A DNA stretch of 64,000 nucleotides from Escherichia coli (GTDB taxonomy: Bacteria > Pseudomonadota > Gammaproteobacteria > Enterobacterales > Enterobacteriaceae), in NCBI RefSeq assembly GCF_045037415.1, contig NZ_CP173438.1. The stretch is one strand, 5' to 3'. Shown here one piece after another: positions 1 to 64,000 of this stretch. How positions within the stretch are numbered: position 1 is the first letter of the stretch; the number at the start of each line of letters is the position of its first letter. The translations under genes were made by a program, and so were the position numbers. The notes under the pieces were generated by a model that saw nothing but the letters and a program-made list of their open reading frames with translations, did no database searches and was not told where the DNA came from.

Positions 1-384
1 AAATTCAGTTACTCCTTTACGAACGTTTTCGATATCGCTTTGCGTACCCATGAGTTCAAAGCGGTACAGCCACGGCACGCCGCATTTCCGGGCAATCACA
101 TCTCCGGCGCGGCCATATGCCTCACCAAAGTTGCGATTACCCGAAGCAATAACGCCGCGCAGCAACGCCCGGTTATGCTCGTCGTTTAAAAAGCGAATGA
201 CCTGTCGTGGCACCGCGCCAGCCGTACCGCCGCCGCCGTAAGAGGGCACGATCAGGATGTAAGACTCGTCTACCTGAATCCGTTCCCGCTCATTGAGCGG
301 GATGCGCACCGCGGGCAGCCCTAAACGTTCGATAAAACGCTGCGTATTTTCGGAGCTGCTGGAAAAGTAGACGAGCTGGCTCAT
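1..384 (-). CDS. nrdI: NrdI flavodoxin-like protein of the class Ib ribonucleotide reductase operon; partial, 3' end cut by window edge
   Basis: Reverse-strand translation from ATG at 384 gives [24 protein letters not shown]..., which I recognise as NrdI; its start overlaps the nrdH stop (TCATG at 381-385). Confidence 0.9.
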
Positions 385-626
385 GCACTGGCCGCGTGTG
401 GCGCTGGATGCAGACGATTGATCATGTCCGGGCGGAAACCAGACCAGCTAAGATCGCCTGCAATCACAACCGGCAACTGACGAAAGCCCTGAGCACGCAG
501 CGCTTCTGCCGCTTCAGGAACGCGATCGACATTAATCATTTCAAAATCAAAGCCCCGGTTTTCCATCGCCCGTTTAGTGGCGTGGCACTGAACGCAATCG
601 TTACGAGTGTAAATAGTAATGCGCAT
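381..626 (-). CDS. nrdH: NrdH glutaredoxin-like redoxin
   Basis: 81-aa [37 protein letters not shown]... with the CVQC redox motif; recognised as NrdH. Confidence 0.95.
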
Positions 627-697
627 GATTCGTATTTCCGTTTAAAATGAAGATACGGCGCGATGATACGCGTCGGGTTGTCTCTCTGTTGATACAG

Positions 698-744
698 AGA
701 TACTAGATGTAGTTGAAAAAAGATTCAACCACACAATATATAGC
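698..744 (-). promoter_or_regulatory. Candidate NrdR-box pair in the nrdH promoter region
   Basis: Two AT-rich imperfect palindromes (around 698-713 and 729-744, centres about 31 bp apart) upstream of nrdH; resemblance to NrdR boxes is from memory of the motif, not a scored match. Confidence 0.3.
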
Positions 745-810
745 AAATAATGGTCAGGGTTACCCTGGGGCGAGCGTGACGGGGTAGGGGGATTTTTGTG
801 ATTCACCAGG

Positions 811-841
811 CAAAAAGAAACCCCGAAGCCAGGCTTCGGGG
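811..841 (-). terminator. Rho-independent terminator downstream of ygaM
   Basis: GC-rich hairpin CCCCGAAGCC-AGG-CTTCGGGG at 821-841, followed on the minus strand by a T-run (A-run 811-820 on plus). Confidence 0.55.
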
Positions 842-872
842 TCAAAGACGCGTATTTATTATCATTTTTGCA

Positions 873-1202
873 CTACGATTTGCGCATGCTTAACAGTGCG
901 CCGATAAAAATACCCACCGCTGCCGCTGTACCCACACTACACCAGGGTCTTTCACGAACAAAAGAATCCGCGCAGCCAACGGCATCGCGCGCGGCTTGCT
1001 GGACGCGAGTACGACCATGCATTCGCGCCCTGGTTTCTTTCAGTAGAGCCTGCGCTTTACTACGAGCGGCTTCGGCTTCCCCTTTGGCGTCGCTGCCCCA
1101 GGACTTCAATACAGATTCGAGACTGTCAGCTAATTGATTGACATCATTCTGGATATCCTGCACGCCATCATCAACGTCGTTGCGGTTCGGTCGGTTAAAC
1201 AT
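873..1202 (-). CDS. ygaM: YgaM, ElaB-family membrane-anchored ribosome-binding protein (DUF883)
   Basis: ORF 873..1214 translates to MGDHMFNRPNRNDVDDGVQDIQ...; start placed at the internal Met (MFNRP) to give 109 aa. Start choice is uncertain. Confidence 0.85.
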   Translation of the reverse strand: MFNRPNRNDVDDGVQDIQNDVNQLADSLESVLKSWGSDAKGEAEAARSKAQALLKETRARMHGRTRVQQAARDAVGCADSFVRERPWCSVGTAAAVGIFIGALLSMRKS

Positions 1203-1353
1203 ATGATCCCCCATTAGAATTCGATGTAATTTTCAGTGTAGACCATAATTTTCTTAACTGAGGTTCATCGCGGCTTTATGGACTTTTCTGAAAGCGTTGT
1301 GAATGCGCAATCAGGTAAGGTAGGCCCGCGGTTGATAATAACGAGGATCAAAT

Positions 1354-1698
1354 ATGTATTTACGACCAGACGAGGTGGCGCGCGTACTTGAAAAAGTCGG
1401 TTTTACTGTCGATGTGGTAACCCAGAAAGCGTATGGTTACCGCCGTGGGGAAAATTATGTCTATGTTAATCGCGAAGCGCGAATGGGACGTACCGCCCTG
1501 GTGATTCATCCAACATTAAAAGAACGTAGTTCAACACTGGCTGAACCCGCTTCCGATATTAAAACTTGCGATCATTACCAGCAATTTCCGCTCTATTTAG
1601 CGGGTGAACGTCATGAGCATTACGGTATCCCGCATGGCTTTAGTTCGCGTGTTGCGCTTGAACGTTATTTGAATGGTTTATTTGGCGAAGCCAGTTAA
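1354..1698 (+). CDS. ygaC: YgaC, DUF2002 family protein
   Basis: 114-aa [25 protein letters not shown]...; recognised as YgaC. Confidence 0.85.
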
Positions 1699-1700
1699 AG

Positions 1701-1726
1701 ACGCGACTGGCGATGCCAGTCGCGAA
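1701..1726. terminator. Candidate bidirectional terminator hairpin between convergent ygaC and alaE
   Basis: Inverted repeat GCGACTGGC-GAT-GCCAGTCGC sits between the two stop codons. Confidence 0.4.
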
Positions 1727-1734
1727 AAGAAGGG

Positions 1735-2184
1735 TCAGGCTTTTACCTGCTGGTAACGGCTGACTTTAAACAGTCGGCGGCAATAATCGAGGAAGTAGCC
1801 ATAAACCGCCCCCATCAACATCGAAACAACGATGTTTGAACTGACTGCCGCCATAATCTGATGCCAGTCTGCGCCCACCACTAACAAGATCGCCACATAC
1901 ACCGGTGACTGGAACGTCACATAAGCCAGGATATCCGCCAGATTTTTTATCCAGCCTGACGGGCTAACTTTGCGTGCCGCGCGCATAAACAGATCGCGGT
2001 ACATACCGTATGGCCATGCAATTAAGATGTTCACCGGAATCGCTACCAATCTGGAATAAAAAGACTGTTCGAAGCTCATTCCGGAGAGGAAAACTTCAAT
2101 ACACATGTTCACGACAGAACAGTAAACAACCATCGCGAACGTATCTGCAACTGCATGACGCAAGCGTGACTGCGGTGAGAACAT
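1735..2184 (-). CDS. alaE: AlaE L-alanine exporter
   Basis: 149-aa hydrophobic [38 protein letters not shown]...; recognised as AlaE (YgaW). Confidence 0.9.
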
Positions 2185-2851
2185 GCTAATGCTCCTTAAT
2201 AAAAGCGTAATGGGATGTTAATGGAGATGAAAGCAGTGGATCTCATTGCCATCTGCATTTTTGCATAGCGTATATCGCTGGCTATGACTAATCAATTAGT
2301 GAAAAATTTTCATTTAATCTGTTTTTGTAGATAAAATATTCCGTAACGGCGCGTTTTTTGTACATTGTGGATTTTTACATGCCGATATGATTTATTTTTA
2401 ATTAAATCAATTGGATATGTGCTTGCCTTTATTTTCACTCATGAAGGTTTGGGGGTGAGGTAACGCTATAAGCGTAGAGAATTCGGTGTATGTAGTGACC
2501 GGGTCATTTTCAGCATTTTTTATGACAGATAATGTACATTGACAGCAGAAAGCACCAGTGATAGATGTTTTCTTTTATTCGGTTGAATTGCATTTTTATT
2601 CACTTTGGTTTTGTCAGGCTTGCGGAATTAGCGAGCAGAGAGAGCCGCTCTGTTCACCAATAACCGAAATTACTCATCAAAATGGCTAATATATAATCTT
2701 GAAATTATTCTGAGAGTTTCAGAAAATAACAGCTGAAATAATCTCGTGCAGGACTGTAAATAGATTAAATTTTGTGGAAATATAATAAGTGATCGCTTAC
2801 ACTACGCGACGAAATACTTTTTTGTTTTGGCGTTAAAAGGTTTTCTTTATT

Positions 2852-3256
2852 ATGTCCGTAATGTTACAAAGTTTAAATAACATTCGCACCCTCCGTGCGA
2901 TGGCTCGCGAATTCTCCATTGACGTTCTTGAAGAAATGCTCGAAAAATTCAGGGTTGTCACTAAAGAAAGACGTGAAGAAGAAGAACAACAGCAGCGTGA
3001 ACTGGCAGAGCGCCAGGAAAAAATTAGCACCTGGCTGGAGCTGATGAAAGCTGACGGAATTAACCCGGAAGAGTTATTGGGTAATAGCTCTGCTGCGGCA
3101 CCACGCGCTGGTAAAAAACGCCAGCCGCGTCCGGCGAAATATAAATTCATCGATGTTAACGGTGAAACTAAAACCTGGACCGGTCAGGGCCGTACACCGA
3201 AGCCAATCGCTCAGGCGCTGGCAGAAGGTAAATCTCTCGACGATTTCCTGATCTAA
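2852..3256 (+). CDS. stpA: StpA, H-NS paralogue nucleoid-associated protein and RNA chaperone
   Basis: 134-aa [36 protein letters not shown]...; recognised as StpA. Preceded by a long AT-rich intergenic region. Confidence 0.95.
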
Positions 3257-3302
3257 TTACTGAGGCCGGATGTCGCTGCTATGGCGCGTCCGGCGTCGCT
3301 GC

Positions 3303-3827
3303 TCAAGCTCGTTGGTTCCACGGCATCTTATCTAACAACCTTGCCATTCCACAAAAACCACTAATTCCTGCAAGCAGTAACCCAGCACCAACAAAGCCGC
3401 TTAATAAGAAGAAAACGCTATTTACGGTATAACCCAGTACAACGCCGATTAATATTAAACCACCCGCGGCGATTTGCACCTGGCGCATTAACGGTAAGGG
3501 TTGGGATTTATTTACCGCTACTGGCAATCCTGCTTTTTTCCAGCCATCAATCCCATCTTCGAGTAAAAAGATTTCTGCGGGGGCGGCAATCGCTGCTAAT
3601 TTATCAGCGTTATTACTGGTGCGTTTACCTGCCTGGCAGTGGAATATAATTTGCTCGCGACGTAATTTAGGCGGAAGACCTGACTGTTCCAGTACGGATA
3701 ATGGAGCCAGATCTGCTTCAGGAATATGTTCACGAAGATATTCATCAGCATCACGAATATCGATTAACTTTGCGCCGCGTGCGATTAATTCTTGTGCATC
3801 ATGCGGCGAAATGGTTGTCAAAGCCAT
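3303..3827 (-). CDS. ygaP: YgaP, membrane-anchored rhodanese (thiosulfate sulfurtransferase)
   Basis: 174-aa [33 protein letters not shown]... with the active-site context FHCQAGKRT and a hydrophobic C-terminus. Confidence 0.9.
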
Positions 3828-3836
3828 AGTGACTCC

Positions 3837-4136
3837 TTACGGACAATAGACATTTTTCAGGGTGGCGATAATGGCATTTACCGCCTCATTTTTAATGGAA
3901 TATAGAATGCGTTGGGCATCCCGTTGGCAGTCGATAAGCCCTTCGCCCCGCATACGAGCGAGATGCTGTGATGTCGCAGAGGCACTCAGTCCGGTAATGC
4001 GCGTCAGCTCTCCCGCGCTGGTGCCGGGGGAACCGCTAAGCATACACAGAATCAGCAATCGTTTAGGGTGGCTCATTGATTTCAATAAGGCCGCTGCCTG
4101 TTCGGCACTGGCCTGTAATTGTGCGAGTTCAGTCAT
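3837..4136 (-). CDS. ygaV: YgaV, ArsR/SmtB-family transcriptional regulator
   Basis: 99-aa ORF with a helix-turn-helix region (LTRITGLSASATSQHLARMRGEGLI); lies immediately upstream of ygaP in the same orientation. Confidence 0.9.
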   Translation of the reverse strand: MTELAQLQASAEQAAALLKSMSHPKRLLILCMLSGSPGTSAGELTRITGLSASATSQHLARMRGEGLIDCQRDAQRILYSIKNEAVNAIIATLKNVYCP

Positions 4137-4318
4137 AGTTGTTTAAGTATTTTCTAAATTAAGTAAACTCTAAACTAAGTGTGCAACATATACCAGCATC
4201 AGCAGCGTAAATGAGAGTAAAAGCGTACGCTGAAACTGGCAGGCTCCGCTAAAATTACTACGCTTAAGAGATAAAATCTCTTTTTAAACAATGAGTAATT
4301 TTCTTATAGGGAGTACAT

Positions 4319-4477
4319 ATGGGTTTCTGGAGAATCGTCATCACCATCATTCTGCCGCCGCTCGGCGTGCTGCTCGGTAAAGGGTTCGGTTGGGCGTTCA
4401 TTATTAATATTCTGCTGACACTGCTTGGCTATATCCCCGGTTTGATTCACGCGTTCTGGGTGCAAACCCGCGATTAA
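4319..4477 (+). CDS. yqaE: YqaE, Pmp3/UPF0057-family small membrane protein (52 aa)
   Basis: Not in the ORF track because it is under 60 aa. ATG at 4319 follows a GGAG Shine-Dalgarno; translation MGFWRIVITIILPPLGVLLGKGFGWAFIINILLTLLGYIPGLIHAFWVQTRD; stop TAA at 4475-4477. Confidence 0.85.
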   Translation: MGFWRIVITIILPPLGVLLGKGFGWAFIINILLTLLGYIPGLIHAFWVQTRD

Positions 4478-4560
4478 ACCTGTGCTCACCCCCGCGGCGT
4501 TAACGCGCCGCGTTCCTCTGCTACACTTTCTGAGTGTTTCCGTTAACGAATGAGGTAGCT

Positions 4561-5010
4561 ATGGGTCTGTTCAATTTTGTGAAAGATGCCGGAGAAAAAC
4601 TCTGGGACGCGGTTACAGGTCAGCACGATAAAGACGATCAGGCGAAGAAGGTGCAGGAGCATCTGAACAAAACCGGTATACCTGATGCCGATAAAGTGAA
4701 CATTCAAATTGCCGACGGCAAAGCGACGGTCACTGGTGACGGCTTAAGTCAGGAGGCGAAGGAGAAAATCCTTGTTGCGGTGGGGAATATTTCCGGTATT
4801 GCCAGTGTCGATGATCAGGTGAAAACGGCGACACCAGCCACTGCCAGCCAGTTTTATACCGTTAAGTCTGGCGACACTCTGAGTGCCATTTCCAAACAGG
4901 TCTACGGTAACGCTAATCTGTACAATAAAATCTTCGAAGCGAATAAACCGATGCTAAAAAGCCCGGATAAAATTTACCCGGGGCAAGTGTTGCGTATTCC
5001 TGAAGAGTAG
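4561..5010 (+). CDS. ygaU: YgaU/Kbp, BON and LysM domain potassium-binding protein
   Basis: Translation from the internal ATG at 4561: [27 protein letters not shown]..., with a C-terminal LysM-like [18 protein letters not shown] segment. Confidence 0.9.
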
Positions 5011-5673
5011 TTAATTGCCAGCCATCGCCTGCTGGATAATGGGAATTGGCGTCAGTAAATGCTGGCGCATTAACTCACTGGCGCGCGCGGTATCTCGCGC
5101 CAGTACCGCCGCAGTCAGGGTCTGGTGCTGATCGTGTTTATCTTCCAGCATTTCCACCGAAAGCACTGTTCGCCGCAGCCAGATAAATCGATAACGCGCT
5201 GCCAGATCAAACAACCGTTCACGCATTTGCAGCAAATAGTAAGAACCACAGCCCGCCACAATTGCAGTATGAAACGCCTGATGACGCAGATCCCACTCAT
5301 CAAGCATTTTCTCACTGGCGTCACAGGCCTCAAGCTTACTGAGCAGATGCGCTTTTGCGAGAACGTCTGCCTCCCATTCATCGCCACCGCGGGCAATCGC
5401 CAGACTCACCAGCATCGCTTCCATATTGGCGCGGGCGTCGAAAATATCGAGCAGCTCCTGCTCTGACATAGACGCCACCCGATACCCTTTTTGATTCACC
5501 ACCGTGACCAGTCGTTCTGCCACCAGTTGCGAAAGTGCTTCCCGCAACGGCCCAACGCCAAGTGCATAACGCGATGTCAGCAAACTCATCCGTAATTTTT
5601 CATCCGGCTGAAAATTGCCGCGAATAATATCGTTCTTCAGCCAGCGATAGCCATCCAGAGAGGTAATGGTCAT
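5011..5673 (-). CDS. csiR: CsiR (GabC), GntR-family repressor of the csiD-gab operon
   Basis: ORF 5011..5691; start placed at MTITSLDGYRWLKNDIIRGNF... to give 220 aa. Confidence 0.9.
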   Translation of the reverse strand: MTITSLDGYRWLKNDIIRGNFQPDEKLRMSLLTSRYALGVGPLREALSQLVAERLVTVVNQKGYRVASMSEQELLDIFDARANMEAMLVSLAIARGGDEWEADVLAKAHLLSKLEACDASEKMLDEWDLRHQAFHTAIVAGCGSYYLLQMRERLFDLAARYRFIWLRRTVLSVEMLEDKHDQHQTLTAAVLARDTARASELMRQHLLTPIPIIQQAMAGN

Positions 5674-5693
5674 GGTGTGACTCCTGATCATTA

Positions 5694-7094
5694 TCAGCGC
5701 GTATTATGAATGGGTGTTTTTTGCCACATTATCAGCTTTTTCCAGCGAGCCATAATTGGCACGGTACAGATAATCCCAATCGCTAATAAGCCGGTGGAGA
5801 TCACTTCTAACTGTTGCGCCGGGCGGAATAGCATCACTACCAACACAAAGGTAATAAAGCCGATGACCAGCCAGGTGAGCCACGGATAAAGCCACATCCG
5901 CAGGCGAATTTCGCTTCCTTCTGCTCGCAGAATTTTGCGCATCCGCAATTGTGAAACGGCGATGACTAAATAAACCAGCAGGGCGATAGCGCCGGAGCTG
6001 TCGATCAGAAATTTAAACACCTTCGCAGGCGCGTAATAGTTCACCACCACCGTTAAGAATGCCGCGCTGGTGGAGAGTAACACCGCTACGTACGGGGTTT
6101 TACTGCGGTTGATTTTACCCATTACCGCGGGAGCATCACCGCGACGGCTTAAGGAGTAGAGCATCCTGGAAGCGGTATACAGCGCCGAGTTCAGGCAACT
6201 GGTTACGGAAAGTAATATCACGCAGTCCATGATTAATTTCGCATGAGGAATATTGAGCAATTCCAGAACCGAGCGATAAGAACCAACGGCTTTCAGCCCT
6301 GGCATATTCCACGGGATTAATGCAACAACGACAAAAATAGAACACAAATAGAAAATAGAGATACGCCAGATAACCGAGTTGGTGGCGCGAACAATATGTT
6401 TTTCCGGCGTGTCGGATTCCGCGGCGGCAATGGTGACAATTTCTGCGCCCATAAACGAGAACATGGTGATCAACATCGCGCTTAATACCGCACCGAAGCC
6501 GTTGGGCATAAAGCCGCCGCTATCCCACAATCTTGAAATCCCGCTCACGTCGGCATACGGGTAAAAACCGCTAATTGCGACGGCACCAAGGAAAATAAAG
6601 GCCAGGATAGCGATGACTTTACACAGCGCCAGCCAGAACTCAAATTCGCCGTAGTTTTTAACGCTTAATAAATTACTGCCGGTTAAGGCGAGGGTAATGA
6701 CGAGGGAAAATAACCAGATGGGAATGCCTGGAACCCATGAGTGCAGGATCATGGCGGCGATGTTGGCTTCAAGTGGGATAACCAGTACCCAAAACCACCA
6801 GTACAACCAGCCGATGGTATAGCCCGCCCAGCGGCCAATGGCTTTATCGGCATAGGTGGAAAACGAACCGGTATCGGGCGTGGCAACCGCCATTTCCGCC
6901 AACATCCGCATAATCATAACCACCAGTAATCCGGCGAACAGATAGGCCAGTAATACCGCCGGGCCCGCTTCGGCGATGGCGACGCTGGAACCGACAAACA
7001 GACTTGCGCCGATAACACCGGCAATAGACAACATGGTGACGTGGCGTGACTTCAGCCCGCCGCCTAACTCATGTGGTTGCGATGATTGCCCCAT
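5694..7094 (-). CDS. gabP: GabP, gamma-aminobutyrate permease (APC family)
   Basis: The track ORF is N-terminally extended; start placed at MGQSSQPHELGGGLKSRHVTMLSIAGVIGASLF... to give 466 aa. Confidence 0.95.
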   Translation of the reverse strand: MGQSSQPHELGGGLKSRHVTMLSIAGVIGASLFVGSSVAIAEAGPAVLLAYLFAGLLVVMIMRMLAEMAVATPDTGSFSTYADKAIGRWAGYTIGWLYWWFWVLVIPLEANIAAMILHSWVPGIPIWLFSLVITLALTGSNLLSVKNYGEFEFWLALCKVIAILAFIFLGAVAISGFYPYADVSGISRLWDSGGFMPNGFGAVLSAMLITMFSFMGAEIVTIAAAESDTPEKHIVRATNSVIWRISIFYLCSIFVVVALIPWNMPGLKAVGSYRSVLELLNIPHAKLIMDCVILLSVTSCLNSALYTASRMLYSLSRRGDAPAVMGKINRSKTPYVAVLLSTSAAFLTVVVNYYAPAKVFKFLIDSSGAIALLVYLVIAVSQLRMRKILRAEGSEIRLRMWLYPWLTWLVIGFITFVLVVMLFRPAQQLEVISTGLLAIGIICTVPIMARWKKLIMWQKTPIHNTR

Positions 7095-7182
7095 CCTGAA
7101 TCCTCTCGAAAGTGTGTCACTTGGGAGAGCGCCCCGACATTTCCCGCGTCGGGTCACGCGTTTAATTGTTATTGGTTCTTTT

Positions 7183-7323
7183 TGCCGGAGAGCGGCTCCG
7201 CCTTATCCGGCCGACATAGATTTATTCCTGTTCACGTACAGATTGTCGGATGCGGCGTAAACGCCTTATCCGACCTGGATTCTCGTAGGCCGGACAAGCC
7301 GCAAAGCGTCGCCTCCGGCATGG
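7183..7323. repeat. REP/BIME cluster: three repetitive extragenic palindromic units between gabT and gabP
   Basis: GCCGGAGAGCGGCTCCGCCTTATCCGGCC, GTCGGATGCGGCGTAAACGCCTTATCCGACC and an inverted GGCCGGACAAGCCGCAAAGCGTCGCCTCCGGC copy, all matching the enterobacterial REP family. Confidence 0.75.
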
Positions 7324-7330
7324 TGCGGTG

Positions 7331-8611
7331 CTACAGCTTCGCCTCAGCAAAACACTGGCTGATGATCTCCAGACCCTGACGGATCTGAGCGTCCTCAATG
7401 GTGAGCGGTACAAGGATGCGCAGCACGTTGTAATACGGGCCGCAGGAGAGAAGAATCAGACCCTTATCGCGGGCGCGTGCCACGATCTCGGCGGTGAGTT
7501 TTGCGTCCGGTTTGCTGTGATCGCCATCTTCAAACAGCTCGATGGCGATCATCGCCCCCAGACCGCGTACGTCGCCGATCTCCGGGTGTTTTTCGGCTAT
7601 CGCCAGCAATCCGTCTTTCAGCTTCTGCCCCAGAACGTTGGCTTTTTGCAGCAGATTTTCCTGCTCGAACACCTTCAACACTTCCAGCGCCGCTACGCAG
7701 GCAATCGGGTTACCGGCATAGGTGCCACCCAGTCCGCCCGGTGCGACGGCGTCCATCACTTCCGCGCGCCCGGTGACGCCCGCCAGCGGGAAACCGCCTG
7801 CGATCGATTTCGCAAAGGTGGTGAGATCTGGTGCCACGCCCATTTGCTCCATCGCAAACAGCGTGCCGGTACGCCCTGCGCCGCTCTGCACTTCATCGGC
7901 AATCAGCATGATCCCGTGCTCGTCACACAGCGCGCGTAAACGCTGCATAAAGGCTGGCGTCGCGGCGTAGAAACCGCCTTCGCCCTGAACGGGCTCAATC
8001 ACGATGGCGGCGATATCTTCCGGCGCGGCGTCATTTTTGAAGATCCGGTGGATGCTGGCGATAGCGTCATCCTCGCTTATGCCGTGCAGCGGGCAAGGAT
8101 AAAGCGCGCGATAAACATGACCCGGCATCAGCCCCATGCCCGCAGAGTACGGATTCACCTTGCCGGTCAGCGCCAGCGTGTAATGCGTGCGCCCGTGATA
8201 CGCACCGCTAAAGGCGATAGTACCGCTACGTTTAGTGGCGGCGCGGGCGATTTTCACCGCATTTTCCACCGCTTCGGAACCGGTCGTAACCAGCAGAGTT
8301 TTCTTGGCAAAATCGCCCGGCACCTTCTGATTCATAATCTCGCACAGCTCCAGATACGGCTCGTAGGCCAGCACCTGGAAGCAGGTGTGCGACAGTTTTT
8401 TCAATTGCGCTTCCACCGCCGCAACCACTTTCGGATGCAGGTGCCCGGTATTGAGCACCGCAATCCCGCCCGCGAAATCAAGATACTCACGGCCTTCAAC
8501 GTCCCACACCCGGCAGTTTTCCGCGCGGTCAGCGAAAATCGGGTGAATTTGCCCAACGCCACGGGGAATCGCCTGACTGCGGCGCTGCATTAACTCTTTA
8601 TTGCTGATCAT
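7331..8611 (-). CDS. gabT: GabT, 4-aminobutyrate aminotransferase (PLP-dependent)
   Basis: ORF 7331..8617; translation ...ISNKELMQRRSQAIPRGVGQIHPIFADRAENCRVWDVEGREYLDFAGGIAVLNTGH...; start taken at the second Met for 426 aa. Confidence 0.95.
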   Translation of the reverse strand: MISNKELMQRRSQAIPRGVGQIHPIFADRAENCRVWDVEGREYLDFAGGIAVLNTGHLHPKVVAAVEAQLKKLSHTCFQVLAYEPYLELCEIMNQKVPGDFAKKTLLVTTGSEAVENAVKIARAATKRSGTIAFSGAYHGRTHYTLALTGKVNPYSAGMGLMPGHVYRALYPCPLHGISEDDAIASIHRIFKNDAAPEDIAAIVIEPVQGEGGFYAATPAFMQRLRALCDEHGIMLIADEVQSGAGRTGTLFAMEQMGVAPDLTTFAKSIAGGFPLAGVTGRAEVMDAVAPGGLGGTYAGNPIACVAALEVLKVFEQENLLQKANVLGQKLKDGLLAIAEKHPEIGDVRGLGAMIAIELFEDGDHSKPDAKLTAEIVARARDKGLILLSCGPYYNVLRILVPLTIEDAQIRQGLEIISQCFAEAKL

Positions 8612-8624
8612 TCGCATTCTCCAG

Positions 8625-10073
8625 TTAAAGACCGATGCACATATATTTGATTTCTAAGTAATCTTCGATGCCATACTTCGAACCTTCACGACCCAGACCC
8701 GAGGCTTTAATGCCGCCGAACGGGGCCACTTCATTGGAAATAATGCCGGTGTTGATGCCGATGATGCCGTACTCCAGTGCTTCGCCCACGCGGAAGACGC
8801 GGCTTAAATCACGGGCGTAGAAATAGGCTGCAAGTCCAAATTCGGTGTCATTGGCTTGCGCAATCACATCGGCTTCATCTTTAAAACGGAACAGCGGGGC
8901 GAGGGGGCCAAACGTCTCTTCTTTCGACACTTTGGCGTTAGCCGGAACGTCTACCAGAATGGTCGGCTGGAAGAAGTTACCGCCGCGTTCATGTGCTTTA
9001 CCGCCGCAAACCACGCGCGCGCCTTTCTCCAGCGCATCAGCAATATGCTCTTCCACTTTTGCTACCGCTTTTTCATCGATCAACGGCCCGATGGTGACGC
9101 CTTTCTCCAGCCCGTCGCCGATGTGCAGTTTGCTCACCGCCTGCTGCAATTTTTCGGCAAAGCGGTCATACACGCTGTCCTGCACATACAGGCGGTTGGC
9201 GCAGACGCAGGTTTGCCCGGCGTTACGGAATTTCGAGGCCAGCGCGCCTTCCACGGCTTTATCGAGATCGGCATCGTCAAAGACAATAAACGGTGCGTTG
9301 CCGCCCAGCTCCAGCGACACTTTTTTGATGTCTTTCGCGCACTGTTCCATTAACTGACGGCCAATTTCGGTCGAGCCGGTAAACGACAGCTTGCGCACCA
9401 GCGGGTTGCTGGTCAGTTCGTTACCGACCGCGCCCGCCGAACCGGTGACCACGTTAAACACGCCAGCCGGAACGCCCGCGCGAATCGCCAGTTCTGCCAG
9501 CGCCAGCGCAGAGAACGGCGTCTGACTGGCGGGCTTCAGCACCATGGTGCAGCCAGCCGCCAGCGCCGGACCAGCTTTACGGGTAATCATCGCCGCCGGG
9601 AAGTTCCATGGCGTGATAGCCGCGGTGACGCCAATCGGCTGCTTGATCACAATCAGGCGTTTATCGGCCTGATGACCGGGAATGGTGTCGCCATAAATAC
9701 GTTTGCCTTCTTCAGCAAACCACTCAATAAATGAGGCGGCGTAGCTGATTTCGCCTTTCGCTTCAGCCAGTGGTTTGCCCTGTTCGAGGGTCATCAGGCG
9801 CGCTAAATCGTCCTGATGCTCCATCATTAAATTGAACCAGTTGCGCAGAATGTTGGCGCGTTCTTTGGCAGTGAGCGCACGCCAGGCGGGCAGGGCGCGG
9901 CTGGCGGCGTCGATAGCGGCGCGGGTTTCATCAGCGCCCATTTTCGGCACGCTACCCAGCTTGTCGCCGTTCGCCGGATTGGTGACGTCGATGACCTCGC
10001 CATTGTTGGCGTCCAGCCATTCCCCGTTAATCAACGCCTGCTGGCGGAATAAGTTACTGTCGTTAAGTTTCAT
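8625..10073 (-). CDS. gabD: GabD, NADP-dependent succinate-semialdehyde dehydrogenase
   Basis: 482-aa ORF MKLNDSNLFRQQALINGEWLDANNGEVIDVTNPANGDKLG...; aldehyde dehydrogenase family. Confidence 0.95.
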   Translation of the reverse strand: MKLNDSNLFRQQALINGEWLDANNGEVIDVTNPANGDKLGSVPKMGADETRAAIDAASRALPAWRALTAKERANILRNWFNLMMEHQDDLARLMTLEQGKPLAEAKGEISYAASFIEWFAEEGKRIYGDTIPGHQADKRLIVIKQPIGVTAAITPWNFPAAMITRKAGPALAAGCTMVLKPASQTPFSALALAELAIRAGVPAGVFNVVTGSAGAVGNELTSNPLVRKLSFTGSTEIGRQLMEQCAKDIKKVSLELGGNAPFIVFDDADLDKAVEGALASKFRNAGQTCVCANRLYVQDSVYDRFAEKLQQAVSKLHIGDGLEKGVTIGPLIDEKAVAKVEEHIADALEKGARVVCGGKAHERGGNFFQPTILVDVPANAKVSKEETFGPLAPLFRFKDEADVIAQANDTEFGLAAYFYARDLSRVFRVGEALEYGIIGINTGIISNEVAPFGGIKASGLGREGSKYGIEDYLEIKYMCIGL

Positions 10074-10098
10074 CGCTACATCCTGTTTTCAAAGGTTA

Positions 10099-11364
10099 TT
10101 AATTAAATGCGGCGTGTAAGGCATCCACACTACGTGCCGCTCGCAGCGTGCGTCCGGGGTTACTCTGGCTTGCCAACAGCGTTTGTACCTTGCTGACAAT
10201 ATGCGCACCAATAGGAATTGCTGATGTCGCTGCCGGGGAGGGCGCATTACAGGTGTGGATCGTGCGCGGGGTGGTGACAAACAGAAAATCGTCAATCAGC
10301 TTGCCGTCCGGCGATACCGCCTGCGCCCGCACACCGGGGGGCCAGGGCTGGAGATCGCTTAACGAAAGCCGGGGACAATACTTTTGCACCAGCCGCAGAT
10401 AGCCGCTTTTGCACAGCGAGTTTTTCATCTCGCCCAGTCCTGAGCGTAGATGGTTTTGCAGCACCCGGCGAATCCCCGACGAGCCTAAAATCTCCAGCGT
10501 GTCACTAAATGAGAAGTCGCGCTTGCGGTAGCCTTCGCGTTTGAAAGCCAGCACCGCGTTTGGCCCGACGGTCACGCTGCCGTCGATCATGCGGGTGAGA
10601 TGCACGCCCAAAAACGGCATTGCCGGGTCGGGAATGGGGTAAATCAGGTGGTTAACAATCTGGTTATGCTCTGGCGCAAGGCGGAAATACTCGCCGCGGA
10701 ACGGGCAGATAATAAAGCCCGGTTCGAGGCCGAGCATTTTCACCAGCCGGTCAGCCATCAGCCCGGAACAACTAATCAGCGTCGATGCTTCATATTCACC
10801 GCCCTGACGGGTACGTATCACCACGCCGTTTTTATGCTCACTGAGGGCGCTGACTTCGGCGTTATAAATAATCTCACCACCTCTGGCCTGGAAGATTTTT
10901 GCCATCGCCGCCGTCACTTCGCGGTAGCTGACAATGCCGCTGGACGGCACAAAAATGCCGCCAAGCCCGGTGATATTCGGTTCACGCTCGCGCAGCTCCT
11001 CGGCGTTTAACCACTCGCGCTCGATCCCGTTTGCCGCCGTGCGTTTCCATAACGCATTCATCCGTTCCATTTCGAGTTCAGACGTGGCGACCAGCATCTT
11101 GCCGCAGTTGTCGTAGCGAATGCCGTTTTGATCGCAAAAGACTTTAGTGGCGCGGTTCCCCGCCAGGCAAAACTGCGTCTTCAGGCTACCGGGCGTGTAA
11201 TAGACTCCGGCATGGATCACGCCGCTGTTGTGGCCCGTCTGGTGACAGGCAGGGCCGGACTCTTTTTCCAGCAACGCAATGCGGGCGTCAGGATAGATAT
11301 CAATCAGTTGCATGGCGGTCGACATGCCGATGATGCCGCCGCCAATAATCACAAAATCATACAT
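10099..11364 (-). CDS. lhgO: LhgO (YgaF), L-2-hydroxyglutarate oxidase/dehydrogenase (FAD)
   Basis: The track ORF extends 22 codons upstream; start placed at MYDFVIIGGGIIGMSTAMQL (Rossmann FAD-binding motif), 20 bp after the csiD stop. Confidence 0.9.
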   Translation of the reverse strand: MYDFVIIGGGIIGMSTAMQLIDIYPDARIALLEKESGPACHQTGHNSGVIHAGVYYTPGSLKTQFCLAGNRATKVFCDQNGIRYDNCGKMLVATSELEMERMNALWKRTAANGIEREWLNAEELREREPNITGLGGIFVPSSGIVSYREVTAAMAKIFQARGGEIIYNAEVSALSEHKNGVVIRTRQGGEYEASTLISCSGLMADRLVKMLGLEPGFIICPFRGEYFRLAPEHNQIVNHLIYPIPDPAMPFLGVHLTRMIDGSVTVGPNAVLAFKREGYRKRDFSFSDTLEILGSSGIRRVLQNHLRSGLGEMKNSLCKSGYLRLVQKYCPRLSLSDLQPWPPGVRAQAVSPDGKLIDDFLFVTTPRTIHTCNAPSPAATSAIPIGAHIVSKVQTLLASQSNPGRTLRAARSVDALHAAFN

Positions 11365-11383
11365 CCGCTCAATTCCTTTGCGC

Positions 11384-12560
<1,177 letters not shown>

Positions 12561-12879
12561 ATATTAAGTGTGCTTATACTCTTTTTCGAACTGGTGGCAT
12601 TTGTTTAAATGCTATTTAAACTGCTTTTTCAGAGTTCAACTTACTGAGTTCCGTGTCGACTAATGTGAGTAAGATCAATCGCATCCAACCTATGTTACTT
12701 GATGGCATCGATAACAATATTAATGAACATACAGATTCCGGGAAGGCTGGCTATGGGGGCAAATTATTCTCTTTCTGGAAACGGGTAAATAACAGTGACC
12801 ATTTGTCGAGAAGCTGATACTGAGCTGAGGGATACTGTATATGTCTGGACTGTAATTGGATGAATTCTATTCAGGGCGG

Positions 12880-12904
12880 GTCAGGACCAATAAAAAAGCC
12901 CGCA
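12880..12904 (-). terminator. Rho-independent terminator downstream of ssrA
   Basis: On the minus strand GCCCGC-UGAU-GCGGGC is followed by UUUUUUA; about 140 nt past the mature tmRNA 3' end. Confidence 0.55.
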
Positions 12905-13044
12905 TCAGCGGGCTTTAATGTCATAGGGAGTCGCGACTCCGTTGCGTATCCTTTTTTGTCTCCTCACCGTCTGGTCGGTGTCCTGCTGAGACTTATAACT
13001 TCCTGTTTTTGTTGGTGTAGTCCTTACACCGTCCAATCATTATT

Positions 13045-13407
13045 TGGTGGAGCTGGCGGGAGTTGAACCCGCGTCCGAAATTCCTACATCCTCGGTACTA
13101 CATGCTTAGTCAGTCTTTACATTCGCTTGCCAGCTGCGGACGGACACGCCACTAACAAACTAGCCTGATTAAGTTTTAACGCTTCAACCCCAGGCAGGGC
13201 TTCCACGCGATCTCTTTTGGGTTTGACCTCTCTTGATCCCCGTCCTAAGAGCGGAGGCTAGGGAGAGAGGGCTCTAAGCAGGTTATTAAGCTGCTAAAGC
13301 GTAGTTTTCGTCGTTTGCGACTATTTTTTGCGGCTTTTTACGAGGCCAACCGCCCCTCGGCATGCACCTTGGGTTTCGCAAATCCCGTCGAATCCAGAAT
13401 CAGCCCC
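13045..13407 (-). ncRNA. ssrA: tmRNA (SsrA, 10Sa RNA), 363 nt
   Basis: Minus strand reads GGGGCUGAUUCUGGAUUCGACGGG ... CUCCACCA with the tRNA-like acceptor/T-arm; internal tag reading frame GCAAACGACGAAAACTACGCTTTAGCAGCTTAA (ANDENYALAA-stop) lies near 13283-13315. Confidence 0.97.
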
Positions 13408-13621
13408 AATGTGTAACGGTAAGTATACCAGATTTATGAGCAGCATGACTAGCCCAAAAGGCGTTATCATCCTGGAATTAGCGCCTGCATAGTATGATTT
13501 TTTTTCGATTAAGCAATGGGATGGCTACATCTGTGTCAGATTTGACAGTCGACAAGATGTTCATTCGCGCCACCGGATAGGGAGGCGCGGTGAGGATTTG
13601 ATTAGTATCGCTTATATAGGT

Positions 13622-14104
13622 TTAACGATGGGCGTTTTTCATGATACGCGCTTTATCCACCTGCCATTCGCGTTCTTTGATATCTGAACGTTTATCGTGC
13701 TGTTTTTTACCTTTGGCGACGCCGATTTTCACTTTGCACCAGGCATTTTTCCAGTACAGGGAGAGCGCCACTACGGTATAGCCTTCTCGATTTACGCGAC
13801 CGTACAATGAGTCCAGTTCGCGCTGGTTGAGAAGTAACTTGCGGGTACGGGTAGGATCGCACACCACATGCGTGGAGGCCACAGCCATTGGCGTGATGTT
13901 AGCGCCAAACAGAAATGCCTCTCCGTCACGCAGAAGGACGTAGCTGTCGCTGATATTGGCTTTTCCTGCACGCAGGGATTTAACCTCCCAGCCTTGCAGG
14001 GCAAGTCCCGCTTCGAACTCTTCTTCGATAAAGTATTCGTGACGGGCGCGCTTGTTAAGCGCGATGGTCGCTGAACCAGGTTTATGTGCTTTTTTCTTCG
14101 TCAT
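13622..14104 (-). CDS. smpB: SmpB, SsrA-binding protein
   Basis: 160-aa [50 protein letters not shown]...; recognised as SmpB. Confidence 0.95.
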
Positions 14105-14235
14105 AAGCGTCGTGAATCATCGGTAATCTGAAATCGAAAACACCCCATATCAATCCTGCGGGGGACAAGGCTCTATCTTAGCATGATCCCGATGTTACCC
14201 AGCGCCGGGATAGCGTTTTTTTTACAGCAGGATAA

Positions 14236-14712
14236 ATGATATTATTTGTTGGATTTTTGTTGATGGAAATTGTTATGCCTCAGATTAGCCGGACCGCACT
14301 GGTACCCTACAGCGCGGAGCAAATGTATCAGTTAGTGAATGACGTTCAGTCTTATCCTCAGTTTTTACCAGGGTGCACTGGAAGCCGGATTCTGGAGTCC
14401 ACTCCTGGGCAGATGACCGCTGCGGTAGATGTGTCTAAGGCTGGGATCAGCAAAACGTTTACAACCCGCAACCAGTTGACCAGTAATCAAAGTATTCTCA
14501 TGAGTCTGGTTGATGGACCGTTTAAGAAATTGATAGGCGGTTGGAAGTTTACGCCGTTGAGCCAGGACGCGTGCCGTATTGAGTTTCATCTCGACTTTGA
14601 GTTTACCAATAAGTTGATTGAACTCGCCTTTGGTCGTGTGTTTAAAGAGCTGGCAGCTAATATGGTGCAGGCTTTTACTGTTCGTGCAAAAGAGGTCTAC
14701 AGTGCCAGGTAA
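14236..14712 (+). CDS. ratA: RatA/PasT, SRPBCC (polyketide cyclase-like) protein
   Basis: 158-aa ORF ...[34 protein letters not shown]...; the start could be the downstream Met. Confidence 0.85.
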
Positions 14713-14992
14713 AATTGCCGTTGAGGTGGCTTATGCGCTACCTGAGAAGCAGTACCTGCAGCGCGTGACGTTGCAGGAGGGCGCGACGGTTGAAGAAGCT
14801 ATTCGCGCCAGTGGTTTGCTGGAATTGCGTACCGATATCGATTTAACTAAAAACAAAGTCGGCATTTACAGCCGTCCGGCAAAACTCAGCGATATTGTGC
14901 ATGATGGCGATCGGGTGGAGATTTATCGTCCTCTCATTGCCGATCCGAAAGAGCTTCGCAGGCAACGAGCAGAAAAATCAGCGAATAAATAA
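14702..14992 (+). CDS. ratB: RatB/PasI (YfjF), RnfH-family small protein
   Basis: In-frame part of track ORF 14618..14992; start placed at GTG 14702 ([27 protein letters not shown]...), overlapping the ratA stop by 11 nt. Start codon is uncertain. Confidence 0.75.
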
Positions 14993-15053
14993 CAGACAGA
15001 AAAAAGGTGCTCATTGAGCACCTTTTTTAACGTCTTTGAGAGCAACTTTATTA

Positions 15054-15395
15054 TTAGTTACCACTCAGCGCAGGTTTGTTATCAATGTTGGTCAACACAC
15101 CGCTACTGTTAAAGGTCAGCGTCAGCGTTTGCTGCGTTACACCTTCATGACCAGGTTGCTGGCGGAAGACATAGAACCAGGTATTTGTACCAAATGGATC
15201 GGACATCAGCGGTGTACCCAATGCGTACGCAACTTGTTGTTGCGTCATGCCAACACGTATTTTGGATACGTCGTTAGCGGTCAGATAGTTCCCCTGGTTG
15301 ATGTCAGGACGGTAAACCACTCGCTCCAGAGTGGAACAGCCTGCGGTCAACATCAATAGTACTGCTGCTGCAGCAGTCAGCGTTTTACAGCGCAT
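15054..15395 (-). CDS. bamE: BamE (SmpA), outer-membrane lipoprotein of the BAM complex
   Basis: 113-aa [38 protein letters not shown]... with a lipobox (LTAGC). Confidence 0.95.
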
Positions 15396-15543
15396 AGTGA
15401 TTTGATTCCTTTTCGGGCCCGAGCAGTACGTGGCTCATCTGTAATATGCCGATGATAATAGACCTTTCATCACTTTAAAACCTTTTGCTTTCCGGTCTTA
15501 CGGCGTTTTGCTGTTTACTCTGACCGTGAAGCAGGAAAAAAGT

Positions 15544-17205
15544 TTACGCCGCAAGCAGTTCTTTCGCATTCGCCAGTGTGTTACGTGTGACTTCACTGCC
15601 ACCAAGCAGGCGCGCCAACTCTTGTAACCGCGCTTTTTTATCCAGGGATTGCATATGCGTTTCTGTCATCGCACCATCGGTTTCTTTGCTGACAAAATAG
15701 TGTTGATGACCATATCCCGCGACTTGTGGCAGGTGGGTAACACACATCACCTGAGTTGATTCGCCAAGTTGACGTAGCAGTTTGCCGACAACTGCCGCTG
15801 TTGGGCCGCTAATCCCTACATCCACTTCATCAAAAATCAGTGCTGGGGTTTCCATTTTACGCGCGGTAATGACCTGGATTGCCAATGCGATGCGGGACAA
15901 CTCACCACCGGATGCGACTTTGGCAATAGGCTGCATTGGCTGACCTGGGTTGGTGGTTACCCGAAACTCAATACGATCAGCGCCGTCAGCGCCCAGGTGA
16001 TGCTCGTCAAATTTAACATCGATCGTAAACTGCCCATGTGGCATAGAGAGTGCATGCATACTATCGGTGATCAGCTGTGCCAACTCATTTGCATAATGCT
16101 GGCGTTGCTGGTGTAACGCGCGCGCCGTTTCCAGTGCCTGCTGATGATGTTTCGTTACCGCCAGCGCGAGCGTTTCTTGTGAGTCGGCCTGATCGTCCAG
16201 TTGCTGCTGTTCTTCCAGTAGCGACTGGTAATACTGTGGCAATGCCTCAGGGCTGACGTGATGTTTACGTGCCAGCGAAATCTGTTTTGAGATGCGCTGT
16301 TCAAGTTCAAACAGTCGGTTGGGATCGAGATCCAGACGATCGCAGTAGTGGCGTAGTTCATCACTGGCTTCAGCAATCTGGATGGTAGCCTCTTCCAGCA
16401 TATCAAGTACGCCGGACAGTTTGCTGTCCATGCCAATCAATTCGCTCACCAGTTGTTTAGCCGTGTAAAGTTGACTTTGCAGATTTGCGTCTTCACCGTC
16501 AGCCATTAATGCCAATGCATTCTGGCTGGTGGTCAGCAATTGACCGCTGTTCGCCAGACGTTTGTACTCTTCGTCGATTTGCTCAAACTCTCCAGGCTGC
16601 GGATTAAATTCGTTAAGTTCTTTTAATTGGTATTGCAGCAGCTCCGCACGGGCGGCGCGTTCCTGACTTAACTGCTGATGATGCGCGAGGTCACGGCAGC
16701 TTTGATGCCACAACTGATAACGTGCGGTCATTTCCTGGAGCTGAGAGGTTTCATTGGCATAGCCATCAAGCAGGAATTTTTGGTGCTCGGGTTTGGTGAG
16801 TAACTGATGAGCGTGCTGACCATGGATCTGAATCAGCAACTGACCCAGTTCGCGCAGTTGTGACAGAGGAACAGCTGTACCGTTGATGAAACCACGGGAG
16901 CGACCATCGCTGCTGATTACGCGACGAAGCAAACATTCATGCCCGTCTTCAAGCTGGTTTTCTTCCAGCCAACGCAGGGCCGCTGGCGTATCTTTCAGAG
17001 AAAAACGGGCGCACAGGTCGGCACGAGCAGCGCCGGTACGCACCATGTCGGCTTCAGCGCGACCACCGAGACAAAGGCCGAGGGCATCTATTGCAATAGA
17101 TTTACCCGCGCCGGTCTCGCCAGTTATTACGGTCATGCCGCTATGAAAATCAATCTCAAGCTCACGAACGATAGCAAAGTTGCTGATGGTCAGTTGTGCC
17201 AACAT
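15544..17205 (-). CDS. recN: RecN, SMC-like DNA repair ATPase
   Basis: 553-aa [45 protein letters not shown]... with a Walker A motif. Confidence 0.95.
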
Positions 17206-17231
17206 AGTTGTTTTCCTGTATGAAAAACCAT

Positions 17232-17273
17232 TACTGTTATTGTGTACAGTATAAACTGGTTTTATATACAGTA
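17232..17273 (-). promoter_or_regulatory. recN SOS operator: at least two LexA boxes
   Basis: Minus strand reads CTGTATATAAAACCAG (plus 17256-17271) and CTGTACACAATAACAG (plus 17234-17249), both matching CTGT-N8-ACAG, immediately upstream of recN. Confidence 0.75.
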
Positions 17274-17290
17274 AAGAGGCTGGCGTAAAA

Positions 17291-18169
17291 TTAGAATAAT
17301 TTTTTTGACCAGCCGAGCTTGGTGCTTAATGTATTGAAATAACTGTAATCTTTCGGATGAATCAGATTCAGATGGTAATCACAGCGACGAATCAGGACAT
17401 CTTCACCTTCCTGAATCGGAAGTGCTATCTGGCTGTCGCAACTGATTTCCAGGTCGTTACGGCGATGCGAAAAACGCAGACGGATCGTGCTGCTGCTGTT
17501 TATGACCAGTGGTCGTGCTGACAACGTATGCGGGAACATGGGCACCAGGGTAATCGCATCCAGAGAGGGTGTCAGAATAGGACCGCCCGCAGAGAGGGAA
17601 TATGCGGTGGAGCCTGTTGGCGTCGAAATAATCAGTCCATCGGAACGCTGCGAAAACGCAAAGATCTCGTCGATATACACTTCGAACTCAATCATATGCG
17701 CTACTTTGCCAGGATGAAGTACCACTTCGTTAATCGCCGTGCTGATGCGTTTCTGGCAATCTTGCTGACAGACTTGCGCTTCCAGCAAAAAACGTTTCTC
17801 GCTGATGTAGTGGCCTTCCAGCACATCGGCTAATTGTTGCTGGGCGTTATCGGGATCAAGGTCAGTCAGGAAACCCAGGTTGCCACGGTTGATTCCAATA
17901 ACTTTAATATCGTAGCGGGCGAGCGTGCGCGCCGCGCCCAGCATATTACCGTCGCCGCCAACGACAACCGCGAGATCAGCCTGTTGCCCAATCTCCGCGA
18001 GCGTGCCAGTTTTCACATTCTTCAGTTGCAGTTCGTGAGCGATTTGTTGCTCAACGATGACCTCGTAACCTTTTGTGCACAGCCAGCGGTAGAGCATTTC
18101 ATGTGTTGTCAGTGCAGTGGGGTGCCGTGGGTGTCCCACAATGCCAATACACTTGAAATGATTATTCAT
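17291..18169 (-). CDS. nadK: NadK, NAD kinase
   Basis: 292-aa [33 protein letters not shown]... with the GGDGN motif. Confidence 0.95.
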
Positions 18170-18217
18170 TTTTCCGAGGTCCTTGTTGCGAAGATTGATG
18201 ACAATGTGAGTGCTTCC

Positions 18218-18246
18218 CTTGAAACCCTGAAACTGATCCCCATAAT
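18218..18246 (+). promoter_or_regulatory. Sigma-32 heat-shock promoter of grpE
   Basis: CTTGAAA at 18218-18224 and CCCCATAAT at 18238-18246 match the sigma-32 -35 and -10 consensus with 13 bp spacing, about 45 bp upstream of grpE. Confidence 0.75.
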
Positions 18247-18258
18247 AAGCGAAGTTAG

Positions 18259-18885
<627 letters not shown>

Positions 18886-18938
18886 TTTCTGTTTTCGTAA
18901 TAAATCACGGTCCAGCATGCGAATGCCGGGCCGTTTTT

Positions 18939-20201
18939 TTACTCCGCCACACTCTCGCGCAGCGGTTTTACAGGAAAAACTTTTACCTGCTTAATCATAT
19001 TGTCCTGTACGTCGAGAATATCGATATCGTACTCGCCTATACGCACGCGGGTGCCTGCTACCGGAATCTCCTCCAGCGCTTCCAGAATGACGCCGTTAAC
19101 AGTACGAGCATCATCTTCCGGTAGATGCCAGTTAAAGGCTTTGTTAATTTCTCGCACGTTGGCGGTGCCATCGATAATCACCGACCCGTCGTTTTGCGGC
19201 GTGACCTCTTCGGCAAGTGTTGGCGACATCGACGTGGTGAAATCGCCGACAATCTCTTCGAGAATATCTTCGACCGTCACCAGCCCCTGAATGTCTCCAT
19301 ACTCGTTGACGACCAGGCCGACTTTCTTTTTGTTGCGCTGAAACTTCACCAACTGTGTGCTGAGCGGCGTACCCTCCGGGACAAAATAGATCTCGTCCGC
19401 GGCGCGTAGCATGGTTTCTTTGGTGAACTCTTTTTTCTCCGACATGAGTCGCCAGGCTTCACGCACACGCAGCATACTGATGGCGTCGTCCAGCGAATCA
19501 CGGTAGAGCACGATGCGCCCGTGAGGTGAGTGGGAGAGTTGGCGCAGAATCGATTTCCAGTCATCGTTGATATCAATACCGATAATTTCACTGCGCGGCA
19601 CCATGATGTCATCGACGGTCATCTTTTCCAGATCGAGTACCGACAGCAGCATATCCTGATTGCGACGGGAAATTTGTGACCGCGATTCGTGCACAATGGT
19701 GCGTAATTCTTCTTTGCTTAAAGAGCCACTAACCACGATATCGGTTTTGATGCCCATCATGCGCATTAACATGCGGGTAATAGCATTCAGCAACCAGACC
19801 AGCGGCATCATCAAAATTTGCAGCGGAGCCAGCAGAAAACTACTCGGATAAGCGACTTTTTCCGGGTACAGCGCGGCAATGGTTTTTGGCAATACCTCAG
19901 CAAAAACCAGCACGACAAAAGTCAGCACACCAGTCGCAATTGCCACGCCCGCATCGCCGTACAAACGCATTCCAACAATAGTGCCGAGCGCGGAGGCAAG
20001 AATATTGACCAGGTTATTGCCGATTAACACCAGGCTTATCAGGCGGTCTGGCTTACGCAGCAATTTTTCGACGCGTTTGGCCGAGCGATTACCCTGTTTC
20101 GCCATATGCCGCAGACGATAGCGGTTGAGGGTCATCATTCCGGTTTCGGACCCGGAAAAATAGGCTGAAATGACCACCATGATGATCAGAATAATGATCA
20201 A
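18939..20201 (-). CDS. yfjD: YfjD, CNNM/CorC-family membrane protein (DUF21, CBS pair, CorC_HlyC)
   Basis: 420-aa ORF with N-terminal transmembrane segments; recognised as YfjD. Confidence 0.9.
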   Translation of the reverse strand: MIIILIIMVVISAYFSGSETGMMTLNRYRLRHMAKQGNRSAKRVEKLLRKPDRLISLVLIGNNLVNILASALGTIVGMRLYGDAGVAIATGVLTFVVLVFAEVLPKTIAALYPEKVAYPSSFLLAPLQILMMPLVWLLNAITRMLMRMMGIKTDIVVSGSLSKEELRTIVHESRSQISRRNQDMLLSVLDLEKMTVDDIMVPRSEIIGIDINDDWKSILRQLSHSPHGRIVLYRDSLDDAISMLRVREAWRLMSEKKEFTKETMLRAADEIYFVPEGTPLSTQLVKFQRNKKKVGLVVNEYGDIQGLVTVEDILEEIVGDFTTSMSPTLAEEVTPQNDGSVIIDGTANVREINKAFNWHLPEDDARTVNGVILEALEEIPVAGTRVRIGEYDIDILDVQDNMIKQVKVFPVKPLRESVAE

Positions 20202-20245
20202 CGTAGTAGTAGAAATGTGTTCCAGGGGAAACTCCTTTTCTGGGT

Positions 20246-21037
20246 TTAGCTGATTAACTGCTGAAAAATTCGGCTGCCGAAGTAGGCCAGTGTCAGAATG
20301 ACTGCACCCGCAACGTTAAACCAGACGACGCGGCGTCCACGCCATCCTTCATGATAATGTCCCCACAGCAGCACAATATAGACAAACCACGCCACGATAG
20401 AGAGCACGGCCTTGTCGATATTTTCCATGCTAAATAAGTTGTGCATGTAGAACAGGCCAGTGCAAAGAGTGAGCGTTAGCAGCACCACGCCAATCTGCGT
20501 GATATGGAACATTTTACGCTCGATACTCATCAATGGCGGCATTTCCTGGTTAAACGCCAGCTTCTTGTTCTTCAGTTGGTAATCAATCCACGCCAGTTGC
20601 AGCGCGTACAGGGCAGCGATAATTAGCGTGGCATAGGAAAAAAGCGATAAGCCAATGTGCACCAGCATCCCCGGCGTTGCTTCCAGATGGGTGATGTATT
20701 CATTGGGCATAAAGGTCGCCAGCGCTAGGTTGATAAGCGCAAAGGCATAGACAATGGGTAGCAACAACCAGCCACGATTGCGAGAAGCCACAATGGTCAT
20801 TACCGTACAGATCATCAAACTGACCAATGAACCAACGTTCAGCAGGCTGAGGTTTTGTCCGCTATCACCGTCGGGCAGGATGCGGGCTTCCAGAGCGATT
20901 GCGTGGCAGACCAGCGCGATGACCGCAGAAATAATAGCCATGCGCCGCCAGCCGCCGTTTTTTTGCAGCAGACCGGGAACAATCAGCGCAAGACTGACGG
21001 AGTAGGCGACAAGCGCGAGCAGAGCAAAAACGGGCAT
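20246..21037 (-). CDS. ypjD: YpjD, inner-membrane protein of the cytochrome c assembly (CcsA-like) family
   Basis: Track ORF 20246..21112; start placed at MPVFALLALVAYSVSLALIVPG... to give 263 aa. Start is uncertain. Confidence 0.85.
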   Translation of the reverse strand: MPVFALLALVAYSVSLALIVPGLLQKNGGWRRMAIISAVIALVCHAIALEARILPDGDSGQNLSLLNVGSLVSLMICTVMTIVASRNRGWLLLPIVYAFALINLALATFMPNEYITHLEATPGMLVHIGLSLFSYATLIIAALYALQLAWIDYQLKNKKLAFNQEMPPLMSIERKMFHITQIGVVLLTLTLCTGLFYMHNLFSMENIDKAVLSIVAWFVYIVLLWGHYHEGWRGRRVVWFNVAGAVILTLAYFGSRIFQQLIS

Positions 21038-21203
21038 AGTAATGTCGACAGTTTGAGCAATAAGAAAGAGAAGCAGTATAGCGTCAGGTGAACGCTGCTC
21101 CAACCGTTGCATAACAACAAAGACGCCTTCATGTTATACTGCGGCAAAATACTGATGATGTGTCGCGATTGCGGCCAACCGTTTCCACCCCAGGCGAGAG
21201 ACA

Positions 21204-22565
21204 ATGTTTGATAATTTAACCGATCGTTTGTCGCGCACGCTGCGCAATATCAGTGGCCGTGGACGCCTCACTGAAGACAACGTAAAAGATACGCTGCGCG
21301 AAGTGCGCATGGCGCTGCTGGAGGCTGACGTCGCTCTGCCGGTAGTGCGTGAGTTTATCAATCGCGTAAAAGAGAAAGCGGTTGGTCATGAAGTTAATAA
21401 GAGCCTGACGCCGGGGCAGGAGTTCGTCAAAATTGTCCGTAACGAACTGGTTGCGGCGATGGGCGAAGAGAACCAGACCCTGAACCTGGCTGCGCAACCG
21501 CCTGCGGTCGTGCTGATGGCGGGCCTGCAAGGTGCCGGTAAAACAACCAGCGTTGGTAAACTCGGTAAGTTCCTGCGCGAGAAGCACAAGAAGAAAGTAC
21601 TGGTGGTTTCTGCCGACGTCTATCGCCCGGCGGCAATCAAACAGCTTGAGACGCTGGCAGAGCAGGTGGGCGTTGATTTCTTCCCTTCTGATGTTGGTCA
21701 GAAGCCGGTAGATATCGTTAACGCGGCGCTGAAAGAAGCCAAACTGAAATTCTACGACGTGCTGCTGGTGGATACTGCCGGTCGTCTGCACGTTGACGAA
21801 GCGATGATGGACGAGATCAAACAAGTCCATGCGTCGATTAATCCGGTTGAAACCCTATTTGTGGTCGATGCCATGACCGGTCAGGATGCGGCCAATACGG
21901 CAAAAGCATTCAATGAAGCGTTACCGCTTACCGGTGTAGTGTTGACCAAAGTGGACGGCGATGCCCGCGGCGGTGCGGCGCTCTCTATTCGTCACATCAC
22001 TGGCAAACCGATCAAGTTCCTCGGTGTTGGCGAGAAAACCGAGGCGCTGGAGCCATTCCATCCGGACCGTATTGCCTCCCGTATTCTCGGCATGGGCGAC
22101 GTACTGTCACTGATCGAAGATATCGAAAGCAAAGTTGACCGCGCGCAAGCTGAGAAATTAGCCAGCAAGCTGAAAAAAGGCGACGGCTTCGATCTCAACG
22201 ACTTTCTTGAGCAGCTGCGCCAGATGAAAAATATGGGCGGCATGGCTAGCCTGATGGGCAAGCTGCCGGGCATGGGGCAGATCCCGGATAACGTCAAGTC
22301 GCAGATGGACGATAAAGTGCTGGTGCGTATGGAAGCCATCATCAACTCGATGACGATGAAAGAGCGCGCTAAGCCAGAAATCATCAAAGGTTCGCGTAAG
22401 CGCCGTATCGCTGCCGGTTGCGGTATGCAGGTGCAGGACGTTAACCGTCTTCTGAAACAGTTCGACGACATGCAGCGCATGATGAAGAAAATGAAGAAGG
22501 GCGGGATGGCGAAGATGATGAGAAGCATGAAAGGGATGATGCCGCCGGGATTTCCTGGTCGCTAA
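21204..22565 (+). CDS. ffh: Ffh, signal recognition particle protein (SRP54 homologue)
   Basis: 453-aa ORF MFDNLTDRLSRTLRNISGRGRLTEDNVKDTLREVRMALLEADVALPVV... with a GTPase domain and Met-rich C-terminus. Confidence 0.97.
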   Translation: MFDNLTDRLSRTLRNISGRGRLTEDNVKDTLREVRMALLEADVALPVVREFINRVKEKAVGHEVNKSLTPGQEFVKIVRNELVAAMGEENQTLNLAAQPPAVVLMAGLQGAGKTTSVGKLGKFLREKHKKKVLVVSADVYRPAAIKQLETLAEQVGVDFFPSDVGQKPVDIVNAALKEAKLKFYDVLLVDTAGRLHVDEAMMDEIKQVHASINPVETLFVVDAMTGQDAANTAKAFNEALPLTGVVLTKVDGDARGGAALSIRHITGKPIKFLGVGEKTEALEPFHPDRIASRILGMGDVLSLIEDIESKVDRAQAEKLASKLKKGDGFDLNDFLEQLRQMKNMGGMASLMGKLPGMGQIPDNVKSQMDDKVLVRMEAIINSMTMKERAKPEIIKGSRKRRIAAGCGMQVQDVNRLLKQFDDMQRMMKKMKKGGMAKMMRSMKGMMPPGFPGR

Positions 22566-22623
22566 ATGACCTTATGCGACAGAGTTATTAACTGCTGATT
22601 GCATTTTCTCCAGAAATCAGTAA

Positions 22624-22950
<327 letters not shown>

Positions 22951-22968
22951 TCTGTCACGGTGGTCATG

Positions 22969-23517
22969 ATGAGCAAACAACTCACCGCGCAAGCACCTGT
23001 TGATCCCATCGTTTTGGGAAAAATGGGTTCGTCTTACGGTATTCGTGGGTGGCTCAGAGTGTTTTCTTCCACCGAAGACGCCGAAAGCATTTTTGACTAT
23101 CAGCCCTGGTTTATCCAGAAGGCGGGTCAGTGGCAGCAAGTCCAGCTGGAAAGCTGGAAGCACCACAATCAGGACATGATCATCAAGCTGAAAGGCGTTG
23201 ACGATCGTGATGCGGCGAACCTGCTGACGAATTGTGAAATTGTCGTGGATTCATCGCAGTTGCCTCAGCTTGAAGAGGGTGACTACTACTGGAAAGACCT
23301 GATGGGCTGCCAGGTAGTAACCACTGAAGGCTACGATCTCGGTAAAGTCGTAGATATGATGGAAACCGGATCTAATGACGTTCTCGTCATTAAGGCAAAC
23401 CTGAAAGATGCGTTTGGTATCAAGGAACGTATCGTACCGTTCCTCGATGGGCAGGTTATCAAGAAAGTCGATCTCACTACTCGTTCAATCGAAGTAGATT
23501 GGGATCCTGGTTTTTAA
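22969..23517 (+). CDS. rimM: RimM, 16S rRNA processing protein
   Basis: Start at [33 protein letters not shown]..., 182 aa; position in the rpsP-rimM-trmD-rplS operon. Confidence 0.9.
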
Positions 23518-23547
23518 ACCACCGGATAAACGGTAAAAGACGGCGCT

Positions 23548-24315
23548 ATGTGGATTGGCATAATTAGCCTGTTTCCTGAAATGTTCCGCGCAATTACCGA
23601 TTACGGGGTAACTGGCCGGGCAGTTAAAAATGGCCTGCTGAGCATCCAGAGCTGGAGTCCTCGCGACTTCACGTATGATCGGCACCGTACCGTGGACGAT
23701 CGTCCTTACGGCGGCGGACCGGGGATGTTAATGATGGTGCAACCCTTGCGGGACGCCATTCATGCAGCAAAAGCCGCGGCGGGTGAAGGCGCAAAGGTGA
23801 TTTATCTGTCACCACAGGGACGCAAGCTTGATCAAGCGGGCGTCAGCGAGCTGGCAACGAATCAAAAATTGATTCTGGTGTGCGGTCGCTACGAAGGTAT
23901 AGATGAGCGCGTGATCCAAACCGAAATTGATGAAGAATGGTCAATCGGCGATTACGTTCTCAGTGGTGGTGAGTTACCAGCAATGACGCTGATTGACTCC
24001 GTTTCCCGGTTTATTCCGGGAGTACTGGGACATGAGGCCTCGGCAACGGAAGACTCCTTTGCTGAAGGATTGCTGGATTGCCCGCACTATACGCGGCCTG
24101 AGGTGTTAGAAGGGATGGAAGTTCCGCCAGTGTTACTGTCGGGCAACCATGCCGAGATACGTCGCTGGCGTTTGAAACAGTCGCTGGGCCGTACCTGGCT
24201 TAGAAGACCTGAACTTCTGGAAAACCTGGCTCTGACTGAAGAGCAAGCAAGGTTGCTGGCGGAGTTCAAAACGGAACACGCACAACAGCAACATAAACAT
24301 GATGGGATGGCGTAA
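23548..24315 (+). CDS. trmD: TrmD, tRNA (guanine37-N1)-methyltransferase
   Basis: 255-aa [35 protein letters not shown]...; recognised as TrmD. Confidence 0.95.
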
Positions 24316-24353
24316 GCCCCCGAGATATCAGTTTACCCAGGATAAGAGATTAA

Positions 24354-24704
<351 letters not shown>

Positions 24705-24732
24705 GATTTCGCTTAAGCGACATCCTGTTAAG

Positions 24733-24764
24733 AAGGGCTGGCCAATTGGCTGGCCCTTTTTTTG
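24733..24764 (+). terminator. Rho-independent terminator of the rpsP-rimM-trmD-rplS operon
   Basis: GGGCTGGCC-AATT-GGCTGGCCC hairpin followed by TTTTTTT. Confidence 0.7.
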
Positions 24765-24780
24765 TCTGTTTGCTCGTGTT

Positions 24781-25263
24781 TTAAGGGGTTGTAATCACCA
24801 CTGCGACGCGGCGGTTTTCGGCGCGGCCCTGGGCGGTCTTGTTACTGGCTATGGGATATTTTTTTCCTAAACCCTGTGTGATGAGATTGCTGCGCGGAAT
24901 TTGTCCACCCATAGCCCATGCATCGGCCACGACATTCGCCCGTTTTAATGATAAGACTTCGTTGTAACTGTCTTCACCATAGTTGTCGGTGTGTCCATCC
25001 ATACGGGCATGTGTTAGCCCTGTCGAGGCCAATTTGGCTGCCATGGTTTGGATTTGTTGCTGGCTTTCCGGGAGCAATTTGTAGTCATTTTTTGCGAACA
25101 GAATGGCATCTGATAAGCCCAGCGACCAGTCGCCGGCGGATTCAGTAAATCCATAAGATTGCATAGCGGCGACTTGCTCAGGAGTAAACTTTCCCTGAGG
25201 GGACTGGCAGCCAGTAAGTATTAGCGAGGTGAAAATCAGGGGGGCTAGCAGGTGCTTTATCAT
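24781..25263 (-). CDS. yfiB: YfiB, OmpA-family outer-membrane lipoprotein (PAL-like)
   Basis: 160-aa ORF MIKHLLAPLIFTSLILTGCQSPQGKF... with a lipobox and C-terminal OmpA-like region. Confidence 0.9.
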   Translation of the reverse strand: MIKHLLAPLIFTSLILTGCQSPQGKFTPEQVAAMQSYGFTESAGDWSLGLSDAILFAKNDYKLLPESQQQIQTMAAKLASTGLTHARMDGHTDNYGEDSYNEVLSLKRANVVADAWAMGGQIPRSNLITQGLGKKYPIASNKTAQGRAENRRVAVVITTP

Positions 25264-25278
25264 ATCGATATATCCTTG

Positions 25279-26505
25279 TTATCTCACCAGTTTTTCGGCA
25301 CGCTGGTGTTTGGCCTGATACATATTGTGATCGGCAAGCTCTTGTAAATTTTCCGCAGAGGCGTGCTCAATGGTCATCGCGTAACCAATGCTTAATGTCA
25401 TGGTAGTTTGATGGCCATTATGAAGATCAAACGGGAGATTAAAAATTTGTGTCAGTGCTGAGCATATCTGCTGCACTTCAGATTCCGACTGTACATCATA
25501 GAGCACCATAGCGAATTCATCGCCGCCCAGGCGGTATGCTTTATGTCGCAGCCCGCCAAATTCAGCTAACCGTTTTGCTATTTCAATCAAGACTCTATCG
25601 CCCGTCGCATGACCCCAGGTATCATTGATATATTTGAAATTATCGCCATCAAGAAATAGTAACGCCGACGTTTTTCGGGCATCGGAATTGTTCATCAACG
25701 TGTTGATGCCGCTACGAAACGCTGCGCGGTTAGCCAGCCCGGTTAATGGGTCATGTAGCGCGGTACGTAGAAGCTGCGCATTTTTGGCCTGTAAACGAAG
25801 CTGCCACTCTTCCATTTCATCCAGCAGACTGTTGAAGTCGAGAGCGAAGCGGTGAAACTCAGCGATACGTTCTTCCGAAACTCGTCGGGAAAAATTGCGG
25901 TTAGAACGCACATCATGTACGACATCGGTGATATTTTTCAGCGCTTCCACCAGGCCATTGTGCAAATGGCGGGTGAGGGTAATTGCGATGCCTGATGCCA
26001 GCAGAATACAACCGGTCAGGACAGCGAGCGAAAACCAGATAAAATGGCTGATTGAACTGTCGCGAGCAGTTAAGCGTACTTCGCCAATGGTTTCACTATT
26101 GTGACGAATCGGCTGAATGATGGGGGCAGGGAAGAGCCAGTGGCTTATGAAATTGCTGAAAGTATCGCCTGGTTCCTTATGGGTGTAATGCCAGGATGCC
26201 AGAATATTTTGCTGCTTATCACGCACTTCTGCAGTTGAAAATTGGCCTTGCTGGCCCAGCGCTGCCAGTGTTTCAGTTGCTGCAGGGCCATCGGCAAAAA
26301 CGACAGCTGCTTCCAGACTGTAAGTCATTGTTGCTGCTGTCAGTGCCAGGTTTTTTTGCGCGTATTGTTTCAGGGTTAGCACTGACGTCACGGAAAGCAG
26401 CAGCCAGATCAGCGTCATAGTGATAAATATGCTGGTCATGCTGATGTTGCGTAATGCTCTTTTAAACGTGGGGCGCTTATGAAGAGAATTATCGTTATCC
26501 ATCAT
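25279..26505 (-). CDS. dgcN: YfiN/DgcN, membrane diguanylate cyclase (GGDEF)
   Basis: 408-aa ORF with N-terminal transmembrane/periplasmic region and a C-terminal GGDEF domain (RLGGDEF motif). Confidence 0.9.
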
Positions 26506-27013
26506 TTTTCTTCCGTGCGAGCATTAAGACATCCGGGTTGACCTTTACACCGCTACGCGATAAGGCATCCAGGTTTACGGCAAATCTGACGTCATTATTG
26601 TGGATGATCAGACAAAAGGCGCTACCAATAATGCACTCGGTATTTTGTTCGGCAATTAATAATAACGCCTTTGACGGATATTGTTCGGTTAATTCCATCT
26701 GGAATGTCGGTGACTCGTTGCCAAAATAAAAACCATTGCAGCCTGAAATTATCGCCTCTTGTTGAGTATGAATGATGACAGGCAGATAAGGTAAAGATGT
26801 AGCAGCATTTTCTTGTAAGGCGGTACTAAAACGTGAAGATGAAAAGATACATAACTTTGGTGGCCCTGATAGCCCAGGCCAGCGGGTGTAACTGACAATA
26901 CCGGAAACCATCATACGCACGTTTTTCGCAACGTCAGAAGGTTCCTGAGCGAGTATTGGTGCTCCCGTCAGCAGGAGAATCAGCAGTAAGAACAGTCGGT
27001 GAGAAAAACGCAT
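26495..27013 (-). CDS. yfiR: YfiR, periplasmic inhibitor of YfiN
   Basis: 172-aa [27 protein letters not shown]... with a signal peptide; its start overlaps the yfiN stop by 11 nt. Confidence 0.9.
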
Positions 27014-27159
27014 TCAGGGATCCTCACCATCTTCGCTCGAAATGCATCGATATTTTTTCAGAATGCTCATTAAAATATCATCCTTTCATGCGGTCGTCAT
27101 CAATGTGAGAAATAAAACATAATGAGTAAAATCTCATGCTTAATTTATTTTGGGGGTAA

Positions 27160-27525
27160 TTAATTTAATCGTATTGTGCTGGCATTTTCATCAGCCCCTT
27201 TTCGCCATACTTCATGCAGTTGGCTGGCATTTTCAACATTATTGCAGCTGGCAGGAAAGCTTTTACCAGAAAGCCCCCGGGCATAAGTAAAATCGGTCTG
27301 GCAAGTTTTCTTTTGCCCTTCGGCATATCCTTTAAGGTATAGACCGCGATCCGCCTGTGAATCGCTAAATGCATCGTCATCTTTAATGGCGCTGCCCGAT
27401 ATCGCATCTTCCATACCAACATCATACCAGTCGGTGCTGGTCAAGGTTGGCGCGTGAGTATAAGGATCAATCTGACATCCGCTAACCAGTAAAGCCAACA
27501 AGGGGGCGATAAATTTTTTCATCAT
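27160..27525 (-). CDS. yfiL: YfiL, DUF2799-family lipoprotein
   Basis: Track ORF 27160..27543; start placed at MMKKFIAPLLALLVSGCQIDPY... (lipobox LVSGC). Start is uncertain by a few codons. Confidence 0.8.
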   Translation of the reverse strand: MMKKFIAPLLALLVSGCQIDPYTHAPTLTSTDWYDVGMEDAISGSAIKDDDAFSDSQADRGLYLKGYAEGQKKTCQTDFTYARGLSGKSFPASCNNVENASQLHEVWRKGADENASTIRLN

Positions 27526-27570
27526 TTCTTTCTCCTTTTTCAAAGCATAGCGGATTGTTTTTAAAGATGG

Positions 27571-27665
27571 TGTAAATTTATATATACAGAAATAAGGGTA
27601 AAAAGCGCGAATAAATTGCTTACGTAAAGAAATGTGTACGAAATATGGATTGAAAACTTTACTTT
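27571..27665 (+). promoter_or_regulatory. Candidate TyrR boxes in the aroF promoter region
   Basis: TGTAAATTTATATATACA at 27571-27588 matches TGTAAA-N6-TTTACA with one mismatch; further TGTA/TACA-containing segments lie at 27630-27665. TyrR control of aroF is known; exact box assignment here is tentative. Confidence 0.35.
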
Positions 27666-27734
27666 ATGTGTTATCGTTACGTCATCCTCGCTGAGGATCA
27701 ACTATCGCAAACGAGCATAAACAGGATCGCCATC

Positions 27735-28805
27735 ATGCAAAAAGACGCGCTGAATAACGTACATATTACCGACGAACAGGTTTTAATGACTCCGGAACAA
27801 CTGAAGGCCGCTTTTCCATTAAGCCTGCAACAAGAAGCCCAGATTGCTGACTCGCGTAAAACCATTTCAGATATTATCGCCGGGCGCGATCCTCGTCTTC
27901 TGGTAGTATGTGGTCCTTGTTCCATTCATGATCCGGAAACTGCTCTGGAATATGCTCGTCGATTTAAAGCCCTTGCCGCAGAGGTCAGCGATAGCCTCTA
28001 TCTGGTAATGCGCGTCTATTTTGAAAAACCCCGTACCACTGTCGGCTGGAAAGGGTTAATTAACGATCCCCATATGGATGGCTCTTTTGATGTAGAAGCC
28101 GGGCTGCAGATCGCGCGTAAATTGCTGCTTGAGCTGGTGAATATGGGACTGCCACTGGCGACGGAAGCGTTAGATCCGAATAGCCCGCAATACCTGGGCG
28201 ATCTGTTTAGCTGGTCAGCAATTGGTGCTCGTACAACGGAATCGCAAACTCACCGTGAAATGGCCTCCGGGCTTTCCATGCCGGTTGGTTTTAAAAACGG
28301 CACCGATGGCAGTCTGGCAACGGCAATTAACGCTATGCGCGCCGCCGCCCAGCCGCACCGTTTTGTTGGCATTAACCAGGCAGGGCAGGTTGCGTTGCTA
28401 CAAACTCAGGGGAATCCGGACGGGCATGTGATCCTGCGCGGTGGTAAAGCGCCAAACTATAGCCCTGCGGATGTTGCGCAATGTGAAAAAGAGATGGAAC
28501 AGGCGGGACTGCGCCCGTCTCTGATGGTAGATTGCAGCCACGGTAATTCCAATAAAGATTATCGCCGTCAGCCTGCGGTGGCAGAATCCGTGGTTGCTCA
28601 AATCAAAGATGGCAATCGCTCAATTATTGGTCTGATGATCGAAAGTAATATCCACGAGGGCAATCAGTCTTCCGAGCAACCGCGCAGTGAAATGAAATAC
28701 GGTGTATCCGTAACCGATGCCTGCATTAGCTGGGAAATGACCGATGCCTTGCTGCGTGAAATTCATCAGGATCTGAACGGGCAGCTGACGGCTCGCGTGG
28801 CTTAA
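27735..28805 (+). CDS. aroF: AroF, tyrosine-sensitive DAHP synthase
   Basis: Start at ATG 27735: [42 protein letters not shown]..., 356 aa. Confidence 0.95.
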
Positions 28806-28815
28806 GAGGTTTATT

Positions 28816-29937
28816 ATGGTTGCTGAGTTGACCGCATTACGCGATCAAATTGATGAAGTCGATAAAGCGCTGCTGAATTTATTAGCGAAGCGTCTGGAAT
28901 TGGTTGCTGAAGTGGGCGAGGTGAAAAGCCGATTTGGACTGCCTATTTATGTTCCGGAGCGCGAGGCATCTATGTTGGCCTCGCGTCGTGCGGAGGCGGA
29001 AGCTCTGGGTGTACCGCCAGATCTGATTGAGGATGTTTTGCGTCGGGTGATGCGTGAATCTTACTCCAGTGAAAACGACAAAGGATTTAAAACGCTTTGT
29101 CCGTCACTGCGCCCGGTGGTTATCGTCGGTGGTGGCGGTCAGATGGGACGTCTGTTCGAGAAGATGCTGATACTCTCGGGTTATCAGGTGCGGATTCTGG
29201 AGCAACATGACTGGGATCGAGCGGCTGATATTGTTGCCGATGCCGGAATGGTGATTGTTAGTGTGCCCATCCACGTTACTGAGCAAGTTATCGGCAAATT
29301 ACCGCCTTTACCGAAAGATTGTATTCTGGTTGATCTGGCATCAGTGAAAAATGGACCATTACAGGCCATGCTGGCGGCGCACGATGGCCCGGTGCTGGGG
29401 TTACACCCGATGTTCGGCCCGGACAGCGGTAGCCTGGCAAAGCAAGTTGTGGTCTGGTGTGATGGACGTAAGCCGGAAGCATACCAATGGTTTCTGGAGC
29501 AAATTCAGGTCTGGGGCGCTCGGTTGCATCGTATTAGCGCTGTCGAGCACGATCAGAATATGGCGTTTATTCAGGCTCTGCGCCACTTTGCTACTTTTGC
29601 TTATGGGCTGCACCTGGCAGAAGAAAATGTTCAGCTTGAGCAACTACTGGCGCTCTCTTCGCCGATTTACCGCCTTGAGCTGGCGATGGTCGGGCGACTG
29701 TTTGCTCAGGATCCGCAGCTTTATGCCGACATTATTATGTCGTCAGAGCGTAATCTGGCGTTAATCAAACGTTACTATAAGCGTTTCGGCGAGGCGATTG
29801 AGTTGCTGGAGCAGGGCGATAAGCAGGCGTTTATTGACAGTTTCCGCAAGGTGGAGCACTGGTTCGGCGATTACGCACAGCGTTTTCAGAGTGAAAGCCG
29901 CGTGTTATTGCGTCAGGCGAATGACAATCGCCAGTAA
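28816..29937 (+). CDS. tyrA: TyrA, bifunctional chorismate mutase / prephenate dehydrogenase
   Basis: 373-aa [57 protein letters not shown]...; recognised as TyrA. Confidence 0.95.
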
Positions 29938-29943
29938 TAATCC

Positions 29944-29977
29944 AGTGCCGGATGATTCACATCATCCGGCACTTTTT
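29944..29977. terminator. Bidirectional terminator between convergent tyrA and pheA
   Basis: Hairpin GTGCCGGATGA-TTCAC-ATCATCCGGCAC followed by TTTTT on plus and flanked by AT-rich sequence on the other side; sits in the 42-bp gap between the two stops. Confidence 0.7.
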
Positions 29978-29979
29978 CA

Positions 29980-31140
29980 TCAGGTTGGATCAACAGGCAC
30001 TACGTTCTCACTTGGGTAACAGCCCAATACCTTCATCGAACGGGTGATTTCCCCTAACTCTTTCAATGCTTTTTGCATTTCCGCTGATTCAAGATTGGCC
30101 TGAATATCCAGATAAAACATCTCTTCCCACGGATTACCGTGAATCGGACGTGATTCCAGACGGGTCATAATTAGACTGTGGTTGCGCAGTACCAGCAACG
30201 CTTCAACCAGTGCACCAGCTTGTTGTCCGGTCGCCATTAACAACGTCGTTTTCGCCGGAACCTGGTCAGAAACGTTAATGGCTTTACGTGCCAACACCAC
30301 AAATCGGGTGAAGTTTTGTCGCTGATTCGCTTCAATACGCTCCAGTACCTGCAAACCGTACAAAGTGCCGCCAGCTTCGCTTCCCAACGCAGCAACATGC
30401 GGTGATTTTGCCTGTGCAACCTTTTCCATTGCCGCAGACGTACTTTCGGTATATTCAATCTTCCAGTGCGGATAACGATTAAGGAATTTGCTGCATTGCT
30501 GGAACGGCTGCGGATGGCTGTAGACCGTATTGATGGTGGATAAATCAGTAGTGCCGGAGACCAACAAACAATGATCGATAGTTAACGTCATCTCGCCAAC
30601 AATCGACAAACTGGTATGTTGCAGCAGATCGTAAACGTCGTTTATGGCACCGGAGCTGGTATTTTCAATCGGTACGACGGCATAGTCGGCCTGGCCGGTT
30701 TCCACCTGATTAAAAATATCGGCAAATTTGGCGCAGCCACTTTCAATGAATTGCTCAAAGTGACGGGCAGCATACTGGCGCGCCGCAAGATGGGAATAAG
30801 AACCTTTGGGGCCGAGAAAAGCGATGCGTGCTGAGTGCGGATTAATTTTATTGAGATGTTGCTGGAGTAAAGCCTGCTGAGTTAATACGGAATCTTCAAT
30901 GATGAGCTGGAACAGGCGAGTAATGTAATGGGCGTCCAGATGGTGCGCTTTACCGAGCGTAATTAATCTTTCCAGCAAATCGCGTTCACGATCAATATCA
31001 CGTACCGGGCGATGCGAAAGCAGTTTGGCTTTTCCCACCTCGACGACCAGTTCGCGTCGCTCTGCCAGTAATGCTAATAATTTTTCATCCAGCGCGCTGA
31101 TTTTTTCTCGCAGCGCCAGTAACGGGTTTTCCGATGTCAT
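29980..31140 (-). CDS. pheA: PheA, bifunctional chorismate mutase / prephenate dehydratase
   Basis: 386-aa [51 protein letters not shown]...; recognised as PheA. Confidence 0.95.
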
Positions 31141-31162
31141 AGTGTTGCCTTTTTGTTATCAA

Positions 31163-31192
31163 TAAAAAAGGCCCCCCGATTTGGGAGGCCTT
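31163..31192 (-). terminator. pheA attenuator terminator
   Basis: Minus strand reads GGCCUCCC-AAAUC-GGGGGGCC followed by UUUUUUAU, between pheL and the pheA start. Confidence 0.75.
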
Positions 31193-31238
31193 ATTGTTCG
31201 TCTTCGCATTCTGTTTCACACGACGAAACGCCTCCCAT

Positions 31239-31286
31239 TCAGGGGAAGGTAAAAAAGAATGCGAAGAAAAACGGTGTGTGTTTCAT
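31239..31286 (-). CDS. pheL: PheL, phe operon leader peptide (15 aa, 7 Phe codons)
   Basis: Minus strand ATGAAACACACACCGTTTTTCTTCGCATTCTTTTTTACCTTCCCCTGA encodes MKHTPFFFAFFFTFP-stop; K-12 as I recall it has Ile at position 4. Confidence 0.9.
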   Translation of the reverse strand: MKHTPFFFAFFFTFP

Positions 31287-31389
31287 GTTTGTTTCCTTAA
31301 GTGACTTTAGTACAGTACCCGTACTGTTTTCACGCTGTCAACAAAAAACGCGCCCGAAGGCGCGTTGGCGATACACTCAATATAAAGGA

Positions 31390-31785
<396 letters not shown>

Positions 31786-32000
31786 TCAAAATGTGTGATG
31801 GAAATCTCATAATTTTGTCACTTTTTGTCAACGAATCTTTTTTGTGAGAAATCGCAGGAAGAGGTGTTTTTTTACTTGAGGAATATCTCAAAGCGGGCCA
31901 TATTTGATGAGATCGATAGTGACTAAATCGCTTCAGTTTCACAACTAACAGAATAAAAAAACGGCAGCTCAAGGCTGCCGTTTTGTGTTTCAGGTTTCTG

Positions 32001-32738
32001 TTATGTATTGCTGCTGTTTGCGGCGATGATTTTCGCTACTTTTTCAGCTTGCGCATTCATCTGCATCTGACGGTATGCATTTTCCATCAGCGGCAGCGCA
32101 TCACGCGTAGCCTGGGTATCCGGATAGTCGCGCAACATGCCTTCTACGCGGTTAACGACAGCAACCCATGCACCACGTTCTGTATAATACTCGGCAACGG
32201 AGTATTCATATTTCGCCAGACGATCTTTCAGGAATACCAGACGTTTGGTGGCATCGGTGGTGTACTGACTGTTCGGATAGCCGCGCACCAGTTTGGAAAA
32301 GTCACTAAACGCAGCTCGTGCATGTTGAGGATCGCGATCGCTACGGTCGACGCCAAAGAACCCTTGCAGTGCACTGTCATCGAGCGCCATATTGGTCAGG
32401 CCACGCATGTACATGACATAATCGATATTCGGATGGGTCGGGTTAAGGCGAATAAAACGATCGATGGCAGCCTGTGCTAACGGCAAATCGGCGTTTTTAT
32501 AGTAGGCGTAGATGAGATCCAGCTGCACCTGCTGCGAATACGGACCAAACGGATAGCGATTATCTAACGCTTCCAGTTGCGTTATTGCCTGTCTCCAGTT
32601 ACCGTCCTGCAGCTTTTGTTGTGCAGTCGCGTAAATTTCATTTGGCGGATTATCAGGTACTTCTTCCTTTGACCCCGAGCAACCCGCCAAAAACAGGCTT
32701 AGTGTGGCGGCTGCCACCAGATATTTCATGCGCGTCAT
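32001..32738 (-). CDS. bamD: BamD (YfiO), BAM complex lipoprotein (TPR)
   Basis: 245-aa [51 protein letters not shown]... with a lipobox. Confidence 0.95.
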
Positions 32739-32872
32739 GACGTTTTGACTTTCCTCAAAATGTAATACGGGAGATTCTCTGTTCCTGCTCCCGGTTAAGA
32801 CCAGCTACAATAGCACACTATATTAAACGGCAAAGCCGTAAAACCCCAACGATAAACGAAGAAGCAGTATAT

Positions 32873-33853
32873 ATGGCACAACGAGTACAGCTCACTGCAA
32901 CGGTGTCCGAAAACCAACTCGGTCAACGCTTAGATCAGGCTTTGGCCGAAATGTTCCCGGATTATTCACGTTCGCGGATAAAAGAATGGATCCTCGACCA
33001 GCGTGTGCTGGTTAACGGCAAAGTGTGTGATAAGCCGAAAGAAAAAGTATTGGGTGGCGAGCAGGTTGCCATCAACGCTGAGATTGAAGAAGAAGCGCGT
33101 TTTGAACCGCAGGATATCCCGCTGGATATCGTCTATGAAGATGAAGATATCATCGTTATTAATAAACCGCGCGACCTGGTGGTACATCCTGGCGCGGGTA
33201 ACCCGGATGGCACGGTACTGAATGCATTGCTTCATTATTATCCGCCCATTGCCGATGTACCGCGTGCGGGCATTGTCCATCGTCTGGATAAAGACACCAC
33301 TGGCCTGATGGTTGTGGCAAAAACCGTTCCGGCTCAGACGCGTTTAGTCGAATCTTTGCAACGGCGTGAAATTACACGTGAGTATGAAGCGGTGGCAATT
33401 GGTCATATGACCGCTGGCGGTACAGTAGATGAACCAATCAGCCGCCACCCGACCAAACGTACTCACATGGCGGTACATCCCATGGGTAAACCGGCGGTCA
33501 CTCACTATCGCATCATGGAACACTTCCGTGTGCACACGCGTCTGCGGTTGCGTCTGGAAACCGGACGTACGCACCAGATCCGCGTGCATATGGCCCATAT
33601 CACTCATCCGCTGGTGGGCGATCCGGTTTATGGTGGACGTCCGCGTCCGCCAAAAGGTGCTTCGGAAGCGTTTATCTCCACGCTGCGTAAGTTTGACCGT
33701 CAGGCGCTTCATGCAACCATGCTGCGTCTTTATCACCCGATCTCCGGCATCGAAATGGAATGGCATGCGCCTATTCCACAAGATATGGTGGAGCTGATTG
33801 AGGAGATGCGCGCCGATTTCGAAGAGCATAAGGATGAAGTGGACTGGTTATGA
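32873..33853 (+). CDS. rluD: RluD, 23S rRNA pseudouridine synthase
   Basis: 326-aa ORF with an S4 domain and the RluA-family motif HRLDKDTTGLMVVAK. Confidence 0.95.
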   Translation: MAQRVQLTATVSENQLGQRLDQALAEMFPDYSRSRIKEWILDQRVLVNGKVCDKPKEKVLGGEQVAINAEIEEEARFEPQDIPLDIVYEDEDIIVINKPRDLVVHPGAGNPDGTVLNALLHYYPPIADVPRAGIVHRLDKDTTGLMVVAKTVPAQTRLVESLQRREITREYEAVAIGHMTAGGTVDEPISRHPTKRTHMAVHPMGKPAVTHYRIMEHFRVHTRLRLRLETGRTHQIRVHMAHITHPLVGDPVYGGRPRPPKGASEAFISTLRKFDRQALHATMLRLYHPISGIEMEWHAPIPQDMVELIEEMRADFEEHKDEVDWL

Positions 33854-34581
33854 GTAAGCTGATTGTCCCGCAGTGGCCGCTGCCAAAAGGTGTTGCGGCT
33901 TGTAGCTCTACCCGTATCGGCGGTGTGAGCTTACCCCCGTATGACTCGCTCAACCTCGGTGCCCATTGTGGCGATAACCCGGATCACGTTGGGGAGAATC
34001 GCAAGCGACTTTTTGCTGCGGGCAATTTGCCTTCTAAACCGGTCTGGCTTGAGCAGGTACACGGCAAAGACGTGCTTAAGCTTATTGGCGAACCTTATGC
34101 CTCAAAACGAGCAGATGCCTCTTATAGCAATACGCCTGGCACGGTTTGCGCAGTGATGACTGCCGACTGCCTGCCCGTGCTGTTTTGCAATCGTGCGGGA
34201 ACGGAGGTCGCCGCCGCTCATGCTGGCTGGCGTGGACTGTGCGCAGGCGTGTTGGAAGAGACGGTTTCCTGTTTTGCTGATAATCCGGAAAATATTCTCG
34301 CCTGGTTAGGGCCGGCAATTGGGCCACGTGCGTTCGAAGTGGGGGCGGAGGTTCGCGAGGCGTTTATGGCAGTAGACGCCAAAGCGAGTACAGCTTTCAT
34401 TCAGCATGGTGATAAGTATCTGGCGGATATTTATCAGCTTGCCCGGCAGCGTCTGGCGAGCGTTGGTGTTGAACAAATTTTCGGCGGCGACCGTTGTACA
34501 TATACGGAAAATGAGACTTTCTTCTCTTATCGTCGCGACAAGACCACCGGTCGTATGGCAAGTTTCATTTGGCTGATATAA
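33850..34581 (+). CDS. pgeF: YfiH/PgeF, peptidoglycan editing factor (DUF152, purine nucleoside phosphorylase-like)
   Basis: 243-aa ORF MSKLIVPQWPLPKGVAACSSTRIGGVSLPPYDSLNLGAHCGD...; its start overlaps the rluD stop by 4 nt. Confidence 0.9.
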   Translation: MSKLIVPQWPLPKGVAACSSTRIGGVSLPPYDSLNLGAHCGDNPDHVGENRKRLFAAGNLPSKPVWLEQVHGKDVLKLIGEPYASKRADASYSNTPGTVCAVMTADCLPVLFCNRAGTEVAAAHAGWRGLCAGVLEETVSCFADNPENILAWLGPAIGPRAFEVGAEVREAFMAVDAKASTAFIQHGDKYLADIYQLARQRLASVGVEQIFGGDRCTYTENETFFSYRRDKTTGRMASFIWLI

Positions 34582-34643
34582 CCTAAAGAATCAAGACGAT
34601 CCGGTACGCGTGATTTTCTTTTCACATTAATCTGGTCAATAAC

Positions 34644-34672
34644 CTTGAATAATTGAGGGATGACCTCATTTA
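34644..34672 (+). promoter_or_regulatory. Sigma-32 heat-shock promoter of clpB
   Basis: CTTGAAT at 34644-34650 and ACCTCATTTA at 34663-34672 resemble the sigma-32 -35 and -10 elements, about 40 bp upstream of clpB. Confidence 0.6.
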
Positions 34673-34710
34673 ATCTCCAGTAGCAACTTTGATCCGTTAT
34701 GGGAGGAGTT

Positions 34711-37284
34711 ATGCGTCTGGATCGTCTTACTAATAAATTCCAGCTTGCTCTTGCCGATGCCCAATCACTTGCACTCGGGCACGACAACCAATTCATCGAA
34801 CCACTTCATTTAATGAGCGCCCTGCTGAATCAGGAAGGGGGTTCGGTTAGTCCTTTATTAACATCCGCTGGCATTAATGCTGGCCAGTTGCGCACAGATA
34901 TCAATCAGGCATTAAATCGTTTACCACAGGTTGAAGGTACTGGTGGTGATGTCCAGCCATCACAGGATCTGGTGCGCGTTCTTAATCTTTGCGACAAGCT
35001 GGCGCAAAAACGTGGTGATAACTTTATCTCGTCAGAACTGTTCGTTCTGGCGGCACTTGAGTCTCGCGGCACGCTGGCCGACATCCTGAAAGCAGCAGGG
35101 GCGACCACCGCCAACATTACTCAAGCGATTGAACAAATGCGTGGAGGTGAAAGCGTGAACGATCAAGGTGCTGAAGACCAACGTCAGGCTTTGAAAAAAT
35201 ATACCATCGACCTTACCGAACGAGCCGAACAAGGCAAACTCGATCCGGTGATTGGTCGTGATGAAGAAATTCGCCGTACCATTCAGGTGCTGCAACGTCG
35301 TACTAAAAATAACCCGGTATTGATTGGTGAACCCGGCGTCGGTAAAACTGCCATCGTTGAAGGTCTGGCGCAGCGTATTATCAACGGCGAAGTGCCCGAA
35401 GGGTTGAAAGGCCGCCGCGTACTGGCGCTGGATATGGGCGCGCTGGTGGCTGGGGCGAAATATCGCGGTGAGTTTGAAGAACGTTTAAAAGGCGTACTTA
35501 ACGATCTTGCTAAACAGGAAGGCAACGTCATCCTGTTTATCGACGAATTACATACCATGGTCGGCGCGGGTAAAGCCGATGGCGCAATGGACGCCGGAAA
35601 CATGCTGAAACCAGCGTTGGCGCGTGGTGAATTGCACTGCGTAGGTGCCACGACGCTTGACGAATATCGCCAGTACATCGAAAAAGATGCTGCGCTGGAA
35701 CGTCGTTTCCAGAAAGTGTTTGTTGCCGAGCCTTCTGTTGAAGATACCATTGCTATTCTGCGAGGCCTGAAAGAACGTTACGAGCTGCACCACCATGTGC
35801 AAATTACTGACCCGGCAATTGTTGCAGCAGCGACGTTGTCTCATCGCTACATTGCTGACCGTCAGCTGCCGGATAAAGCCATCGACCTGATCGATGAAGC
35901 AGCATCCAGCATTCGTATGCAGATTGACTCAAAACCAGAAGAACTCGACCGACTCGATCGCCGTATCATCCAGCTCAAACTGGAACAACAGGCGTTAATG
36001 AAAGAGTCTGATGAAGCCAGTAAAAAACGCCTGGATATGCTCAACGAAGAACTGAGCGACAAAGAACGTCAGTACTCCGAGTTAGAAGAAGAGTGGAAAG
36101 CAGAGAAAGCCTCGCTTTCTGGTACGCAGACCATTAAAGCGGAACTGGAACAGGCGAAAATTGCTATTGAACAGGCTCGCCGTGTGGGTGACCTGGCGCG
36201 GATGTCTGAACTGCAATACGGCAAAATCCCGGAACTGGAAAAGCAACTGGAAGCCGCAACGCAGCTCGAAGGCAAAACTATGCGTCTGTTGCGTAATAAA
36301 GTGACCGATGCCGAAATTGCTGAAGTGCTGGCGCGTTGGACGGGGATTCCGGTTTCTCGCATGATGGAAAGCGAGCGCGAAAAACTGCTGCGTATGGAGC
36401 AAGAACTGCACCATCGCGTTATTGGTCAGAACGAAGCGGTTGATGCGGTATCTAACGCTATTCGTCGTAGCCGTGCGGGGCTGGCGGATCCAAATCGCCC
36501 GATTGGTTCATTCCTGTTCCTCGGCCCAACCGGTGTGGGGAAAACTGAGCTTTGTAAGGCGCTAGCGAACTTTATGTTTGATAGCGACGAGGCGATGGTC
36601 CGTATCGATATGTCCGAGTTTATGGAGAAACACTCGGTGTCTCGTCTGGTTGGTGCGCCTCCGGGATATGTCGGTTATGAAGAAGGTGGCTACCTGACCG
36701 AAGCGGTGCGTCGTCGTCCGTATTCCGTCATTCTGCTGGATGAAGTGGAAAAAGCGCATCCGGATGTCTTCAACATTCTGTTGCAGGTACTGGATGATGG
36801 GCGTCTGACTGACGGGCAGGGGAGAACGGTCGACTTCCGTAATACGGTTGTCATTATGACCTCTAACCTCGGTTCCGATTTGATTCAGGAACGCTTCGGT
36901 GAACTGGATTATGCGCACATGAAAGAGCTGGTGCTCGGTGTGGTTAGCCATAACTTCCGTCCGGAATTCATTAACCGTATCGATGAAGTGGTGGTCTTCC
37001 ATCCGCTGGGTGAACAGCACATTGCGTCGATTGCGCAGATTCAGTTGAAACGTCTGTATAAACGTCTGGAAGAACGTGGTTATGAAATCCACATTTCTGA
37101 CGAGGCGCTGAAACTGCTGAGCGAGAACGGTTACGATCCGGTCTATGGCGCACGTCCTCTGAAACGTGCAATTCAGCAGCAGATTGAAAACCCGCTGGCA
37201 CAGCAAATACTGTCTGGTGAATTGGTTCCGGGTAAAGTGATTCGCCTGGAAGTTAATGAAGACCGGATTGTCGCCGTCCAGTAA
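34711..37284 (+). CDS. clpB: ClpB, AAA+ disaggregase chaperone (Hsp104 family)
   Basis: Start at [39 protein letters not shown]..., 857 aa, with two AAA+ modules (GEPGVGKT and GPTGVGKT Walker A motifs). Confidence 0.97.
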
Positions 37285-37289
37285 ATGAT

Positions 37290-37318
37290 AAAACGAGCCC
37301 TTCGGGGCTCGTTTTTGT
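37290..37318 (+). terminator. clpB rho-independent terminator
   Basis: AAACGAGCCC-TTCG-GGGCTCGTTT hairpin followed by TTGTCT. Confidence 0.7.
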
Positions 37319-37399
37319 CTATAAGTTAGACGGAAAAGACTATATTTAAGATGTTTTGCCTGAAAAATGAGCGAACGATAAAGTTTTTATATTTTTCGC

Positions 37400-37427
37400 T
37401 TGTCAGGCCGGAATAACTCCCTATAAT
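37400..37427 (+). promoter_or_regulatory. rRNA operon promoter P1
   Basis: TTGTCA -35 (37400-37405) and TATAAT -10 (37422-37427) with 16 bp spacing, GC-rich discriminator after the -10, AT-rich UP-like sequence upstream. Confidence 0.8.
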
Positions 37428-37518
37428 GCGCCACCACTGACACGGAACAACGGCAAACACGCCGCCGGGTGAGCGGGGTTCTCCTGAGAATTCCGGCAGA
37501 GAAAGCAAAAATAAATGC

Positions 37519-37546
37519 TTGACTCTGTAGCGGGAAAGCGTATTAT
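37519..37546 (+). promoter_or_regulatory. rRNA operon promoter P2
   Basis: TTGACT -35 (37519-37524) and TATTAT -10 (37541-37546), followed by a GC-rich discriminator. Confidence 0.75.
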
Positions 37547-37727
37547 GCACACCCCGCGCCGCTGAGAAAAAGCGAAGCGGCACTGCTCTTTAACAATTTA
37601 TCAGACAATCTGTGTGGGCACTCGAAGATACGGATTCTTAACGTCGCAAGACGAAAAATGAATACCAAGTCTCAAGAGTGAACACGTAATTCATTACGAA
37701 GTTTAATTCTTTGAGCATCAAACTTTT

Positions 37728-39269
<1,542 letters not shown>

Positions 39270-39354
39270 CCTTAAAGAAGCGTACTTTGCAGTGCTCACA
39301 CAGATTGTCTGATAGAAAGTGAAAAGCAAGGCGTCTTGCGAAGCAGACTGATAC

Positions 39355-39430
39355 GTCCCCTTCGTCTAGAGGCCCAGGACACCGCCCTTTCACGGCGGTA
39401 ACAGGGGTTCGAATCCCCTAGGGGACGCCA
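39355..39430 (+). tRNA. gltW: tRNA-Glu (UUC) in the 16S-23S spacer
   Basis: GTCCCCTTCGTCTAGAGGCCCAGGACACCGCCCTTTCACGGCGGTAACAGGGGTTCGAATCCCCTAGGGGACGCCA, 76 nt with encoded CCA. Confidence 0.95.
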
Positions 39431-39623
39431 CTTGCTGGTTTGTGAGTGAAAGTCACCTGCCTTAATATCTCAAAACTCATCTTCGGGTGATGTTTGAGAT
39501 ATTTGCTCTTTAAAAATCTGGATCAAGCTGAAAATTGAAACACTGAACAACGAGAGTTGTTCGTGAGTCTCTCAAATTTTCGCAACACGATGATGAATCG
39601 CAAGAAACATCTTCGGGTTGTGA

Positions 39624-42527
<2,904 letters not shown>

Positions 42528-42627
42528 ACAACGCCGAAGATGTTTTGGCGGAAGAGACATCGATAAGTAAGCTTGATAGCAGATTAAATCGACAGGTCAT
42601 AACGGGACGTGTTGATAAAACAGAATT

Positions 42628-42747
42628 TGCCTGGCGGCCGTAGCGCGGTGGTCCCACCTGACCCCATGCCGAACTCAGAAGTGAAACGCCGTAGCGCCGA
42701 TGGTAGTGTGGGGTCTCCCCATGCGAGAGTAGGGAACTGCCAGGCAT
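42628..42747 (+). rRNA. rrfG: 5S ribosomal RNA
   Basis: TGCCTGGCGGCCGTAGCGCGGTGGTCCCACCTGACCCCATGCCGAACTCAGAAG...GGGAACTGCCAGGCAT; 120 nt. Confidence 0.97.
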
Positions 42748-42758
42748 CAAATTAAGCG

Positions 42759-42790
42759 AAAGGCCCAGTCGGAAGACTGGGCCTTTTTGC
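42759..42790 (+). terminator. rRNA operon terminator
   Basis: AGGCCCAGTC-GGAA-GACTGGGCCT hairpin followed by TTTTTG, directly after the 5S gene. Confidence 0.8.
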
Positions 42791-43070
42791 ATATGTGCGG
42801 AATAAATGCCGGATGCGACGCTGGCGCGTCTTATACTCCCACATAAGCCAGATTCAACAGCGAATACGTCTTCCCCAAATTGCCCACTTCCATACTTCCT
42901 CCTTACCAGAAATCTATCCTTAAGCTCCTTAATAACCATTTTCCTGCTAACTAAATTCATGGTTAAGGTTGTATAATGATGCGCAACAAATGTATAACAT
43001 TTTCTTTACCAAAAAAAATAAACAAAAGCGACCGACAAAAGCATCGGATTACGGCAGGAGACATAATGGC

Positions 43071-44369
43071 ATGGCTGAAAGTACTGTAACGGCAGACAGC
43101 AAACTGACAAGTAGTGATACTCGTCGCCGCATTTGGGCAATTGTTGGGGCCTCTTCAGGTAATCTGGTCGAGTGGTTCGATTTCTATGTCTACTCGTTCT
43201 GTTCACTCTACTTCGCCCACATCTTCTTCCCTTCCGGGAACACGACGACTCAACTACTGCAAACAGCAGGTGTTTTTGCTGCAGGATTTCTGATGCGCCC
43301 AATAGGCGGTTGGCTGTTTGGCCGCATAGCCGATAAACATGGTCGCAAAAAATCGATGCTGTTATCGGTGTGTATGATGTGTTTCGGCTCACTGGTTATC
43401 GCCTGTTTGCCAGGCTACGAAACAATCGGTACCTGGGCTCCGGCATTATTGCTTCTCGCGCGTTTATTCCAGGGATTATCCGTTGGCGGAGAATATGGCA
43501 CCAGCGCCACCTATATGAGTGAAGTTGCCGTTGAAGGGCGCAAAGGTTTTTACGCATCATTTCAGTATGTGACGTTGATCGGCGGGCAACTGCTAGCTCT
43601 ACTGGTTGTCGTGGTTTTACAACACACCATGGAAGACGCTGTACTCAGAGAGTGGGGATGGCGTATTCCTTTCGCGTTAGGAGCTGTGTTAGCTGTTGTG
43701 GCGTTGCGGTTACGTCGTCAGTTAGATGAAACTTCACAACAAGAAACACGCGCTTTAAAAGAAGCTGGATCTCTGAAAGGATTATGGCGCAATCGCCGTG
43801 CATTCATCATGGTTCTCGGTTTTACCGCTGCGGGCTCCCTTTGTTTCTATACCTTCACCACTTATATGCAGAAGTATCTGGTAAATACTGCGGGAATGCA
43901 TGCCAACGTGGCGAGTGGCATTATGACTGCCGCATTGTTTGTATTCATGCTTATTCAACCAATTATTGGCGCGCTGTCGGATAAGATTGGTCGCCGTACC
44001 TCAATGTTATGTTTCGGTTCTCTGGCAACCATTTTTACCGTTCCTATTCTCTCAGCATTGCAGAACGTTTCCTCGCCTTATGCCGCTTTTGGTCTGGTGA
44101 TGTGCGCCCTGCTGATAGTGAGTTTTTATACTTCAATCAGTGGAATACTGAAGGCTGAGATGTTCCCGGCACAGGTTCGCGCATTAGGCGTTGGTCTGTC
44201 ATATGCGTTCGCCAATGCTATATTTGGTGGGTCGGCGGAGTACGTAGCGTTGTCGCTGAAATCAATAGGAATGGAAACAGCCTTCTTCTGGTATGTGACC
44301 TTGATGGCCGTGGTGGCGTTTCTGGTTTCACTAACATTGCACCGTAAAGGAAAAGGGATGCGGCTTTAG
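43071..44369 (+). CDS. kgtP: KgtP, alpha-ketoglutarate:proton symporter (MFS)
   Basis: Start at [41 protein letters not shown]..., preceded by an AGGAG Shine-Dalgarno; 432 aa. Confidence 0.95.
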
Positions 44370-44710
44370 TGACGGGTCAGTTGCCAGACGGTATAGCCGG
44401 TGCTTGCACCGGCGATATCCCAGGCAAAATCCTTCCAGCTCCAGCCGCTCCCCTCAGGGCGGCTATCCCAAAGCTCTTTTGACGCCCCCAGACTGACAGA
44501 GAACATCAATCCAAACATGGCACTGCGATCCCGGCTCATCCCCTGATGCTGTGAATATTCATTTCCGGCGGCGGAAAGCATCGCCGAGGCGATAAAGTGT
44601 TGAGCTTTATCCTGCCCGCTCCAGTTATCGTTAGCCATATGGCTGCATCCAGAAAGTAACAATAGCGAACAGACAAAAAGAATACGCAAAACGTGGCCTC
44701 CAAAAAACAA
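44366..44710 (-). CDS. yfiM: YfiM, DUF2279-family lipoprotein
   Basis: ORF with a lipobox (LLLSGCSHM); the start is uncertain, and the true protein may be a few residues shorter than the 114-aa track ORF. Confidence 0.8.
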
Positions 44711-44734
44711 ACCCCGTACAGGACGGGGTTGTGA

Positions 44735-46090
44735 TTACAGGATGCGGCTAATTAATCGGTCGATGCGGATACGGCGCAAACGGCGGATGAGTTTACGAAC
44801 CTTCACCGGATAATCGGCAATACTTTGCAGATCGCGGTAGTGCTTAACGATGGTGGTATGCTCGCGGATCAGATCCAGTTCTTTCTCTCGCTGTGGCGCA
44901 AGCTCCAGTTGCGGATCGTGGATCAAAATGGCGTTTTCCAGATCCAGACGCCAGGCGCGCGGGTTCAGGTTATTACCGGTGATCAAAATCCACTTATCAT
45001 CAACCCACATCCCTTTCAGGTGATAGGTGTTGTCGTCATCTTTCCATAACCGAACTACTAACTGGTCAGTGTTGACGTAATACTGTAAACGACTCAGGAA
45101 ACGACGCAGATTGATCTCATAGAGATAAGGCAATGCGCCAATTATCTTGAAAGGTTCATCTTCCGGAATGTAGAAGTCATTCGCGGTTTTATCACCAACA
45201 ATAATTTCGACCTTTTTCCCTTCGCGCAGCAACTGGATAATATTGCGCACAAGGATTGCTGGTAGGTTGAAGTAAGGTGTGCAGATGGTTAGTTTCTGCT
45301 CGGCACAAGGCATAAGATGGAAAATAGTCTTGTTCAACAGACTCGATTTCCCCAGCCCCACTAGCGGCGTTACGGAAAGCTGATCGTTGTCGGCATCGCC
45401 CTGGAAATGATAAGCGGCATCACGCAGCTCCTGGCGGAACAGGCGAATGTCGTTCTTGATTTCCGGGCTTTTTGGCCGATTAACATCATCCAGACGATTA
45501 ACGCCGCGGCCATTCATAATATTCTGTGTAACCCATTCAAACATAATGTCTGACATCTTACGGTTACGGATCAGATGATAACGGTCGTAGCGATATTTAT
45601 CGTGCTGATGCAGGTAAACATCGTTCAGGCTGGCACCGCTATAAAGTACGCTATCGTCGATGATAAAGCCTTTAAAGTGCAGAACACCAAGGGCTTCACG
45701 GGTATTGATTGGAACGCCATAAACCGGAACATTTACGCCCGGATTTTCCTGCGCCATGCGGCAGTACCAGTCAGCGTTAGTGTTAGATGCCGCAGCGCCA
45801 ATGCGTCCACGTTGTGCACGATGCCAGTCGACCAGCACCCGCACATCCAGTTCCGGACGCTGCCTTTTAGCCTCATACAACGCGTTCAGAATGCCTTTGC
45901 CACCGTCATCCTGTTCGAGATACAGGGCAACAATGCAAATGCGCTGCTTCGCGCTGGCTATTTTTTCCAGCAACGTCTCCCGGAAGTCGGCGGGAGCGTA
46001 AAAGAAATCGACATCATCAACTGATTGAGAAATCTTGGGTAGTTGGGCAAGGTGTTGTTGATGTTTATTACGCTTAAATTTTGACAACAT
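44735..46090 (-). CDS. pssA: PssA, CDP-diacylglycerol-serine O-phosphatidyltransferase
   Basis: Start at MLSKFKRNKHQQHLAQLPKISQSVDDVDFFYAPADFRE..., 451 aa; phospholipase D-like superfamily. Confidence 0.95.
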   Translation of the reverse strand: MLSKFKRNKHQQHLAQLPKISQSVDDVDFFYAPADFRETLLEKIASAKQRICIVALYLEQDDGGKGILNALYEAKRQRPELDVRVLVDWHRAQRGRIGAAASNTNADWYCRMAQENPGVNVPVYGVPINTREALGVLHFKGFIIDDSVLYSGASLNDVYLHQHDKYRYDRYHLIRNRKMSDIMFEWVTQNIMNGRGVNRLDDVNRPKSPEIKNDIRLFRQELRDAAYHFQGDADNDQLSVTPLVGLGKSSLLNKTIFHLMPCAEQKLTICTPYFNLPAILVRNIIQLLREGKKVEIIVGDKTANDFYIPEDEPFKIIGALPYLYEINLRRFLSRLQYYVNTDQLVVRLWKDDDNTYHLKGMWVDDKWILITGNNLNPRAWRLDLENAILIHDPQLELAPQREKELDLIREHTTIVKHYRDLQSIADYPVKVRKLIRRLRRIRIDRLISRIL

Positions 46091-46203
46091 CACAGTGCAT
46101 TTCTTCTCTGTTCATTGAAGGGTCCTCTGTGCAATGCAGACGACATAAGCGGGCAATAATAACACCAGTCCCGATTAAGTGGTCAACATTTCCAGTACCT
46201 TAC

Positions 46204-48864
46204 TCATGATTCCTCGCGCTGGGCAAGACTTAGCGTAAGCCCAACGATCCCCTCTTCGAGCTGGATATCAACGTTAAACCCGAGCTTGCGGGCCAGCGCC
46301 ACCATGCCACGATTGTTTGGCATCGTAATACCATTCAGACGTTGTAGTCCGTGATCTCGCGTATAGGTAATCAACTTTTCCATTAAGCGTCGACCTAAGC
46401 CTAACCCTTTAAGATCCGAGCGAACCAGTACGGCAAATTCGGCATCGATGTTATCAGGGTCGGAGATCGCACGTGTGACGCCGAGGATCTCTTCCGTTTG
46501 ATCAATTCGTCGTACCGCTACAAATGCCATTTCCCGATCGTAGTCGATCTGCGTCATGTTGGCTAAATCTTCATGGGTAAATTCGTTGATCTCGCTAAAG
46601 TAGCGGTAATAAAGATCTTCTTTGGTGACTCGCGAAATGAATTGCTGAAGCTGTGGCTCATCTTCTGGCAAAATCGGGCGGAACAAGCAGCGTTCACCGT
46701 TTTTCAATTCTACCCATTCTTCCAGCTGATGCGGATAAGGGCGCACAGCCAGTCGGCTCTCGTTATCACCTTCAAACGGCGCGATATCCAGCGTGACATC
46801 CAGCGCGGTAAATTCACTGCCAGAAGCCAGCAAAGGATGAATATCCAGACGCTGAATTTCCGGGCAATCGACAATCAAGTTGGAAACCTGCACCAGAAGC
46901 TGGCTCAAGCCTGCAACATCCAATGGGCGTAGCGCACTGCGCGCACGAATCTTTTTACTTTTGATCCCCTGAATAACCAGATAGCGGGCCAGGTTCATGT
47001 TCAGCGGCGGCAGTGCGACGACGGCTTGATCTTCAGGACGCCACTCCACACCGCCTTCACCCAGCATGATCAACGGCCCGAAAACCGGATCGTGCTCAAC
47101 CACAACCCGCAACTCCTGAGCGCCAGCACGGTTAGCCATACTTTGCACCAACAGGCCGTGGACCCGCGCCTGCGGCCAGGCCATTTTTACGCGATCGAAA
47201 ATAGCGTTTGCCGCTTGCTGGACTTCATTGGCTGTACGTAGGTAGAGCATGACGCCCTGAACTTCCGATTTATGTGGAATATCCGGCGAGCGCAATTTCA
47301 GTGCCACCGGATAGCCAATCTGTTCGGCAATATGTACCGCTTCGGTGCTATCACTGGCAATCCAGGTAGGGAGAGTATTCATACCATACGCTTGCAGGAT
47401 GGGCTGAACTTCATGGGTATCGAGCGACGTAGCCCCTTCGGCAATCGCCTGTTGCAACAGAAGATGCGCTTCTGCGGTATTGGAAGTCAGATTGCTGGGC
47501 AACGCCGGCGTTTCGCGTAGTTGCTTCTGATTACGCCGGTACTCGACCATATGCATAAAAGCAGTGATGGTTCCTTCCGGAGTACGGTAGGTCGGCAGCC
47601 CGGCTTCGCTGAATAAACGTCGTGCCTCTTGCGAGGAGTGCTCGCCGCACCAGTTCGTCAGCAAAGAGACATATTTGCTGCGGGGATGATGCTTTACCGC
47701 TTCAATTAATACTTGCGCGCTTTCTGTTGCGGGAGCAGCGGCGCTGGGCGAATGAATAACCATCAGCGCATCAAAATCCTGGCTGTGGAGCAGAATGTCC
47801 AGCGTTTTGACATAATGCTCGCTGCTGGCGTCATCGCGCAGATCGAGCGGGTTAGAGATTGCCACATGCCCTGGCAGTGCATCGCGCAGTTTCTGGCAGG
47901 TTTCTTCGCTTAGCGTTGCCAGCTTGCCATTGCGTGACCATAAGGCATCCAGCGCCAGCGCGGCAGGCGCAGCACCGTTGCTGATAATCATCAACCGGTC
48001 GCCACGCAGCGGGCGCATATGGCTAAGGGTTTCCACCGCCGAAAACAGTTCGTGGGTGTCCTGTACCCGCAACAAACCGGCACGCTGAATAGCTGCATCC
48101 CACGCCGGATCCATTCCTGCCGTGGTGTTCAACAGACGTTGAGCCGCCGGGCTACGTCCGCTTTTAATCACCAAAATCGGTTTATTGCGCGAGGCACTAC
48201 GGGCTGCCGAAACAAAGCGTCGCGCGTCGCTTAACTGTTCGAGATAGAGCAGGATGGCGCTGGTTTTACTGTCGCGCGCCAGATAGTCGAGCAATTCATC
48301 AACGTCGATATCCAGGCTGTCGCCGAGCGCAATAAAGTAGGAAAAGCCCATCTCACGCTGTTGCGCCCAGTCGAGGATGGTGTTGGAGACAGCAGCCGAT
48401 TGCGAAATAAACGCCAGCTTGCCGCGTTTAATCGGCACAGGCGAAAAGCTGGCATTCAGACCTTGCCAGGGAGCCAGTAAGCCCAGACTGTTTGGTCCTA
48501 GCAGGCGCATGTTATGGCGCAGGGCGCAGGCGCGGAGATCTTCGTGTTGCGATGCCGGGGCGGAAAGAATAATGCAGGTTTTACAGCCTTTCTCGCCGAG
48601 CTCTTCCAGAAGAGCAAGATTACGGCTGGCATTGGTACATAAAACCGCAAGGTCGGGTGTAAAGGGCAAGTTGGCAATATCCGGCCAGGCCAACACACCC
48701 AACACCGCTTTCCAGGCTGGCGTCACCGGGAGTACCGGTCCGTTAAAGCCTCCCGCCAGCAGGTTACGCATCATCAGGTAACCTGCGCGATTGGGTTTCA
48801 TCGATGCGCCAATTACCGCAATCGATTTTGGTCGCAGTAGTGCTTCCAGTCCTCGCTGACTCAT
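46204..48864 (-). CDS. patZ: PatZ (YfiQ/Pka), protein lysine acetyltransferase with acyl-CoA synthetase (NDP-forming)-like and GNAT domains
   Basis: 886-aa ORF MSQRGLEALLRPKSIAVIGASMKPNRAGYLMMRNLLAGGF... with a C-terminal GNAT region. Confidence 0.95.
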   Translation of the reverse strand: MSQRGLEALLRPKSIAVIGASMKPNRAGYLMMRNLLAGGFNGPVLPVTPAWKAVLGVLAWPDIANLPFTPDLAVLCTNASRNLALLEELGEKGCKTCIILSAPASQHEDLRACALRHNMRLLGPNSLGLLAPWQGLNASFSPVPIKRGKLAFISQSAAVSNTILDWAQQREMGFSYFIALGDSLDIDVDELLDYLARDSKTSAILLYLEQLSDARRFVSAARSASRNKPILVIKSGRSPAAQRLLNTTAGMDPAWDAAIQRAGLLRVQDTHELFSAVETLSHMRPLRGDRLMIISNGAAPAALALDALWSRNGKLATLSEETCQKLRDALPGHVAISNPLDLRDDASSEHYVKTLDILLHSQDFDALMVIHSPSAAAPATESAQVLIEAVKHHPRSKYVSLLTNWCGEHSSQEARRLFSEAGLPTYRTPEGTITAFMHMVEYRRNQKQLRETPALPSNLTSNTAEAHLLLQQAIAEGATSLDTHEVQPILQAYGMNTLPTWIASDSTEAVHIAEQIGYPVALKLRSPDIPHKSEVQGVMLYLRTANEVQQAANAIFDRVKMAWPQARVHGLLVQSMANRAGAQELRVVVEHDPVFGPLIMLGEGGVEWRPEDQAVVALPPLNMNLARYLVIQGIKSKKIRARSALRPLDVAGLSQLLVQVSNLIVDCPEIQRLDIHPLLASGSEFTALDVTLDIAPFEGDNESRLAVRPYPHQLEEWVELKNGERCLFRPILPEDEPQLQQFISRVTKEDLYYRYFSEINEFTHEDLANMTQIDYDREMAFVAVRRIDQTEEILGVTRAISDPDNIDAEFAVLVRSDLKGLGLGRRLMEKLITYTRDHGLQRLNGITMPNNRGMVALARKLGFNVDIQLEEGIVGLTLSLAQREES

Positions 48865-48895
48865 ACCGGTCTCCCGCAGAAGTGACCGAATGATT

Positions 48896-49594
48896 TTAAA
48901 CGCTTTCTAACTGTTCTGCTGTGATGCTTCCCGGATGTTGCGTTTTTCCTGCCAGATAGCGTGTTTTAAAGCGGGTAAAATGCTCGCCTAACCCTGTCGC
49001 CGCCCTGGTATCGCCGGCCATATCTAACAGTGCGATGGCTACCTCGGCAGTACAATATTGGCCTTCAGCCTGGGCTTCACGCAGGCGATAGGCAGAAAGC
49101 CGAGAAAGATCGACGGAAATGACGGGAAGATTATCCAGATACGGACTTTTACGAAACATCTTGCGAGCTTCTGGCCAGGTACCATCGAGCATGATAAATA
49201 GCGGAGGCTTATCGGCAGGTGGTGTGAAGATCACTTCCCGTTGCTCATCAGCATACGAAGCGGGAAAGACCACCATTGGCTGATAGTCTGGGTTTTGCAC
49301 CAGATCCAGCAAATCTTGCGAGGGTTCGGTACGCGACCATTGAAACGCAACGGTATCAGGCAAAATATCAGCAATCAGACGCCCGGTATTACTGGGCTTC
49401 ATTGGCTCGGTGTCGAACATCAGCAAACAGAAGTGACTTTTTGCTTGTGCTGGGGTAATTGTCGAACAGAGACATAATTTCTCTGGCAAAAGACAGCGTT
49501 GGCAGCGACGAACGCGATTACCGCGGGCAAGAAAAGGACGTGTTGCGCGCGCAATACGCTCGGCGCGTAACTGGAGAACAGCGTTTTCGGTCAT
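48896..49594 (-). CDS. yfiP: YfiP/TapT, DTW-domain tRNA aminocarboxypropyltransferase
   Basis: Track ORF 48896..49645; start placed at MTENAVLQLRAERIARATRPFLARGNRVRRCQRCLLPEKLCLC... (232 aa) with the Cys-rich N-terminus and DTW motif region. Confidence 0.85.
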   Translation of the reverse strand: MTENAVLQLRAERIARATRPFLARGNRVRRCQRCLLPEKLCLCSTITPAQAKSHFCLLMFDTEPMKPSNTGRLIADILPDTVAFQWSRTEPSQDLLDLVQNPDYQPMVVFPASYADEQREVIFTPPADKPPLFIMLDGTWPEARKMFRKSPYLDNLPVISVDLSRLSAYRLREAQAEGQYCTAEVAIALLDMAGDTRAATGLGEHFTRFKTRYLAGKTQHPGSITAEQLESV

Positions 49595-49662
49595 AAGAGA
49601 GCGTCGAAAAAACGCCATTGTCGCAGAGGAGAAAACGGGGCACAAGATGCGCCCCGGTAAGA

Positions 49663-50082
49663 TTAAAGAGATTCGTTCAGCCAGCTGTCGAACGGCGCTT
49701 TCGGTACTGCGCCATTAAGCATGTCGACAACCTGACCGTTTTTGAAAATCATGATCGTCGGTATACTACGAATTCCAAAGCGACTGCTCAATTCACGTTC
49801 AGCTTCGGTATTCACTTTCACAAAGCGCACTTTACCGCTACGCTCTTGCGCGACATCTTCAAAAATTGGTGCGAAATTACGGCAGGGGCCGCACCACGGT
49901 GCCCAGAAGTCGATCACCACAGGTAGATCATCTTTCAGCAATTTGTCGAGCGTTTCACCGGTCGCATTAATCACCTCTCCGTCAAACAAGTCGTGACCGC
50001 AGCGTCCGCATTTTGCCGCATCTTCGATCCGATCGTCGGGAATGCGATTGATGGCCTGACAATGGGTACAAACGGTATTCAT
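49663..50082 (-). CDS. trxC: TrxC, thioredoxin 2 with N-terminal zinc-finger extension
   Basis: 139-aa [36 protein letters not shown]... followed by the WCGPC active site. Confidence 0.95.
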
Positions 50083-50288
50083 AACTAACCTCGGGATGAG
50101 TAAGGAGACTTATCGGCAACGACGCCGGTATGTTTCTAATATGTTACATATTATCGGGGACATTGTTCCAGACAACAATCTGTTTTATTCAATGGGTATG
50201 ATAGACACAGGCTTTGGAACGAAATCATGGCGAACCGCGCGCACTTCGGGTAATCTGCGCGCTTCGCGCAGCGCTGGTGGAGAAAAGC

Positions 50289-51326
50289 ATGAACGATGAA
50301 ATGAAAGGTAAAAGCGGCAAGGTCAAAGTGATGTATGTCCGCAGTGATGATGATTCTGATAAACGTACCCACAACCCGCGTACCGGGAAAGGGGGCGGGC
50401 GTCCAGGAAAATCTCGTGCTGACGGTGGCCGTCGCCCCGCCCGCGATGACAAACAGAGTCAGCACCGTGACCGCAAGTGGGAAGATTCGCCGTGGCGCAC
50501 GGTTTCCCGCGCGCCGGGTGATGAGACGCCGGAAAAGGCCGATCACGGTGGCATCAGTGGTAAAAGTTTTATTGATCCGGAAGTTTTGCGTCGTCAGCGT
50601 GCGGAAGAAACCCGCGTCTACGGCGAAAACGCCTGTCAGGCACTGTTCCAGAGCCGTCCGGAAGCGATTGTTCGCGCCTGGTTTATCCAGAGCGTAACGC
50701 CACGTTTTAAAGAAGCCTTGCGCTGGATGGCGGCAAACCGCAAAGCGTACCATGTGGTGGATGAAGCGGAACTGACAAAAGCGTCAGGCACGGAACATCA
50801 CGGCGGCGTTTGCTTCCTGATCAAAAAGCGTAACGGTACAACCGTGCAGCAGTGGGTAAGCCAGGCAGGCGCGCAGGATTGTGTACTGGCCCTGGAAAAC
50901 GAATCTAACCCGCATAACCTGGGTGGCATGATGCGTAGCTGTGCGCACTTCGGCGTGAAAGGTGTTGTGGTGCAGGATGCAGCACTGCTGGAGTCTGGGG
51001 CGGCTATCCGTACCGCAGAAGGCGGCGCAGAGCACGTTCAGCCGATTACTGGCGACAACATTGTTAACGTGCTGGATGATTTCCGTCAGGCGGGTTACAC
51101 CGTAGTGACAACTTCCAGCGAGCAGGGTAAACCGCTGTTCAAAACCAGTCTGCCAGCGAAAATGGTACTGGTGCTGGGTCAGGAATATGAAGGGTTACCG
51201 GATGCCGCACGCGATCCGAACGATCTGCGCGTGAAGATTGATGGTACTGGCAACGTTGCCGGGCTGAATATCTCTGTCGCAACCGGCGTTCTTCTTGGCG
51301 AATGGTGGCGTCAGAATAAAGCCTGA
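50289..51326 (+). CDS. yfiF: YfiF, SpoU/TrmH-family RNA 2'-O-methyltransferase with a basic N-terminal extension
   Basis: Start at [41 protein letters not shown]..., 345 aa; SPOUT methyltransferase motifs in the C-terminal half. Confidence 0.9.
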
Positions 51327-51373
51327 TAAATCAGCCGGGTGGCAACTCTGCCATCCGGCATTTTCCCGCAAAT

Positions 51374-52063
51374 TTACTCACTCTCTGCCGGTAATACTGG
51401 CATCCAGTCAATCGGCGTCTCGCCACGTTGTTCCAGCCACTGATTTGCCAGCACAAAATGGTTGCAGCCAAAGAATCCACGATGCGCCGAAAGCGGCGAC
51501 GGATGCGGTGCTTTCAGTACATGATGGCGTTGCTTATCTATAATCGCCCCTTTCTTTTGCGCATGTGATCCCCACAACAAAAACACCACGCCTTCGCGAT
51601 GCTGATTTATGAGGCTGATGACTTTATCAGTAAACGTCTCCCAGCCGAGGCTGGCGTGGGAATGCGCCTGACCAGCGCGAACCGTCAAGACGGTATTGAG
51701 CAGCAGAACACCCTGACGCGCCCAGCTTTCAAGATAACCATGATTAGGGCGGGTGAAACCGGGAATAGTATTTTCCAGCTCTTTATACATATTCAGCAGT
51801 GACGGTGGTGTCGCAATGCCGGGGCGAACGGAAAATGCCAGACCATGCGCCTGTCCTGGTCCGTGATAAGGATCCTGACCGAGAATCACCACTTTAACGT
51901 CACCCAACTCCGTAAAGCGGAACGCGTTAAAGACATCTTTTTGTGGTGGATAGATAGTGACGCCGGACTGCCGCTCGCTGGCGACGGTCTGAAGGGTATT
52001 AAGAAAATAGGGTTGCTGCTTCTCTTCAGCCAGCACATCATGCCAGGTTAATTCGTTAGCCAT
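51374..52063 (-). CDS. ung: Ung, uracil-DNA glycosylase
   Basis: 229-aa [78 protein letters not shown]...; recognised as Ung. Confidence 0.97.
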
Positions 52064-52193
52064 CTCGCTCTCCTGCGAATCTTTAATCCGCCTAGCTTAA
52101 CTGCTTCTTTCTACAGAACAAAATCATGCTCATTTTATAGACAAAAAGACATGCAAAAAAATGTAAATTGGTAAAATTTCACATCTGCATAAG

Positions 52194-52260
52194 TTGATGT
52201 AAAACAATAAAATCCATTTGTGACCACACTTGATATGTGGTTTTTATTGATTTAAATCAA
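52194..52260 (+). promoter_or_regulatory. Two FNR-type sites in the grcA promoter
   Basis: TTGATTTAAATCAA at 52247-52260 is a perfect TTGAT-N4-ATCAA palindrome; TTGATGTAAAACAA at 52194-52207 has one mismatch; centres 53 bp apart. Confidence 0.75.
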
Positions 52261-52367
52261 AGAATCAAGGGTGTTTGAGGAGTATATATACACTCAAGCA
52301 ACAATGGTTTTACCAATTGGCCGCGACAGGCTGAACAAATCAAATAATTTTGCCGGGGAGGCATCAC

Positions 52368-52751
52368 ATGATTACAGGTATCCAGATTACTAAAGCCGCT
52401 AACGACGATCTGCTGAACTCTTTCTGGTTGCTGGACAGCGAAAAAGGCGAAGCGCGTTGCATCGTTGCGAAAGCAGGTTTTGCAGAAGACGAAGTGGTTG
52501 CAGTAAGCAAACTGGGTGACATTGAATACCGTGAAGTTCCAGTAGAAGTGAAACCAGAAGTTCGCGTTGAAGGTGGTCAACACCTGAACGTTAACGTTCT
52601 GCGTCGTGAAACTCTGGAAGATGCAGTTAAGCATCCGGAAAAATATCCGCAGCTGACCATCCGTGTATCCGGTTATGCAGTTCGCTTTAACTCTCTGACT
52701 CCGGAACAGCAGCGCGACGTTATCGCTCGTACCTTTACTGAAAGCCTGTAA
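52368..52751 (+). CDS. grcA: GrcA (YfiD), glycyl-radical autonomous cofactor
   Basis: Start at [46 protein letters not shown]..., 127 aa, with the C-terminal glycyl-radical motif RVSGYAV. Confidence 0.95.
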
Positions 52752-52806
52752 GGCTTAAGTAGCAAGTTACTAAGCGGAAGAGGGCGACCTCTTCCGCTTT
52801 TTTTCG

Positions 52807-53394
52807 TTAATAGAAAATGCGTACCGCGCAATAGACCAGCAACAGGGCAAGCACGATATTTAACTGGCGACCATACTGGCGAAACAATCGCTGAAACAGA
52901 TGCCCCGCCAGCGCCCAGCACACATTGCCAAACGTCCCAATCATCGCCAGCAAAACGCTGACGCCAACTACCCAGCTTAGCGCCTGTGTTTGCGGCAGAA
53001 CAAACGTCGACAGTGCCGTAACACCGTACAAAATGATTTTGACGTTCACAAACTGCAAAGCAAAGCTGGCCCAAAAGCTGATTGGTTTTGCCTGAAGTCC
53101 GTCTTCCTTTGTTGGGCTGGTGGCGATTTTCCACGCCAGCCAGACAATATATGCCGCCCCCGCCCAACTCAAAAGGTGTACCGCTGCCGGGTCAATCACT
53201 GCCAGTGAAAATGAAATGCCCGCACACAGTAACATCACAATCAAAAATCCCAGACTCATCCCTGCCAGCACACGGGTACTTTGACGAAATCCATGCGACG
53301 TAGCAGAGCTAAGGGCGAGAATATTGTTCGGTCCTGGCGTCATGGCGGTAATCAGGGTGTAAGTCCAAAAAGCACTTAAAAGGGTCGGTGTCAC
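52807..53394 (-). CDS. eamB: EamB (YfiK), LysE/RhtB-family cysteine / O-acetylserine exporter
   Basis: 195-aa hydrophobic ORF MTPTLLSAFWTYTLITAMTPGPNNILALSSATSHGF...; recognised as YfiK. Confidence 0.9.
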   Translation of the reverse strand: MTPTLLSAFWTYTLITAMTPGPNNILALSSATSHGFRQSTRVLAGMSLGFLIVMLLCAGISFSLAVIDPAAVHLLSWAGAAYIVWLAWKIATSPTKEDGLQAKPISFWASFALQFVNVKIILYGVTALSTFVLPQTQALSWVVGVSVLLAMIGTFGNVCWALAGHLFQRLFRQYGRQLNIVLALLLVYCAVRIFY

Positions 53395-53496
53395 TTGTTA
53401 TCTCCTCTGTTTTGGTAGACAGTACCCGACACGGAACATTTAAAAAAATGAATGTTTTTACATTCTAAATTCGATATTTTCGATAGGTTTGGGGTT

Positions 53497-54378
53497 ATGG
53501 ATCTGCGCCGTTTTATTACGCTTAAAACCGTGGTGGAAGAGGGTTCCTTTTTGCGAGCTTCGCAAAAATTGTGCTGTACACAATCGACGGTGACTTTTCA
53601 TATTCAGCAGCTTGAGCAGGAGTTCTCGGTACAATTGTTTGAGAAAATTGGTCGACGAATGTGCCTTACCCGCGAAGGAAAAAAGCTGCTGCCGCACATC
53701 TATGAACTTACCCGAGTGATGGATACGCTTCGTGAGGCTGCTAAAAAAGAGTCGGATCCGGACGGGGAACTACGCGTTATTTCAGGCGAAACGTTGCTCT
53801 CTTATCGAATGCCGCAGGTGTTGCAGCGTTTTCGGCAACGCGCTCCAAAAGTGCGTTTATCGTTGCAGTCGCTGAACTGTTACGTGATCCGTGATGCGCT
53901 ACTGAATGATGAGGCCGATGTCGGGGTTTTTTATCGCGTAGGGAATGATGATGCTCTGAACCGACGAGAGTTGGGTGAACAACCGCTGGTGCTGGTGGCT
54001 TCACCGCAAATTGCAGATGTCGATTTTACTGAGCCGGGAAGACATAACGCCTGTAGCTTTATTATCAACGAACCACAATGTGTCTTCCGGCAGATATTTG
54101 AGAGCACGCTGCGCCAGCGGCGGATCACGGTGGAAAACACCATTGAGCTTATAAGTATCGAAAGCATCAAGCGTTGTGTCGCGGCAAATATCGGAGTCAG
54201 TTACCTGCCGCGTTTTGCGGTAGTAAAAGAGTTGGAGTGCGGAGAATTAATTGAATTGCCTTTTGGCGAACAGTCGCAGACCATTACGGCAATGTGCGCT
54301 CACCATGCCGGAAAAGCGGTTAGCCCGGCGATGCACACTTTTATTCAGTGTGTTGAAGAGTGTTTTTTGCCGGGATAA
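53497..54378 (+). CDS. yfiE: YfiE, LysR-family transcriptional regulator
   Basis: Start at MDLRRFITLKTVVEEGSFLRASQKLCCTQSTVTFHIQQLEQEF... (LysR helix-turn-helix), 293 aa; divergent from yfiK. Confidence 0.9.
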   Translation: MDLRRFITLKTVVEEGSFLRASQKLCCTQSTVTFHIQQLEQEFSVQLFEKIGRRMCLTREGKKLLPHIYELTRVMDTLREAAKKESDPDGELRVISGETLLSYRMPQVLQRFRQRAPKVRLSLQSLNCYVIRDALLNDEADVGVFYRVGNDDALNRRELGEQPLVLVASPQIADVDFTEPGRHNACSFIINEPQCVFRQIFESTLRQRRITVENTIELISIESIKRCVAANIGVSYLPRFAVVKELECGELIELPFGEQSQTITAMCAHHAGKAVSPAMHTFIQCVEECFLPG

Positions 54379-54410
54379 AAACAATGCCGGGCTTAAACCC
54401 GGCATTGAGA

Positions 54411-55745
54411 TTACTCTTCTGTCGTTTGCGGTGGCACGCCCGTTCCGCTTGGTTTACGGCGCTTACCAATATTTTTAGTGTCGCGATGGCGTTTTTTCAC
54501 CCGCGGCTTCTCTTTCTCTTTAGCTTTTTTCTTCTCGGCACGTTTAGCCAACACTTTCTTCGATGGCTTGCCGGTCTGCTTCTCGCTTGGCGCACGCGTT
54601 TTCGGACGTAACTCATCAATTACGCGAGCTTTAATTGGCTCTTCAATATAACGGCCAACTTTGCCCAGCAGCAGATGGTCATGGGCTTCCACCAGCGAAA
54701 TCGCGGTGCCTTTACGACCGGCGCGCGCGGTACGTCCGATACGGTGCAAATAAGTATCGCCACTGCGCGGCATATCGAAGTTAAAGACGTGGCTGACGTC
54801 AGGAATGTCGATACCGCGCGCGGCAACATCGGTAGCAACCAGTACGTTTACGCGGCCTTCGGTCAAGCGTTTAATCGCTTCGTTACGCTTGCCTTGTACC
54901 ATCTCACCTTCGAGATAGCAGTTGTTGATGCCTGCTTCGCGCAGCCAGTTTGCCAGCTCATGCACACGCTCACGCTTACGCACAAACACAATTGAGCGGG
55001 TCGCTTCCGGCTGTTTTAACAGATGCACCAGCAACGCGGTTTTATGCTCAAGATCATCGGCGCGGTAATACCACTGATGAATTTTTTTGCGCTCACGGGT
55101 GGACGGATTGGCAGAAACTTCCACCGGATCTTCCAACAGACGCTCGGCAAAGTCCTGAATCGCATCGCCTTCCAGCGTTGCCGAAAAGAGCAGGGTCTGT
55201 TTACGCCAGCGCGTTTCGCCAGCAATATGTTCGATATCCTGGGCGAAGCCCATATCCAGCATACGGTCTGCTTCGTCGAGGATCAGCGTTTCAACCGCGC
55301 GGCAATCGAAGTTCTCTTCTTTTATGTATTGCAGCAGACGTCCGGTCGTGGCGACCACAATGTCCTGGTTTTCGCTGAACACTTCTGCGTGGTTCATATA
55401 GGCCACGCCGCCGGTGATGGTGGCAATATCCAGATGCGTATGTTTCGCCAGTTCGCGGGCATGATCGGCCACCTGCATCGCCAGCTCGCGAGTTGGGGTG
55501 AGGATCAAAATACGCGGCGGACCGGATTTCTTACGTGGGAAATCGAGCAGGTGCTGCAACGCTGGCAGCAGATACGCCGCCGTTTTACCGGTGCCTGTCG
55601 GCGCAGAACCGAGTACATCACGGCCATCGAGCGCAGGCGGAATGGCGGCAGCCTGAATGGCGGTCGGGCGAGTGAAACCTTTATCCTGGAGGGCTTCCAG
55701 CAGGCTTTCGTCGAGTTCAAGTTCGGAAAAAGTCGTTACAGTCAT
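54411..55745 (-). CDS. srmB: SrmB, DEAD-box ATP-dependent RNA helicase
   Basis: 444-aa [58 protein letters not shown]... with DEAD and SAT motifs and a basic C-terminal tail. Confidence 0.95.
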
Positions 55746-55876
55746 GTTCTACCTCTGTGTGGGGCGCTGATTATAGACGTTACGGCTGCAATCTTCATCT
55801 GTTTGTATGGATATCGCTTCTCGGGTATTGTTCTCACCCGGTGCTATCGCCGTTTTTCCTGCAAGGTTTTATTTTC

Positions 55877-58230
<2,354 letters not shown>

Positions 58231-58518
58231 TTAATTTACTAAACACTGTTTGGTCAGCATAACATCATGTTGTGCAAATAAACACCTGCTATTTTAATAT
58301 TTGTTACAGTGACTAAACACGCTGGCTCAGGGCGGCGAGAAAAAGAGAAGTTACTGGCTGGTGGAGGATTAGGTGGTGAAATAAAAAGGCCGTTGGGTTA
58401 CTCTTCAGGCAGTTAAATGGGCATTTCTACACAGATAATGCGATGTTCAGATTCTGTAGACTTATAATGATAGATAATGATCCGTCTACAGCATGACAAA
58501 CAAAAACAGATGCGTTAC

Positions 58519-58546
58519 GGAACTTTACAAAAACGAGACACTCTAA
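58519..58546 (+). promoter_or_regulatory. Sigma-E-dependent promoter (rpoE P2-like)
   Basis: GGAACTT at 58519-58525 and TCTAA at 58542-58546 with 16 bp spacing match the sigma-E consensus, about 85 bp upstream of rpoE. Confidence 0.7.
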
Positions 58547-58628
58547 CCCTTTGCTTGCTCAAATTGCAGCTAATGGAGTGGCGTTTCGATAGCGCGTGGA
58601 AATTTGGTTTGGGGAGACTTTACCTCGG

Positions 58629-59204
58629 ATGAGCGAGCAGTTAACGGACCAGGTCCTGGTTGAACGGGTCCAGAAGGGAGATCAGAAAGCCTTTAACTTA
58701 CTGGTAGTGCGCTATCAGCATAAAGTGGCGAGTCTGGTTTCCCGCTATGTGCCGTCGGGTGATGTTCCCGATGTGGTACAAGAAGCTTTTATTAAAGCCT
58801 ATCGTGCGCTGGATTCGTTCCGGGGAGATAGCGCTTTTTATACATGGCTGTATCGGATTGCTGTAAATACAGCGAAAAATTACCTGGTTGCTCAGGGGCG
58901 TCGTCCACCTTCCAGTGATGTGGATGCCATTGAAGCTGAAAACTTCGAAAGTGGCGGCGCGTTGAAAGAAATTTCGAACCCTGAGAACTTAATGTTGTCA
59001 GAAGAACTGAGACAGATAGTTTTCCGAACTATTGAGTCCCTCCCGGAAGATTTACGCATGGCAATAACCTTGCGGGAGCTGGATGGCCTGAGCTATGAAG
59101 AGATAGCCGCTATCATGGATTGTCCGGTGGGTACGGTGCGTTCACGTATCTTCCGAGCGAGGGAAGCTATTGATAACAAAGTTCAACCGCTTATCAGGCG
59201 TTGA
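58629..59204 (+). CDS. rpoE: RpoE, ECF sigma factor sigma-E
   Basis: Start at MSEQLTDQVLVERVQKGDQKAFNLLVVRYQHKVASLVSRYV..., 191 aa. Confidence 0.97.
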   Translation: MSEQLTDQVLVERVQKGDQKAFNLLVVRYQHKVASLVSRYVPSGDVPDVVQEAFIKAYRALDSFRGDSAFYTWLYRIAVNTAKNYLVAQGRRPPSSDVDAIEAENFESGGALKEISNPENLMLSEELRQIVFRTIESLPEDLRMAITLRELDGLSYEEIAAIMDCPVGTVRSRIFRAREAIDNKVQPLIRR

Positions 59205-59236
59205 CGATAGCGGGATACTGGATAAGGGTATTAGGC

Positions 59237-59887
59237 ATGCAGAAAGAACAACTTTCCGCTTTAATGGATGGCGAAACGCTGGATAGTGAGCTGCTTAACG
59301 AACTGGCTCATAACCCAGAAATGCAGAAAACCTGGGAAAGCTATCACTTAATCCGTGACTCAATGCGGGGTGATACTCCCGAGGTGCTCCATTTCGATAT
59401 CTCTTCACGCGTGATGGCCGCCATTGAAGAAGAGCCAGTACGTCAACCGGCGACATTGATCCCGGAAGCCCAGCCTGCGCCGCATCAATGGCAGAAAATG
59501 CCATTCTGGCAGAAAGTACGTCCGTGGGCGGCACAGCTTACCCAAATGGGCGTAGCAGCATGCGTATCGCTTGCAGTTATCGTTGGCGTCCAGCACTATA
59601 ATGGGCAATCTGAAACGTCCCAGCAGCCCGAAACGCCAGTATTTAATACACTGCCGATGATGGGTAAAGCCAGCCCGGTTAGTCTGGGAGTACCTTCTGA
59701 AGCGACCGCAAATAATGGTCAACAGCAGCAGGTACAGGAGCAGCGTCGTCGCATTAATGCAATGTTGCAGGATTACGAACTGCAACGCCGACTCCACTCT
59801 GAACAGCTTCAGTTTGAGCAGGCACAAACTCAGCAAGCCGCTGTACAGGTGCCAGGAATTCAAACTTTAGGAACGCAATCGCAGTAA
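59237..59887 (+). CDS. rseA: RseA, anti-sigma-E factor
   Basis: Start at MQKEQLSALMDGETLDSELLNELAHNPEMQKTWESYHLIRDSMRG..., 216 aa, with a central transmembrane segment and Gln-rich C-terminus. Confidence 0.95.
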   Translation: MQKEQLSALMDGETLDSELLNELAHNPEMQKTWESYHLIRDSMRGDTPEVLHFDISSRVMAAIEEEPVRQPATLIPEAQPAPHQWQKMPFWQKVRPWAAQLTQMGVAACVSLAVIVGVQHYNGQSETSQQPETPVFNTLPMMGKASPVSLGVPSEATANNGQQQQVQEQRRRINAMLQDYELQRRLHSEQLQFEQAQTQQAAVQVPGIQTLGTQSQ

Positions 59888-60843
59888 TGAAGCAACTTTG
59901 GTTTGCCATGTCATTAGTGACAGGTAGCCTGTTATTCTCTGCTAACGCCTTGGCCACTCCCGCGTCCGGGGCGTTATTACAGCAGATGAACCTGGCCAGT
60001 CAGTCACTGAATTACGAGCTGTCATTTATCAGCATCAATAAACAGGGTGTTGAGTCTCTGCGTTATCGACATGCACGCCTCGATAACCGTCCTCTTGCAC
60101 AATTGTTGCAAATGGATGGCCCGCGCCGGGAAGTGGTACAGCGCGGCAATGAAATCAGCTATTTTGAACCGGGACTTGAACCGTTCACGCTTAATGGCGA
60201 TTACATTGTTGATTCTCTGCCATCGCTCATCTATACCGATTTCAAACGCCTTTCTCCTTACTACGACTTTATCTCTGTCGGGCGCACGCGTATTGCTGAT
60301 CGTCTTTGCGAAGTCATTCGTGTGGTTGCCCGAGATGGTACACGCTACAGCTACATCGTGTGGATGGACACCGAATCGAAATTACCGATGCGGGTTGATC
60401 TCCTTGATCGCGATGGTGAAACGCTGGAACAATTTCGCGTGATTGCTTTTAACGTCAATCAGGATATCGGCAGCAGTATGCAGACGCTGGCGAAGGCAAA
60501 TTTGCCGCCGTTGCTTTCTGTTCCTGTTGGTGAAAAAGCTAAATTCAGCTGGACGCCAACCTGGCTGCCACAGGGTTTTAGCGAAGTTTCCAGTAGTCGA
60601 CGTCCGCTACCGACGATGGACAACATGCCTATCGAATCACGTCTCTATTCCGACGGATTATTCAGCTTCTCGGTAAACGTTAACCGCGCTACGCCATCGA
60701 GCACCGATCAGATGTTGCGCACCGGACGCAGAACCGTCAGTACAAGCGTACGTGATAACGCCGAAATCACCATTGTTGGTGAACTGCCGCCGCAAACGGC
60801 GAAACGCATTGCCGAGAATATTAAGTTCGGGACAGCGCAATGA
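59887..60843 (+). CDS. rseB: RseB, periplasmic regulator of sigma-E
   Basis: 318-aa ORF MKQLWFAMSLVTGSLLFSANALATPASGALLQQMNLA... with a signal peptide. Confidence 0.95.
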   Translation: MKQLWFAMSLVTGSLLFSANALATPASGALLQQMNLASQSLNYELSFISINKQGVESLRYRHARLDNRPLAQLLQMDGPRREVVQRGNEISYFEPGLEPFTLNGDYIVDSLPSLIYTDFKRLSPYYDFISVGRTRIADRLCEVIRVVARDGTRYSYIVWMDTESKLPMRVDLLDRDGETLEQFRVIAFNVNQDIGSSMQTLAKANLPPLLSVPVGEKAKFSWTPTWLPQGFSEVSSSRRPLPTMDNMPIESRLYSDGLFSFSVNVNRATPSSTDQMLRTGRRTVSTSVRDNAEITIVGELPPQTAKRIAENIKFGTAQ

Positions 60844-61319
60844 TCAAAGAGTGGGCTACCGTCGTCTCCTGGGAAAACGGGCAGGCGCTGGTCAGTTGTG
60901 ATGTTAAAGCCTCATGCAGCAGCTGCGCTTCACGCGCCGGTTGCGGTAGCCGTGTGTTGAATAAACTTGGCCCGCAAACCACGCATACCATTGTCGTACC
61001 CTGTGATGAGCCGCTAGTGCCGGGGCAAAAAGTGGAATTGGGGATCGCCGAAGGCAGCCTTCTTAGCTCCGCATTACTGGTTTATATGTCGCCGCTGGTG
61101 GGATTATTCCTCATCGCTTCGCTATTTCAGCTACTCTTTGCTTCTGACGTCGCAGCATTATGTGGTGCGATCCTCGGCGGTATTGGTGGGTTCCTGATTG
61201 CGCGCGGCTATTCGCGTAAGTTTGCTGCCCGGGCAGAATGGCAACCGATCATCTTAAGCGTGGCATTGCCGCCTGGCCTTGTGCGATTTGAAACATCTTC
61301 GGAAGACGCGAGCCAGTGA
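60840..61319 (+). CDS. rseC: RseC, membrane protein of the rpoE operon
   Basis: 159-aa ORF MIKEWATVVSWENGQALVSCDVKASCSSCASRAGCGSRVL...; its start overlaps the rseB stop by 4 nt. Confidence 0.9.
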   Translation: MIKEWATVVSWENGQALVSCDVKASCSSCASRAGCGSRVLNKLGPQTTHTIVVPCDEPLVPGQKVELGIAEGSLLSSALLVYMSPLVGLFLIASLFQLLFASDVAALCGAILGGIGGFLIARGYSRKFAARAEWQPIILSVALPPGLVRFETSSEDASQ

Positions 61320-61516
61320 TTTCACTGGCTTTGTTGCATTTTGCATAACAAATGCGAGGACGTTTCCATATACCACAATCCATACGGTATGAACATTTCC
61401 TCGCCTCAATGTTGTAGTGTAGAATGCGGCGTTTCTATTAATACAGACGTTAAGCTCAGAACAGCGACTTCTAAAAGCCTGGTTAACCGGGCATTAAGGC
61501 ACAATAATCATACTTT

Positions 61517-63316
61517 ATGAAGAATATACGTAACTTTTCGATCATAGCTCACATTGACCACGGTAAATCGACGCTGTCTGACCGTATTATCCAGATCTGC
61601 GGTGGCCTGTCTGACCGTGAAATGGAGGCGCAGGTTCTCGATTCCATGGATCTTGAGCGTGAGCGTGGCATTACCATCAAAGCGCAAAGCGTGACGCTGG
61701 ACTACAAAGCGTCTGACGGCGAAACCTATCAGCTTAACTTTATCGACACCCCGGGCCACGTAGACTTCTCCTATGAAGTTTCTCGTTCGCTGGCTGCCTG
61801 TGAAGGTGCATTGCTGGTGGTCGACGCCGGGCAGGGCGTAGAAGCGCAAACCCTGGCAAACTGCTACACCGCCATGGAAATGGATCTCGAAGTGGTGCCG
61901 GTACTGAACAAGATTGACCTGCCGGCAGCCGATCCTGAACGCGTGGCGGAAGAAATTGAAGATATCGTCGGCATCGACGCCACCGACGCGGTGCGCTGTT
62001 CAGCGAAAACCGGCGTTGGCGTGCAAGACGTTCTCGAACGCTTGGTGCGCGACATTCCGCCGCCGGAAGGCGATCCGGAAGGCCCATTGCAGGCGCTGAT
62101 TATCGACTCCTGGTTCGACAACTACCTGGGCGTTGTTTCACTTATCCGTATTAAAAACGGCACCCTGCGTAAGGGCGACAAAGTGAAAGTCATGAGCACC
62201 GAGCAGACCTATAACGCCGATCGTCTGGGCATCTTCACGCCGAAGCAGATTGACCGCACTGAACTGAAATGTGGCGAAGTAGGCTGGCTGGTATGTGCGA
62301 TTAAAGATATCCACGGCGCTCCAGTAGGCGATACCTTAACACTGGCGCGTAATCCGGCAGAAAAGGCGCTGCCTGGCTTTAAGAAAGTCAAACCTCAGGT
62401 ATATGCTGGTCTGTTCCCGGTAAGTTCCGACGACTATGAAGCCTTCCGTGACGCGCTGGGTAAACTCAGCCTGAACGATGCCTCACTGTTCTATGAGCCG
62501 GAAAGCTCCAGCGCGTTGGGCTTTGGTTTCCGCTGCGGCTTCCTTGGCCTGCTGCACATGGAGATCATCCAGGAACGTCTGGAACGTGAATACGATCTGG
62601 ATCTGATCACCACTGCGCCGACTGTAGTGTATGAAGTTGAAACCACGTCAAGAGAAGTTATCTACGTCGACAGCCCATCCAAGCTGCCAGCGGTAAATAA
62701 CATTTACGAACTGCGCGAGCCGATTGCAGAGTGTCACATGCTGCTGCCGCAGGCATATCTCGGCAACGTTATTACGCTGTGCGTAGAAAAACGCGGCGTG
62801 CAGACCAATATGGTTTACCACGGTAATCAGGTGGCGCTGACGTACGAGATCCCGATGGCGGAAGTGGTGCTCGACTTCTTCGATCGCCTGAAATCTACCT
62901 CGCGTGGTTATGCGTCTCTGGATTACAACTTCAAACGCTTCCAGGCGTCCGACATGGTACGTGTAGACGTATTAATCAACGGTGAACGTGTTGATGCATT
63001 GGCGCTGATCACCCACCGTGGTAATTCGCAAAACCGCGGTCGCGAGCTGGTGGAGAAGATGAAAGATCTGATCCCACGCCAGCAGTTTGATATCGCCATT
63101 CAGGCAGCGATTGGTACGCACATCATTGCGCGCTCCACCGTGAAACAGCTGCGTAAAAACGTACTGGCTAAATGTTATGGCGGCGATATCAGCCGTAAGA
63201 AAAAGCTGCTGCAGAAGCAGAAAGAAGGTAAGAAACGCATGAAGCAGATCGGTAACGTCGAGCTGCCGCAGGAAGCGTTCCTCGCCATTCTGCACGTCGG
63301 CAAAGACAACAAATAA
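61517..63316 (+). CDS. lepA: LepA (EF4), translational GTPase
   Basis: 599-aa [60 protein letters not shown]... with GTPase motifs. Confidence 0.97.
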
Positions 63317-63331
63317 CCCTTAGGAGTTGGC

Positions 63332-64000
63332 ATGGCGAATATGTTTGCCCTGATTCTGGTGATTGCCACACTGGTGACGGGCATTTTATGGTGCGTGGAT
63401 AAATTCTTTTTCGCACCTAAACGGCGGGAACGTCAGGCAGCGGCGCAGGCGGCTGCCGGTGACTCACTGGATAAAGCAACGCTGAAAAAGGTTGCGCCGA
63501 AGCCTGGCTGGCTGGAAACCGGTGCTTCTGTTTTTCCGGTACTGGCTATCGTATTGATTGTGCGTTCGTTTATTTATGAACCGTTCCAGATCCCGTCAGG
63601 TTCGATGATGCCGACTCTGTTAATCGGTGATTTTATTCTGGTAGAGAAGTTTGCTTATGGCATTAAAGATCCTATCTACCAGAAAACGCTGATCGAAACC
63701 GGTCATCCGAAACGCGGCGATATCGTGGTCTTTAAATACCCGGAAGATCCAAAGCTTGATTACATCAAGCGCGCGGTGGGTTTACCGGGCGATAAAGTCA
63801 CTTATGATCCGGTCTCAAAAGAGCTGACGATTCAACCGGGATGCAGTTCCGGCCAGGCGTGTGAAAACGCGCTACCGGTCACTTACTCCAACGTGGAACC
63901 GAGCGATTTCGTTCAGACCTTCTCACGCCGTAATGGTGGGGAAGCGACCAGCGGATTCTTTGAAGTGCCGAAAAACGAAACCAAAGAAAATGGAATTCGT
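63332..64000 (+). CDS. lepB: LepB, signal peptidase I; partial, continues past the window end
   Basis: ATG at 63332: MANMFALILVIATLVTGILWCVDKFFFAPKRRERQAAAQAAAGDS... with the catalytic-serine region IPSGSMMPTLLIGDF. Confidence 0.9.
   Translation, partial: MANMFALILVIATLVTGILWCVDKFFFAPKRRERQAAAQAAAGDSLDKATLKKVAPKPGWLETGASVFPVLAIVLIVRSFIYEPFQIPSGSMMPTLLIGDFILVEKFAYGIKDPIYQKTLIETGHPKRGDIVVFKYPEDPKLDYIKRAVGLPGDKVTYDPVSKELTIQPGCSSGQACENALPVTYSNVEPSDFVQTFSRRNGGEATSGFFEVPKNETKENGIR

Follow-up and report, generated by a model that had tools for sequence, protein, structure and literature searches.

NrdR couples dNTP supply to the expression of all three ribonucleotide reductases of Escherichia coli, and it has been discussed as an antibacterial target. 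Its operator at the E. coli nrdHIEF operon was reportedly predicted by Rodionov and Gelfand in 2005, and Torrents et al. are said to have studied the E. coli NrdR operators in 2007. The history of this operator runs from prediction in 2005 through genetics in 2007-2010 to biophysics and structure in 2022-2026. For E. coli K-12, the nrdHIEF operator is covered by two recent studies (Rozman Grinberg et al. 2025, PMC12176259; Shahid et al. 2025, PMC12051234).

NrdR is built from a Zn-ribbon and an ATP-cone domain. In cryo-EM, the E. coli protein (EcoNrdR) is a tetramer on sharply bent DNA, with one Zn-ribbon pair placed on each of the two boxes of the operator and the DNA sharply kinked at both. 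With ATP alone, NrdR assembles into filaments or dodecamers in which the DNA-binding face is buried, and the promoter is released. On nrdHIEF DNA, the published KD is ∼130-138 nM in the presence of ATP-dATP (138 ± 32) and 187 ± 36 nM with ADP-dATP, and binding was not detected with ATP alone.

The contribution of each box has also been dissected. Mutation of box 1 shifted the KD to at least 69,000 nM and mutation of box 2 to at least 130,000 nM. Isolated single boxes are not bound by NrdR, and duplication of either nrdHIEF box kept binding. A G44C substitution in box 2 abolished binding, as did cutting the C-to-G distance of box 1 to 7 bp. The length of the linker between the boxes matters to NrdR, but its sequence does not. 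A PnrdHIEF GFP reporter was repressed with box spacings of 15-17 bp and ∼26 bp, and it was de-repressed by box mutations or by deletion of nrdR. In Salmonella, nrdHIEF is de-repressed in nrdR and NrdR1-box mutants, and mutation of the NrdR2 box is without effect on transcription, so that the in vivo shares of the two boxes may be unequal. The same nrdHIEF promoter is also controlled by Fur (repression) and IscR (activation).

Position and geometry of the nrdH operator

The locus studied here lies near one end of the window, which is the whole 64,000-nt stretch of E. coli DNA that was analysed. The first 1.3 kb of the window carries, on the minus strand, ygaM (873-1214, from the open reading frame listing), an intergenic region, nrdH (381-626, from the open reading frame listing and the RefSeq annotation) and the start of nrdI; the operon under regulation, nrdHIEF, begins with nrdH. 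An 841-nt query spanning ygaM and nrdH is 100% identical in several complete E. coli chromosomes, where the RefSeq genes are ygaM, nrdH, nrdI and nrdE. A 24-kb segment taken mid-window likewise shows 100% identity to E. coli strains. A terminator scan located the intrinsic terminator hairpin of ygaM at 819-843 on the minus strand; its stem has 11 pairs, 7 of them G-C, and a T-run comes next. This delimits the nrdH control region to 627-818 on the minus strand. The preliminary description had placed a pair of palindromes between the ygaM terminator and nrdH, and this placement agrees with the hairpin and with the start of nrdH at 626.

[quoted passage not shown] The register was taken from the published 16-bp box definition and read on the minus strand, which is the coding strand of nrdH; in this orientation the sequence runs CCATTA TTGCTATATATTGTGT GGTTGAATCTTTTTT CAACTACATCTAGTAT CTCTG. 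Box 1, the promoter-distal box, occupies 731-746 (TTGCTATATATTGTGT) directly upstream of the putative -35 hexamer. The 15-bp linker at 716-730 (GGTTGAATCTTTTTT) holds that hexamer, and the promoter-proximal box 2 occupies 700-715 (CAACTACATCTAGTAT), with its last six bases forming the putative -10 hexamer. Box 2 ends 73 nt before the nrdH ATG.

The geometry is that of a paired site. In NrdR operators, linkers of 15-16 bp put the box centres at a distance of 31-32 bp, or three helical turns. Here the centres, 707.5 and 738.5, are separated by exactly 31 bp, and the 15-bp linker sets the two boxes on one helical face, three turns from each other. Box 1 is 75% A+T with 4 of 8 palindromic pairs, and box 2 is 69% A+T with 5 of 8. 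Both AT-rich imperfect palindromes reported in the preliminary description at a distance of about 31 bp are present, each 16 bp long. The span given for them, 698-744, does contain both 10-bp box cores (703-712 and 734-743), but its register is 2 bp off and the correct span is 700-746. All six of the positions C4, A6, A8, T9, T11 and G13 of the published consensus are found in box 1 and in box 2 (6/6 each), and both boxes match the published regular expression.

The nrdHIEF oligonucleotide used for NrdR binding has the sequence ACTAT-TTGCTATATATTGTGT-GGTTGAATCTTTTTT-CAACTACATCTAGTAT-CTCTG (PMC12176259). Positions 751-695 of the window match it at 56 of 57 bases, with the sole mismatch in the 5-nt 5' flank, and the 47-bp operator composed of box 1, linker and box 2 is base-for-base identical. 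The proposal that paired NrdR boxes form the operator of the nrdH promoter is supported, and for this DNA NrdR binding, box mutants and reporter repression have been published. Every computationally testable feature of such an operator is present at this site, and its biochemistry has been published on DNA of identical sequence. The operator is real, but it is an ordinary one and was known before. Working from sequence alone, the preliminary description had come within 2 bp of a genuine repressor operator that is characterised by experiment.

Motif scores and phylogenetic conservation

To place the motif match against chance, both a regular expression and position weight matrices were applied. 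In the 64-kb window, the loose expression C.[AT].[AT][AT].[AT].G matched 225 single cores; the spaced pairs numbered 7, two of them at nrdH. Being unspecific when used alone, the expression was replaced by matrices. A symmetric matrix was built from four E. coli boxes only, namely boxes 1 and 2 of nrdAB and boxes 1 and 2 of nrdDG; the nrdH site was left out of the training set, which makes the matrix test independent of that site. Across ∼64,000 positions, nrdH box 1 scored 12.0 and ranked first, and box 2 scored 10.9 and ranked third. The best single box in random 64-kb sequence reaches 12.5 ± 1.7, so that both of these values are within chance and the significance rests on the pair at a distance of three helical turns. 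As a pair, the nrdH boxes scored 22.9, and the runner-up among independent pairs in the window scored 7.6 (offset 31 or 32 bp). In 200 first-order Markov sequences of 64 kb, the best pair scored 8.8 ± 3.0, and one of the 200 reached 22.9.

Scanning 690-750 with an NrdR matrix, the check suggested in the preliminary description, accordingly returns the top paired match of the whole window, at 700-746. The suggested comparison with the nrdAB and nrdDG promoters also succeeds, in both directions, as matrices trained on either set recover the boxes of the other. When the matrix was derived from the nrdH boxes of non-Escherichia species, the published K-12 nrdAB and nrdDG operators came out as the top upstream pairs.

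Several weaker candidates were rejected. The other single-box matches in the window, at 31375-31390, 37337-37352 and 40791-40806, are within chance and lack a correctly spaced partner; the weak core at 744-753 fits the loose expression only. A third box ("box 0") at 31-32 bp from either nrdH box, of the kind present at nrdAB, was not found with the nrdAB/nrdDG matrix; the candidate arrangements at 668-715 (score 8.7) and 731-777 (score 3.1) are each carried by one of the real boxes.

The conservation of the region was analysed in related genomes. A scan for NrdH in species-representative genomes gave 80 Enterobacteriaceae loci, and the best box pair per locus was searched with any linker length from 10 to 29 bp allowed. 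The linker of the best pair was 15 bp in 81 of 81 orthologous promoter sequences. In 77 of the 80 loci, 71-75 nt separate the end of box 2 from the ATG; the value of 89-90 nt in the remaining three arises because the protein match began at residue 6. Information content was calculated from an alignment of 77 distinct Enterobacteriaceae upstream sequences, and averaged 1.47 bits for box 1, 1.83 bits for box 2 and 1.89 bits for the GGTTGA segment of the linker. The 9 bp of the linker outside GGTTGA averaged 0.91 bits and the upstream intergenic DNA 0.4-0.7 bits. The NrdR boxes are the best-conserved non-coding block, and the phylogenetic footprint peaks on the boxes and GGTTGA.

At the level of single positions, CTACATCTAGTAT of box 2 is nearly invariant over the 80 species. 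Among the 76 distinct boxes, A8 and T9 never vary, and each of C4, A6, T11 and G13 is retained in 75. The presence of the -10 and -35 hexamers confounds the conservation seen in the 3' half of box 2 and in GGTTGA. The repressor gene itself, nrdR, maps beyond the 64 kb of the window. Of 5426 complete E. coli genomes, 5424 carry it at ≥90% identity, which makes its presence in the source genome near certain. The nrdAB operator is found in 5417 and the nrdDG operator in 5422 of the same 5426 genomes.

Promoter overlap, alternative readings and neighbouring features

A putative sigma-70 promoter was read from the sequence on the minus strand. Its -35 hexamer, TTGAAT (723-728), agrees with TTGACA at 4 of 6 positions, and its -10 hexamer, TAGTAT (700-705, inside box 2), agrees with TATAAT at 4 of 6, with a spacer of 17 nt between them. 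The TTGA of the -35 is invariant across genera, and TAGTAT is invariant in 81 of 81 sequences. We infer that TTGAAT and TAGTAT are the exact hexamers of the nrdH promoter and that transcription would start near 693-695, given the usual distance of 6-8 nt to the -10. This promoter does not appear in the promoter scan because its 8 of 12 hexamer matches fall below the threshold of at least 9 of 12; the scan listed another candidate, with 9 of 12 matches, at 692-663.

The NrdR boxes are described in the literature as overlapping the RNA polymerase site at the nrdHIEF promoter. Since the linker contains the -35 and box 2 contains the -10, RNA polymerase should be shut out when NrdR is bound. In the proposed model, the bound tetramer would cover approximately -53 to -7 of the promoter and block RNA polymerase, so that the Mn-dependent reductase would be kept off while dATP is plentiful.

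The nrdH control region may in addition be a composite operator. In this proposal, the -35 is embedded in a type II activator site for IscR that shares bases with box 1 and the linker, so that NrdR would compete partly with IscR and not with RNA polymerase alone; it would complement the main explanation. Type II sites have symmetric CCxYA half-sites in A/T-rich flanks, with the -35 embedded in one of the halves. The literature places the nrdHIEF -35 inside an IscR type II site, and a plus-strand CCACA half-site is present next to the -35, at 729-733. A match to the full CCNYA-N7-TRNGG pattern at 729-745, however, needs two mismatches, which is at chance level (611 matches versus 663 expected). 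The composite arrangement is put forward tentatively, as a possibility that we consider somewhat unlikely. To our knowledge, there has been no NrdR-IscR competition experiment.

The conserved block could also be nothing but a core promoter, consisting of an UP-like A/T tract, the -35 and the -10, with a coincidental resemblance to NrdR boxes. The most invariant bases are in fact the TTGA of the -35 and the TAGTAT of the -10, and both loose-expression matches and single-box scores of this size arise by chance elsewhere in the window. Nevertheless, positions 4-10 of box 2 (CTACATC) are nearly invariant although they fall in the promoter spacer, which is not read by RNA polymerase, and this counts against a promoter-only reading. 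Box 1 likewise keeps C4, A6, A8, T9, T11 and G13 where its other positions vary, and a matrix derived from other operons selects exactly the 700-746 pair at the exact spacing. As published box mutants on the identical DNA lose NrdR binding, this explanation is already refuted, and we assign it a negligible probability.

It is also extremely improbable that the palindromes are Fur boxes, with iron-dependent repression of nrdHIEF acting through 698-744 rather than through NrdR: nrdHIEF is Fur-repressed, both NrdR and Fur sites are said to lie on a reporter fragment that extends to 143 bp before the ATG, and weak Fur-like 19-mers occur at 737-755 (11/19) and 746-764 (12/19), but such values are at chance level (60 window positions reach 12/19 and 254 reach 11/19), the best matches lie beside or overlapping box 1 and not on both boxes, a published information-theory model gives nrdHIEF a weak 10.1-bit site only, and the 31-bp paired geometry and the C4/G13 requirement are left unexplained. 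A search of 698-744 with the 19-bp Fur consensus GATAATGATAATCATTATC, which can also be viewed as clustered GATAAT hexamers, gave a best match of 11/19, again at chance level and short of a good match. Over the intergenic region as a whole, the best Fur matches are the one at 746-764, which abuts box 1, and one at 851-869 (13/19), which sits between the ygaM stop codon and the ygaM terminator; both are at chance level.

Beyond the NrdR operator, the intergenic region and the nrdH leader contain several other features. A GC-rich block, AATCCCCTACCCCGT, lies at 793-779 (minus strand), ∼86-100 nt upstream of the predicted start. The two E. coli haplotypes, E. albertii and Salmonella all preserve this block, and its conservation over the 77 Enterobacteriaceae sequences is moderate. 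The palindrome CAGGGTAACCCTG at 755-767 (minus strand) is located in a hypervariable patch beside box 1; it is present in the haplotype of the window, imperfect in the K-12-like strain examined, and absent in O157:H7-type strains and other genera. Directly downstream of the putative -10, at the predicted start, is a perfect 7-bp inverted repeat, TCTCTGT-ATCA-ACAGAGA (682-699, minus strand), the sequence of which is poorly conserved outside Escherichia.

The nrdH 5' leader (627-695, minus strand) includes a small conserved hairpin, CGACGCG...CGCGCCG, at ∼677-656 with weak covariation, and the stability of the leader RNA is not above that of shuffled sequences (z = -0.11). The last ∼25 nt before the nrdH ATG (TTTAAACGGAAATACGAATC) are almost invariant across genera, which exceeds the needs of a ribosome-binding site. 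An Rfam scan of 1-1400 returned only sub-threshold chance matches on the ygaM terminator.

Comparison with E. coli alleles and known operators

What the finding shows of the nrdHIEF operator has all been published, and it therefore does not extend present knowledge; for comparative work on regulation, the variation between strains in box 1 and its flank offers a minor lead. The exact 75-nt version of the window is found in ∼574 of 5399 E. coli genomes. Another ∼1368 of the 5399 (about a quarter, including O157:H7) match the 75-nt query only from within box 1 onward. In this O157:H7-type or ancestral enterobacterial allele, as represented by two strains (O157:H7 Z1835 and isolate 68), box 1 reads TTACCATATCTTGTGT or TTCCCATATCTTGTAT, compared with TTGCTATATATTGTGT in the window, and the geometry, box 2, the -35 and the six conserved box-1 positions are shared. 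Both natural E. coli alleles of box 1 thus retain C4, A6, A8, T9, T11 and G13, with the K-12/window type nearer to the consensus than the O157:H7/ancestral type.

The flank and the gene order differ as well. The haplotype difference is located at 741-775 of the window (minus strand). In the same two strains, ∼40 nt upstream of box 1 differ from the window, in the stretch expected to carry the sites for Fur and IscR. Directly upstream of nrdH, both strains have a carboxymuconolactone decarboxylase family gene, and in O157:H7 Z1835 genes of the carboxymuconolactone decarboxylase and PLP-dependent aminotransferase families lie between ygaM and nrdH. The two alleles of the nrdH control region could conceivably give strain-specific set points for the control of the Mn-dependent reductase by NrdR, Fur and IscR, a speculative suggestion drawn from the sequence differences to which we attach little likelihood.

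The E. coli nrdDG and nrdAB operators share with the nrdH site the two 16-bp boxes, the C4, A6, T11 and G13 positions and the 15-bp linker, and the affinity of NrdR at nrdDG and nrdAB (boxes 1 and 2) is similar to that at nrdH, at 113-160 nM. The nrdAB operator differs in having a third box at 31-32 bp, which has no counterpart found at nrdH. The closest relative is the nrdHIEF operator of E. coli K-12, which differs in the 5' flank outside box 1 by a C where position 750 of the window has a T (coding strand), and which has the same 47 bp at the same position relative to nrdH, with the same promoter overlap.

Follow-up and report, generated by a model that had tools for sequence, protein, structure and literature searches.

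The genes alaE and stpA of Escherichia coli are transcribed away from each other across a long AT-rich stretch, raising the question of what such a spacer does and whether it conceals a further gene. We examined it within a stretch of 64,000 nucleotides of E. coli DNA (the window, whose coordinates are used unless K-12 positions are given), in which the ORF map gives the following arrangement.

1735–2184, minus strand: alaE coding sequence, L-alanine exporter, 149 aa
2185–2851: alaE–stpA spacer, 667 bp, with no other gene annotated between the two
2852–3256, plus strand: stpA coding sequence, H-NS paralogue, 134 aa

Both genes were identified from the ORF list and from RefSeq annotation of K-12 and of a strain identical to the window over an 851-bp query (2100–2950). 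Their ATG codons lie at 2184 (minus) and 2852 (plus), and RefSeq places no feature inside the spacer in either strain, which bears out the 667-bp intergenic region described in the original prediction. The query is 100% identical to strain NR1441 and ~96.6% identical to K-12-type strains. The K-12 counterpart of the spacer measures 668 bp (NC_000913.3, 2798496–2799163) and is 96–97% identical, differing by 28 substitutions and one 1-bp indel.

The locus is already known from the literature, where it serves as a model for Lrp DNA bridging and StpA control. Very probably the spacer is what this implies, the shared regulatory region of two divergent core genes with no further gene inside it. We favour this ordinary reading because a shared control region bound by Lrp and H-NS has been published here, and because no hidden RNA or small-protein gene was found.

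The spacer is long, AT-rich and dense in A/T tracts

The spacer contains 34.6% GC, whereas the window averages 50.8% (sd 3.9% among stretches of 667 bp). Just 0.08% of such stretches in the 64 kb have a GC content as low, and the lowest stretch of this length (2218–2884, 33.9%) overlaps the spacer. Its 23 A/T tracts of at least four bases correspond to 34.5 per kb, which is 3.3 times the 10.3 per kb of the window and ties the window maximum. This is also about twice the number expected from the composition of the spacer itself (10.7 ± 2.7, 2000 shuffles). The strings TTTTTAATTAAATCAATTGG and AATATAATAAGTGATCGC, which had been singled out as examples when the region was called visibly AT-rich, lie at 2395–2414 and 2779–2796.

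The spacer had also been ranked among the longest non-coding stretches, and correctly so: with the rRNA operon, the tmRNA gene (13045–13407) and the small genes ygaV and yqaE left out of the count, only 12362–13044 (683 bp) is of similar length. This second long spacer is likewise AT-rich (~39% GC) and lies between two features.

11384–12361, minus strand: 325-aa ORF adjoining the 12362–13044 spacer, next to gabP
13045–13407, minus strand: tmRNA gene ssrA, adjoining smpB

From its position next to gabP, the 325-aa ORF looks like csiD/glaH. In K-12, ssrA is followed by prophage CP4-57, which appears to be missing after ssrA in this strain.

Each gene has a single mapped start within the spacer

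Transcripts of K-12 mapped by SMRT-Cappable-seq (Yan et al. 2018, PMC6131387) include an alaE transcript running from 2799086 to 2799651 and a monocistronic stpA transcript running from 2798537 to 2798047. Exact sequence mapping places the two starts at window position 2262 (minus) and at G2811 (plus). Each flanking gene therefore has one outward-pointing start inside the spacer, where divergent promoters had been expected, and 549 bp separate the two. The same tables hold no further start or end in K-12 2798400–2799299, but the method depletes RNAs of <1 kb, so that the absence of extra starts weighs only lightly against a small RNA and would not exclude one by itself. The Term-seq tables of Adams et al. 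2021 (PMC7815308) contain no 3′ end in the same interval; in the sorted list, the stpA-internal end at 2798243 is followed by an entry at 2800533. Around the two starts, the spacer is made up of the following elements.

2185–2262, minus strand: alaE 5′ UTR, 78 nt, from the published K-12 start 2799086; Shine-Dalgarno sequence AAGGAG at 2192–2197
2263–2295, minus strand: alaE core promoter; −35 TTGATT (2290–2295), −10 region GATATACGCT (2267–2276)
2297–2345: proximal conserved block upstream of alaE; AAATGAAAAT at 2306–2315 (invariant core) and a Lrp-consensus-like site at 2329–2343
2353–2419: distal conserved blocks upstream of alaE; CAAAAAAC at ~2353–2360, AAAAATCC at ~2369–2376 and TAACnnATTGATTT at 2404–2419
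2421–2769: fast-evolving AT-rich spacer, variable in sequence across genera and in length, AT-rich in composition
2775–2810, plus strand: stpA core promoter; −35 TGGAAA (2775–2780), 17-bp spacer, −10 TACACT (2798–2803)
2811–2851, plus strand: stpA 5′ UTR, 41 nt, from the published K-12 start 2798537; Shine-Dalgarno-like AAAGG at 2836–2840

On the stpA side, TACACT ends eight bases upstream of the mapped start. Across 21 aligned taxa, three positions never vary (G2777, T2798 and A2799), and conservation reaches at least 90% at T2775, G2776 and T2803; judged by sequence, TGGAAA-17-TACACT are probably the hexamers used. The leader downstream contains the conserved sequence GTTAAAAGGTTTT. A perfect TATAAT at 2781–2786 was considered as the stpA −10 element and rejected. 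It sits between TGGAAA and TACACT, so that the conserved hexamers and the published start at 2811 argue against it, and its conservation stops at Escherichia, Salmonella and Citrobacter and does not extend to Enterobacter or Klebsiella.

On the alaE side, the position of the promoter hexamers agrees with the published start site. Across 26 genera or species, the columns TTG (2293–2295), ATA (2271–2273) and CTA (2266–2268) are invariant in the promoter, as are AAAT.AA.A (2307–2315) further upstream and the Shine-Dalgarno sequence, and no indels fall between the invariant blocks. For the −10 element there are two candidates, TACGCT (17-bp spacer) and TATACG (−12 to −7). The length of the leader is 61–81 nt in 25 of 26 taxa. 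In Citrobacter amalonaticus S646 (locus L011, ~2350–2480), a GC-rich insertion of ~130 bp (…GGCCCCTGAGGGGCGAAGCCCAGGGATGGAGCGGG…) extends the alaE leader to 207 nt; it resembles a mobile element or small repeat.

The hexamers of both promoters are weak matches to the consensus (3–5 of 6), as expected of activator-dependent promoters. A generic promoter scan of the spacer returned 3 matches where 3.2 were expected, none of them real, and missed the alaE and stpA promoters. Two pairs of Shimada best-match hexamers were also set aside. TTTACA-17-TTTAAT (2374–2402, plus) has no start site in the published K-12 tables; GTGATA-17-TCTAAT (2410–2438, minus), a match in K-12 only, has no start site and is altered in this strain. 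At the far end of alaE, an inverted repeat (GACGCGACTGGC…GCCAGTCGCG, 1700–1730) separates the convergent genes alaE and ygaC. It is probably a terminator acting in both directions, since the 3′ end reported for alaE falls at 1712, within it.

Conserved blocks upstream of alaE are candidate Lrp sites

For comparison with other species, we retrieved 80 Enterobacteriaceae loci by an AlaE scan of one genome per species. In 58 of these, stpA is divergent and adjacent to alaE, and the spacer between them measures 475–789 bp and contains 31–43% GC. Alignment resolves three conservation zones, which in window coordinates are an alaE-proximal zone (2185 to ~2420), a stpA-proximal zone (2775–2851) and the middle (2421–2769). 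Across ~26 genera or species, promoter-proximal constraint covers ~160 bp upstream of the alaE start and ~80 bp upstream of stpA.

The strongly conserved ~160 bp upstream of the alaE start fits the expectation for an array of Lrp sites. Within the proximal block (2297–2345), which coincides with the strongest predicted curvature, the site at 2329–2343 matches the Lrp SELEX consensus YAGHAWATTWTDCTR at 11 of 15 positions in E. coli and at 12 of 15 in the cross-genus consensus. We infer that this block is a Lrp site, which is supported by the published occupancy of the region by Lrp. The distal blocks (2353–2419) consist of near-invariant alignment columns, and these extend to six aligned taxa without an adjacent stpA. 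Since the upstream blocks are kept where stpA is not the neighbour, they belong to the control of alaE.

This conservation acts at the level of DNA. For the alaE leader and upstream region, RNAalifold on 26 taxa gave a consensus of −2.4 kcal/mol, with five pairs at the Shine-Dalgarno sequence and start codon and no covariation, and the conserved part lies mostly upstream of the transcription start. An alaE leader riboswitch was rejected, as no structure was found and folding z-scores on the minus strand are ~0. The five-pair hairpin itself (2180–2196, minus) pairs the Shine-Dalgarno bases GGAGC with codons 2–3 of alaE (GUUCU) and is predicted in 26 of 26 taxa. It could sequester the Shine-Dalgarno sequence or simply reflect coding constraint.

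Published binding of Lrp and H-NS to the spacer

Work by Kroner in 2019 is said to have identified stpA–alaE as a Lrp double-peak locus of K-12. Ziegler & Freddolino 2023 (PMC10127797) present the locus as an example of the Lrp ChIP-seq double peak. They observed two Lrp peaks in minimal medium, of which one was kept with leucine/isoleucine/valine, alongside strong activation of alaE; this activation was leucine-dependent. Lrp-dependent expression at the locus is documented by a PalaE-lacZ reporter and by qRT-PCR. The second peak lies in ygaP, >1 kb from the Lrp-occupied region, and its removal reduced Lrp-mediated activation of stpA more than 5-fold. Purified Lrp bridged a stpA–alaE fragment in AFM, but not with leucine, and primer mapping places this fragment at 1955–4054 of the window.

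Other reports agree on both genes. Positive regulation of alaE by Lrp with L-alanine or L-leucine is attributed to Ihara 2017 as cited in PMC6801825, and transcription of stpA is Lrp-dependent in minimal medium and silenced by H-NS (PMC4668568). Genomic SELEX (PMC3946193) located binding sites for the RpoD holoenzyme and for H-NS in the stpA<>alaE spacer in vitro. Published binding of Lrp, H-NS and RNA polymerase thus upholds the earlier proposal of a regulatory region bound by nucleoid proteins, and contradicts the lack of protein occupancy that would have told against that proposal.

The K-12 locus of Ziegler & Freddolino is the same as that in the window, in a different strain. Base-level Lrp sites at stpA–alaE are not given in PMC10127797, and the cross-genus footprint suggests where they lie. 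The conserved A/T-rich blocks at 2297–2419 would most likely form the array of Lrp sites, a placement consistent with the published distance of >1 kb to the partner site in ygaP.

Motif counts in the spacer are weakly raised and do not prove specific sites. Allowing up to 3 mismatches, the Lrp SELEX consensus has 3 matches in the 667 bp against ~0.9 expected from its density in the window, and H-NS-motif matches number 5 against ~2.2 expected; neither excess is significant. No high-affinity H-NS motif stands out in the spacer, and for Lrp and H-NS alike a consensus scan says little in AT-rich DNA. Elsewhere in the window, the sole perfect match to the Lrp SELEX consensus (CAGAATATTTTGCTG, 26200–26214) lies inside a 408-aa ORF (25279–26505, minus) that by sequence looks like a diguanylate cyclase; this match is intragenic and possibly due to chance. 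The interior of ygaP contains a Lrp-consensus-like match at 3642–3656 (3 mismatches) and two H-NS-motif-like matches at 3760–3790 (1 mismatch each). These fall in the same ORF in which Ziegler & Freddolino place the second Lrp peak that stpA needs.

The original prediction also suggested a curved region, for which support is moderate only. We used a dinucleotide wedge model with Bolshoy/Trifonov parameters in approximate form. With these parameters, mean curvature of the spacer falls in the top 0.65% of 667-bp windows, and local peaks are predicted at 2305–2364 (99th percentile of the window), 2665–2694 and 2755–2784. The first lies on the conserved blocks upstream of alaE and the last just upstream of the stpA −35 element, so that each promoter has a peak upstream of it. 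No 10–11-bp phasing of A-tracts or of AA/TT dinucleotides was detected over the whole spacer. Under this model, curvature that is local and not region-wide is plausible.

The middle of the spacer may be constrained in composition rather than sequence

The middle (2421–2769) is the least conserved of the three zones. It is 94.0% identical to K-12, against 97–99% for the flanks, and aligns across genera with low identity and many gaps. Its length falls to ~160–190 bp in Enterobacter, Trabulsiella and some Citrobacter. Over 60 sequences (58 other Enterobacteriaceae loci, K-12 and the window), the middle averages 38% GC against 51% for the loci, a difference that may be the ordinary AT bias of intergenic DNA and that counts to this extent against our main reading.

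Insertion is also tolerated here. In E. coli A1.S1.18 (L083:887–1645), the spacer contains an IS1 element ~170 bp upstream of the stpA ATG. The element is flanked by a 9-bp target duplication, AAAATGGCT, at window 2678–2686, the remainder of the 851-bp query is identical, and the insertion splits the stpA promoter from the conserved blocks on the alaE side. A different kind of exception is GCGTAGAGAATTCGG (2472–2486), a short stretch of the otherwise fast-evolving middle that 6 of 7 Escherichia lineages share without change and that falls in alignment gaps in most other genera. Neither a promoter nor an ORF or structure accounts for it.

Variable length, low conservation and a tolerated IS1 could mean that only the promoter-proximal ~235 bp and ~80 bp are functional. 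The ~350-bp middle would then be neutral filler, AT-rich through mutation bias, and any binding of nucleoid proteins to it would have no consequence. We consider this partial rival to the main reading rather unlikely. All 60 sequences compared retain AT-richness and a total spacer length of no less than 475 bp, and A/T tracts exceed the expectation from composition. Furthermore, in vitro binding of H-NS to the spacer is documented, as is its silencing of stpA, and Lrp affects stpA over long distances. These observations favour the reading of the spacer as a shared control region, in which H-NS and StpA would use the AT-rich, A-tract-rich middle of ~350 bp as a binding platform whose composition, and not its sequence, is under constraint.

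No hidden RNA or small-protein gene is evident

The original prediction left room in the spacer for an unannotated small RNA or micro-ORF. We found no support for either: the spacer gave no Rfam match, terminator, published 3′ end or extra start, and neither a conserved RNA structure nor an ORF that is conserved and has a ribosome-binding site. That the published maps have missed an expressed element specific to Escherichia, either a transcript from 2365–2490 (plus) or a near-leaderless uORF at 2196–2258, is improbable. If true, the uORF would couple translation of alaE to amino-acid supply.

Among the 41 ORFs of at least 8 codons in the spacer, none pairs a ribosome-binding site with conservation. 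A 25-aa ATG ORF (2288–2365, minus) and a 43-aa ORF (2558–2689, plus) were rejected for want of a ribosome-binding site or of conservation, as were the rest. The most plausible translated micro-ORF is the 20-codon uORF of the alaE leader (2196–2258, minus), with a possible coupling to translation of alaE. Its AUG lies at +5 of the alaE mRNA, making it the only ORF inside a mapped transcript, and its stop codon overlaps the alaE Shine-Dalgarno sequence, 11 nt before the alaE ATG. The frame keeps its full length, uninterrupted, in E. coli, K-12, Escherichia sp. MOD1 and E. albertii. The uORF has no Shine-Dalgarno sequence of its own, however, and its translation in E. albertii shares only 9 of 20 residues with that in E. 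coli. In the cryptic Escherichia clades it is truncated after 5 codons, and nearly all other genera lack it, although the length of the leader is conserved. The RefSeq annotation of K-12, which includes validated small proteins, lists none in the spacer. Translation of this or any other micro-ORF in the spacer is accordingly very doubtful.

A small or structured RNA is a still fainter prospect. The best candidate lies on the plus strand at 2365–2490, where three hairpins are predicted at −35.2 kcal/mol (z = −3.5, with 0 of 200 shuffles as stable); the segment 2375–2474 is the sole outlier among 62 sliding windows (z −3.95). The sigma-70-like pair TTTACA-17-TTTAAT at 2374–2402 is found on the same strand, but a transcript starting from these hexamers would begin within the first hairpin. 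The structured RNA was rejected because the fold is not conserved in close relatives. Of the 47 pairs, 4 are lost in K-12 and only 30–39 are kept in other Escherichia lineages, where most changes disrupt the pairing; the consensus energy from RNAalifold is only −6.8 kcal/mol. No Rfam family matches the spacer at the gathering threshold (only noise at E ≤ 10), no terminator-like site was found in it, and the Term-seq and start-site tables add no end or start to go with the candidate.

Finally, acquired DNA to which H-NS binds typically has low GC, and IS1 can insert in the spacer, but a remnant of horizontally acquired or mobile DNA is effectively refuted by synteny across Enterobacteriaceae: the 851-bp query matches 5419 of 5426 complete E. 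coli genomes, each time as a single chromosomal copy, repeats in the spacer are short matches at chance level only, and there is no gene remnant with a conserved ORF.

Discussion

We read the alaE–stpA spacer as a control region shared by two divergent core genes. In this arrangement, alaE would be transcribed leftward from 2262 and stpA rightward from 2811. With L-alanine or L-leucine in abundance, the Lrp array would activate the weak promoter of alaE. Higher-order oligomers of Lrp would bridge the array to the second site inside ygaP, and the bridged region may in turn activate stpA at a distance in minimal medium. H-NS and StpA, bound to the AT-rich middle platform, would silence stpA.

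Lrp-controlled promoters such as ilvIH, dadAX and oppA carry arrays of degenerate A/T-rich sites. Control of dadAX and oppA by Lrp is described in PMC10127797. The alaE side of the spacer resembles these promoters in its phased degenerate A/T-rich blocks upstream of a weak promoter and in its modulation by amino acids. Unlike them, it uses one Lrp-occupied region for two divergent genes, and stpA is served from several hundred bp upstream with an intragenic partner in ygaP.

The control regions of hns, proU and bgl exemplify H-NS-silenced promoters in AT-rich or curved DNA. A general statement on such regions is found in PMC3946193. The spacer shares with them low GC, A-tracts, predicted local curvature near the promoters, binding of H-NS and repression of stpA. 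It differs from H-NS-silenced acquired DNA in being part of the ancestral core genome, with no outstanding H-NS motif.

The divergent csgD–csgB region of E. coli spans ~750 bp and is controlled by many regulators, and csgD has a long 5′ UTR that is the target of many sRNAs. The csgD–csgB region is listed with an HNS mark in PMC3946193. Like the alaE–stpA spacer, it is an unusually long AT-rich divergent region that integrates nucleoid-associated proteins. In contrast to csgD, the UTRs of alaE and stpA are short (78 and 41 nt), and no control element at the RNA level was detected in them.

The discovery value of these results is small. What they add is comparative: a base-level footprint over ~26 genera or species marks the constrained parts of the spacer, and the constrained blocks offer defined sites at which to test by mutagenesis how one long spacer is shared by Lrp and H-NS.

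Follow-up and report, generated by a model that had tools for sequence, protein, structure and literature searches.

The convergent genes kbp and csiR of Escherichia coli abut stop codon to stop codon and end their transcripts inside each other

In the E. coli DNA analysed here, a stretch of 64,000 nt hereafter referred to as the window, the convergent genes kbp (ygaU) and csiR (glaR, ygaE) meet at their stop codons with no base between them. Very likely they represent an ordinary convergent pair in which compaction has brought the coding regions so close that the stops touch. Since there is no intergenic DNA, the kbp and csiR transcripts each end within the opposing gene, as the earlier note had anticipated for any terminator at this place. 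The 3'-end mapping that it proposed as a check has in fact been published: the Term-seq ends of strain MG1655 correspond to window positions 4956, inside kbp, and 5107, inside csiR (PMC7815308). The feature is already on record: it appears in genome annotation and in 3'-end maps, in a catalogue of dsRNAs and in a list of excludons. What the locus offers is a clean and well-documented case of ending two converging transcripts without intergenic DNA, on one side by an intrinsic terminator written in the codons of the neighbor, and on the other most likely by Rho together with a protective hairpin. The positions of all features are collected in Table 1.

Table 1. Features at and around the kbp-csiR junction (window positions).
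Feature	Position	Strand	Evidence and remarks
kbp (ygaU) CDS	4561..5010	+	149 aa, stop TAG 5008-5010; sequence, ORF list, RefSeq annotation
csiR-side intrinsic terminator within kbp CDS	4956..4982	-	Terminator scan, folds, Term-seq
dsRNA cluster 217, p19-captured, RNase III-derived	~4978..5261		'csiR ygaU', type 3', Convergent; PMC7373196 Table S1e
5' end listed as antisense TSS	5007..5007	+	RNA starts GUAGUUAAUUGCC; 3 nt before kbp end; PMC7373196 Table S1e
Stop-to-stop junction, TAG followed by TTA	5008..5013		Zero intergenic bases; direct reading
csiR (glaR, ygaE) CDS	5011..5673	-	220 aa, stop TAA (TTA on + at 5011-5013); sequence, ORF list, RefSeq
kbp-side 3' end and GC-rich hairpin within csiR CDS	5078..5107	+	Term-seq, fold
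kbp read-through zone antisense to csiR	5108..5536	+	C-rich, G-poor; ends ~5536 at Rho region

Structure of the junction and its place among convergent gene pairs

Read directly from the window, the last codons of kbp, CCT GAA GAG TAG, are followed immediately by TTA ATT GCC AGC CAT, the complement of the csiR end. The ORF list ends the + strand frame at 5010 and the - strand frame at 5011. In strain 20AR0734, which is nearly identical to the window (17 mismatches over 64,000 positions), RefSeq places kbp at 4561-5010 (+) and csiR at 5011-5673 (-), likewise with the spacer absent, and the same abutment is annotated in a K-12-like strain. The gene names, the two stop codons and the 0-bp distance that the earlier note had given are therefore borne out. 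The spacing is exactly 0, as no base is shared between the two coding sequences on direct reading. The csiR gene follows gabP at a distance of 20 nt, has the same orientation and is the last gene of the gab row.

We found 12 annotated convergent pairs in the window, with spacings of 36, 46, 0, 61, 53, 76, 42, -4, 47, 55, 32 and -16 nt, so that three of the 12 are spaced by zero or less (0, -4, -16). For E. coli, 75 convergent overlapping pairs have been counted among 663 overlapping adjacent pairs and were ascribed to stop-codon movement (PMC4161906). Measured against this baseline, i.e., the 12 pairs of the window and one published count, the zero spacing of kbp and csiR is no statistical anomaly but an ordinary arrangement. 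All three window pairs with a spacing of zero or less are already catalogued, as glaR-kbp, yfiM-kgtP and nadB-yfiC all appear among the 165 convergent excludons reported for MG1655 (ExcludonFinder, 2025; PMC12288877).

The 4-nt overlap of kgtP and yfiM, to which the earlier note had also drawn attention, is present as described: kgtP ends at 44369 and yfiM at 44366, and the shared bases are TTAG (44366-44369). This pair behaves like kbp-csiR in having a 3' end inside the neighbor. Two Term-seq ends of the kgtP strand, both labelled 'antisense yfiM', are listed at 2724397 (128,177 reads, LB 2.0) and 2724366 (228,703 reads, LB 0.4); by our count, they correspond to ~44420 and ~44451, 51 and 82 nt inside yfiM. 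The former lies just past the hairpin GCCGGTGCTTGCACCGGC. The remaining pair, trmN (yfiC, +, end 56614) and nadB (-, end 56599), overlaps convergently by 16 nt (56599-56614) and was absent from the earlier note.

An intrinsic terminator for csiR within the kbp coding sequence

On the csiR side, the consensus terminator scan detected on the - strand a hairpin which in DNA letters reads CCCGGGTAA-ATT-TTATCCGGG (4982..4962), followed by CTTTTT. In the RNA this corresponds to CCCGGGUAA-AUU-UUAUCCGGG, followed by C and UUUUU (4960..4956), i.e., a stem of 9 bp with 5 GC pairs and a 3-nt loop, then CUUUUU. The hairpin is present in both the MFE and the centroid folds. The Term-seq data of MG1655 contain a 3' end at 2796391(+), labelled 'antisense ygaU' and represented by 1,697 reads at LB OD 2.0 (PMC7815308 supplementary file 1), which corresponds to window position 4956. 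This position is the final U in the U5 tract and lies inside kbp, 55 nt downstream of the csiR stop. The sequence column of this data set gives 50 nt upstream, the 3' end itself and 10 nt downstream, as verified on the sgrS row. All transcript data used here come from K-12 MG1655, from which the window strain differs by 2 mismatches in the 61-nt region of the csiR side. With a GC-containing hairpin, a U tract and an RNA 3' end in that tract, the site has the properties of an intrinsic terminator, and the csiR mRNA thereby carries a 3' UTR of 55 nt that is antisense to the last 18 kbp codons.

The stem arises from the codons for SPDKIYPG (CCGGAT...ATCCGG), and the hairpin is found also in kbp homologues of many genera in which csiR does not lie downstream. 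The T-run, in turn, is formed by L-K-S codons and tracks phylogeny, being common to close relatives with or without an adjacent csiR. For the most part, the hairpin is a by-product of this coding palindrome, and, given its presence in homologues without csiR, selection for termination is here inseparable from coding constraint and phylogeny. Nor is the element a bidirectional terminator, as the hairpin at 4962-4982 is flanked by a T-run on the - strand only and is located inside kbp, before the stop.

The 3' end of kbp transcripts within csiR

On the kbp side, the Term-seq 3' end is located at 2796240(-), is labelled 'antisense csiR' and reaches 23,751 reads at LB OD 0.4 and 614,566 at LB OD 2.0; the coordinate is listed three times in the three-sheet file (PMC7815308). 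It corresponds to window position 5107, inside csiR, 97 nt past the kbp stop and 4 nt after the hairpin CUGGCGCG-N10-CGCGCCAG (5078-5103), which folds with -16.7 kcal/mol into a GC stem of 8-9 bp. The RNA after the hairpin is UACCGCC, with the 3' end at UACC, and a U tract is absent. The terminator scan, which covered the + strand from 4200 to 6000, found no hairpin with U tract on this side. The possibility that kbp is followed by a canonical + strand terminator was rejected, as the window has none, the Escherichia and Citrobacter loci with an adjacent csiR have none either, and S. arizonae gave a single weak hit.

Further into csiR, the MG1655 data place a bicyclomycin-sensitive Rho region at 2795811(-), with a score of 6.6 and a significance of 1.3e-18 (PMC7815308 supplementary file 2). 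From upstream to downstream of this position the reads go from 113 to 23 without bicyclomycin and from 272 to 367 with it (PMC7815308). The position corresponds to ~5536 in the window, about 430 nt past 5107, and marks no more than the point of highest significance in a range of +/-800 nt. The + strand has a C/G ratio of 1.36 across 5011-5673, with a maximum of 2.0 at the Rho region (5461-5560). Hence, the kbp side shows the features of Rho-dependent termination, namely read-through raised by bicyclomycin and a C-rich, G-poor untranslated RNA, the tie to the 5107 end being drawn from the coordinates.

We propose the following sequence of events. The csiR mRNA ends at the 9-bp hairpin and U5 tract written in kbp codons. 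Polymerase leaving kbp would enter csiR, which it transcribes as untranslated antisense RNA, and Rho would end this read-through several hundred nucleotides downstream, at ~5536. The kbp RNA would then be trimmed by 3'-to-5' exonucleases back to the hairpin at 5078-5103; for both of these last steps we rely on the coordinates. The overlapping mature 3' ends are complementary over 152 nt, and it is from this overlap that RNase III-type dsRNA fragments have been captured.

The end at 5107 might instead arise by direct termination at the GC hairpin, which would then act as a non-canonical intrinsic terminator without U tract, and not by Rho and trimming. Its position 4 nt past a stable stem of 8-9 GC-rich pairs (-16.7 kcal/mol) speaks for this, as does the dominance of the 5107 end in every growth condition listing it. 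Yet, the tail UACCGCC provides no U tract, the dsRNA cluster (to ~5261) and the Rho region (~5536) reveal transcripts well past 5107, and, according to PMC7815308, 3'-to-5' exonucleases typically shorten RNAs whose transcription Rho has ended. We thus regard direct termination as unlikely and retain Rho-dependent termination followed by trimming as the explanation of the kbp end.

In an alignment of 15 distinct sequences from 3 genera, 97.5% of cells preserve the pairing of the kbp-side stem. Five of the eight pairs are invariant, and both arms encode conserved CsiR residues (LAR...ARAS). The conservation of the stem is mostly a matter of invariance. The covariation analysis yielded one compensatory pair, in which C. 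braakii has A-U in place of G-C, along with two G-U changes; this does not exceed the shuffles (137/500). The C. braakii case (L010 3534-3576, homologous to 5070-5112) is a double synonymous change in csiR, G to A and C to T, which keeps the pairing. In two other Citrobacter sequences, the pair is kept as G-U, formed on the kbp-sense strand only, the sample being too small for significance.

Overlapping 3' ends and double-stranded RNA

With one 3' end at 4956 (-) and the other at 5107 (+), the two ends lie 151 nt apart and the mature transcripts are complementary over 152 nt (4956-5107). Zero or negative spacing of convergent genes in general predicts such an obligatory antisense overlap at the 3' ends. 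At this locus, double-stranded RNA has been recovered: cluster 217 belongs to a stationary-phase dataset, in which it reaches about 150, 99 and 140 RPM in three libraries (PMC7373196). The coordinates of that table refer to an older genome version, and the window positions in Table 1 are approximate to within 3 nt, since the offset of +1978 was inferred from the 5'-end sequence of the same row. The pair also has two properties of an excludon, as the genes are placed on opposite strands tail to tail and the 3' ends lie inside the transcription unit of the neighbor. Whole-fragment RNA folding around the junction is unremarkable, with z-scores of -1.05 and -0.59.

As for the origin of kbp transcripts, yqaE has a mapped 3' end of its own at MG1655 2796831, i.e., window position 4516, after the hairpin CGCGGCGTTAACGCGCCGCG (region 4478-4516). 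This end follows the yqaE stop by 39 nt and precedes the kbp start by 45 nt. The cluster 217 row, in turn, assigns the unit covering kbp a promoter coordinate of 2795106 (old version, ~4263 in the window), upstream of yqaE. Given a yqaE 3' end before kbp and a promoter upstream of yqaE, the origin of kbp transcription is described in more than one way.

Is the overlap regulatory?

The overlap could be more than a consequence of crowding, namely a selected regulatory device, i.e., a true excludon, in which kbp, induced far more strongly than csiR once cells are in stationary phase, would lower csiR expression by its read-through. The route would be polymerase collision along with RNase III cleavage of a duplex of 152 nt or longer, and the effect a tuning of the CsiR repressor and hence of the glaH-lhgO-gabDTP operon. 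Several observations agree with such a device. The kbp-sense end exceeds the csiR-sense end about 360-fold in reads at LB OD 2.0 (614,566 vs 1,697; PMC7815308), the dsRNA cluster was captured in a stationary-phase dataset (PMC7373196), and the pair stands on the convergent excludon list (PMC12288877). Moreover, the tail-to-tail order with a spacing of 0-12 nt is kept in three genera. These genera are, however, closely related, and the exact spacing varies among 0, 3, 6 and 12 nt. [quoted passage not shown] On balance, a selected excludon seems improbable.

A more specific version places the regulator in the abundant stationary-phase kbp transcript itself, which with its 97-nt 3' UTR and read-through would act in cis as an antisense RNA lowering CsiR (GlaR) synthesis, and would couple the induction of kbp to de-repression of glaH-lhgO-gabDTP; a stable 3' fragment of ~100 nt (5007-5107) could be the active form. 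This we hold to be quite doubtful, and a regulatory effect of the antisense overlap on CsiR is overall unlikely. If it were true, induction of kbp would de-repress glaH-lhgO-gabDTP, the glutarate/GABA catabolic operon. The arrangement as such matters little beyond bookkeeping, and it would gain interest only through a demonstrated regulatory connection of kbp to the CsiR regulon.

It is very improbable that part of the 5107 signal comes from a separate antisense RNA of ~101 nt (5007-5107), transcribed from a promoter in the 3' end of kbp. The cluster 217 row indeed gives the 5' end at 5007 as an antisense TSS, with values of 11 and 3, which we take as read counts (PMC7373196). Yet, these counts are very low, our scan detected no consensus-like promoter match upstream of 5007, no Rfam family was matched at the junction, and RNase cleavage of the kbp mRNA or of the duplex could just as well have produced the 5007 end.

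Conservation of the junction and evolution of its spacing

The earlier note had proposed to check the junction in other strains, and the junction proves to be conserved. A stretch of 32 bases spanning both stops (5002-5033) is matched exactly over at least 30 bases in 5148 of 5426 complete E. coli genomes, and the 50-nt junction is found at 95-100% identity in 5400 of the 5426, with no more than one mismatch among the matches listed. In E. coli Res13-Lact-PEB14-36 (H57, NZ_CP062863.1 ~1130379-1130408), the match covers 30 of the 32 and 46 of the 50 bases and then ends, with kbp the sole gene annotated beneath it; this suggests that csiR is disrupted or replaced there just past its own 3' end. 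The record E. coli SCPM-O-B-8794 (L003, 3440-3460), which serves as a separate species representative, carries a 3-nt spacer, CGG, and its CsiR ends in ...AMAG* with a TGA stop, compared to ...AMAGN* with TAA. Judging by these tails, the stop has shifted by one codon among sequences labelled E. coli.

To place the junction in a wider context, one genome per species was scanned with Kbp as the query and the loci were analysed by script. In this per-species scan, csiR follows kbp tail to tail only in Escherichia, Salmonella and Citrobacter. The spacing amounts to 0, 0, 3 and 6 nt in Escherichia, to 6 nt in Salmonella and to 6 or 12 nt in Citrobacter. The remaining 60-odd loci (Serratia, Pantoea, Enterobacter and others) have other neighbors beside kbp, and in many loci without csiR, e.g., those of Serratia, a canonical hairpin and T-run follow the kbp stop at 10-30 nt.

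Alignment revealed that Escherichia is without 24 nt which Salmonella and Citrobacter carry at the junction. These 24 nt comprise the spacer and the codons of 4-6 additional CsiR residues of poor conservation (KMKPGAA, KLLAEKS, KLLTE). Among the Escherichia sequences the length of the DNA does not vary, and the spacings of 0, 3 and 6 nt result from substitutions that move the stops, as reflected in the protein tails (AMAGN*, AMAG* or AMAD* for CsiR; ...IPEE* or ...IPE* for Kbp). Since the spacing is kept at 0-12 nt but varies within that range, it is the tightness that is conserved and not the exact zero. The tight junction (0-12 nt) is a common property of the three genera, with the exact zero specific to Escherichia. 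Based on the absence of the 24 nt and on the generation of the 0, 3 and 6 nt spacings in Escherichia by stop substitutions alone, the exact zero is most simply explained as a neutral end-point reached by compaction of the junction, as opposed to a designed feature.

The earlier note had named a C-terminal extension in orthologues as a possible sign of a misassigned stop. Longer CsiR proteins do exist in Salmonella and Citrobacter, by 4-6 residues, whereas misassignment does not follow, because the 24 nt that would encode the longer tail are absent from Escherichia DNA and the E. coli csiR stop is thus genuine. Likewise, residues 1-149 of the Kbp ORF are identical to the solved Kbp chain 7pvc_A (PDB), so that the kbp stop is not misassigned either. 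With both stops being in-frame ends of long ORFs in the ORF list and in RefSeq, and with the junction identical in ~95% of complete E. coli genomes, the reading of the abutment as an annotation artefact is effectively refuted and may be set aside.

Other features of the window

The kbp-sense and kgtP-sense Term-seq ends are separated by 71,843 nt in MG1655 (2796240 and 2724397) as compared to 39,313 nt in the window, from which it follows that the window strain is without ~32.5 kb present in K-12 between those ends. We take the absent segment to be the CP4-57 prophage with its adjacent islands, located beside ssrA. In the window, ssrA is located at 13045-13407, separated from glaH (csiD) by 683 nt (gap 12362-13044).

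At the Rfam gathering score, the window contains matches to AsrC, the antisense RNA of rseC (60804-61635, -, 501.6 bits), to RyfD/Ysr155 upstream of clpB (34592-34730, +) and to StyR-44 in the 16S-23S spacer (39508-39616, +). AsrC represents another annotated antisense transcript within the window.

Comparison with known systems

The kbp end resembles those produced by Rho termination and trimming to a stem-loop (PMC7815308). Common to both are an untranslated RNA rich in C and poor in G after the stop, a region sensitive to bicyclomycin, and a stable 3' end that directly follows a GC hairpin without U tract. In comparison to those systems, the link between the ~5536 region and the 5107 end is one that we infer from coordinates.

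With bidirectional intrinsic terminators the locus has in common that two converging transcripts are ended in a very small space. It differs from them in using two sites ~150 nt apart, each in the other gene; moreover, the hairpin at 4962-4982 has its U tract on the - strand only, and the kbp-side end is without one.

Short convergent overlaps, such as that of kgtP and yfiM (TTAG), are similar to kbp-csiR in that they reflect genome compaction through stop-codon movement. Yet, the genes in such overlaps share bases of their stop codons, whereas kbp and csiR abut and share none.

The locus also resembles the convergent excludons (PMC12288877), which likewise combine tail-to-tail genes, ends inside the unit of the neighbor and a dsRNA signal. 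Excludons are defined by mutually exclusive expression, while kbp-csiR is known as one from transcript overlap. The distance between the two genes is 0, compared to a mean of 95 nt reported for E. coli excludons (PMC12288877).

Follow-up and report, generated by a model that had tools for sequence, protein, structure and literature searches.

A composite REP/BIME cluster in the gabT-gabP spacer of Escherichia coli and its possible role in the gab transcript

The window analysed here, i.e. the whole 64-kb stretch of Escherichia coli DNA, harbours the genes gabD, gabT, gabP and csiR in a colinear arrangement, as derived from the list of open reading frames and a profile search, with lhgO lying beyond gabD. 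All five genes passed the NCBIfam equivalog cut-off, and RefSeq genomes, near-identical E. coli included, annotate them alike. The features considered below are the following, the scores and identities of the REP units being those of an alignment to the REP consensus.

5011-5691, minus strand: csiR
5694-7094, minus strand: gabP
7095-7330: gabT-gabP spacer, 236 bp
7096-7165, minus strand: two-hairpin gabP leader, immediately preceding the gabP ATG at 7094
7183-7215, plus strand: REP unit C, TGCCGGAGAGCGGCTCCGCCTTATCCGGCCGAC (score 38, 28 of 35 positions identical)
7216-7244: spacer between units C and B, 29 nt
7245-7278, plus strand: REP unit B, GTCGGATGCGGCGTAAACGCCTTATCCGACCTGG (score 48, 29 of 34 positions identical)
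7279-7284: tail-to-tail linker between units A and B, 6 nt
7285-7320, minus strand: REP unit A, TGCCGGAGGCGACGCTTTGCGGCTTGTCCGGCCTAC on the mRNA strand (score 37, 27 of 35 positions identical)
7331-7333, minus strand: gabT stop codon TAG
7331-8611, minus strand: gabT
8625-10073, minus strand: gabD
beyond gabD, minus strand: lhgO
42630-42745: 5S rRNA gene
42808-42835, plus strand: truncated z1-type REP, TGCCGGATGCGACGCTGGCGCGTCTTAT, past the 5S rRNA gene with its terminator

The length of 236 bp given for the gabT-gabP spacer in the preliminary description of this DNA proved exact, the K-12 counterpart being 237 bp long. The gabP ORF in the program-made list begins earlier, at a GTG at 7157; because the GABA permease profile match begins at residue 22 of this longer ORF and the RefSeq start is the ATG at 7094, the spacer was taken as 7095-7330. 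Three ORFs listed within the spacer region (6976-7260 and 7086-7379 on the plus strand, 7222-7413 on the minus strand) were set aside because of their overlap with repeats and with genes that are well supported. When 451 bp spanning the cluster were used as a query, they matched 5,425 of the 5,426 complete E. coli genomes, SK1144 being 99.8% identical, and the K-12 RefSeq record lists no REP features over the gabT-gabP stretch.

The published E. coli REP consensus GCCGGATGCGGCGTGAACGCCTTATCCGGCCTAC (quoted in PMC12306157) served as the reference, to which the spacer was aligned in either orientation. The aligned parts were 7184-7215 for unit C, 7245-7278 for unit B and 7285-7319 for unit A. 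The three REP-like units which the preliminary description had placed within 7183-7323, and had proposed to align in this way, were recovered with scores of 37-48, and the similarity was beyond chance for all three: when the whole window was shuffled 30 times with its dinucleotides preserved, no score exceeded 30, the best one reached, and scores of 26 or above arose at 0.4 per shuffle. The 14-nt tail motif taken alone gave 5 matches vs 3.6 expected, which is not significant, with units A, B and C as the three best. Unit B is a canonical high-copy y-type unit with the AA/GC internal mismatch, unit C is y-like, and unit A combines a y-like stem with a z1-like inner part, scoring 39 against z1, 37 against y and 22 against z2, the z1 and z2 sequences used being what we take to be the consensus. 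Close copies of unit B occur at least 40 times per E. coli genome, with medians of 4 for unit A and 2 for unit C. All three units are extragenic, inside the intergenic spacer; no tandem repeats were found in the 64-kb window, and A, B and C form no tandem array here. The spacer units almost certainly belong to the E. coli REP (palindromic unit) family, and a REP/BIME cluster is an already known, indeed long-known, kind of element, the same cluster being present in K-12.

The sole REP-derived family in Rfam, naRNA4 (RF02564), which stems from REP325, matched unit B with 40.1 bits (E 8e-6) and units A and C more weakly, all of them below the 59.5-bit gathering threshold. Such sub-threshold matches could be read as a hint that the spacer gives rise to a naRNA-like, REP-derived HU-binding small RNA. 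However, scores of 40.1 bits at most reflect REP similarity only, and the chromosome-compaction model of naRNA4 was not reproduced (bioRxiv 10.64898/2026.03.23.713779), so that a small RNA of this kind is very improbable.

The arrangement of the units departs from the alternating orientation which had been suggested for them. On the plus strand, C and B run head-to-tail and share the direct repeat CGCCTTATCCGRCC, with A alone inverted; the scores in the plus and the opposite orientation are 48 vs 24 for B and 38 vs 22 for C. In mRNA sense the order is thus A forward, B reverse and C reverse, i.e. A and B constitute a tail-to-tail inverted pair and C is oriented like B. Inverted pairing of the BIME type is accordingly found in A+B, and regular alternation across the cluster is not, B and C being direct repeats. 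The mRNA reads from the gabT stop codon TAG through 11 nt, unit A, 6 nt, unit B, 29 nt, unit C, ~20 A-rich nt and the 70-nt gabP leader to the gabP ATG, the 11 nt separating the gabT stop codon from the stem of unit A, which opens at the 12th nt. In agreement with the description of E. coli REPs and BIMEs (Stern 1984; Gilson/Bachellier; PMC3333891), the gab units are extragenic imperfect palindromes of 30-35 nt which match the consensus and have an internal stem mismatch, with the GTAG/CTAC tail intact in unit A. Also in keeping with it, A and B are inverted relative to each other across a short linker, and strains differ in the number of tandem copies. Unlike typical members, units B and C bear degenerate tails, A is a hybrid of y and z1, and C does not alternate with B.

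[quoted passage not shown] Both regular classes were rejected for A+B: the 6-nt linker comprises neither an L linker nor an IHF consensus, as BIME-1 would have, and no unit matches z2 best, although the short linker and tandem amplification of BIME-2 are present. Since the pair fails both definitions, the atypical BIMEs are the closest class, and its z1-like and y content, its short linker and its 1 to ~16 copies fit that class.

The preliminary description had also pointed out that clusters of this kind are known to bind gyrase or IHF, and such binding could act at the DNA level by setting the local supercoiling or nucleoid structure. The part concerning IHF was not borne out: no match to the IHF consensus WATCAANNNNTTR with one mismatch or fewer occurs anywhere in the spacer, the 6-nt linker between A and B is too short for an IHF site, and there is no long L linker, and hence the IHF/BIME-1 reading was rejected. 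Gyrase binding to the y-type unit, in turn, is possible, because gyrase cleavage sites, which are enriched in BIME-2, fall preferentially in y-type REPs (PMC6379681), of which B is a canonical example; the binding is documented for BIME-2, however, and A+B, lacking a z2 unit, is not one. Furthermore, gabT and gabP are absent from the text of the gyrase-map supplement (a weak negative), and REP325 was without measurable effect on chromosome compaction (bioRxiv 10.64898/2026.03.23.713779). A DNA-level function of the cluster is consequently regarded as quite unlikely.

The tails of the units differ in their state of preservation. The CTAC/GTAG tetranucleotide is intact in unit A (GTAG at 7285-7288 on the plus strand), while the tail of unit B has degenerated to CTGG (CCAG in mRNA sense) and that of unit C to CGAC (GTCG in mRNA sense). 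GTAG is present in the internal B copies of the multi-copy arrays of other strains, and in C of Citrobacter. The TnpA_REP protein needs the GTAG tetranucleotide to bind and cleave, and it also requires the internal AA/GC stem mismatch seen in unit B (PMC3333891). Only unit A retains GTAG, and units B and C look like immobile relics in this strain. The locus resembles the REPIN/RAYT system in that the inverted pairs A/C and A/B are able to form one long hairpin and in that it is amplified, a behaviour attributed to TnpA_REP or recombination; it differs in having kept the GTAG required for TnpA_REP binding in unit A only.

At the RNA level, all three units are predicted to form hairpins, as expected of REPs, which are imperfect palindromes of 30-40 nt whose hairpin has an internal mismatch. 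Hairpin B (-18.8 kcal/mol, z -4.7) displays the textbook 2x2 AA/GC mismatch, hairpin C follows with -16.3 kcal/mol (z -2.0), and hairpin A is the weakest of the three here (-15.2 kcal/mol, z -1.05). In K-12, unit A is present as its commoner allele, which has GACGCTGCGCGTC as the inner stem and reaches -20.3 kcal/mol (z -3.0). When the whole spacer is folded as one (z -5.1), A pairs with C around the hairpin of B, because A and C are inverted copies of each other.

Elsewhere in the 64-kb window a single REP-like sequence was detected, at 42808-42835. The preliminary description had pointed to a partial REP-like sequence past the rRNA terminator at about this position, and it is indeed a z1-type unit with a score of 51 vs a shuffle maximum of 33. 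Its start lies 63 nt beyond the 5S rRNA gene, and it breaks off within its 3' arm (...CGTCTTAT|ACTCCC), the tail being missing, and K-12 shares the identical truncation point. The terminator hairpin in front of it (42746-42800) has the stem GGCCCAGTCGGAAGACTGGGCC here vs GGCCATCCTGACGGATGGCC in K-12 with nearly identical flanks, and the downstream 220 bp are only ~88% identical to most E. coli genomes. The difference looks like allelic exchange between the tails of rrn operons.

Within E. coli, the REP allele occupies the gabT-gabP gap in about 4,044 of the 5,426 complete genomes, and the three-unit layout is identical in the 9 strains sampled. In STO_Bone2 and FDAARGOS_1297 the upper stem of unit B carries a compensatory change from G-C to A-T. 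The clinical isolate STO_Bone2, which has this A-T variant, also has gabP annotated as a pseudogene with an internal stop. The 29-nt spacer between C and B is conserved across all REP-bearing Escherichia alleles. A junction from B to A, which is specific to multi-copy arrays, was found in 21 of the 5,426 genomes; E. coli XJ34 has four A+B pairs and then C, its spacer being 509 bp long, and the divergent 'E. coli' lineage SCPM-O-B-8794 possesses A plus an internally deleted B. Another 1,304 complete genomes (~24%), e.g. E. coli 2003-3014, contain an unrelated 310-bp spacer with no REP, the core of which is a G/C-rich, near-perfect palindrome of ~170 nt (GGGAGAGGGTTAGGGTGAGGGG...; RNA fold z -7.6). 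Part of this palindrome is found again elsewhere, the median being 3 places per genome, and it may resemble the 'box C' repeat. As about a quarter of the complete genomes carry no REP between gabT and gabP, the cluster is dispensable.

The comparison was extended to other species by means of GTDB species representatives. One A+B pair is present in this strain and K-12 as well as in E. whittamii, two in E. albertii and three in Escherichia sp. E1V33, while Escherichia sp. MOD1-EC7003 contains 15.7 copies of the 95-bp A+B unit in a spacer of 1,603 bp. The comparison of spacer length and REP copy number across strains, which had been put forward as a check, thus revealed variation in both, with 0, ~0.5, 1, 2, 3, 4 and ~16 copies. 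Outside Escherichia the spacer measures 115-209 bp and A+B is absent. By contrast, most Citrobacter species, S. enterica arizonae/diarizonae and a Klebsiella MAG possess an ortholog of unit C (GTAGGCCGGATAAGGCGGAGCCGCCATCCGGCA) at the same position as in Escherichia, immediately upstream of CAATAACAAT. Across genera, 93.9% of the stem cells of the unit C orthologs are paired; no double compensatory changes were seen and the pairing is no better than in shuffles, so that the conservation of unit C could reflect descent or conversion rather than selection.

Since the ortholog of C extends beyond Escherichia while A+B is limited to this genus, the cluster is composite: unit C is an old solitary REP, and A+B a younger, Escherichia-specific pair that amplifies in tandem. 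The description of the locus as a REP/BIME cluster accordingly stands as to family identity but not as to a single homogeneous cluster, an amplifiable BIME pair having been found next to an older solitary REP. The element would have arrived, and would vary, as a repeat spread by REP-specific recombination or replication slippage rather than in the role of a dedicated regulator.

Two further observations were made in the course of this comparison. Pseudocitrobacter faecalis DSM 27453 encodes a GabT 98% identical to that of E. coli and has the E. coli-type 310-bp spacer, which suggests that the gab region was transferred recently or that the assembly is mislabelled or contaminated. In addition, REP-free spacers such as those of Citrobacter sp. 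R56 and Pluralibacter gergoviae share the motif GTTGCTAA(C/G)GGAATGAT(G/A)ACGATGCAGTAAA, which includes a 5-codon mini-ORF (M-M/I-T-M-Q).

The units may be neutral passengers, i.e. selfish or hitch-hiking REPs in a tolerant intercistronic gap, with no selected effect on gab expression. With a quarter of E. coli genomes REP-free and a copy number polymorphism of 0 to ~16, this reading stays credible, and it agrees with the loss of GTAG in B and C, the degraded inner stem of A compared with K-12, the 115-155 bp spacers with which other genera manage and the lack of significant covariation in unit C. Nevertheless, unit C is at the same position and identical at 28 of 30 bases when Escherichia and Citrobacter are compared, amid a neighbouring spacer that is unalignable; both E. 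coli alleles put a strong hairpin between gabT and gabP; and at other loci REP hairpins, when transcribed, exert effects that can be measured. A purely neutral cluster is thus a serious minority view, to which we assign somewhat less weight than to an effect on the relative expression of gabT and gabP.

The region between the cluster and gabP has features of its own. In hairpin 1 of the gabP leader (CCCGAC...GUCGGG), three base pairs covary among Escherichia, Citrobacter, Pluralibacter and Hafnia; hairpin 2 is invariant, its CUCUC pairing with the Shine-Dalgarno sequence GAGAG, and the loop GCGGGAA is invariant too. The leader module of ~56 nt is missing in Salmonella, C. amalonaticus, C. portucalensis and a Klebsiella MAG, and in the genomes devoid of it CAATAACAATAA abuts GAGGT directly. 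No Rfam family matched the leader. The hairpin pair may be an uncharacterised and apparently undescribed translational control element.

Turning to the possible action of the REP cluster, the csiD-lhgO-gabDTP operon is documented (PMC6265302). No sigma-70-like promoter was detected on either strand of the spacer, nor was an intrinsic terminator on its sense strand, the only terminator-like match lying on the antisense strand inside the gabP leader. Because the cluster is situated inside this operon and the spacer lacks such a promoter or terminator, it is presumably transcribed as part of the polycistronic mRNA, and its action would be at the RNA level, as hairpins in the csiD-lhgO-gabDTP transcript. 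GC-rich hairpins would block 3'-to-5' exonucleases, and gabT-proximal mRNA that ends or is cut downstream would for this reason be trimmed back to the hairpins and persist. In the structured region, part of the transcription would also be lost ahead of gabP, probably with the help of Rho, and gabT would on balance be expressed above gabP.

The preliminary description had suggested that the cluster could modulate the gabT:gabP ratio, and among the mechanisms considered here this one has the best support by analogy. The scheme is modelled on REP325, located between yjdM and yjdN, where the upstream mRNA was found to be stabilised and the downstream gene attenuated ~8-10 fold, partly via Rho, and where a multi-unit REP cluster likewise lies inside an operon between co-oriented genes; there both roles, upstream stabiliser and partial Rho-dependent attenuator, have been measured, although unit number and sequences differ from those of the gab cluster (bioRxiv 10.64898/2026.03.23.713779). 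According to the same preprint, REP-separated tandem gene pairs are upstream-biased genome-wide, the more so for canonical REPs, and REPs have been described as exonuclease-resistant 3' ends of Rho-terminated transcripts (PMC6061677). A literature search found no transcript, half-life or protein measurement for the gabT-gabP REP locus, and gabT and gabP are absent from the main text of the REP preprint and from the supplements of the RepRanger, gyrase-map and 3'-end-mapping papers. The REP hairpins between malE and malF, as reportedly observed by Newbury et al. in 1987, shield the upstream mRNA from 3' exonucleases and thereby bring about differential expression; they resemble the gab units in standing between the cistrons of one operon, albeit a different one. 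On the strength of the REP325 data, the upstream bias of REP-separated pairs and the REP-defined resistant 3' ends, a dual role is favoured, in which the cluster would be a stabiliser and attenuator raising gabT relative to gabP; by analogy with these systems, we hold this role to be a tentative proposal with a chance slightly short of even.

The position of unit A admits another effect, which is compatible with that dual role. REPs starting less than 16 nt past a stop codon are reported to stall terminating ribosomes (Liang 2015, as relayed in PMC12306157). With the stem of unit A beginning 12 nt past the stop codon of gabT, a terminating ribosome would run into the hairpin and stall, and rescue by trans-translation would lower the amount of GabT. 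The gap of 11 nt in this strain, and of 11-12 nt in all A-bearing Escherichia alleles, lies within the limit relayed from that work, and unit A in this respect resembles the stop-codon-proximal REPs of Liang, Rudd & Deutscher (2015). On the other hand, unit A forms the weakest hairpin in this strain, and in Citrobacter and Salmonella the nearest REP is farther from the stop codon, so that any such effect would be confined to Escherichia. A translational brake on gabT is therefore considered rather unlikely. The explanation as a whole, i.e. a two-layer REP cluster acting as a stabiliser and attenuator at the RNA level, the functional steps of which we infer, appears moderately probable.

No repeats of E. 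coli are better known than REPs and BIMEs, and the gab cluster matters little by itself. The locus does, however, provide a natural allelic series of 0, 1, 2, 3, 4 and ~16 BIME copies plus an unrelated palindrome allele, in which the downstream gabP leader remains identical, and it thereby offers a clean test case for the effect of REP copy number in operons. A more far-reaching idea, speculative and unlikely as it stands, is that the gabT-gabP gap is a natural tunable expression dial, the alleles of which, together with the gabP leader that would sequester the Shine-Dalgarno sequence, set a lineage-specific gabT:gabP ratio. If that were true, the uptake of GABA and 5-aminovalerate would be adjusted post-transcriptionally, and differently among Escherichia lineages.

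Follow-up and report, generated by a model that had tools for sequence, protein, structure and literature searches.

A perfect 14-bp palindrome and the conserved native 3′ trailer of ssrA in Escherichia coli

The DNA immediately downstream of the tmRNA gene ssrA in an Escherichia coli chromosome contains a strong terminator hairpin and, beside it, a perfect 14-bp palindrome. An initial annotation, made from the sequence alone, had offered two explanations for the palindrome: a protein-binding site, or part of a second stem in the 3′ trailer of the tmRNA precursor. We asked which of these, if either, agrees with the behaviour of the palindrome and of the DNA around it in other genomes.

The ssrA locus and its native 3′ trailer

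The DNA analyzed is a stretch of 64,000 nucleotides, referred to below as the window, which is 100% identical to several complete E. coli genomes. The ssrA gene occupies an island-free chromosomal site in it. The genes of the locus are the following:

13622–14104, minus strand: smpB
13045–13407, minus strand: ssrA (tmRNA), mature RNA of 363 nt, tag ANDENYALAA (ARAGORN; Rfam RF00023, 295.8 bits)
11384–12361, minus strand: glaH/csiD
10099–11430, minus strand: lhgO
8625–10073, minus strand: gabD

The sequence between ssrA and glaH begins with a segment that we call the tail, or native trailer. Its limits and the elements at its two ends are:

12889–13044, minus strand: native ssrA 3′ trailer (3′ external transcribed spacer) of 156 nt, running from the CCA end through the last T of the terminator
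13035–13044, minus strand: first 10 nt past CCA, AAUAAUGAUU, which is AUCAUGAUU in most relatives
12895–12916, minus strand: intrinsic terminator hairpin with A/U tracts on both sides (bidirectional), from a consensus scan and folding

The terminator has the minus-strand sequence AAAGCCCGC-tgat-GCGGGCTTT between 12916 and 12895, and TTTTTT follows to 12889. A stem of 9 pairs (6 of them G-C), a 4-nt loop and the TTTTTTAT tail on the minus strand give it the form of an intrinsic terminator, and it folds at −16.2 kcal/mol (z = −4.4). The scan and the fold thus confirmed the strong minus-strand terminator reported earlier 3′ of ssrA; its position needed correction from 12880–12904 to 12895–12916 for the hairpin and 12889–12894 for the T-tail. 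No minus-strand terminator was detected between the CCA end of ssrA and 12916. The complete trailer, 12889–13044, folds at −52.9 kcal/mol (z = −3.4).

The carbon-starvation operon glaH-lhgO-gabD is the next unit, located 528 nt 3′ of the tail in the same orientation as ssrA. It is known that ssrA is among the most strongly transcribed genes of the cell, and in the window strain the tail with its terminator is the sole separation between it and these same-strand genes. No convergent gene faces ssrA in the window, and the RefSeq annotation has nothing over the tail region. The window strain is a B2 E. coli. Only 1099 of the 5426 complete genomes of the species, ABU 83972 and FDA strain Seattle 1946 among them, have the 683-bp ssrA-glaH spacer as a contiguous segment. 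In E. whittamii glaH lies about 620 nt 3′ of ssrA, so the genus probably inherited this compact arrangement from its ancestor.

Within the window only 12893–13040 is common to most E. coli (4192 of the 5426 genomes, 88–92% identity). In K-12 the homologous segment is found at about 2,777,986–2,778,141, 22 kb from ssrA and beyond prophage CP4-57, directly after psaA, a 14-nt ssrA fragment marking the far CP4-57 end; 10 bp separate this displaced tail from the convergent gene ypjA, whose 3′ end is the nearer one. The distance from CCA to the first terminator of K-12 ssrA is 79 nt, and this sequence is encoded by CP4-57 and unrelated to the native tail. Judged from these comparisons, the 156 nt past the tmRNA CCA is the native, ancestral 3′ flank of ssrA, and in K-12, as in most E. 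coli, islands at ssrA have parted the entire tail from its gene. The earlier remark that the palindrome stands beside an integration hotspot was apt, in a way not foreseen there. Since the trailer at K-12 ssrA is CP4-57 sequence, mapping of precursor 3′ ends in K-12 is uninformative on the native tail.

The first 10 nt past CCA would be an att-proximal segment. The form found in most relatives includes an 8-bp palindrome, ATCATGAT, which also opens one class of island-borne trailers.

Two open reading frames over the tail were rejected as genes. For the 43-aa frame at 12905–13036 (minus strand) all frames are stopped in some taxa and substitutions have no codon periodicity; the 68-aa frame at 12860–13066 (plus strand) has stops in relatives, no codon periodicity and no Pfam match. 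Tail variability per codon phase was 0.20, 0.16 and 0.16, with no 3-nt period. The tail was also rejected as a part of an island: judged by ORF size, no integrase-sized frame is evident just downstream and the neighbours are diverse. Genes 3′ of the tail differ in every genus, and at the level of open reading frames no regulator is obvious among them.

Conservation of the tail across Enterobacterales

A scan with the last 47 nt of ssrA, using one genome per species, gave 120 Enterobacterales loci. About 90 of them have a short island-type trailer right after CCA, and at about 29 a homologue of the window tail follows ssrA directly. The homologues come from Escherichia whittamii, E. albertii, Citrobacter, Klebsiella, Pseudenterobacter, Pluralibacter and Trabulsiella, and further from Mixta, Mangrovibacter, Kosakonia, Photorhabdus and Xenorhabdus; a more divergent "variant" tail type is present in Pseudocitrobacter, Atlantibacter, Trabulsiella and an Enterobacter. 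An alignment of 28 sequences has no indels in columns 11–118 (108 nt) and contains 36 invariant columns. A fixed pattern made from the invariant columns, forcing 28 positions, was used to collect further sequences from IMG/VR. It matched more than 120 contigs, these being prophage calls that include host flank, and every match has the 3′ end of ssrA, or a fragment of it 3–52 nt long, ahead of it. The combined set comprised 92 distinct 108-nt cores, and 46 distinct Enterobacteriaceae-type sequences were used for the analysis of helices.

Identity of the window tail to its relatives is 64–93%. The corresponding values are 54–61% for the next 150 nt beyond the tail and 59–65% for the smpB-ssrA spacer, in both cases excepting the closest relative, E. 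whittamii, and 95–99% for tmRNA. An nhmmer profile of the tail found a single copy in the window, at 13034–12928 (E = 6e-24). By these measures the tail keeps its place and sequence from genus to genus to a greater degree than the flanking DNA, which stands at 54–63% with the closest relative left aside. In 85 of 92 trailer variants the T-run of the terminator stops 150–160 nt after CCA (mode 153–154), and the sequence of the terminator stem varies with lineage; in one variant the terminator loop is inverted. A terminator at a fixed distance with a lineage-specific stem suggests that an ssrA-sense transcript of fixed length is being kept.

Some of the islands at ssrA provide short unrelated trailers and others a bare terminator. 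Because islands replace the tail in this way, the native tail is evidently not needed for tmRNA production, and its conservation would therefore reflect either a separate function or, in part, horizontal exchange at the hotspot. Such exchange may account for some of the resemblance between genera. Genomes named Trabulsiella odontotermitis carry two distinct trailer types, part of the tail has been copied to a different locus, and a plasmid carries a full copy.

Searches of Rfam 15 with the window, Klebsiella and Photorhabdus tails gave no family at threshold; the sub-threshold matches stem from the terminator, bar one weak match to RsmZ. A conserved native ssrA trailer is not described in the literature that was searched, and papers beyond that set may hold a description. 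No earlier account of this tail, conserved from Escherichia to Xenorhabdus, seems to exist, and the probable reason is its replacement at ssrA by CP4-57 in K-12 and by other islands in most E. coli. For annotation of island boundaries it is useful as a mark of the true far edge of ssrA island arrays.

The palindrome and the helices of the tail

The structural elements considered in the tail, in the order in which they follow ssrA, are:

13014–13030, minus strand: helix H1, GGUGUA-AGGAC-UACACC with GGA in the loop (columns 15–31, −7.4 kcal/mol)
12997–13007, minus strand: conserved block AAC-AGGAA-GUU in AAAAACAGGAAGUUA (columns 38–48)
12958–12992, minus strand: helices H2 and H3; H2, GUCUC/GAGAC, pairs 12992–12988 with 12962–12958 and encloses H3
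12965–12980, minus strand: H3, CACCG-ACCAGA-CGGUG
12944–12951, minus strand: R1, GGAUACGC, a direct-repeat copy of the 5′ half of the palindrome, 11 nt upstream of it
12932–12946, plus strand: alternative terminator-like hairpin CGCGAC-TCC-GTTGCG followed by TATCCTTTTT, overlapping the palindrome (consensus scan)
12927–12940, minus strand: helix H4, the palindrome GGAGUCGCGACUCC as a 5-bp stem with a CGCG loop (alleles, pairing and fold)

The palindrome GGAGTCGCGACTCC occurs once in the window, at 12927–12940, 10 nt upstream of the terminator and 105–118 nt past CCA. Its presence agrees with the initial annotation; the site given there was 12917–12930, the coordinates of the two features being 10–12 nt too low, and the range 12880–12930 given for the terminator and palindrome together overlaps just 4 of the 14 palindrome bases. 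It lies outside tmRNA RF00023, since neither the model match nor the ARAGORN gene extends past 13045. Nor does the palindrome have the form of an intrinsic terminator, the sense strand continuing with CUAUGACAUU.

A perfect 14-mer had been called unlikely by chance in a short spacer. When the 156-nt trailer was shuffled, only 0.6% of the products had such a palindrome, and for the 683-nt spacer the figure was 5%. The count for the whole window is unremarkable: four perfect 14-bp palindromes, vs 3.9 expected from uniform composition and 4.9 ± 2.3 in dinucleotide shuffles. As the 64-kb count matches chance, the case for the palindrome rests on its conservation and symmetric change in other genomes.

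We looked for absence of the palindrome in relatives and found it present, at a position conserved across genera. The majority allele, GGAGCCGCGGCUCC, is found in 37 of 92 distinct cores, with a further 10 having a terminal G.U. The window allele, GGAGUCGCGACUCC, belongs to the lineage with the contiguous ssrA-glaH spacer and differs from GGAGCCGCGGCUCC by a symmetric double change, C109-G114 to U-A, which keeps the pair. A single change, GGAGCCGCGACUCC, was found in two sequences (Klebsiella spallanzanii and a Kosakonia-type contig) and gives C.A on the sense strand and G.U on the antisense strand; a few singleton sequences break one H4 pair. The "variant" lineage has a different palindrome, AAGUGCACGUGCACUU, at the same place with an offset of one nucleotide, and in Xenorhabdus and Photorhabdus a hairpin at the H4 site is made from an A-rich arm and a U-rich arm. 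Among the 46 distinct sequences H4 pairing is 94.8% Watson-Crick and 3.5% G.U. Overall, H4 is near-invariant inside most lineages, and its covariation amounts to no more than one double-change event and one lineage-level replacement. The majority allele folds at −10.5 kcal/mol (z = −2.3) and the window allele at −5.7 kcal/mol (z = −0.85), with 33 of 200 shuffles folding equally well as the latter.

The helices were defined by hand in the Enterobacteriaceae group and then tested. In the 28-species alignment 68.3% of cells are paired, vs 62.3 ± 0.7% after shuffling (0 of 500 as high) and 35–43% for slid helices. The covariation score was 0.264, vs 0.189 for shuffled alignments (0 of 500) and a maximum of 0.146 for slid ones, and 14 pairs are changed on both sides. 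Columns 19–27 of H1 have three Watson-Crick types (AT 17, TA 14, CG 13) among the 46 distinct sequences and columns 15–31 have GC and AT, where slid controls are 20–36% paired. Both H2 and H3 belong to the minimum-energy fold of the trailer, and H3 has the double changes AT<->GC, CG<->GC and CG<->TA once Kosakonia-type sequences are added. These controls showed that the predicted tail stems H1, H2, H3 and H4 covary and that their base pairs are kept above both shuffled and slid backgrounds.

Wobble pairs differ between the strands. H2 has a U56.G84 wobble in 16 of 46 sequences, which on the other strand would be C.A, and H4 has G105.U118 in 8–10 distinct sequences; G.U frequencies in sense vs antisense are 7.6% vs 0.7% for H2 and 3.5% vs 0.4% for H4. 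From this excess and from the orientation of the terminator we infer that the ssrA-sense strand is likely the transcribed one. Applied to the 28 species of all lineages, RNAalifold returned only a 3-bp helix, in which ACG of R1 pairs with the palindrome centre in competition with H4. It found just three pairs because the Photorhabdus, Xenorhabdus and variant lineages use partly different registers. R1 and R2 co-change between lineages.

The block in AAAAACAGGAAGUUA, with invariant A38 A39 C40 A41 and T47 T48 A49, possibly forms a 3-bp mini-hairpin with a GGA loop. This hairpin is predicted in single-sequence folds of Citrobacter, Mixta, Photorhabdus and Xenorhabdus and is absent from the fold of the window; in the sub-threshold cmscan match the block was aligned to an RsmZ stem-loop.

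Interpretation of the palindrome and of the tail

We read the palindrome, with moderate confidence, as the RNA hairpin H4 in the 3′ trailer of the native ssrA primary transcript, 10 nt upstream of the terminator that ends it. Of the two explanations proposed initially, this favours the second stem in the tmRNA precursor: the palindrome lies between CCA and the sole minus-strand terminator, its pairing is kept, and in one lineage it is replaced by another palindrome. RNA polymerase starting from the ssrA promoter would continue through the tail to 12889 and yield a pre-tmRNA that exceeds mature tmRNA by about 155 nt. In K-12, RNase E is the endonuclease that cuts the tmRNA precursor after CCA. 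For the native precursor, an endonuclease would similarly cut the A/U-rich stretch after CCA and exonucleases would trim the tmRNA end. H4 and the terminator would together give the precursor, and then the tail cut from it, a 3′ end of two hairpins, which could keep A-rich single strands exposed and slow 3′-to-5′ decay. The tail module would also bring the intense transcription of ssrA to a stop 528 nt ahead of glaH. Several observations run against this reading: H4 is weak in the window allele and nearly invariant in most lineages, there are two C.A intermediates on the sense strand, the RNAalifold helix of R1 competes with H4, distant lineages use other registers, tmRNA is made without the native tail, and part of the similarity between genera may be due to horizontal exchange.

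The hairpin is preferred to a double-stranded DNA operator for a dimeric protein mainly because matched changes in the two halves restore pairing and do not restore binding of an unchanged protein; such changes keep H4 paired and would weaken recognition of the half-sites. An operator would agree with a perfect 14-bp palindrome that is near-invariant in most lineages, and with the R1 copy spaced by 11 bp and the 11-nt periodic GAC motifs upstream, about one turn of the DNA helix. However, there is no obvious linked regulator gene, the downstream neighbours differ by genus, and the palindrome and the glaH start are 566 bp apart in the window and about 10 kb apart in K-12. The palindrome is not known to match an operator consensus, and no candidate binder was found. 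The suggestion of a protein-binding site is left unsupported, and it is the least probable of the explanations considered. Scarcely more probable is a back-up intrinsic terminator on the plus strand, acting on transcription that converges on ssrA as from ypjA in K-12, where that gene ends 10 bp from the module. In that orientation TTTGCGTATCCTTTTTT comes after the hairpin, the consensus scan flags 12932–12946, the segment 12920–12962 folds at −14 kcal/mol (z = −3.0) before a U-run, and the C.A intermediates become G.U. Plus-strand transcripts, however, would reach the bidirectional hairpin at 12895–12916 first and make a second one redundant. The U-tract past the palindrome is broken by GCG (the strand reads GUUGCGUAUCCUUUUUU, with a U-run only from 11 nt away), in the "variant" lineage the U-run is more than 10 nt from the hairpin, the G.U counts favour the ssrA-sense strand, and the window is without a convergent gene. 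We also consider it improbable that the palindrome has no function, being a product of chance or of hairpin-templated change in a flank that seems conserved through adjacency to ssrA and horizontal exchange with islands. The chance-level number of 14-mer palindromes in the window and the weak hairpin of the window allele would fit this, as would trailer types that do not track species names, the copies at another locus (partial) and on a plasmid (full), and the inverted terminator loop, which shows hairpin-mediated turnover of sequence. Against it, the smpB-ssrA spacer and the post-terminator DNA are at background (54–65%, the closest relative excepted) and the tail at 64–93%, 108 nt are free of indels across families, palindromy is retained in a lineage with an entirely different sequence, and the double substitution is compensatory.

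A further reading takes H4 as the penultimate hairpin of a regulatory RNA of about 150 nt, the cleaved tail, which would persist as a sponge or decoy for an RNA-binding protein, through CsrA-type GGA sites or the periodic GAC motif, or for sRNAs, much as the leuZ spacer does; we regard this as possible and rather unlikely. Dispensability of the tail for tmRNA asks for another reason for its conservation, and the single-stranded A-rich blocks AAAAACAGGAAGUUAG and ACAAAAAAGGAUACGCAAAGG are conserved, not the stems alone. The U-tail of the terminator and ARN-like runs are like those of Hfq-binding RNAs. GGA occurs 6.6–7.5 times per 108 nt in three lineages, A–C, vs 3.2–3.6 in dinucleotide-shuffled sequences (p about 0.002–0.03), although the collecting pattern itself imposed two of the GGA sites; lineages D and E are unenriched, the Xenorhabdus and "variant" lineages having only 3 GGA. 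One or two GGA are in hairpin loops (H1 and the possible mini-hairpin) and the others in single strands or stems. The Klebsiella indica tail matched PrrB_RsmZ over its full length but below threshold (21.7 bits, E = 0.002); this score is half the gathering value of 44, and the window had no match at E ≤ 10. Promoterless displaced copies are no more degraded than attached ones (broken pairs 0.84 attached vs 0.90 displaced), in a comparison made powerless by its 7 sequences in both states. It is likewise doubtful, though conceivable, that the native tail is an undescribed Enterobacterales RNA acting in trans, by titration of CsrA through its GGA sites or of a reader of the 11-nt periodic GAC motif, R1 and R2, and switched off by islands that cut it off from the ssrA promoter.

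The consequences differ with the reading. A mere processing and termination module would be an ordinary finding. Should the tail itself serve a function, every island entering at ssrA would abolish it, and this would be a cost or a switch of a new kind tied to mobile elements. If the tail RNA acts in trans, occupancy of the hotspot would switch off a host regulatory RNA, one that would have been missed in K-12, the strain of most RNA biology, owing to CP4-57.

Among known systems, the tRNA 3′ external transcribed spacer 3′ETS-leuZ is described as an sRNA sponge (Lalaouna et al. 2015, as cited in PMC7914890). Like that spacer, the tail is a conserved segment between the CCA of a stable RNA and an intrinsic terminator, with release by endonucleolytic processing, which for the tail is a prediction. 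It differs in being about three times longer, with four helices, and a sponge role is known for leuZ, while stability, Hfq binding and sRNA pairing of the tail would be hypothetical. With the CsrA-sequestering RNAs CsrB/RsmZ (RF00166, clan CL00106) the tail has in common several GGA, some of them in loops, followed by a terminator; it differs from them by its sub-threshold score, by GGA unconserved in two lineages and by having no independent gene. The likeness of the tail to tRNA 3′ external transcribed spacers is one of kind; that to CsrA sponges is loose.

In Streptococcus pyogenes M1UK, according to PMC9951164, read-through of the ssrA terminator enters the downstream island gene speA. As in that account, termination after a strongly transcribed ssrA would set the input to the next gene, here glaH-lhgO-gabD in the same orientation; the organism and the sequence are different, and the abstract of that account mentions no conserved structured trailer. 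The hairpin at 12895–12916 is like other bidirectional intrinsic terminators, with its 9-bp GC-rich stem, minus-strand U-run, upstream A-run and, in K-12, convergent ypjA, and is itself ordinary. The palindrome differs from these terminators in having no adjacent U-tract on the sense strand and a broken one on the other strand.

The pre-tmRNA of E. coli K-12 is a 457-nt precursor matured by RNase E and then by RNases T and PH. Its trailer and the native tail both lie between CCA and the first intrinsic terminator, to be removed in maturation, but the former is 79 nt and encoded by CP4-57, the latter is 156 nt, and only a hairpin with a CCAGA loop is common to them. Native and island-borne trailers share this CCAGA loop and GGAUACG; by hand arithmetic, about 0.7–2.7 common 6–7-mers are expected by chance.

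Tail types and their apparent exchange

The analysis of the native ssrA 3′ trailer (the tail) revealed a GAC motif, mostly GGAC, which is repeated every 11 nt along it (window 12958-13034, minus strand; columns 12, 23, 63, 74 and 85 of A2, the tail alignment). In the "variant" lineage, a more divergent tail type, four such units are consecutive (columns 52, 63, 74 and 85). The GAC units are followed in the tail by two more 11-nt units, R1 (GGAUACGCAAA), which repeats the 5′ half of the palindrome upstream of it, and R2 (GGAGCCGCGGC). R1 and R2 covary between lineages, both switching jointly.

Very different tails were found in two genomes named Trabulsiella odontotermitis (L068 and L123) and also in two named Enterobacter sp. 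(L011 and L034), and some tails of separate genera were nearly identical. Horizontal exchange of the tail apparently takes place at the ssrA hotspot.

Immediately 3′ of the CCA end, most native tails open with the 8-bp palindrome AUCAUGAU (e.g. L004 1487-1495), and the same opening bases are present in one class of islands (L085 and L114 are the island loci given for comparison of the starts). The tail in the window starts with AAUAAUGAU (13035-13044), as in a different island class. These matches between tail starts and island classes suggest that in some ssrA integrases the recombination core reaches beyond the CCA end and, secondly, that the window's lineage formerly carried, and later lost, an island of this kind.

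Likeness to island-borne trailers and tail copies elsewhere

A covarying hairpin with CCAGA(G) in its loop is present in the trailer of the K-12 island CP4-57 (L001 1457-1535) and in many island-type loci (e.g. L009, L013 and L051); this loop resembles the ACCAGA loop of the native tail helix H3. Another class of island-borne trailer contains CCGGAUACGUCCGG, which includes the R1 core GGAUACG. The 6-7-mers common to native and island-borne trailers are not significant by themselves.

Copies of the tail, one partial and one full, were located at other places. An unrelated locus near prfC in E. coli strain S3 holds 68 nt copied from the tail's ssrA-proximal portion (L128 2501-2568), as if brought by an element that had once excised imprecisely from ssrA; this partial copy adjoins a DinI-like gene, which may be a prophage remnant. 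The 33-kb plasmid p5-S1-CAM-01-A carries a full copy (L129 3001-3148), whose neighbours are an IS26 and an AIDA/ypjA-like autotransporter gene that is truncated. The plasmid copy is mobilised chromosomal flank DNA.

The terminator, the DNA beyond it and other matches

In one IMG/VR variant the terminator loop is inverted (GCCCGC-ATCA-GCGGGC versus GCCCGC-UGAU-GCGGGC in the window, RNA sense), which points to hairpin-mediated inversion. A conserved CTATTTGTAA...GTAACAAA motif is found 3′ of the terminator in variant and Xenorhabdus tails. Just past the Pseudocitrobacter tail (L028), 480-1418 nt downstream of ssrA and on the opposite strand, is a 312-aa ORF which, judged from sequence alone, looks like an IS605-family TnpB.

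Of 5426 E. coli genomes, only about 1100 have the 333 bp that separate the terminator from the promoter region of glaH (window 12560-12892). This stretch contains a 54-aa ORF on the plus strand (12653-12817), for which no Pfam match was found, and is accompanied by two weak promoter-like sites on the same strand (12533-12580).

Other matches above the Rfam threshold within the window:
60804-61635, minus strand, AsrC, antisense RNA of rseC
34592-34730, plus strand, RyfD/Ysr155
39508-39616, plus strand, StyR-44, in the rRNA operon spacer
31162-31287, minus strand, Phe leader

All four are expected in this region of E. coli.

Follow-up and report, generated by a model that had tools for sequence, protein, structure and literature searches.

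ratB of Escherichia coli very probably starts at the GTG codon that overlaps the end of ratA

The genes ratA and ratB of Escherichia coli, also known as pasT and pasI, overlap, and the extent of the overlap depends on the codon from which ratB is translated. In the window, i.e. the whole stretch of 64,000 nucleotides that was analysed, a first-pass annotation had reported an open reading frame of 124 codons on the plus strand (14618..14992) beginning with ATG. The frame exists as described, the codon at 14618 however is TTG; the lister of open reading frames writes every start codon as M, which probably is the source of the ATG reading. As likewise reported, ratB would overlap ratA by 95 nt if it began at 14618, the ratA stop codon TAA being located at 14710-14712, and by 11 nt if it began at an in-frame GTG at 14702. 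The latter gives a protein of 96 residues which begins V(fM)-PGKIAVEV. The choice between these two starts had been presented as genuinely ambiguous and as one which sequence alone cannot decide. Where, then, does ratB begin?

Concerning the genes themselves, the identification as ratA and as RnfH-like ratB was correct, and smpB and ssrA do adjoin the pair. The gene order in the window is ssrA, smpB (minus strand), ratA, ratB (plus strand) and bamE (minus strand). The rnfH-type gene thus directly follows a START/Coq10-like gene, is divergent from smpB and lies next to bamE (smpA), which is the neighbourhood of ratA-linked RnfH proteins, START-RnfH-SmpB-SmpA, described by Iyer et al. 2006 (PMC1779556). 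RefSeq places ratA at 14275..14712 and ratB, under the name yfjF, at 14702..14992, both in strain SK1144 and when mapped from K-12. At this locus SK1144 and KSEC38 are 100% identical to the window, and nucleotide identity to K-12 is 96.3% over a query of 961 nt (window 14100-15060). The neighbouring features are:

13045..13407, minus strand: ssrA (tmRNA) with the tag ANDENYALAA (ARAGORN, RefSeq)
13622..14104, minus strand: smpB, divergent from ratAB (open reading frame, Pfam SmpB 1.5e-57, RefSeq)
15000..15028, no strand assigned: GC-rich hairpin with an A-run on one side and a T-run on the other, between ratB and the convergent bamE (terminator scan, minus strand)

The hairpin has 13 bp and reads on the plus strand as the stem GGTGCTC...GAGCACC followed by TTTTTT. 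It is a probable bidirectional intrinsic terminator shared by ratB and bamE, its role on the plus strand being suggested by this arrangement. Another terminator-like hairpin with a T-run, AGCGCCGGGATAGCGTT TTTTTT, occupies 14201-14226 (plus strand) in the divergent intergenic region of smpB and ratA, directly upstream of the ratA promoter.

The long ratB frame does not contain two candidate starts, as had been implied, but six in-frame NTG codons; from the upstream stop to 14702 the ratB frame of the window lacks any ATG. We scored the candidates by pairing the 15 nt upstream of each with the 3' end of 16S rRNA:

14618, plus strand: TTG, anti-Shine-Dalgarno duplex of -1.0 kcal/mol
14630, plus strand: TTG, duplex of +0.4 kcal/mol
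14636, plus strand: GTG, duplex of -0.9 kcal/mol
14684, plus strand: GTG, duplex of -2.5 kcal/mol
14702, plus strand: GTG, duplex of -6.5 kcal/mol
14726, plus strand: GTG, duplex of +0.9 kcal/mol

All 3185 NTG codons on the plus strand of the window served as background, with a mean of -1.8 kcal/mol and 5.4% reaching -6. The strong duplex before GTG 14702 is formed by AAGAGG, which is built from the ratA codons AAA-GAG-GTC (Lys-Glu-Val). Since a Shine-Dalgarno sequence precedes GTG 14702 only, the other five candidates ranging from -2.5 to +0.9 kcal/mol, sequence alone already favours this codon, and the claim that it cannot decide was overstated. The features which follow from the start at 14702 are:

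14690..14695, plus strand: Shine-Dalgarno sequence AAGAGG of ratB, 6 nt before the GTG, -6.5 kcal/mol
14702..14704, plus strand: ratB start codon GTG, conserved in position, cloned as 'original SC (GTG)' (PMC7424257)
14702..14712, plus strand: ratA/ratB overlap of 11 nt, GTGCCAGGTAA, read from the sequence
14702..14992, plus strand: ratB/yfjF/pasI coding sequence, RnfH family, 96 aa, GTG start and TAA stop (RefSeq, Pfam, NCBIfam, orthologue starts)
14618..14701, plus strand: 28-codon 5' extension of the ratB frame with TTG start, very probably spurious, the real coding sequence here being the ratA C-terminus only

An alternative which had to be weighed is that RatB is a protein of 124 residues made from TTG 14618, with a 95-nt overlap. 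Its initiation would then take place within ratA and would not depend on ratA termination. In the window as well as in K-12 the frame stays open from 14618 onward. By chance, 28 codons stay free of stops with a probability of (61/64)^28, about 0.26, and the mere existence of the extension is therefore unremarkable. Orthologue alignments, family models and structures reveal no conserved residues upstream of 14702; it is the presence of such residues which, according to the first-pass annotation, would have spoken for the long form. Pfam PF03658 (Ub-RnfH) matches residues 33-115 of the 124-residue frame over model positions 1-83 of 83, and its score of 119.9 bits against a cut-off of 23.7 places RatB in the RnfH family. 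Positions 3-95 of the NCBIfam equivalog NF002490 (96 positions) align to residues 32-124 (153 bits, cut-off 75). With the solved RnfH chains 2hj1 (Haemophilus influenzae HI0395) and 8ahx_H the alignment of the long frame sets in at its residue 32 and 35, respectively, and at the chains' own residues 3 and 12. Homology to both chains and the work of Iyer et al. 2006 (PMC1779556) suggest that RatB adopts a ubiquitin-like beta-grasp fold.

An exhaustive HMMER search with the 124-residue frame against 1.84 billion cluster representatives returned 3574 relatives. GTG 14702 corresponds to residue 29 of the query; in 149 of the best 150 relatives the match begins at query residue 25 or later, mostly at 32-33. 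The sole exception among these 150, P0138, is either a RatA-RnfH frameshift fusion or an over-long gene call. It belongs to a set of longer RnfH entries (P0001, P0002, P0008, P0014, P0018, P0138) which we rejected as witnesses of a conserved long form, as they represent fusions or carry odd N-termini; the latter are consistent with frameshifts or over-long gene calls. The 28 residues which the 124-residue form would add were found in no relative when distant relatives were searched. In an alignment of 46 diverse RnfH members 1-9 residues precede the first strand, into which RatB of 96 residues fits. It is a single stand-alone domain within the range of about 85-105 aa with few residues before the strand I-x-V-E-V-x-Y-A.

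The public collections contain several unusual entries of this family. RatA-RnfH 'fusion' proteins resembling artefacts of single-base frameshifts are present (P0001, P0002, P0008, P0014), and one NCBI entry from Klebsiella pneumoniae (P0019, 120 aa), annotated in a long form, begins at an upstream start in the spurious frame.

Because protein entries inherit the choices of gene callers, we analysed directly the DNA of loci from 80 species of Enterobacterales, Pasteurellaceae, Alteromonadales and Kangiella. The proposed check by orthologue alignment gave a clear result for the short form, N-terminal conservation beginning after 14702. In 78 of the 80 species the near-invariant Tyr11 is preceded, at a distance of 9-12 codons, by a start codon, which is GTG in 65 and ATG in 13, and at this consensus start the mean Shine-Dalgarno energy is -5.9 kcal/mol, with -6 or better in 83% of the 78 species. 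The two exceptions, Acerihabitans and Kangiella, retain a GTG preceded by a Shine-Dalgarno sequence at the end of ratA and have extra residues after it. In Acerihabitans, GAAAGAGGTTTATC-GTG and an overlap of 11 nt are preserved, and a stretch of low complexity, about 52 codons long, has been inserted behind the start. The Kangiella site reads GGAG-N8-GTG, and here ratA and rnfH do not overlap. In RnfH of Acerihabitans arboris (L063:1333-1519) the insertion is rich in Gly, Ala, Pro and Thr and separates the start from the conserved domain.

Open-frame NTG codons at least 30 codons upstream are found in 45 of the 80 species and might be counted for a long form. Far-upstream candidates across species however have a mean Shine-Dalgarno energy of only -1.4 kcal/mol (n=105), and in 35 of the 80 species an in-frame stop lies nearer to the domain than that of E. 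coli, which excludes a long form of E. coli length there.

In 70 of the 80 loci ratA lies directly upstream of rnfH. Ten Pasteurellaceae loci (L068-L070, L072, L073, L075-L077, L079, L080) contain no ratA within 1.5 kb upstream, and in them an ATG at the homologous position serves as the start of rnfH. The evidence for the start in these Pasteurellaceae is independent of any ratA overlap. In several of them rnfH is preceded by a conserved promoter-like element resembling CGCTATAAT. Even among Gammaproteobacteria, rnfH is thus not always paired with ratA.

Substitution patterns tell which frame is used upstream of the GTG. From 60 loci we aligned the 84 nt corresponding to window 14617-14700 on the VQAF motif of RatA; the ratA stop was not used as anchor, since RatA C-termini differ by 1-3 residues. 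Column entropy at ratA codon positions 1, 2 and 3 is 0.33, 0.21 and 1.22, respectively, and differences from E. coli number 201, 135 and 845. Third positions of ratA are second positions of the ratB frame, where each change alters the amino acid. Translated in the RatA frame, the same 84 nt are 86% identical to E. coli at the amino-acid level, as compared to 45% when translated in the ratB frame, and the latter frame is interrupted by stops within the 27 aligned upstream codons in 18 of 59 species. Upstream of 14702, ratA alone is under coding constraint. The Shine-Dalgarno sequence of ratB seems to leave its own trace within ratA: of 60 species, 58 use GAG for the Glu at 14692-14694, as compared to 26 and 41 at two further conserved Glu codons of ratA. 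This bias suggests a synonymous constraint on ratA which would keep the GAGG of the ratB Shine-Dalgarno sequence. On these sequence comparisons the 124-residue form from TTG 14618 is already contradicted, and we regard it as extremely improbable.

A second alternative is a minor isoform of 102 residues from GTG 14684, made beside the main product of GTG 14702. The codon is in frame; across species, in-frame NTG codons occur 14-29 codons before Tyr11 in 26 of 80, and several species carry an NTG at the homologous position, 15-16 codons upstream. Against this, the duplex before GTG 14684 is weak, mid-range candidates across species have a mean Shine-Dalgarno energy of -1.6 kcal/mol, and tetracycline ribosome profiling (PMC4909307 supplement) lists no alternative start for yfjF up to 60 nt away from the annotated one in either direction. 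Moreover, the codon arises only where Arg-Ala of ratA reads CGT-GCN and is therefore incidental to ratA coding. Such an isoform thus seems very unlikely.

Given its range of 60 nt, the tetracycline profiling is silent on 14618-14636. Other published data sets offer little on RatB: the protein is absent from the N-terminomics supplement, start data for RatB were not found in the Giess 2017 supplement, and the INRI-seq supplement lists internal sites for ratA only and none for RatB. Neither a measured N-terminus nor an initiation peak of RatB thus came to light in these sources. Tagged RatB was undetectable in a 2026 preprint (bioRxiv 10.64898/2026.05.04.722385). Fino et al. cloned pasI from the 'original SC (GTG)', which is the same GTG as 14702 (PMC7424257).

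We are thus highly confident that ratB (yfjF, pasI) is translated from GTG 14702 into a 96-residue protein of the RnfH family, and equally so that the 28 codons from TTG 14618 up to 14702 lie open by accident, in the +1 frame of the conserved C-terminal coding region of ratA, and do not belong to RatB. The ambiguity was not a genuine one, as the long frame begins with a TTG devoid of a Shine-Dalgarno sequence and RefSeq already uses GTG 14702. Since RefSeq annotates yfjF at 14702..14992, the question of the start is settled in the annotation; the ratB start is correctly placed there, and the junction is a known, ordinary short gene overlap. The importance of the ratB start is small, annotation and published constructs already using this GTG. 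What our analysis adds is independent comparative support from 80 species by the codon-position signature, the conservation of the Shine-Dalgarno sequence and the stops in the alternative frame.

The start-codon error of consequence at this locus is that of ratA, whose 158-aa form begins at 14236; it had not been flagged in the first-pass annotation and was resolved between 2016 and 2025. The two parts of the old reading frame are:

14236..14274, plus strand: non-physiological N-terminal extension of 13 codons of the 158-aa ratA frame, overlapping the ratAB promoter
14275..14712, plus strand: ratA/pasT coding sequence, physiological form of 145 aa, starting at Met14 (MPQISR) (RefSeq, NCBIfam, profiling, mutagenesis)

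The NCBIfam ratA model begins at residue 14 of the 158-aa frame. Tetracycline ribosome profiling in 2016 reported a new ratA start at +39 nt (PMC4909307 supplement), and the Met14 start of RatA was confirmed by mutagenesis and intact mass (PMC11988751). The same study located a sigma-70 -10 box inside the old 158-aa frame and found the mRNA to lack Met1. TATTAT at 14240-14245 is a candidate for the ratAB -10 box in the window.

The mis-annotated start of ratA led to a decade of 'toxin' literature. RatA toxicity has been shown to be an artefact of the over-expressed 158-aa form, in vivo only the 145-aa form being present (PMC11988751). The designation PasT/PasI as a toxin-antitoxin pair, which the first-pass annotation had adopted, is outdated; pasTI is reported not to constitute such a pair, RatA/PasT being instead a ubiquinone chaperone of Coq10 type (PMC7424257; PMC11988751; bioRxiv 10.64898/2026.05.04.722385). 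An explanation of the overlap as autoregulatory coupling of a type II pair, with PasT as toxin and PasI as antitoxin, may still appeal to the product name of RatA in RefSeq and NCBIfam, 'type II toxin-antitoxin system toxin', and to the relief of toxicity by PasI reported by Norton and Mulvey 2012 (PMC3464220). Yet the toxicity stems only from the over-expressed, mis-annotated RatA, expression of pasT is non-toxic and ratB deletions are viable (PMC7424257), a RatA-RatB complex was not obtained (bioRxiv 10.64898/2026.05.04.722385), and it is unusual for the 'toxin' gene to precede its partner. Nor do the two genes behave as one module, as expected of a type II system: ratA is widespread without ratB (PMC7424257), and rnfH occurs without ratA within 1.5 kb in the ten Pasteurellaceae loci. 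We give this explanation hardly any credence.

If ratB starts at GTG 14702, how might the two genes be coupled? The overlap of ratA and ratB is 8 nt in 38 loci and 11 nt in 24 (including E. coli), with 17, 20, 4 or 1 nt in a few. Among the 68 species with a located upstream ratA stop, 62 thus have an overlap of 8 or 11 nt, and in all 68 the ratA stop and the ratB start are 1-20 nt apart. In our reading ratA and ratB form a bicistronic operon, whose promoter lies in part within the former 158-aa annotation of ratA. Both the Shine-Dalgarno sequence (14690-14695) and the start codon of ratB are embedded in the final seven codons of ratA, and the stop of ratA (14710-14712) falls 8 nt past the first base of the ratB GTG, so that a ribosome terminating at ratA covers both the Shine-Dalgarno sequence and the GTG. 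This ribosome might re-initiate a few nt upstream, aided by the Shine-Dalgarno sequence, and/or keep the site unfolded for a new 30S subunit. RatB would hereby be made in rough proportion to RatA.

Translational coupling of this kind across the ratA/ratB overlap is likely. Its support is indirect and comes from the conserved junction, by similar copy numbers per cell (about 30 for RatA and about 50 for RatB, as cited in PMC7424257) and by the drop of ratB upon deletion of ratA (log2FC -6.75; bioRxiv 10.64898/2026.05.04.722385). The deletion does not isolate translation: together with the reading frame it removes the -10 box (PMC11988751), and loss of the promoter could explain the drop equally well. 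In E. coli, termination-reinitiation has been demonstrated for stop-start distances of -8 to +10 nt (PMC10666635). The 8-nt overlap of 38 loci is inside this range and the 11-nt overlap of the window just beyond it.

A start at GTG 14702 is also compatible with independent initiation, in which a free 30S subunit binds the Shine-Dalgarno sequence and the overlap merely reflects genome compaction. This is possible, if less likely than coupling. The Shine-Dalgarno sequence is strong, conserved and apparently synonymously constrained, the non-overlapping rnfH of Kangiella has its own GGAG, rnfH stands alone with its own promoter in Pasteurellaceae, the 11-nt overlap exceeds the range shown for reinitiation, and no functional or physical link between RatA and RatB has been demonstrated (PMC7424257; bioRxiv 10.64898/2026.05.04.722385). 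Indirect evidence against free initiation is the narrow stop-start spacing in 68 of 68 species, kept even after the Acerihabitans insertion; moreover, a terminating ribosome is physically over the Shine-Dalgarno sequence and start, and the copy numbers of RatA and RatB are similar.

A hairpin sequestering the Shine-Dalgarno sequence, had it held, would have made ratB translation dependent on ratA ribosomes to open the site. In the minimum free energy fold of 14650-14770 the bases 14692-14695 pair with 14672-14675. We rejected this hairpin as unsupported: it is no better than shuffled sequences (z = -1.2), its pairs at ratA wobble positions are canonical in 37-50% across 60 orthologues and thus not maintained, and convincing compensatory changes were not seen; shifted controls reach 43-60%, as compared to 71% observed. 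The pairs which are conserved are so because of conserved amino acids.

A more speculative and improbable idea is that the tight junction reflects selection for a fixed stoichiometry of RatA and RatB as proteins working together, in which RatB might be a ubiquitin-like adaptor docking RatA, the Coq10-like ubiquinone shuttle, on a respiratory complex. The adaptor role is modelled on RnfH, which is itself one of the subunits of the Rnf complex; the stoichiometry is suggested by the 8- or 11-nt overlaps in 62 of 68 species, the constraint on the Shine-Dalgarno sequence and the junction kept after the insertion of about 52 codons. If true, it would give RatB a function, against the reported absence of a RatA-RatB link.

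Among known systems, RatB/YfjF of K-12 (b2618, RefSeq) is the closest counterpart, with the same position between ratA and bamE, a GTG start, 96 aa and an overlap of 11 nt. RatB of the window has Ile65 where K-12-type sequences have Ser65, and RatA has S90/D111 in place of N90/E111 of K-12. The latter two residues match the non-silent changes by which pasT was reported to differ from ratA, and the window thus carries a PasT-type allele, from another lineage than K-12. PasT/PasI of uropathogenic E. coli CFT073 is the orthologous operon, whose pasI was cloned from the same GTG as ratB; its original toxin-antitoxin reading has since been rejected, PasT being a Coq10 homologue. With RnfH of the Rnf complex (8ahx_H) and HI0395 (2hj1), RatB has PF03658 in common and shares homology across the whole domain from the first beta-strand, which in these chains starts only 2-11 residues from the N-terminus. 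Unlike RnfH of the Rnf complex, ratB is not located in an rnf operon and belongs to the ratA-linked subgroup near smpB/bamE (PMC1779556). The coupled overlaps described by Huber et al. 2019, 2023 are likewise co-directional, with a start just before the upstream stop and a Shine-Dalgarno sequence inside the upstream gene. In that work reinitiation is less efficient at -8 nt and longer overlaps are described only as rare (PMC10666635); as compared to the common 4 or 1 nt of such coupled pairs, ratA and ratB overlap by 11 nt, and by 8 nt in many relatives.

What the first reader, a model, noticed from the sequence alone, without database searches (positions are those of the whole stretch)
17232..17273. 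Tightly packed LexA operator upstream of recN
Two CTGT-N8-ACAG-type boxes (one perfect at the ends, one with a single mismatch) sit 6 bp apart on the minus strand immediately upstream of recN. This matches recN being among the most tightly SOS-repressed genes. A third overlapping box may exist but I could not confirm it by eye.
Basis: partly seen in the sequence, partly recalled or inferred. Interest (0 to 1): 0.2.

Follow-up and report, generated by a model that had tools for sequence, protein, structure and literature searches.

The report
Known triple LexA operator of recN

Summary
The window is E. coli chromosome, with grpE, nadK, recN and bamE in that order. Read on the recN (minus) strand, 17273..17254 is TACTGTATATAAAACCAGTT and 17251..17232 is TACTGTACACAATAACAGTA. 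Their 16-bp cores lie exactly 6 bp apart.

A LexA weight matrix built only from 16 non-recN E. coli sites scores them 25.2 and 17.7 bits. These are the two best scores in the 64-kb window, with about 1e-4 and 0.03 such sites expected by chance.

TAATGGTTTTTCATACAGGA (17233..17214) scores 13.3 bits, third best in the window, overlaps box 2 by 2 bp and covers the Shine-Dalgarno sequence.

Box 1 overlaps the -35 hexamer (TTTACT) and box 2 the -10 hexamer (TATACT). Both hexamers end in TACT, which is the start of a LexA half-site.

All 80 recN loci fetched from other Enterobacteriaceae keep boxes 1 and 2 at the same distances from the ATG. Box 3 keeps an invariant TG...ATACAGG but is weak (median 9.3 bits).

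Published work already reports three SOS boxes for recN in E. coli and Salmonella, at the same 8, 26 and 48 bp distances. Verdict: correct, ordinary and already known. Only the function of box 3 remains partly open.

The parts
17254..17273 (-). LexA box 1 (strong): TACTGTATATAAAACCAGTT. It overlaps the last 4 bp of the -35 hexamer and fills the 16-bp promoter spacer.
   Evidence: 25.2 bits with the recN-free matrix, the best score in the window. It is higher than 12 of 16 reference sites scored leave-one-out. The sequence is identical to the recN site listed in PMC3009722 Table 4. A site is present 47-49 bp before the ATG in 80 of 80 orthologous loci.
17232..17251 (-). LexA box 2 (medium): TACTGTACACAATAACAGTA. 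It overlaps the last 4 bp of the -10 hexamer and the predicted transcription start.
   Evidence: 17.7 bits, second best in the window. A site is present 25-27 bp before the ATG in 80 of 80 loci. The half-sites are invariant (1.99 bits per column) while the spacer varies (1.26 bits), as expected for a dimer-binding site.
17214..17233 (-). LexA box 3 (weak, sub-consensus left half ATG instead of CTG): TAATGGTTTTTCATACAGGA. It shares 2 bp with box 2, lies downstream of the predicted start and covers the Shine-Dalgarno sequence.
   Evidence: 13.3 bits, third best in the window. TG at 17230-17229 and ATACAGG at 17221-17215 are invariant in 79 distinct orthologous sequences. The median score in orthologues is only 9.3 bits. 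Tolerated substitutions preserve the LexA score better than substitutions never observed. The literature lists a third recN box 8 bp from the ATG (PMC8072944).
17270..17275 (-). -35 hexamer TTTACT of the recN promoter
   Evidence: The only sigma-70-like site in 17100-17400, matching 9 of 12 positions with a 16-bp spacer. Invariant in all orthologues at 2.0 bits per column.
17248..17253 (-). -10 hexamer TATACT of the recN promoter
   Evidence: invariant in all orthologues. The transcription start near 17241 is inferred from the usual distance downstream of a -10 hexamer and was not measured.
17214..17217 (-). Shine-Dalgarno AGGA of recN, inside the right half of box 3, 8 nt before the ATG
   Evidence: Read directly from the sequence. 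AGG is invariant in orthologues.
15544..17205 (-). recN coding sequence (553 aa), the regulated gene
   Evidence: ORF. NCBIfam NF008121 DNA repair protein RecN, 1065 bits, full length. Annotated as recN in RefSeq E. coli genomes.

Best explanation
The region 17214-17275 is the promoter and operator of the E. coli SOS gene recN. Three LexA-dimer binding sites lie head to tail, with centres 22 and 18 bp apart.

In undamaged cells, LexA on box 1 covers the -35 hexamer and the promoter spacer. LexA on box 2 covers the -10 hexamer and the transcription start. RNA polymerase therefore cannot bind. The two hexamers (TTTACT and TATACT) each end in TACT, the first bases of a LexA half-site. As a result the 22-bp offset between the boxes equals the offset between the -35 and -10 hexamers.

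Box 3 is weak. It lies about +9 to +28 relative to the predicted start, over the DNA that encodes the ribosome-binding site. It most likely adds a third repressor, possibly helped by the neighbouring dimer, and so lowers the basal level further.

After DNA damage, RecA filaments on single-stranded DNA stimulate LexA self-cleavage, the sites empty, and recN is transcribed strongly.

Shown here: the sequences, their matrix scores, their overlap with the promoter hexamers, and their conservation. Taken from the literature: LexA dependence and damage induction of recN. Inferred: the transcription start, occupancy of box 3, and any cooperativity between dimers.
For: The window is E. coli and the gene is recN. 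The three best scores of a recN-free LexA matrix across the whole 64-kb window all fall within 60 bp upstream of recN, at 25.2, 17.7 and 13.3 bits. Shuffles expect 0, 0.013 and 0.19 sites per window at those thresholds. The only promoter-like site in the spacer has its -35 overlapped by box 1 and its -10 overlapped by box 2.

In 80 recN loci from Enterobacteriaceae (RecN 83-99% identical), boxes 1 and 2 are present at fixed distances in 80 of 80. Both hexamers and the CTG/CAG half-sites are invariant, whereas the 14 bp between the nadK stop and the -35 are scrambled (0.63 bits per column). Substitutions tolerated in boxes 1, 2 and 3 cost far less LexA score than substitutions never seen (p = 0.0025, 2e-5 and 0.017).

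Within E. coli, the 141-bp region is at least 99% identical in 5354 of 5426 records. The surrounding 2.9 kb reaches that level in only 1017 records. The sampled variants differ only outside the boxes.

[quoted passage not shown] Salmonella recN has 3 boxes at 8, 26 and 48 bp from the ATG and is induced 39-fold (PMC8072944). The recN site TTTACTGTATATAAAACCAGTTTAT appears in a UV-induced LexA motif (PMC3009722). A LexA repressor footprint at recNp is reported from a mutational reporter assay (bioRxiv 10.1101/2025.05.13.653802).
Against: No binding or expression experiment can be run here, and the primary paper (Rostas et al. 1987) is not held. The transcription start is only predicted.

Box 3 is weak. 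Only 1 of 16 reference sites scores lower under leave-one-out. Its left half is ATG rather than CTG in 77 of 79 distinct orthologous sequences, and its median score in orthologues is 9.3 bits. FIMO missed it in Salmonella (PMC8072944). Its right half coincides with the Shine-Dalgarno sequence, which would be conserved whether or not LexA binds.

One paper reports only 2-3-fold higher recN-lacZ expression in a lexA deletion strain (PMC6015884). That fits poorly with very tight repression.
Confidence: 0.93

Rival explanations
1. Only boxes 1 and 2 are functional operators. 'Box 3' is a half-site look-alike produced by other constraints on the 5' untranslated region: the right half ACAGGA is the ribosome-binding site and the U-rich tract serves translation. 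LexA does not occupy it in vivo.
For: Box 3 scores 13.3 bits in E. coli but has a median of 9.3 bits in orthologues, below 15 of the 16 leave-one-out reference scores. Its left half is ATG, not CTG, in 77 of 79 sequences. Its spacer is more conserved (1.76 bits) than that of box 2 (1.26 bits), which LexA binding alone does not explain. FIMO failed to find it in Salmonella, where its heterology index is 12.97 (PMC8072944).
Against: TG and CAG are invariant at exactly the LexA palindrome spacing, while the neighbouring positions 17232, 17228 and 17226 vary. The only two changes at position 3 are A to C, which creates the consensus CTG (L026 and L041). Tolerated substitutions outside the Shine-Dalgarno part preserve the LexA score (mean -0.18 against -2.69 bits, permutation P = 0.005). 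It is the third best site in 64 kb and sits in register with box 2.
Confidence: 0.3
2. The operator is shared with DnaA. A DnaA box overlapping a LexA box lets DnaA repress recN independently of LexA, as proposed in PMC6015884.
For: PMC6015884 reports 2-3-fold higher recN-lacZ expression in a dnaA(A345S) mutant, additive with loss of LexA, and describes an overlapping DnaA box. Two one-mismatch matches to TTWTNCACA lie in the operator, at 17270-17262 inside box 1 and at 17227-17219 inside box 3. About 0.18 such matches are expected per 80 bp.
Against: There is no perfect DnaA box. The box 1 match (TTATATACA) is simply the reverse of the LexA consensus CTGTATATAA, so the resemblance comes with any good LexA site. 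The CACA in the spacer of box 2 is not conserved in position across genera. No DnaA-binding data for recN were accessible.
Confidence: 0.12
3. The matches are chance occurrences of a short palindrome in AT-rich intergenic DNA.
For: The bare CTGT-N8-ACAG pattern with up to one mismatch is not enriched in the window (25 against 18.8 expected). The spacer is 32% G+C, which favours the AT-rich motif.
Against: Even with the spacer's own composition, the expected number of sites in 85 bp is 9e-7 for box 1 and 2e-4 for box 2. Position and half-sites are conserved in 80 of 80 genomes next to fully scrambled neutral sequence.
Confidence: 0.01

Closest known systems
E. coli K-12 recN promoter/operator (Rostas, Morton, Picksley and Lloyd 1987, Nucleic Acids Res 15:5041, cited in PMC10714372; the three boxes are also listed by Fernandez de Henestrosa et al. 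2000 and Courcelle et al. 2001)
   Same: It is the same locus. Box 1 with its flanks is letter-for-letter the recN site printed in PMC3009722 Table 4. There are three boxes, as stated in PMC10714372. From my memory of Fernandez de Henestrosa 2000 (not checked here), the published boxes are TACTGTATATAAAACCAGTT, TACTGTACACAATAACAGTA and TAATGGTTTTTCATACAGGA, with heterology indices of about 5.2, 9.4 and 11.5. My own indices with the symmetrised matrix are 4.1, 9.2 and 12.2.
   Different: Nothing of substance. The strains sampled differ from this window only at two bases in the spacer between the nadK stop and the -35, and at one base between the Shine-Dalgarno sequence and the ATG.
Salmonella enterica recN operator (PMC8072944 Table 1)
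   Same: Three boxes at 8, 26 and 48 bp from the ATG, exactly the distances measured here. Strong induction (39-fold).
   Different: The central spacer of box 2 differs. In the S. enterica subsp. arizonae locus L015 the left flank of box 3 is TC rather than TA, which lowers its score to 9.3 bits. The relative strength of boxes 1 and 2 is reversed (heterology index 8.82 against 7.72).
The tandem double operator of the lexA gene itself
   Same: Adjacent LexA boxes about two helical turns apart over a promoter, giving multi-dimer repression (established knowledge; one lexA box is in PMC3009722 Table 4).
   Different: It has two boxes rather than three and no site over the ribosome-binding region. 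The spacing of about 21 bp is from my memory, against 22 and 18 bp here.
Overlapping double SOS boxes of colicin operons (cea, caa)
   Same: More than one LexA dimer per promoter gives very low basal expression of a product that is harmful if made constitutively (established knowledge, not tested here).
   Different: These are plasmid genes. Their boxes overlap each other more closely, and additional regulators are involved.

Membership tests
Gammaproteobacterial LexA operator (SOS box, consensus TACTG(TA)5CAGTA) | A 20-bp imperfect palindrome with CTG and CAG 10 bp apart, scoring within the range of validated sites | tested here: met
   Boxes 1 and 2 score 25.2 and 17.7 bits against a leave-one-out reference range of 7.5-27.7 bits. 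They are the two top scores in the window.
Gammaproteobacterial LexA operator (SOS box, consensus TACTG(TA)5CAGTA) | The same criterion applied to box 3 (17214-17233) | tested here: inconclusive
   It scores 13.3 bits, below 15 of 16 references, and its left half is ATG rather than CTG. However, it is third best in the window, TG..CAG is invariant in orthologues, and its substitution pattern preserves the LexA score.
Gammaproteobacterial LexA operator (SOS box, consensus TACTG(TA)5CAGTA) | Position overlapping or adjoining the promoter of the regulated gene | tested here: met
   Box 1 overlaps the -35 TTTACT and box 2 overlaps the -10 TATACT. The promoter comes from a consensus scan plus complete conservation. 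The transcription start was not measured.
Gammaproteobacterial LexA operator (SOS box, consensus TACTG(TA)5CAGTA) | Conservation of site and position upstream of orthologous genes | tested here: met
   80 of 80 Enterobacteriaceae loci carry boxes 1 and 2 at 47-49 and 25-27 bp from the ATG. The half-sites are invariant next to scrambled neutral sequence.
Gammaproteobacterial LexA operator (SOS box, consensus TACTG(TA)5CAGTA) | Physical binding of LexA (footprint, gel shift or ChIP) | not testable with these tools
   Literature only. A LexA repressor footprint at recNp is reported in a reporter-mutagenesis study (bioRxiv 10.1101/2025.05.13.653802). The primary paper is not held.
Gammaproteobacterial LexA operator (SOS box, consensus TACTG(TA)5CAGTA) | LexA-dependent, damage-inducible expression of the downstream gene | not testable with these tools
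   Literature only. recN is strongly UV-induced in E. coli (PMC3009722) and nalidixic-acid-induced in Salmonella (PMC8072944). It is 'tightly regulated by LexA' (PMC10714372).
DnaA box (TTWTNCACA) | A perfect or near-perfect 9-mer, conserved in position | tested here: not met
   Only one-mismatch matches are present, and they derive from the LexA consensus or the AT-rich tract. The CACA in the box 2 spacer is not conserved in position.

The most novel reading that the evidence does not exclude
Box 3 may be kept deliberately sub-consensus. Its left half is ATG rather than CTG in 77 of 79 distinct sequences, although a single A-to-C change would create a good site, and that change has occurred in two lineages. 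It is embedded in the DNA that encodes the ribosome-binding region. It might be filled only through cooperation with the dimer on box 2. It might also act as a roadblock against transcription reading through from the constitutive upstream gene nadK, which has no conserved terminator in the 85-bp spacer. Either role could help explain how recN combines a very low basal level with early, strong induction. As far as I know, neither role has been demonstrated for recN.
Probability: 0.15. Interest if true: 0.3.

Novelty: already known. Interest (0 to 1): 0.08.

Why it matters
It matters little as a discovery. The recN operator has been textbook SOS biology since 1987, and the recN promoter is a routine SOS reporter (for example PMC13076628 and PMC4713147).

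The comparative data add small refinements. The three-box layout is fixed at single-base resolution across the Enterobacteriaceae genera sampled here. Both promoter hexamers are fused to LexA half-sites. Box 3 evolves under a LexA-like constraint even though it is held in a weak form.

Tried and rejected
1. Enrichment of the bare CTGT-N8-ACAG core with up to one mismatch gave 25 matches against 18.8 expected. This is uninformative, so I replaced it with a full 20-bp matrix.

2. I tried to read Rostas et al. 1987 (PMC305946) and Courcelle et al. 2001 (PMC1461638) for the footprinted or tabulated operators. Neither is held. I used PMC3009722 Table 4 as the reference set instead and left out its recN entry to avoid circularity.

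3. I considered whether the hairpin across the nadK stop codon is a conserved terminator belonging to the operator. It is strong in Escherichia (z -4.6 to -5.1) but not across genera (median z -0.84, with z below -2 in 12 of 77). I rejected it as a conserved part.

4. I tested the DnaA box claimed in PMC6015884. Only one-mismatch matches are present, and the LexA consensus itself explains them.

5. I considered an upstream ORF starting at the ATG inside box 3 (17231-17229, 13 codons, overlapping the recN start). It has no Shine-Dalgarno sequence, shows no three-base periodicity of variation, and its ATG becomes CTG in two lineages. Rejected.

6. A known RNA element in the spacer or 5' UTR: Rfam gives only a sub-threshold match on the opposite strand (PYLIS_3, 19.6 bits against a gathering score of 38). 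Rejected.

7. Other LexA sites in the window: the next-best scores are 12.4, 11.9 and 11.1 bits, within the range of shuffled maxima (11.5 +/- 2.2). Not pursued as SOS boxes.

Full report
WHAT IS THERE. The window is Escherichia coli chromosome. The stretch 15400-18300 is 100% identical to several complete genomes and is present in 5425 of 5426 E. coli genomes, where it is annotated recN, nadK and grpE. The ORFs were confirmed independently. 17205..15544 (minus strand, 553 aa) is RecN (NF008121, 1065 bits). 18169..17291 (minus) is NAD kinase. 18292..18885 (plus) is GrpE. 15395..15054 (minus) is BamE. The finding sits in the 85-bp spacer between nadK and recN (17206-17290, 32% G+C).

THE OBSERVATION. 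Read on the recN strand, the spacer is:
...TAA TTTTACGCCAGCCTC TTTACT GTATATAAAACCAGTT TATACT GTACACAATAACAGTAATGGTTTTTCATACAGGAAAACAACT ATG.
Box 1 is TACTGTATATAAAACCAGTT (17273..17254), with core CTGT-N8-CCAG. Box 2 is TACTGTACACAATAACAGTA (17251..17232), with core CTGT-N8-ACAG. The cores are 6 bp apart (17255-17250).

IS IT MORE THAN CHANCE? The bare core pattern is not enriched: with up to one mismatch it occurs 25 times in the window against 18.8 +/- 4.0 expected. I therefore built a 20-bp weight matrix from the 16 non-recN LexA sites aligned in Table 4 of PMC3009722, symmetrised it, and scanned both strands.
- The three best scores of the entire window are box 1 (25.2 bits), box 2 (17.7 bits) and a third site, TAATGGTTTTTCATACAGGA at 17233..17214 (13.3 bits). 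The next best site anywhere scores 12.4 bits.
- Exact p-values per site are 1.3e-9, 4.9e-7 and 6.4e-6.
- In 300 dinucleotide-preserving shuffles the window maximum averaged 11.5 +/- 2.2 bits. Sites at or above 17.6 bits occurred 0.013 times per window, and sites at or above 25 bits never occurred.
- Scored leave-one-out, the reference sites span 7.5-27.7 bits. Box 1 beats 12 of 16, box 2 beats 4 of 16 and box 3 beats 1 of 16.
The third box is marginal on score alone, but a site that good has only a 2e-4 to 2e-3 chance of falling within this spacer.

ANATOMY.
- The only sigma-70-like promoter in 17100-17400 is -35 TTTACT (17275-17270), a 16-bp spacer, and -10 TATACT (17253-17248).
- Box 1 starts inside the -35 hexamer and fills the spacer. 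Box 2 starts inside the -10 hexamer and covers the predicted start near 17241, which is inferred and not measured.
- Both hexamers end in TACT, the first four bases of a LexA box. The offset between hexamers (22 bp) therefore equals the offset between boxes (22 bp), and the promoter amounts to a 22-bp direct repeat of T(T/A)TACTGTA.
- Box 3 is centred 18 bp further downstream and shares 2 bp with box 2. Its right half ACAGGA contains the Shine-Dalgarno AGGA, 8 nt before the ATG.
- The centre-to-centre distances of 22 and 18 bp correspond to 2.1 and 1.7 helical turns. The first two dimers would lie on nearly the same face of the helix and the third roughly a quarter-turn round. Any cooperativity is inference.

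COMPARATIVE EVIDENCE. A scan of one genome per species with RecN returned 80 loci from Escherichia, Citrobacter, Salmonella, Enterobacter, Klebsiella, Raoultella, Kosakonia, Kluyvera, Atlantibacter, Cedecea, Buttiauxella and others, with RecN 83-99% identical.
- Every locus has a site of at least 12.6 bits ending 47-49 bp before the ATG and a site of at least 15.9 bits ending 25-27 bp before it. These are the 48 and 26 bp distances published for Salmonella (PMC8072944 Table 1).
- In an alignment of 79 distinct sequences, the 14 bp between the nadK stop and the -35 are essentially randomised (0.63 bits per column). Both promoter hexamers are invariant (2.0 bits). The box 2 half-sites are invariant (1.99 bits) while its spacer drifts (1.26 bits). 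That is the expected footprint of a dimeric repressor.
- Box 3 behaves differently. TG (17230-17229) and ATACAGG (17221-17215) are invariant. Position 3 is A in 77 sequences and C in the other two, which gives the consensus CTG (L026 and L041). The spacer is more conserved than that of box 2 (1.76 bits). The score is at least 9 bits in 69 of 81 sequences, with a median of 9.3.
- In the non-Shine-Dalgarno part of box 3, tolerated substitutions change the LexA score by -0.18 bits on average. Substitutions never observed would change it by -2.69 bits (Mann-Whitney p = 0.017, permutation P = 0.005). This is the same direction as the positive controls, box 2 (p = 2e-5) and box 1 (p = 0.0025). Caveats: the numbers are small, the lineages are not independent, and an A/T mutation bias would mimic part of the effect.
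- Within E. coli, the 141 bp around the operator are at least 99% identical in 5354 of 5426 records, whereas the surrounding 2.9 kb reach that level in only 1017. The two divergent strains examined differ only in the neutral spacer and between the Shine-Dalgarno sequence and the ATG.

MECHANISM. LexA dimers on boxes 1 and 2 occlude the -35 and -10 elements and so exclude RNA polymerase. This is supported by position and conservation here, and by the literature for LexA dependence. A third, weak site over +9 to +28 probably adds to repression (confidence about 0.65). RecA-stimulated LexA self-cleavage after DNA damage releases the promoter (established SOS knowledge).

Literature support:
- recN is among the most prominently UV-induced genes (PMC3009722).
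- recN is induced 39-fold in Salmonella (PMC8072944).
- A LexA repressor footprint at recNp is reported in a massively parallel reporter study (bioRxiv 10.1101/2025.05.13.653802).
One discordant report finds only 2-3-fold derepression of a chromosomal recN-lacZ fusion in a lexA deletion strain and proposes additional repression by DnaA (PMC6015884). The sequence offers only one-mismatch DnaA-box matches, and these follow from the LexA consensus itself.

COMPARISON WITH WHAT IS KNOWN. This is the E. coli recN operator itself. Box 1 with its flanks is identical to the published recN site. The number of boxes and their distances from the ATG agree with published statements. My heterology indices (4.1, 9.2 and 12.2 with the symmetrised matrix) are close to the values I recall from Fernandez de Henestrosa et al. 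2000 (about 5.2, 9.4 and 11.5; from memory, not checked). The nearest analogues are the double operator of the lexA gene and the double boxes of colicin operons.

VERDICT. The feature is already known and ordinary. The only partly open point is whether, and how, the weak third box works. The most novel reading not excluded is a site kept deliberately weak that acts cooperatively or as a roadblock to nadK read-through. I give that a probability of about 0.15, and it would be of modest interest.

Noticed in passing
window 17278-17314 (minus strand), followed by UCUUUACU at 17277-17270: The RNA across the nadK stop codon folds into a long two-part hairpin: outer stem GGCUGGU/GCCAGCC and inner stem AAAAUUA/UAAUUUU, at -16 kcal/mol and z = -3.4. 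Its U-rich tail is the recN -35 hexamer. It may be a nadK terminator that the simple scan missed because of its internal loop. It is strong in Escherichia (z about -5) but not conserved across genera (median z -0.84).
   Followed up: partly
window 17275-17266 and 17253-17244 (minus strand): The -35 (TTTACT) and -10 (TATACT) hexamers both end in TACT and continue with GTA. The promoter is therefore a 22-bp direct repeat of T(T/A)TACTGTA, in which each polymerase-contact hexamer is fused to a LexA half-site. It is invariant in all 79 distinct orthologous sequences.
   Followed up: yes
window 17221-17227 (spacer of box 3): The central spacer of box 3 (TTTTTCAT) is more conserved across Enterobacteriaceae than the spacer of box 2 in the same genomes (1.76 against 1.26 bits per column). 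LexA binding alone does not explain this. It may reflect a constraint on the 5' UTR or on translation initiation.
   Followed up: partly
window 17231-17190 (minus strand): The ATG inside box 3 opens a 13-codon ORF ([13 protein letters not shown]) that overlaps the recN start out of frame. It has no Shine-Dalgarno sequence and no codon-periodic variation, and the ATG is CTG in L026 and L041. It is probably not translated.
   Followed up: partly
L034, L036, L038, L039, L042, L047, L053, L062 and L065, ending 71 bp before the recN ATG: Nine loci, most of them labelled Enterobacter, carry an additional weak LexA-like site (for example TTCTGATTTTGCATCCAGCA, 10.4-12.4 bits) spanning the nadK stop codon, 23 bp upstream of box 1. 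This may be a fourth box specific to that lineage. E. coli has no site of at least 9 bits at that position.
   Followed up: no
window 53405-53424: The fourth-best LexA-matrix hit (12.4 bits, perfect CTGT-N8-ACAG core, CTCTGTTTTGGTAGACAGTA) lies in the divergent intergenic region between a cysteine/O-acetylserine exporter gene (52807-53394, minus) and a LysR-family regulator gene (53452-54378, plus). The score is within the chance range. A LysR-type dyad is at least as plausible as a LexA site.
   Followed up: partly
window 12477-12496: The fifth-best LexA-matrix hit (11.9 bits, TATTGTGATCAAAAACAGCA) scores at chance level. By coordinate offset to the SK1144 annotation (not verified on the window itself), it lies about 115 bp upstream of glaH (csiD). 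It contains TGTGA, which looks more like a CRP half-site than a LexA box.
   Followed up: no
window 17270-17262 and 17227-17219: One-mismatch matches to the DnaA box TTWTNCACA lie inside LexA boxes 1 and 3. PMC6015884 claims DnaA co-represses recN. The box 1 match is inherent to the LexA consensus read backwards, so sequence alone cannot support or exclude the claim.
   Followed up: partly
window 17180-17320 compared with 15400-18300: Across 5426 E. coli records, the 141 bp containing the operator are at least 99% identical in 5354. The surrounding 2.9 kb of coding sequence reach that level in only 1017. The non-coding operator is therefore more conserved than the synonymous sites around it.
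   Followed up: yes
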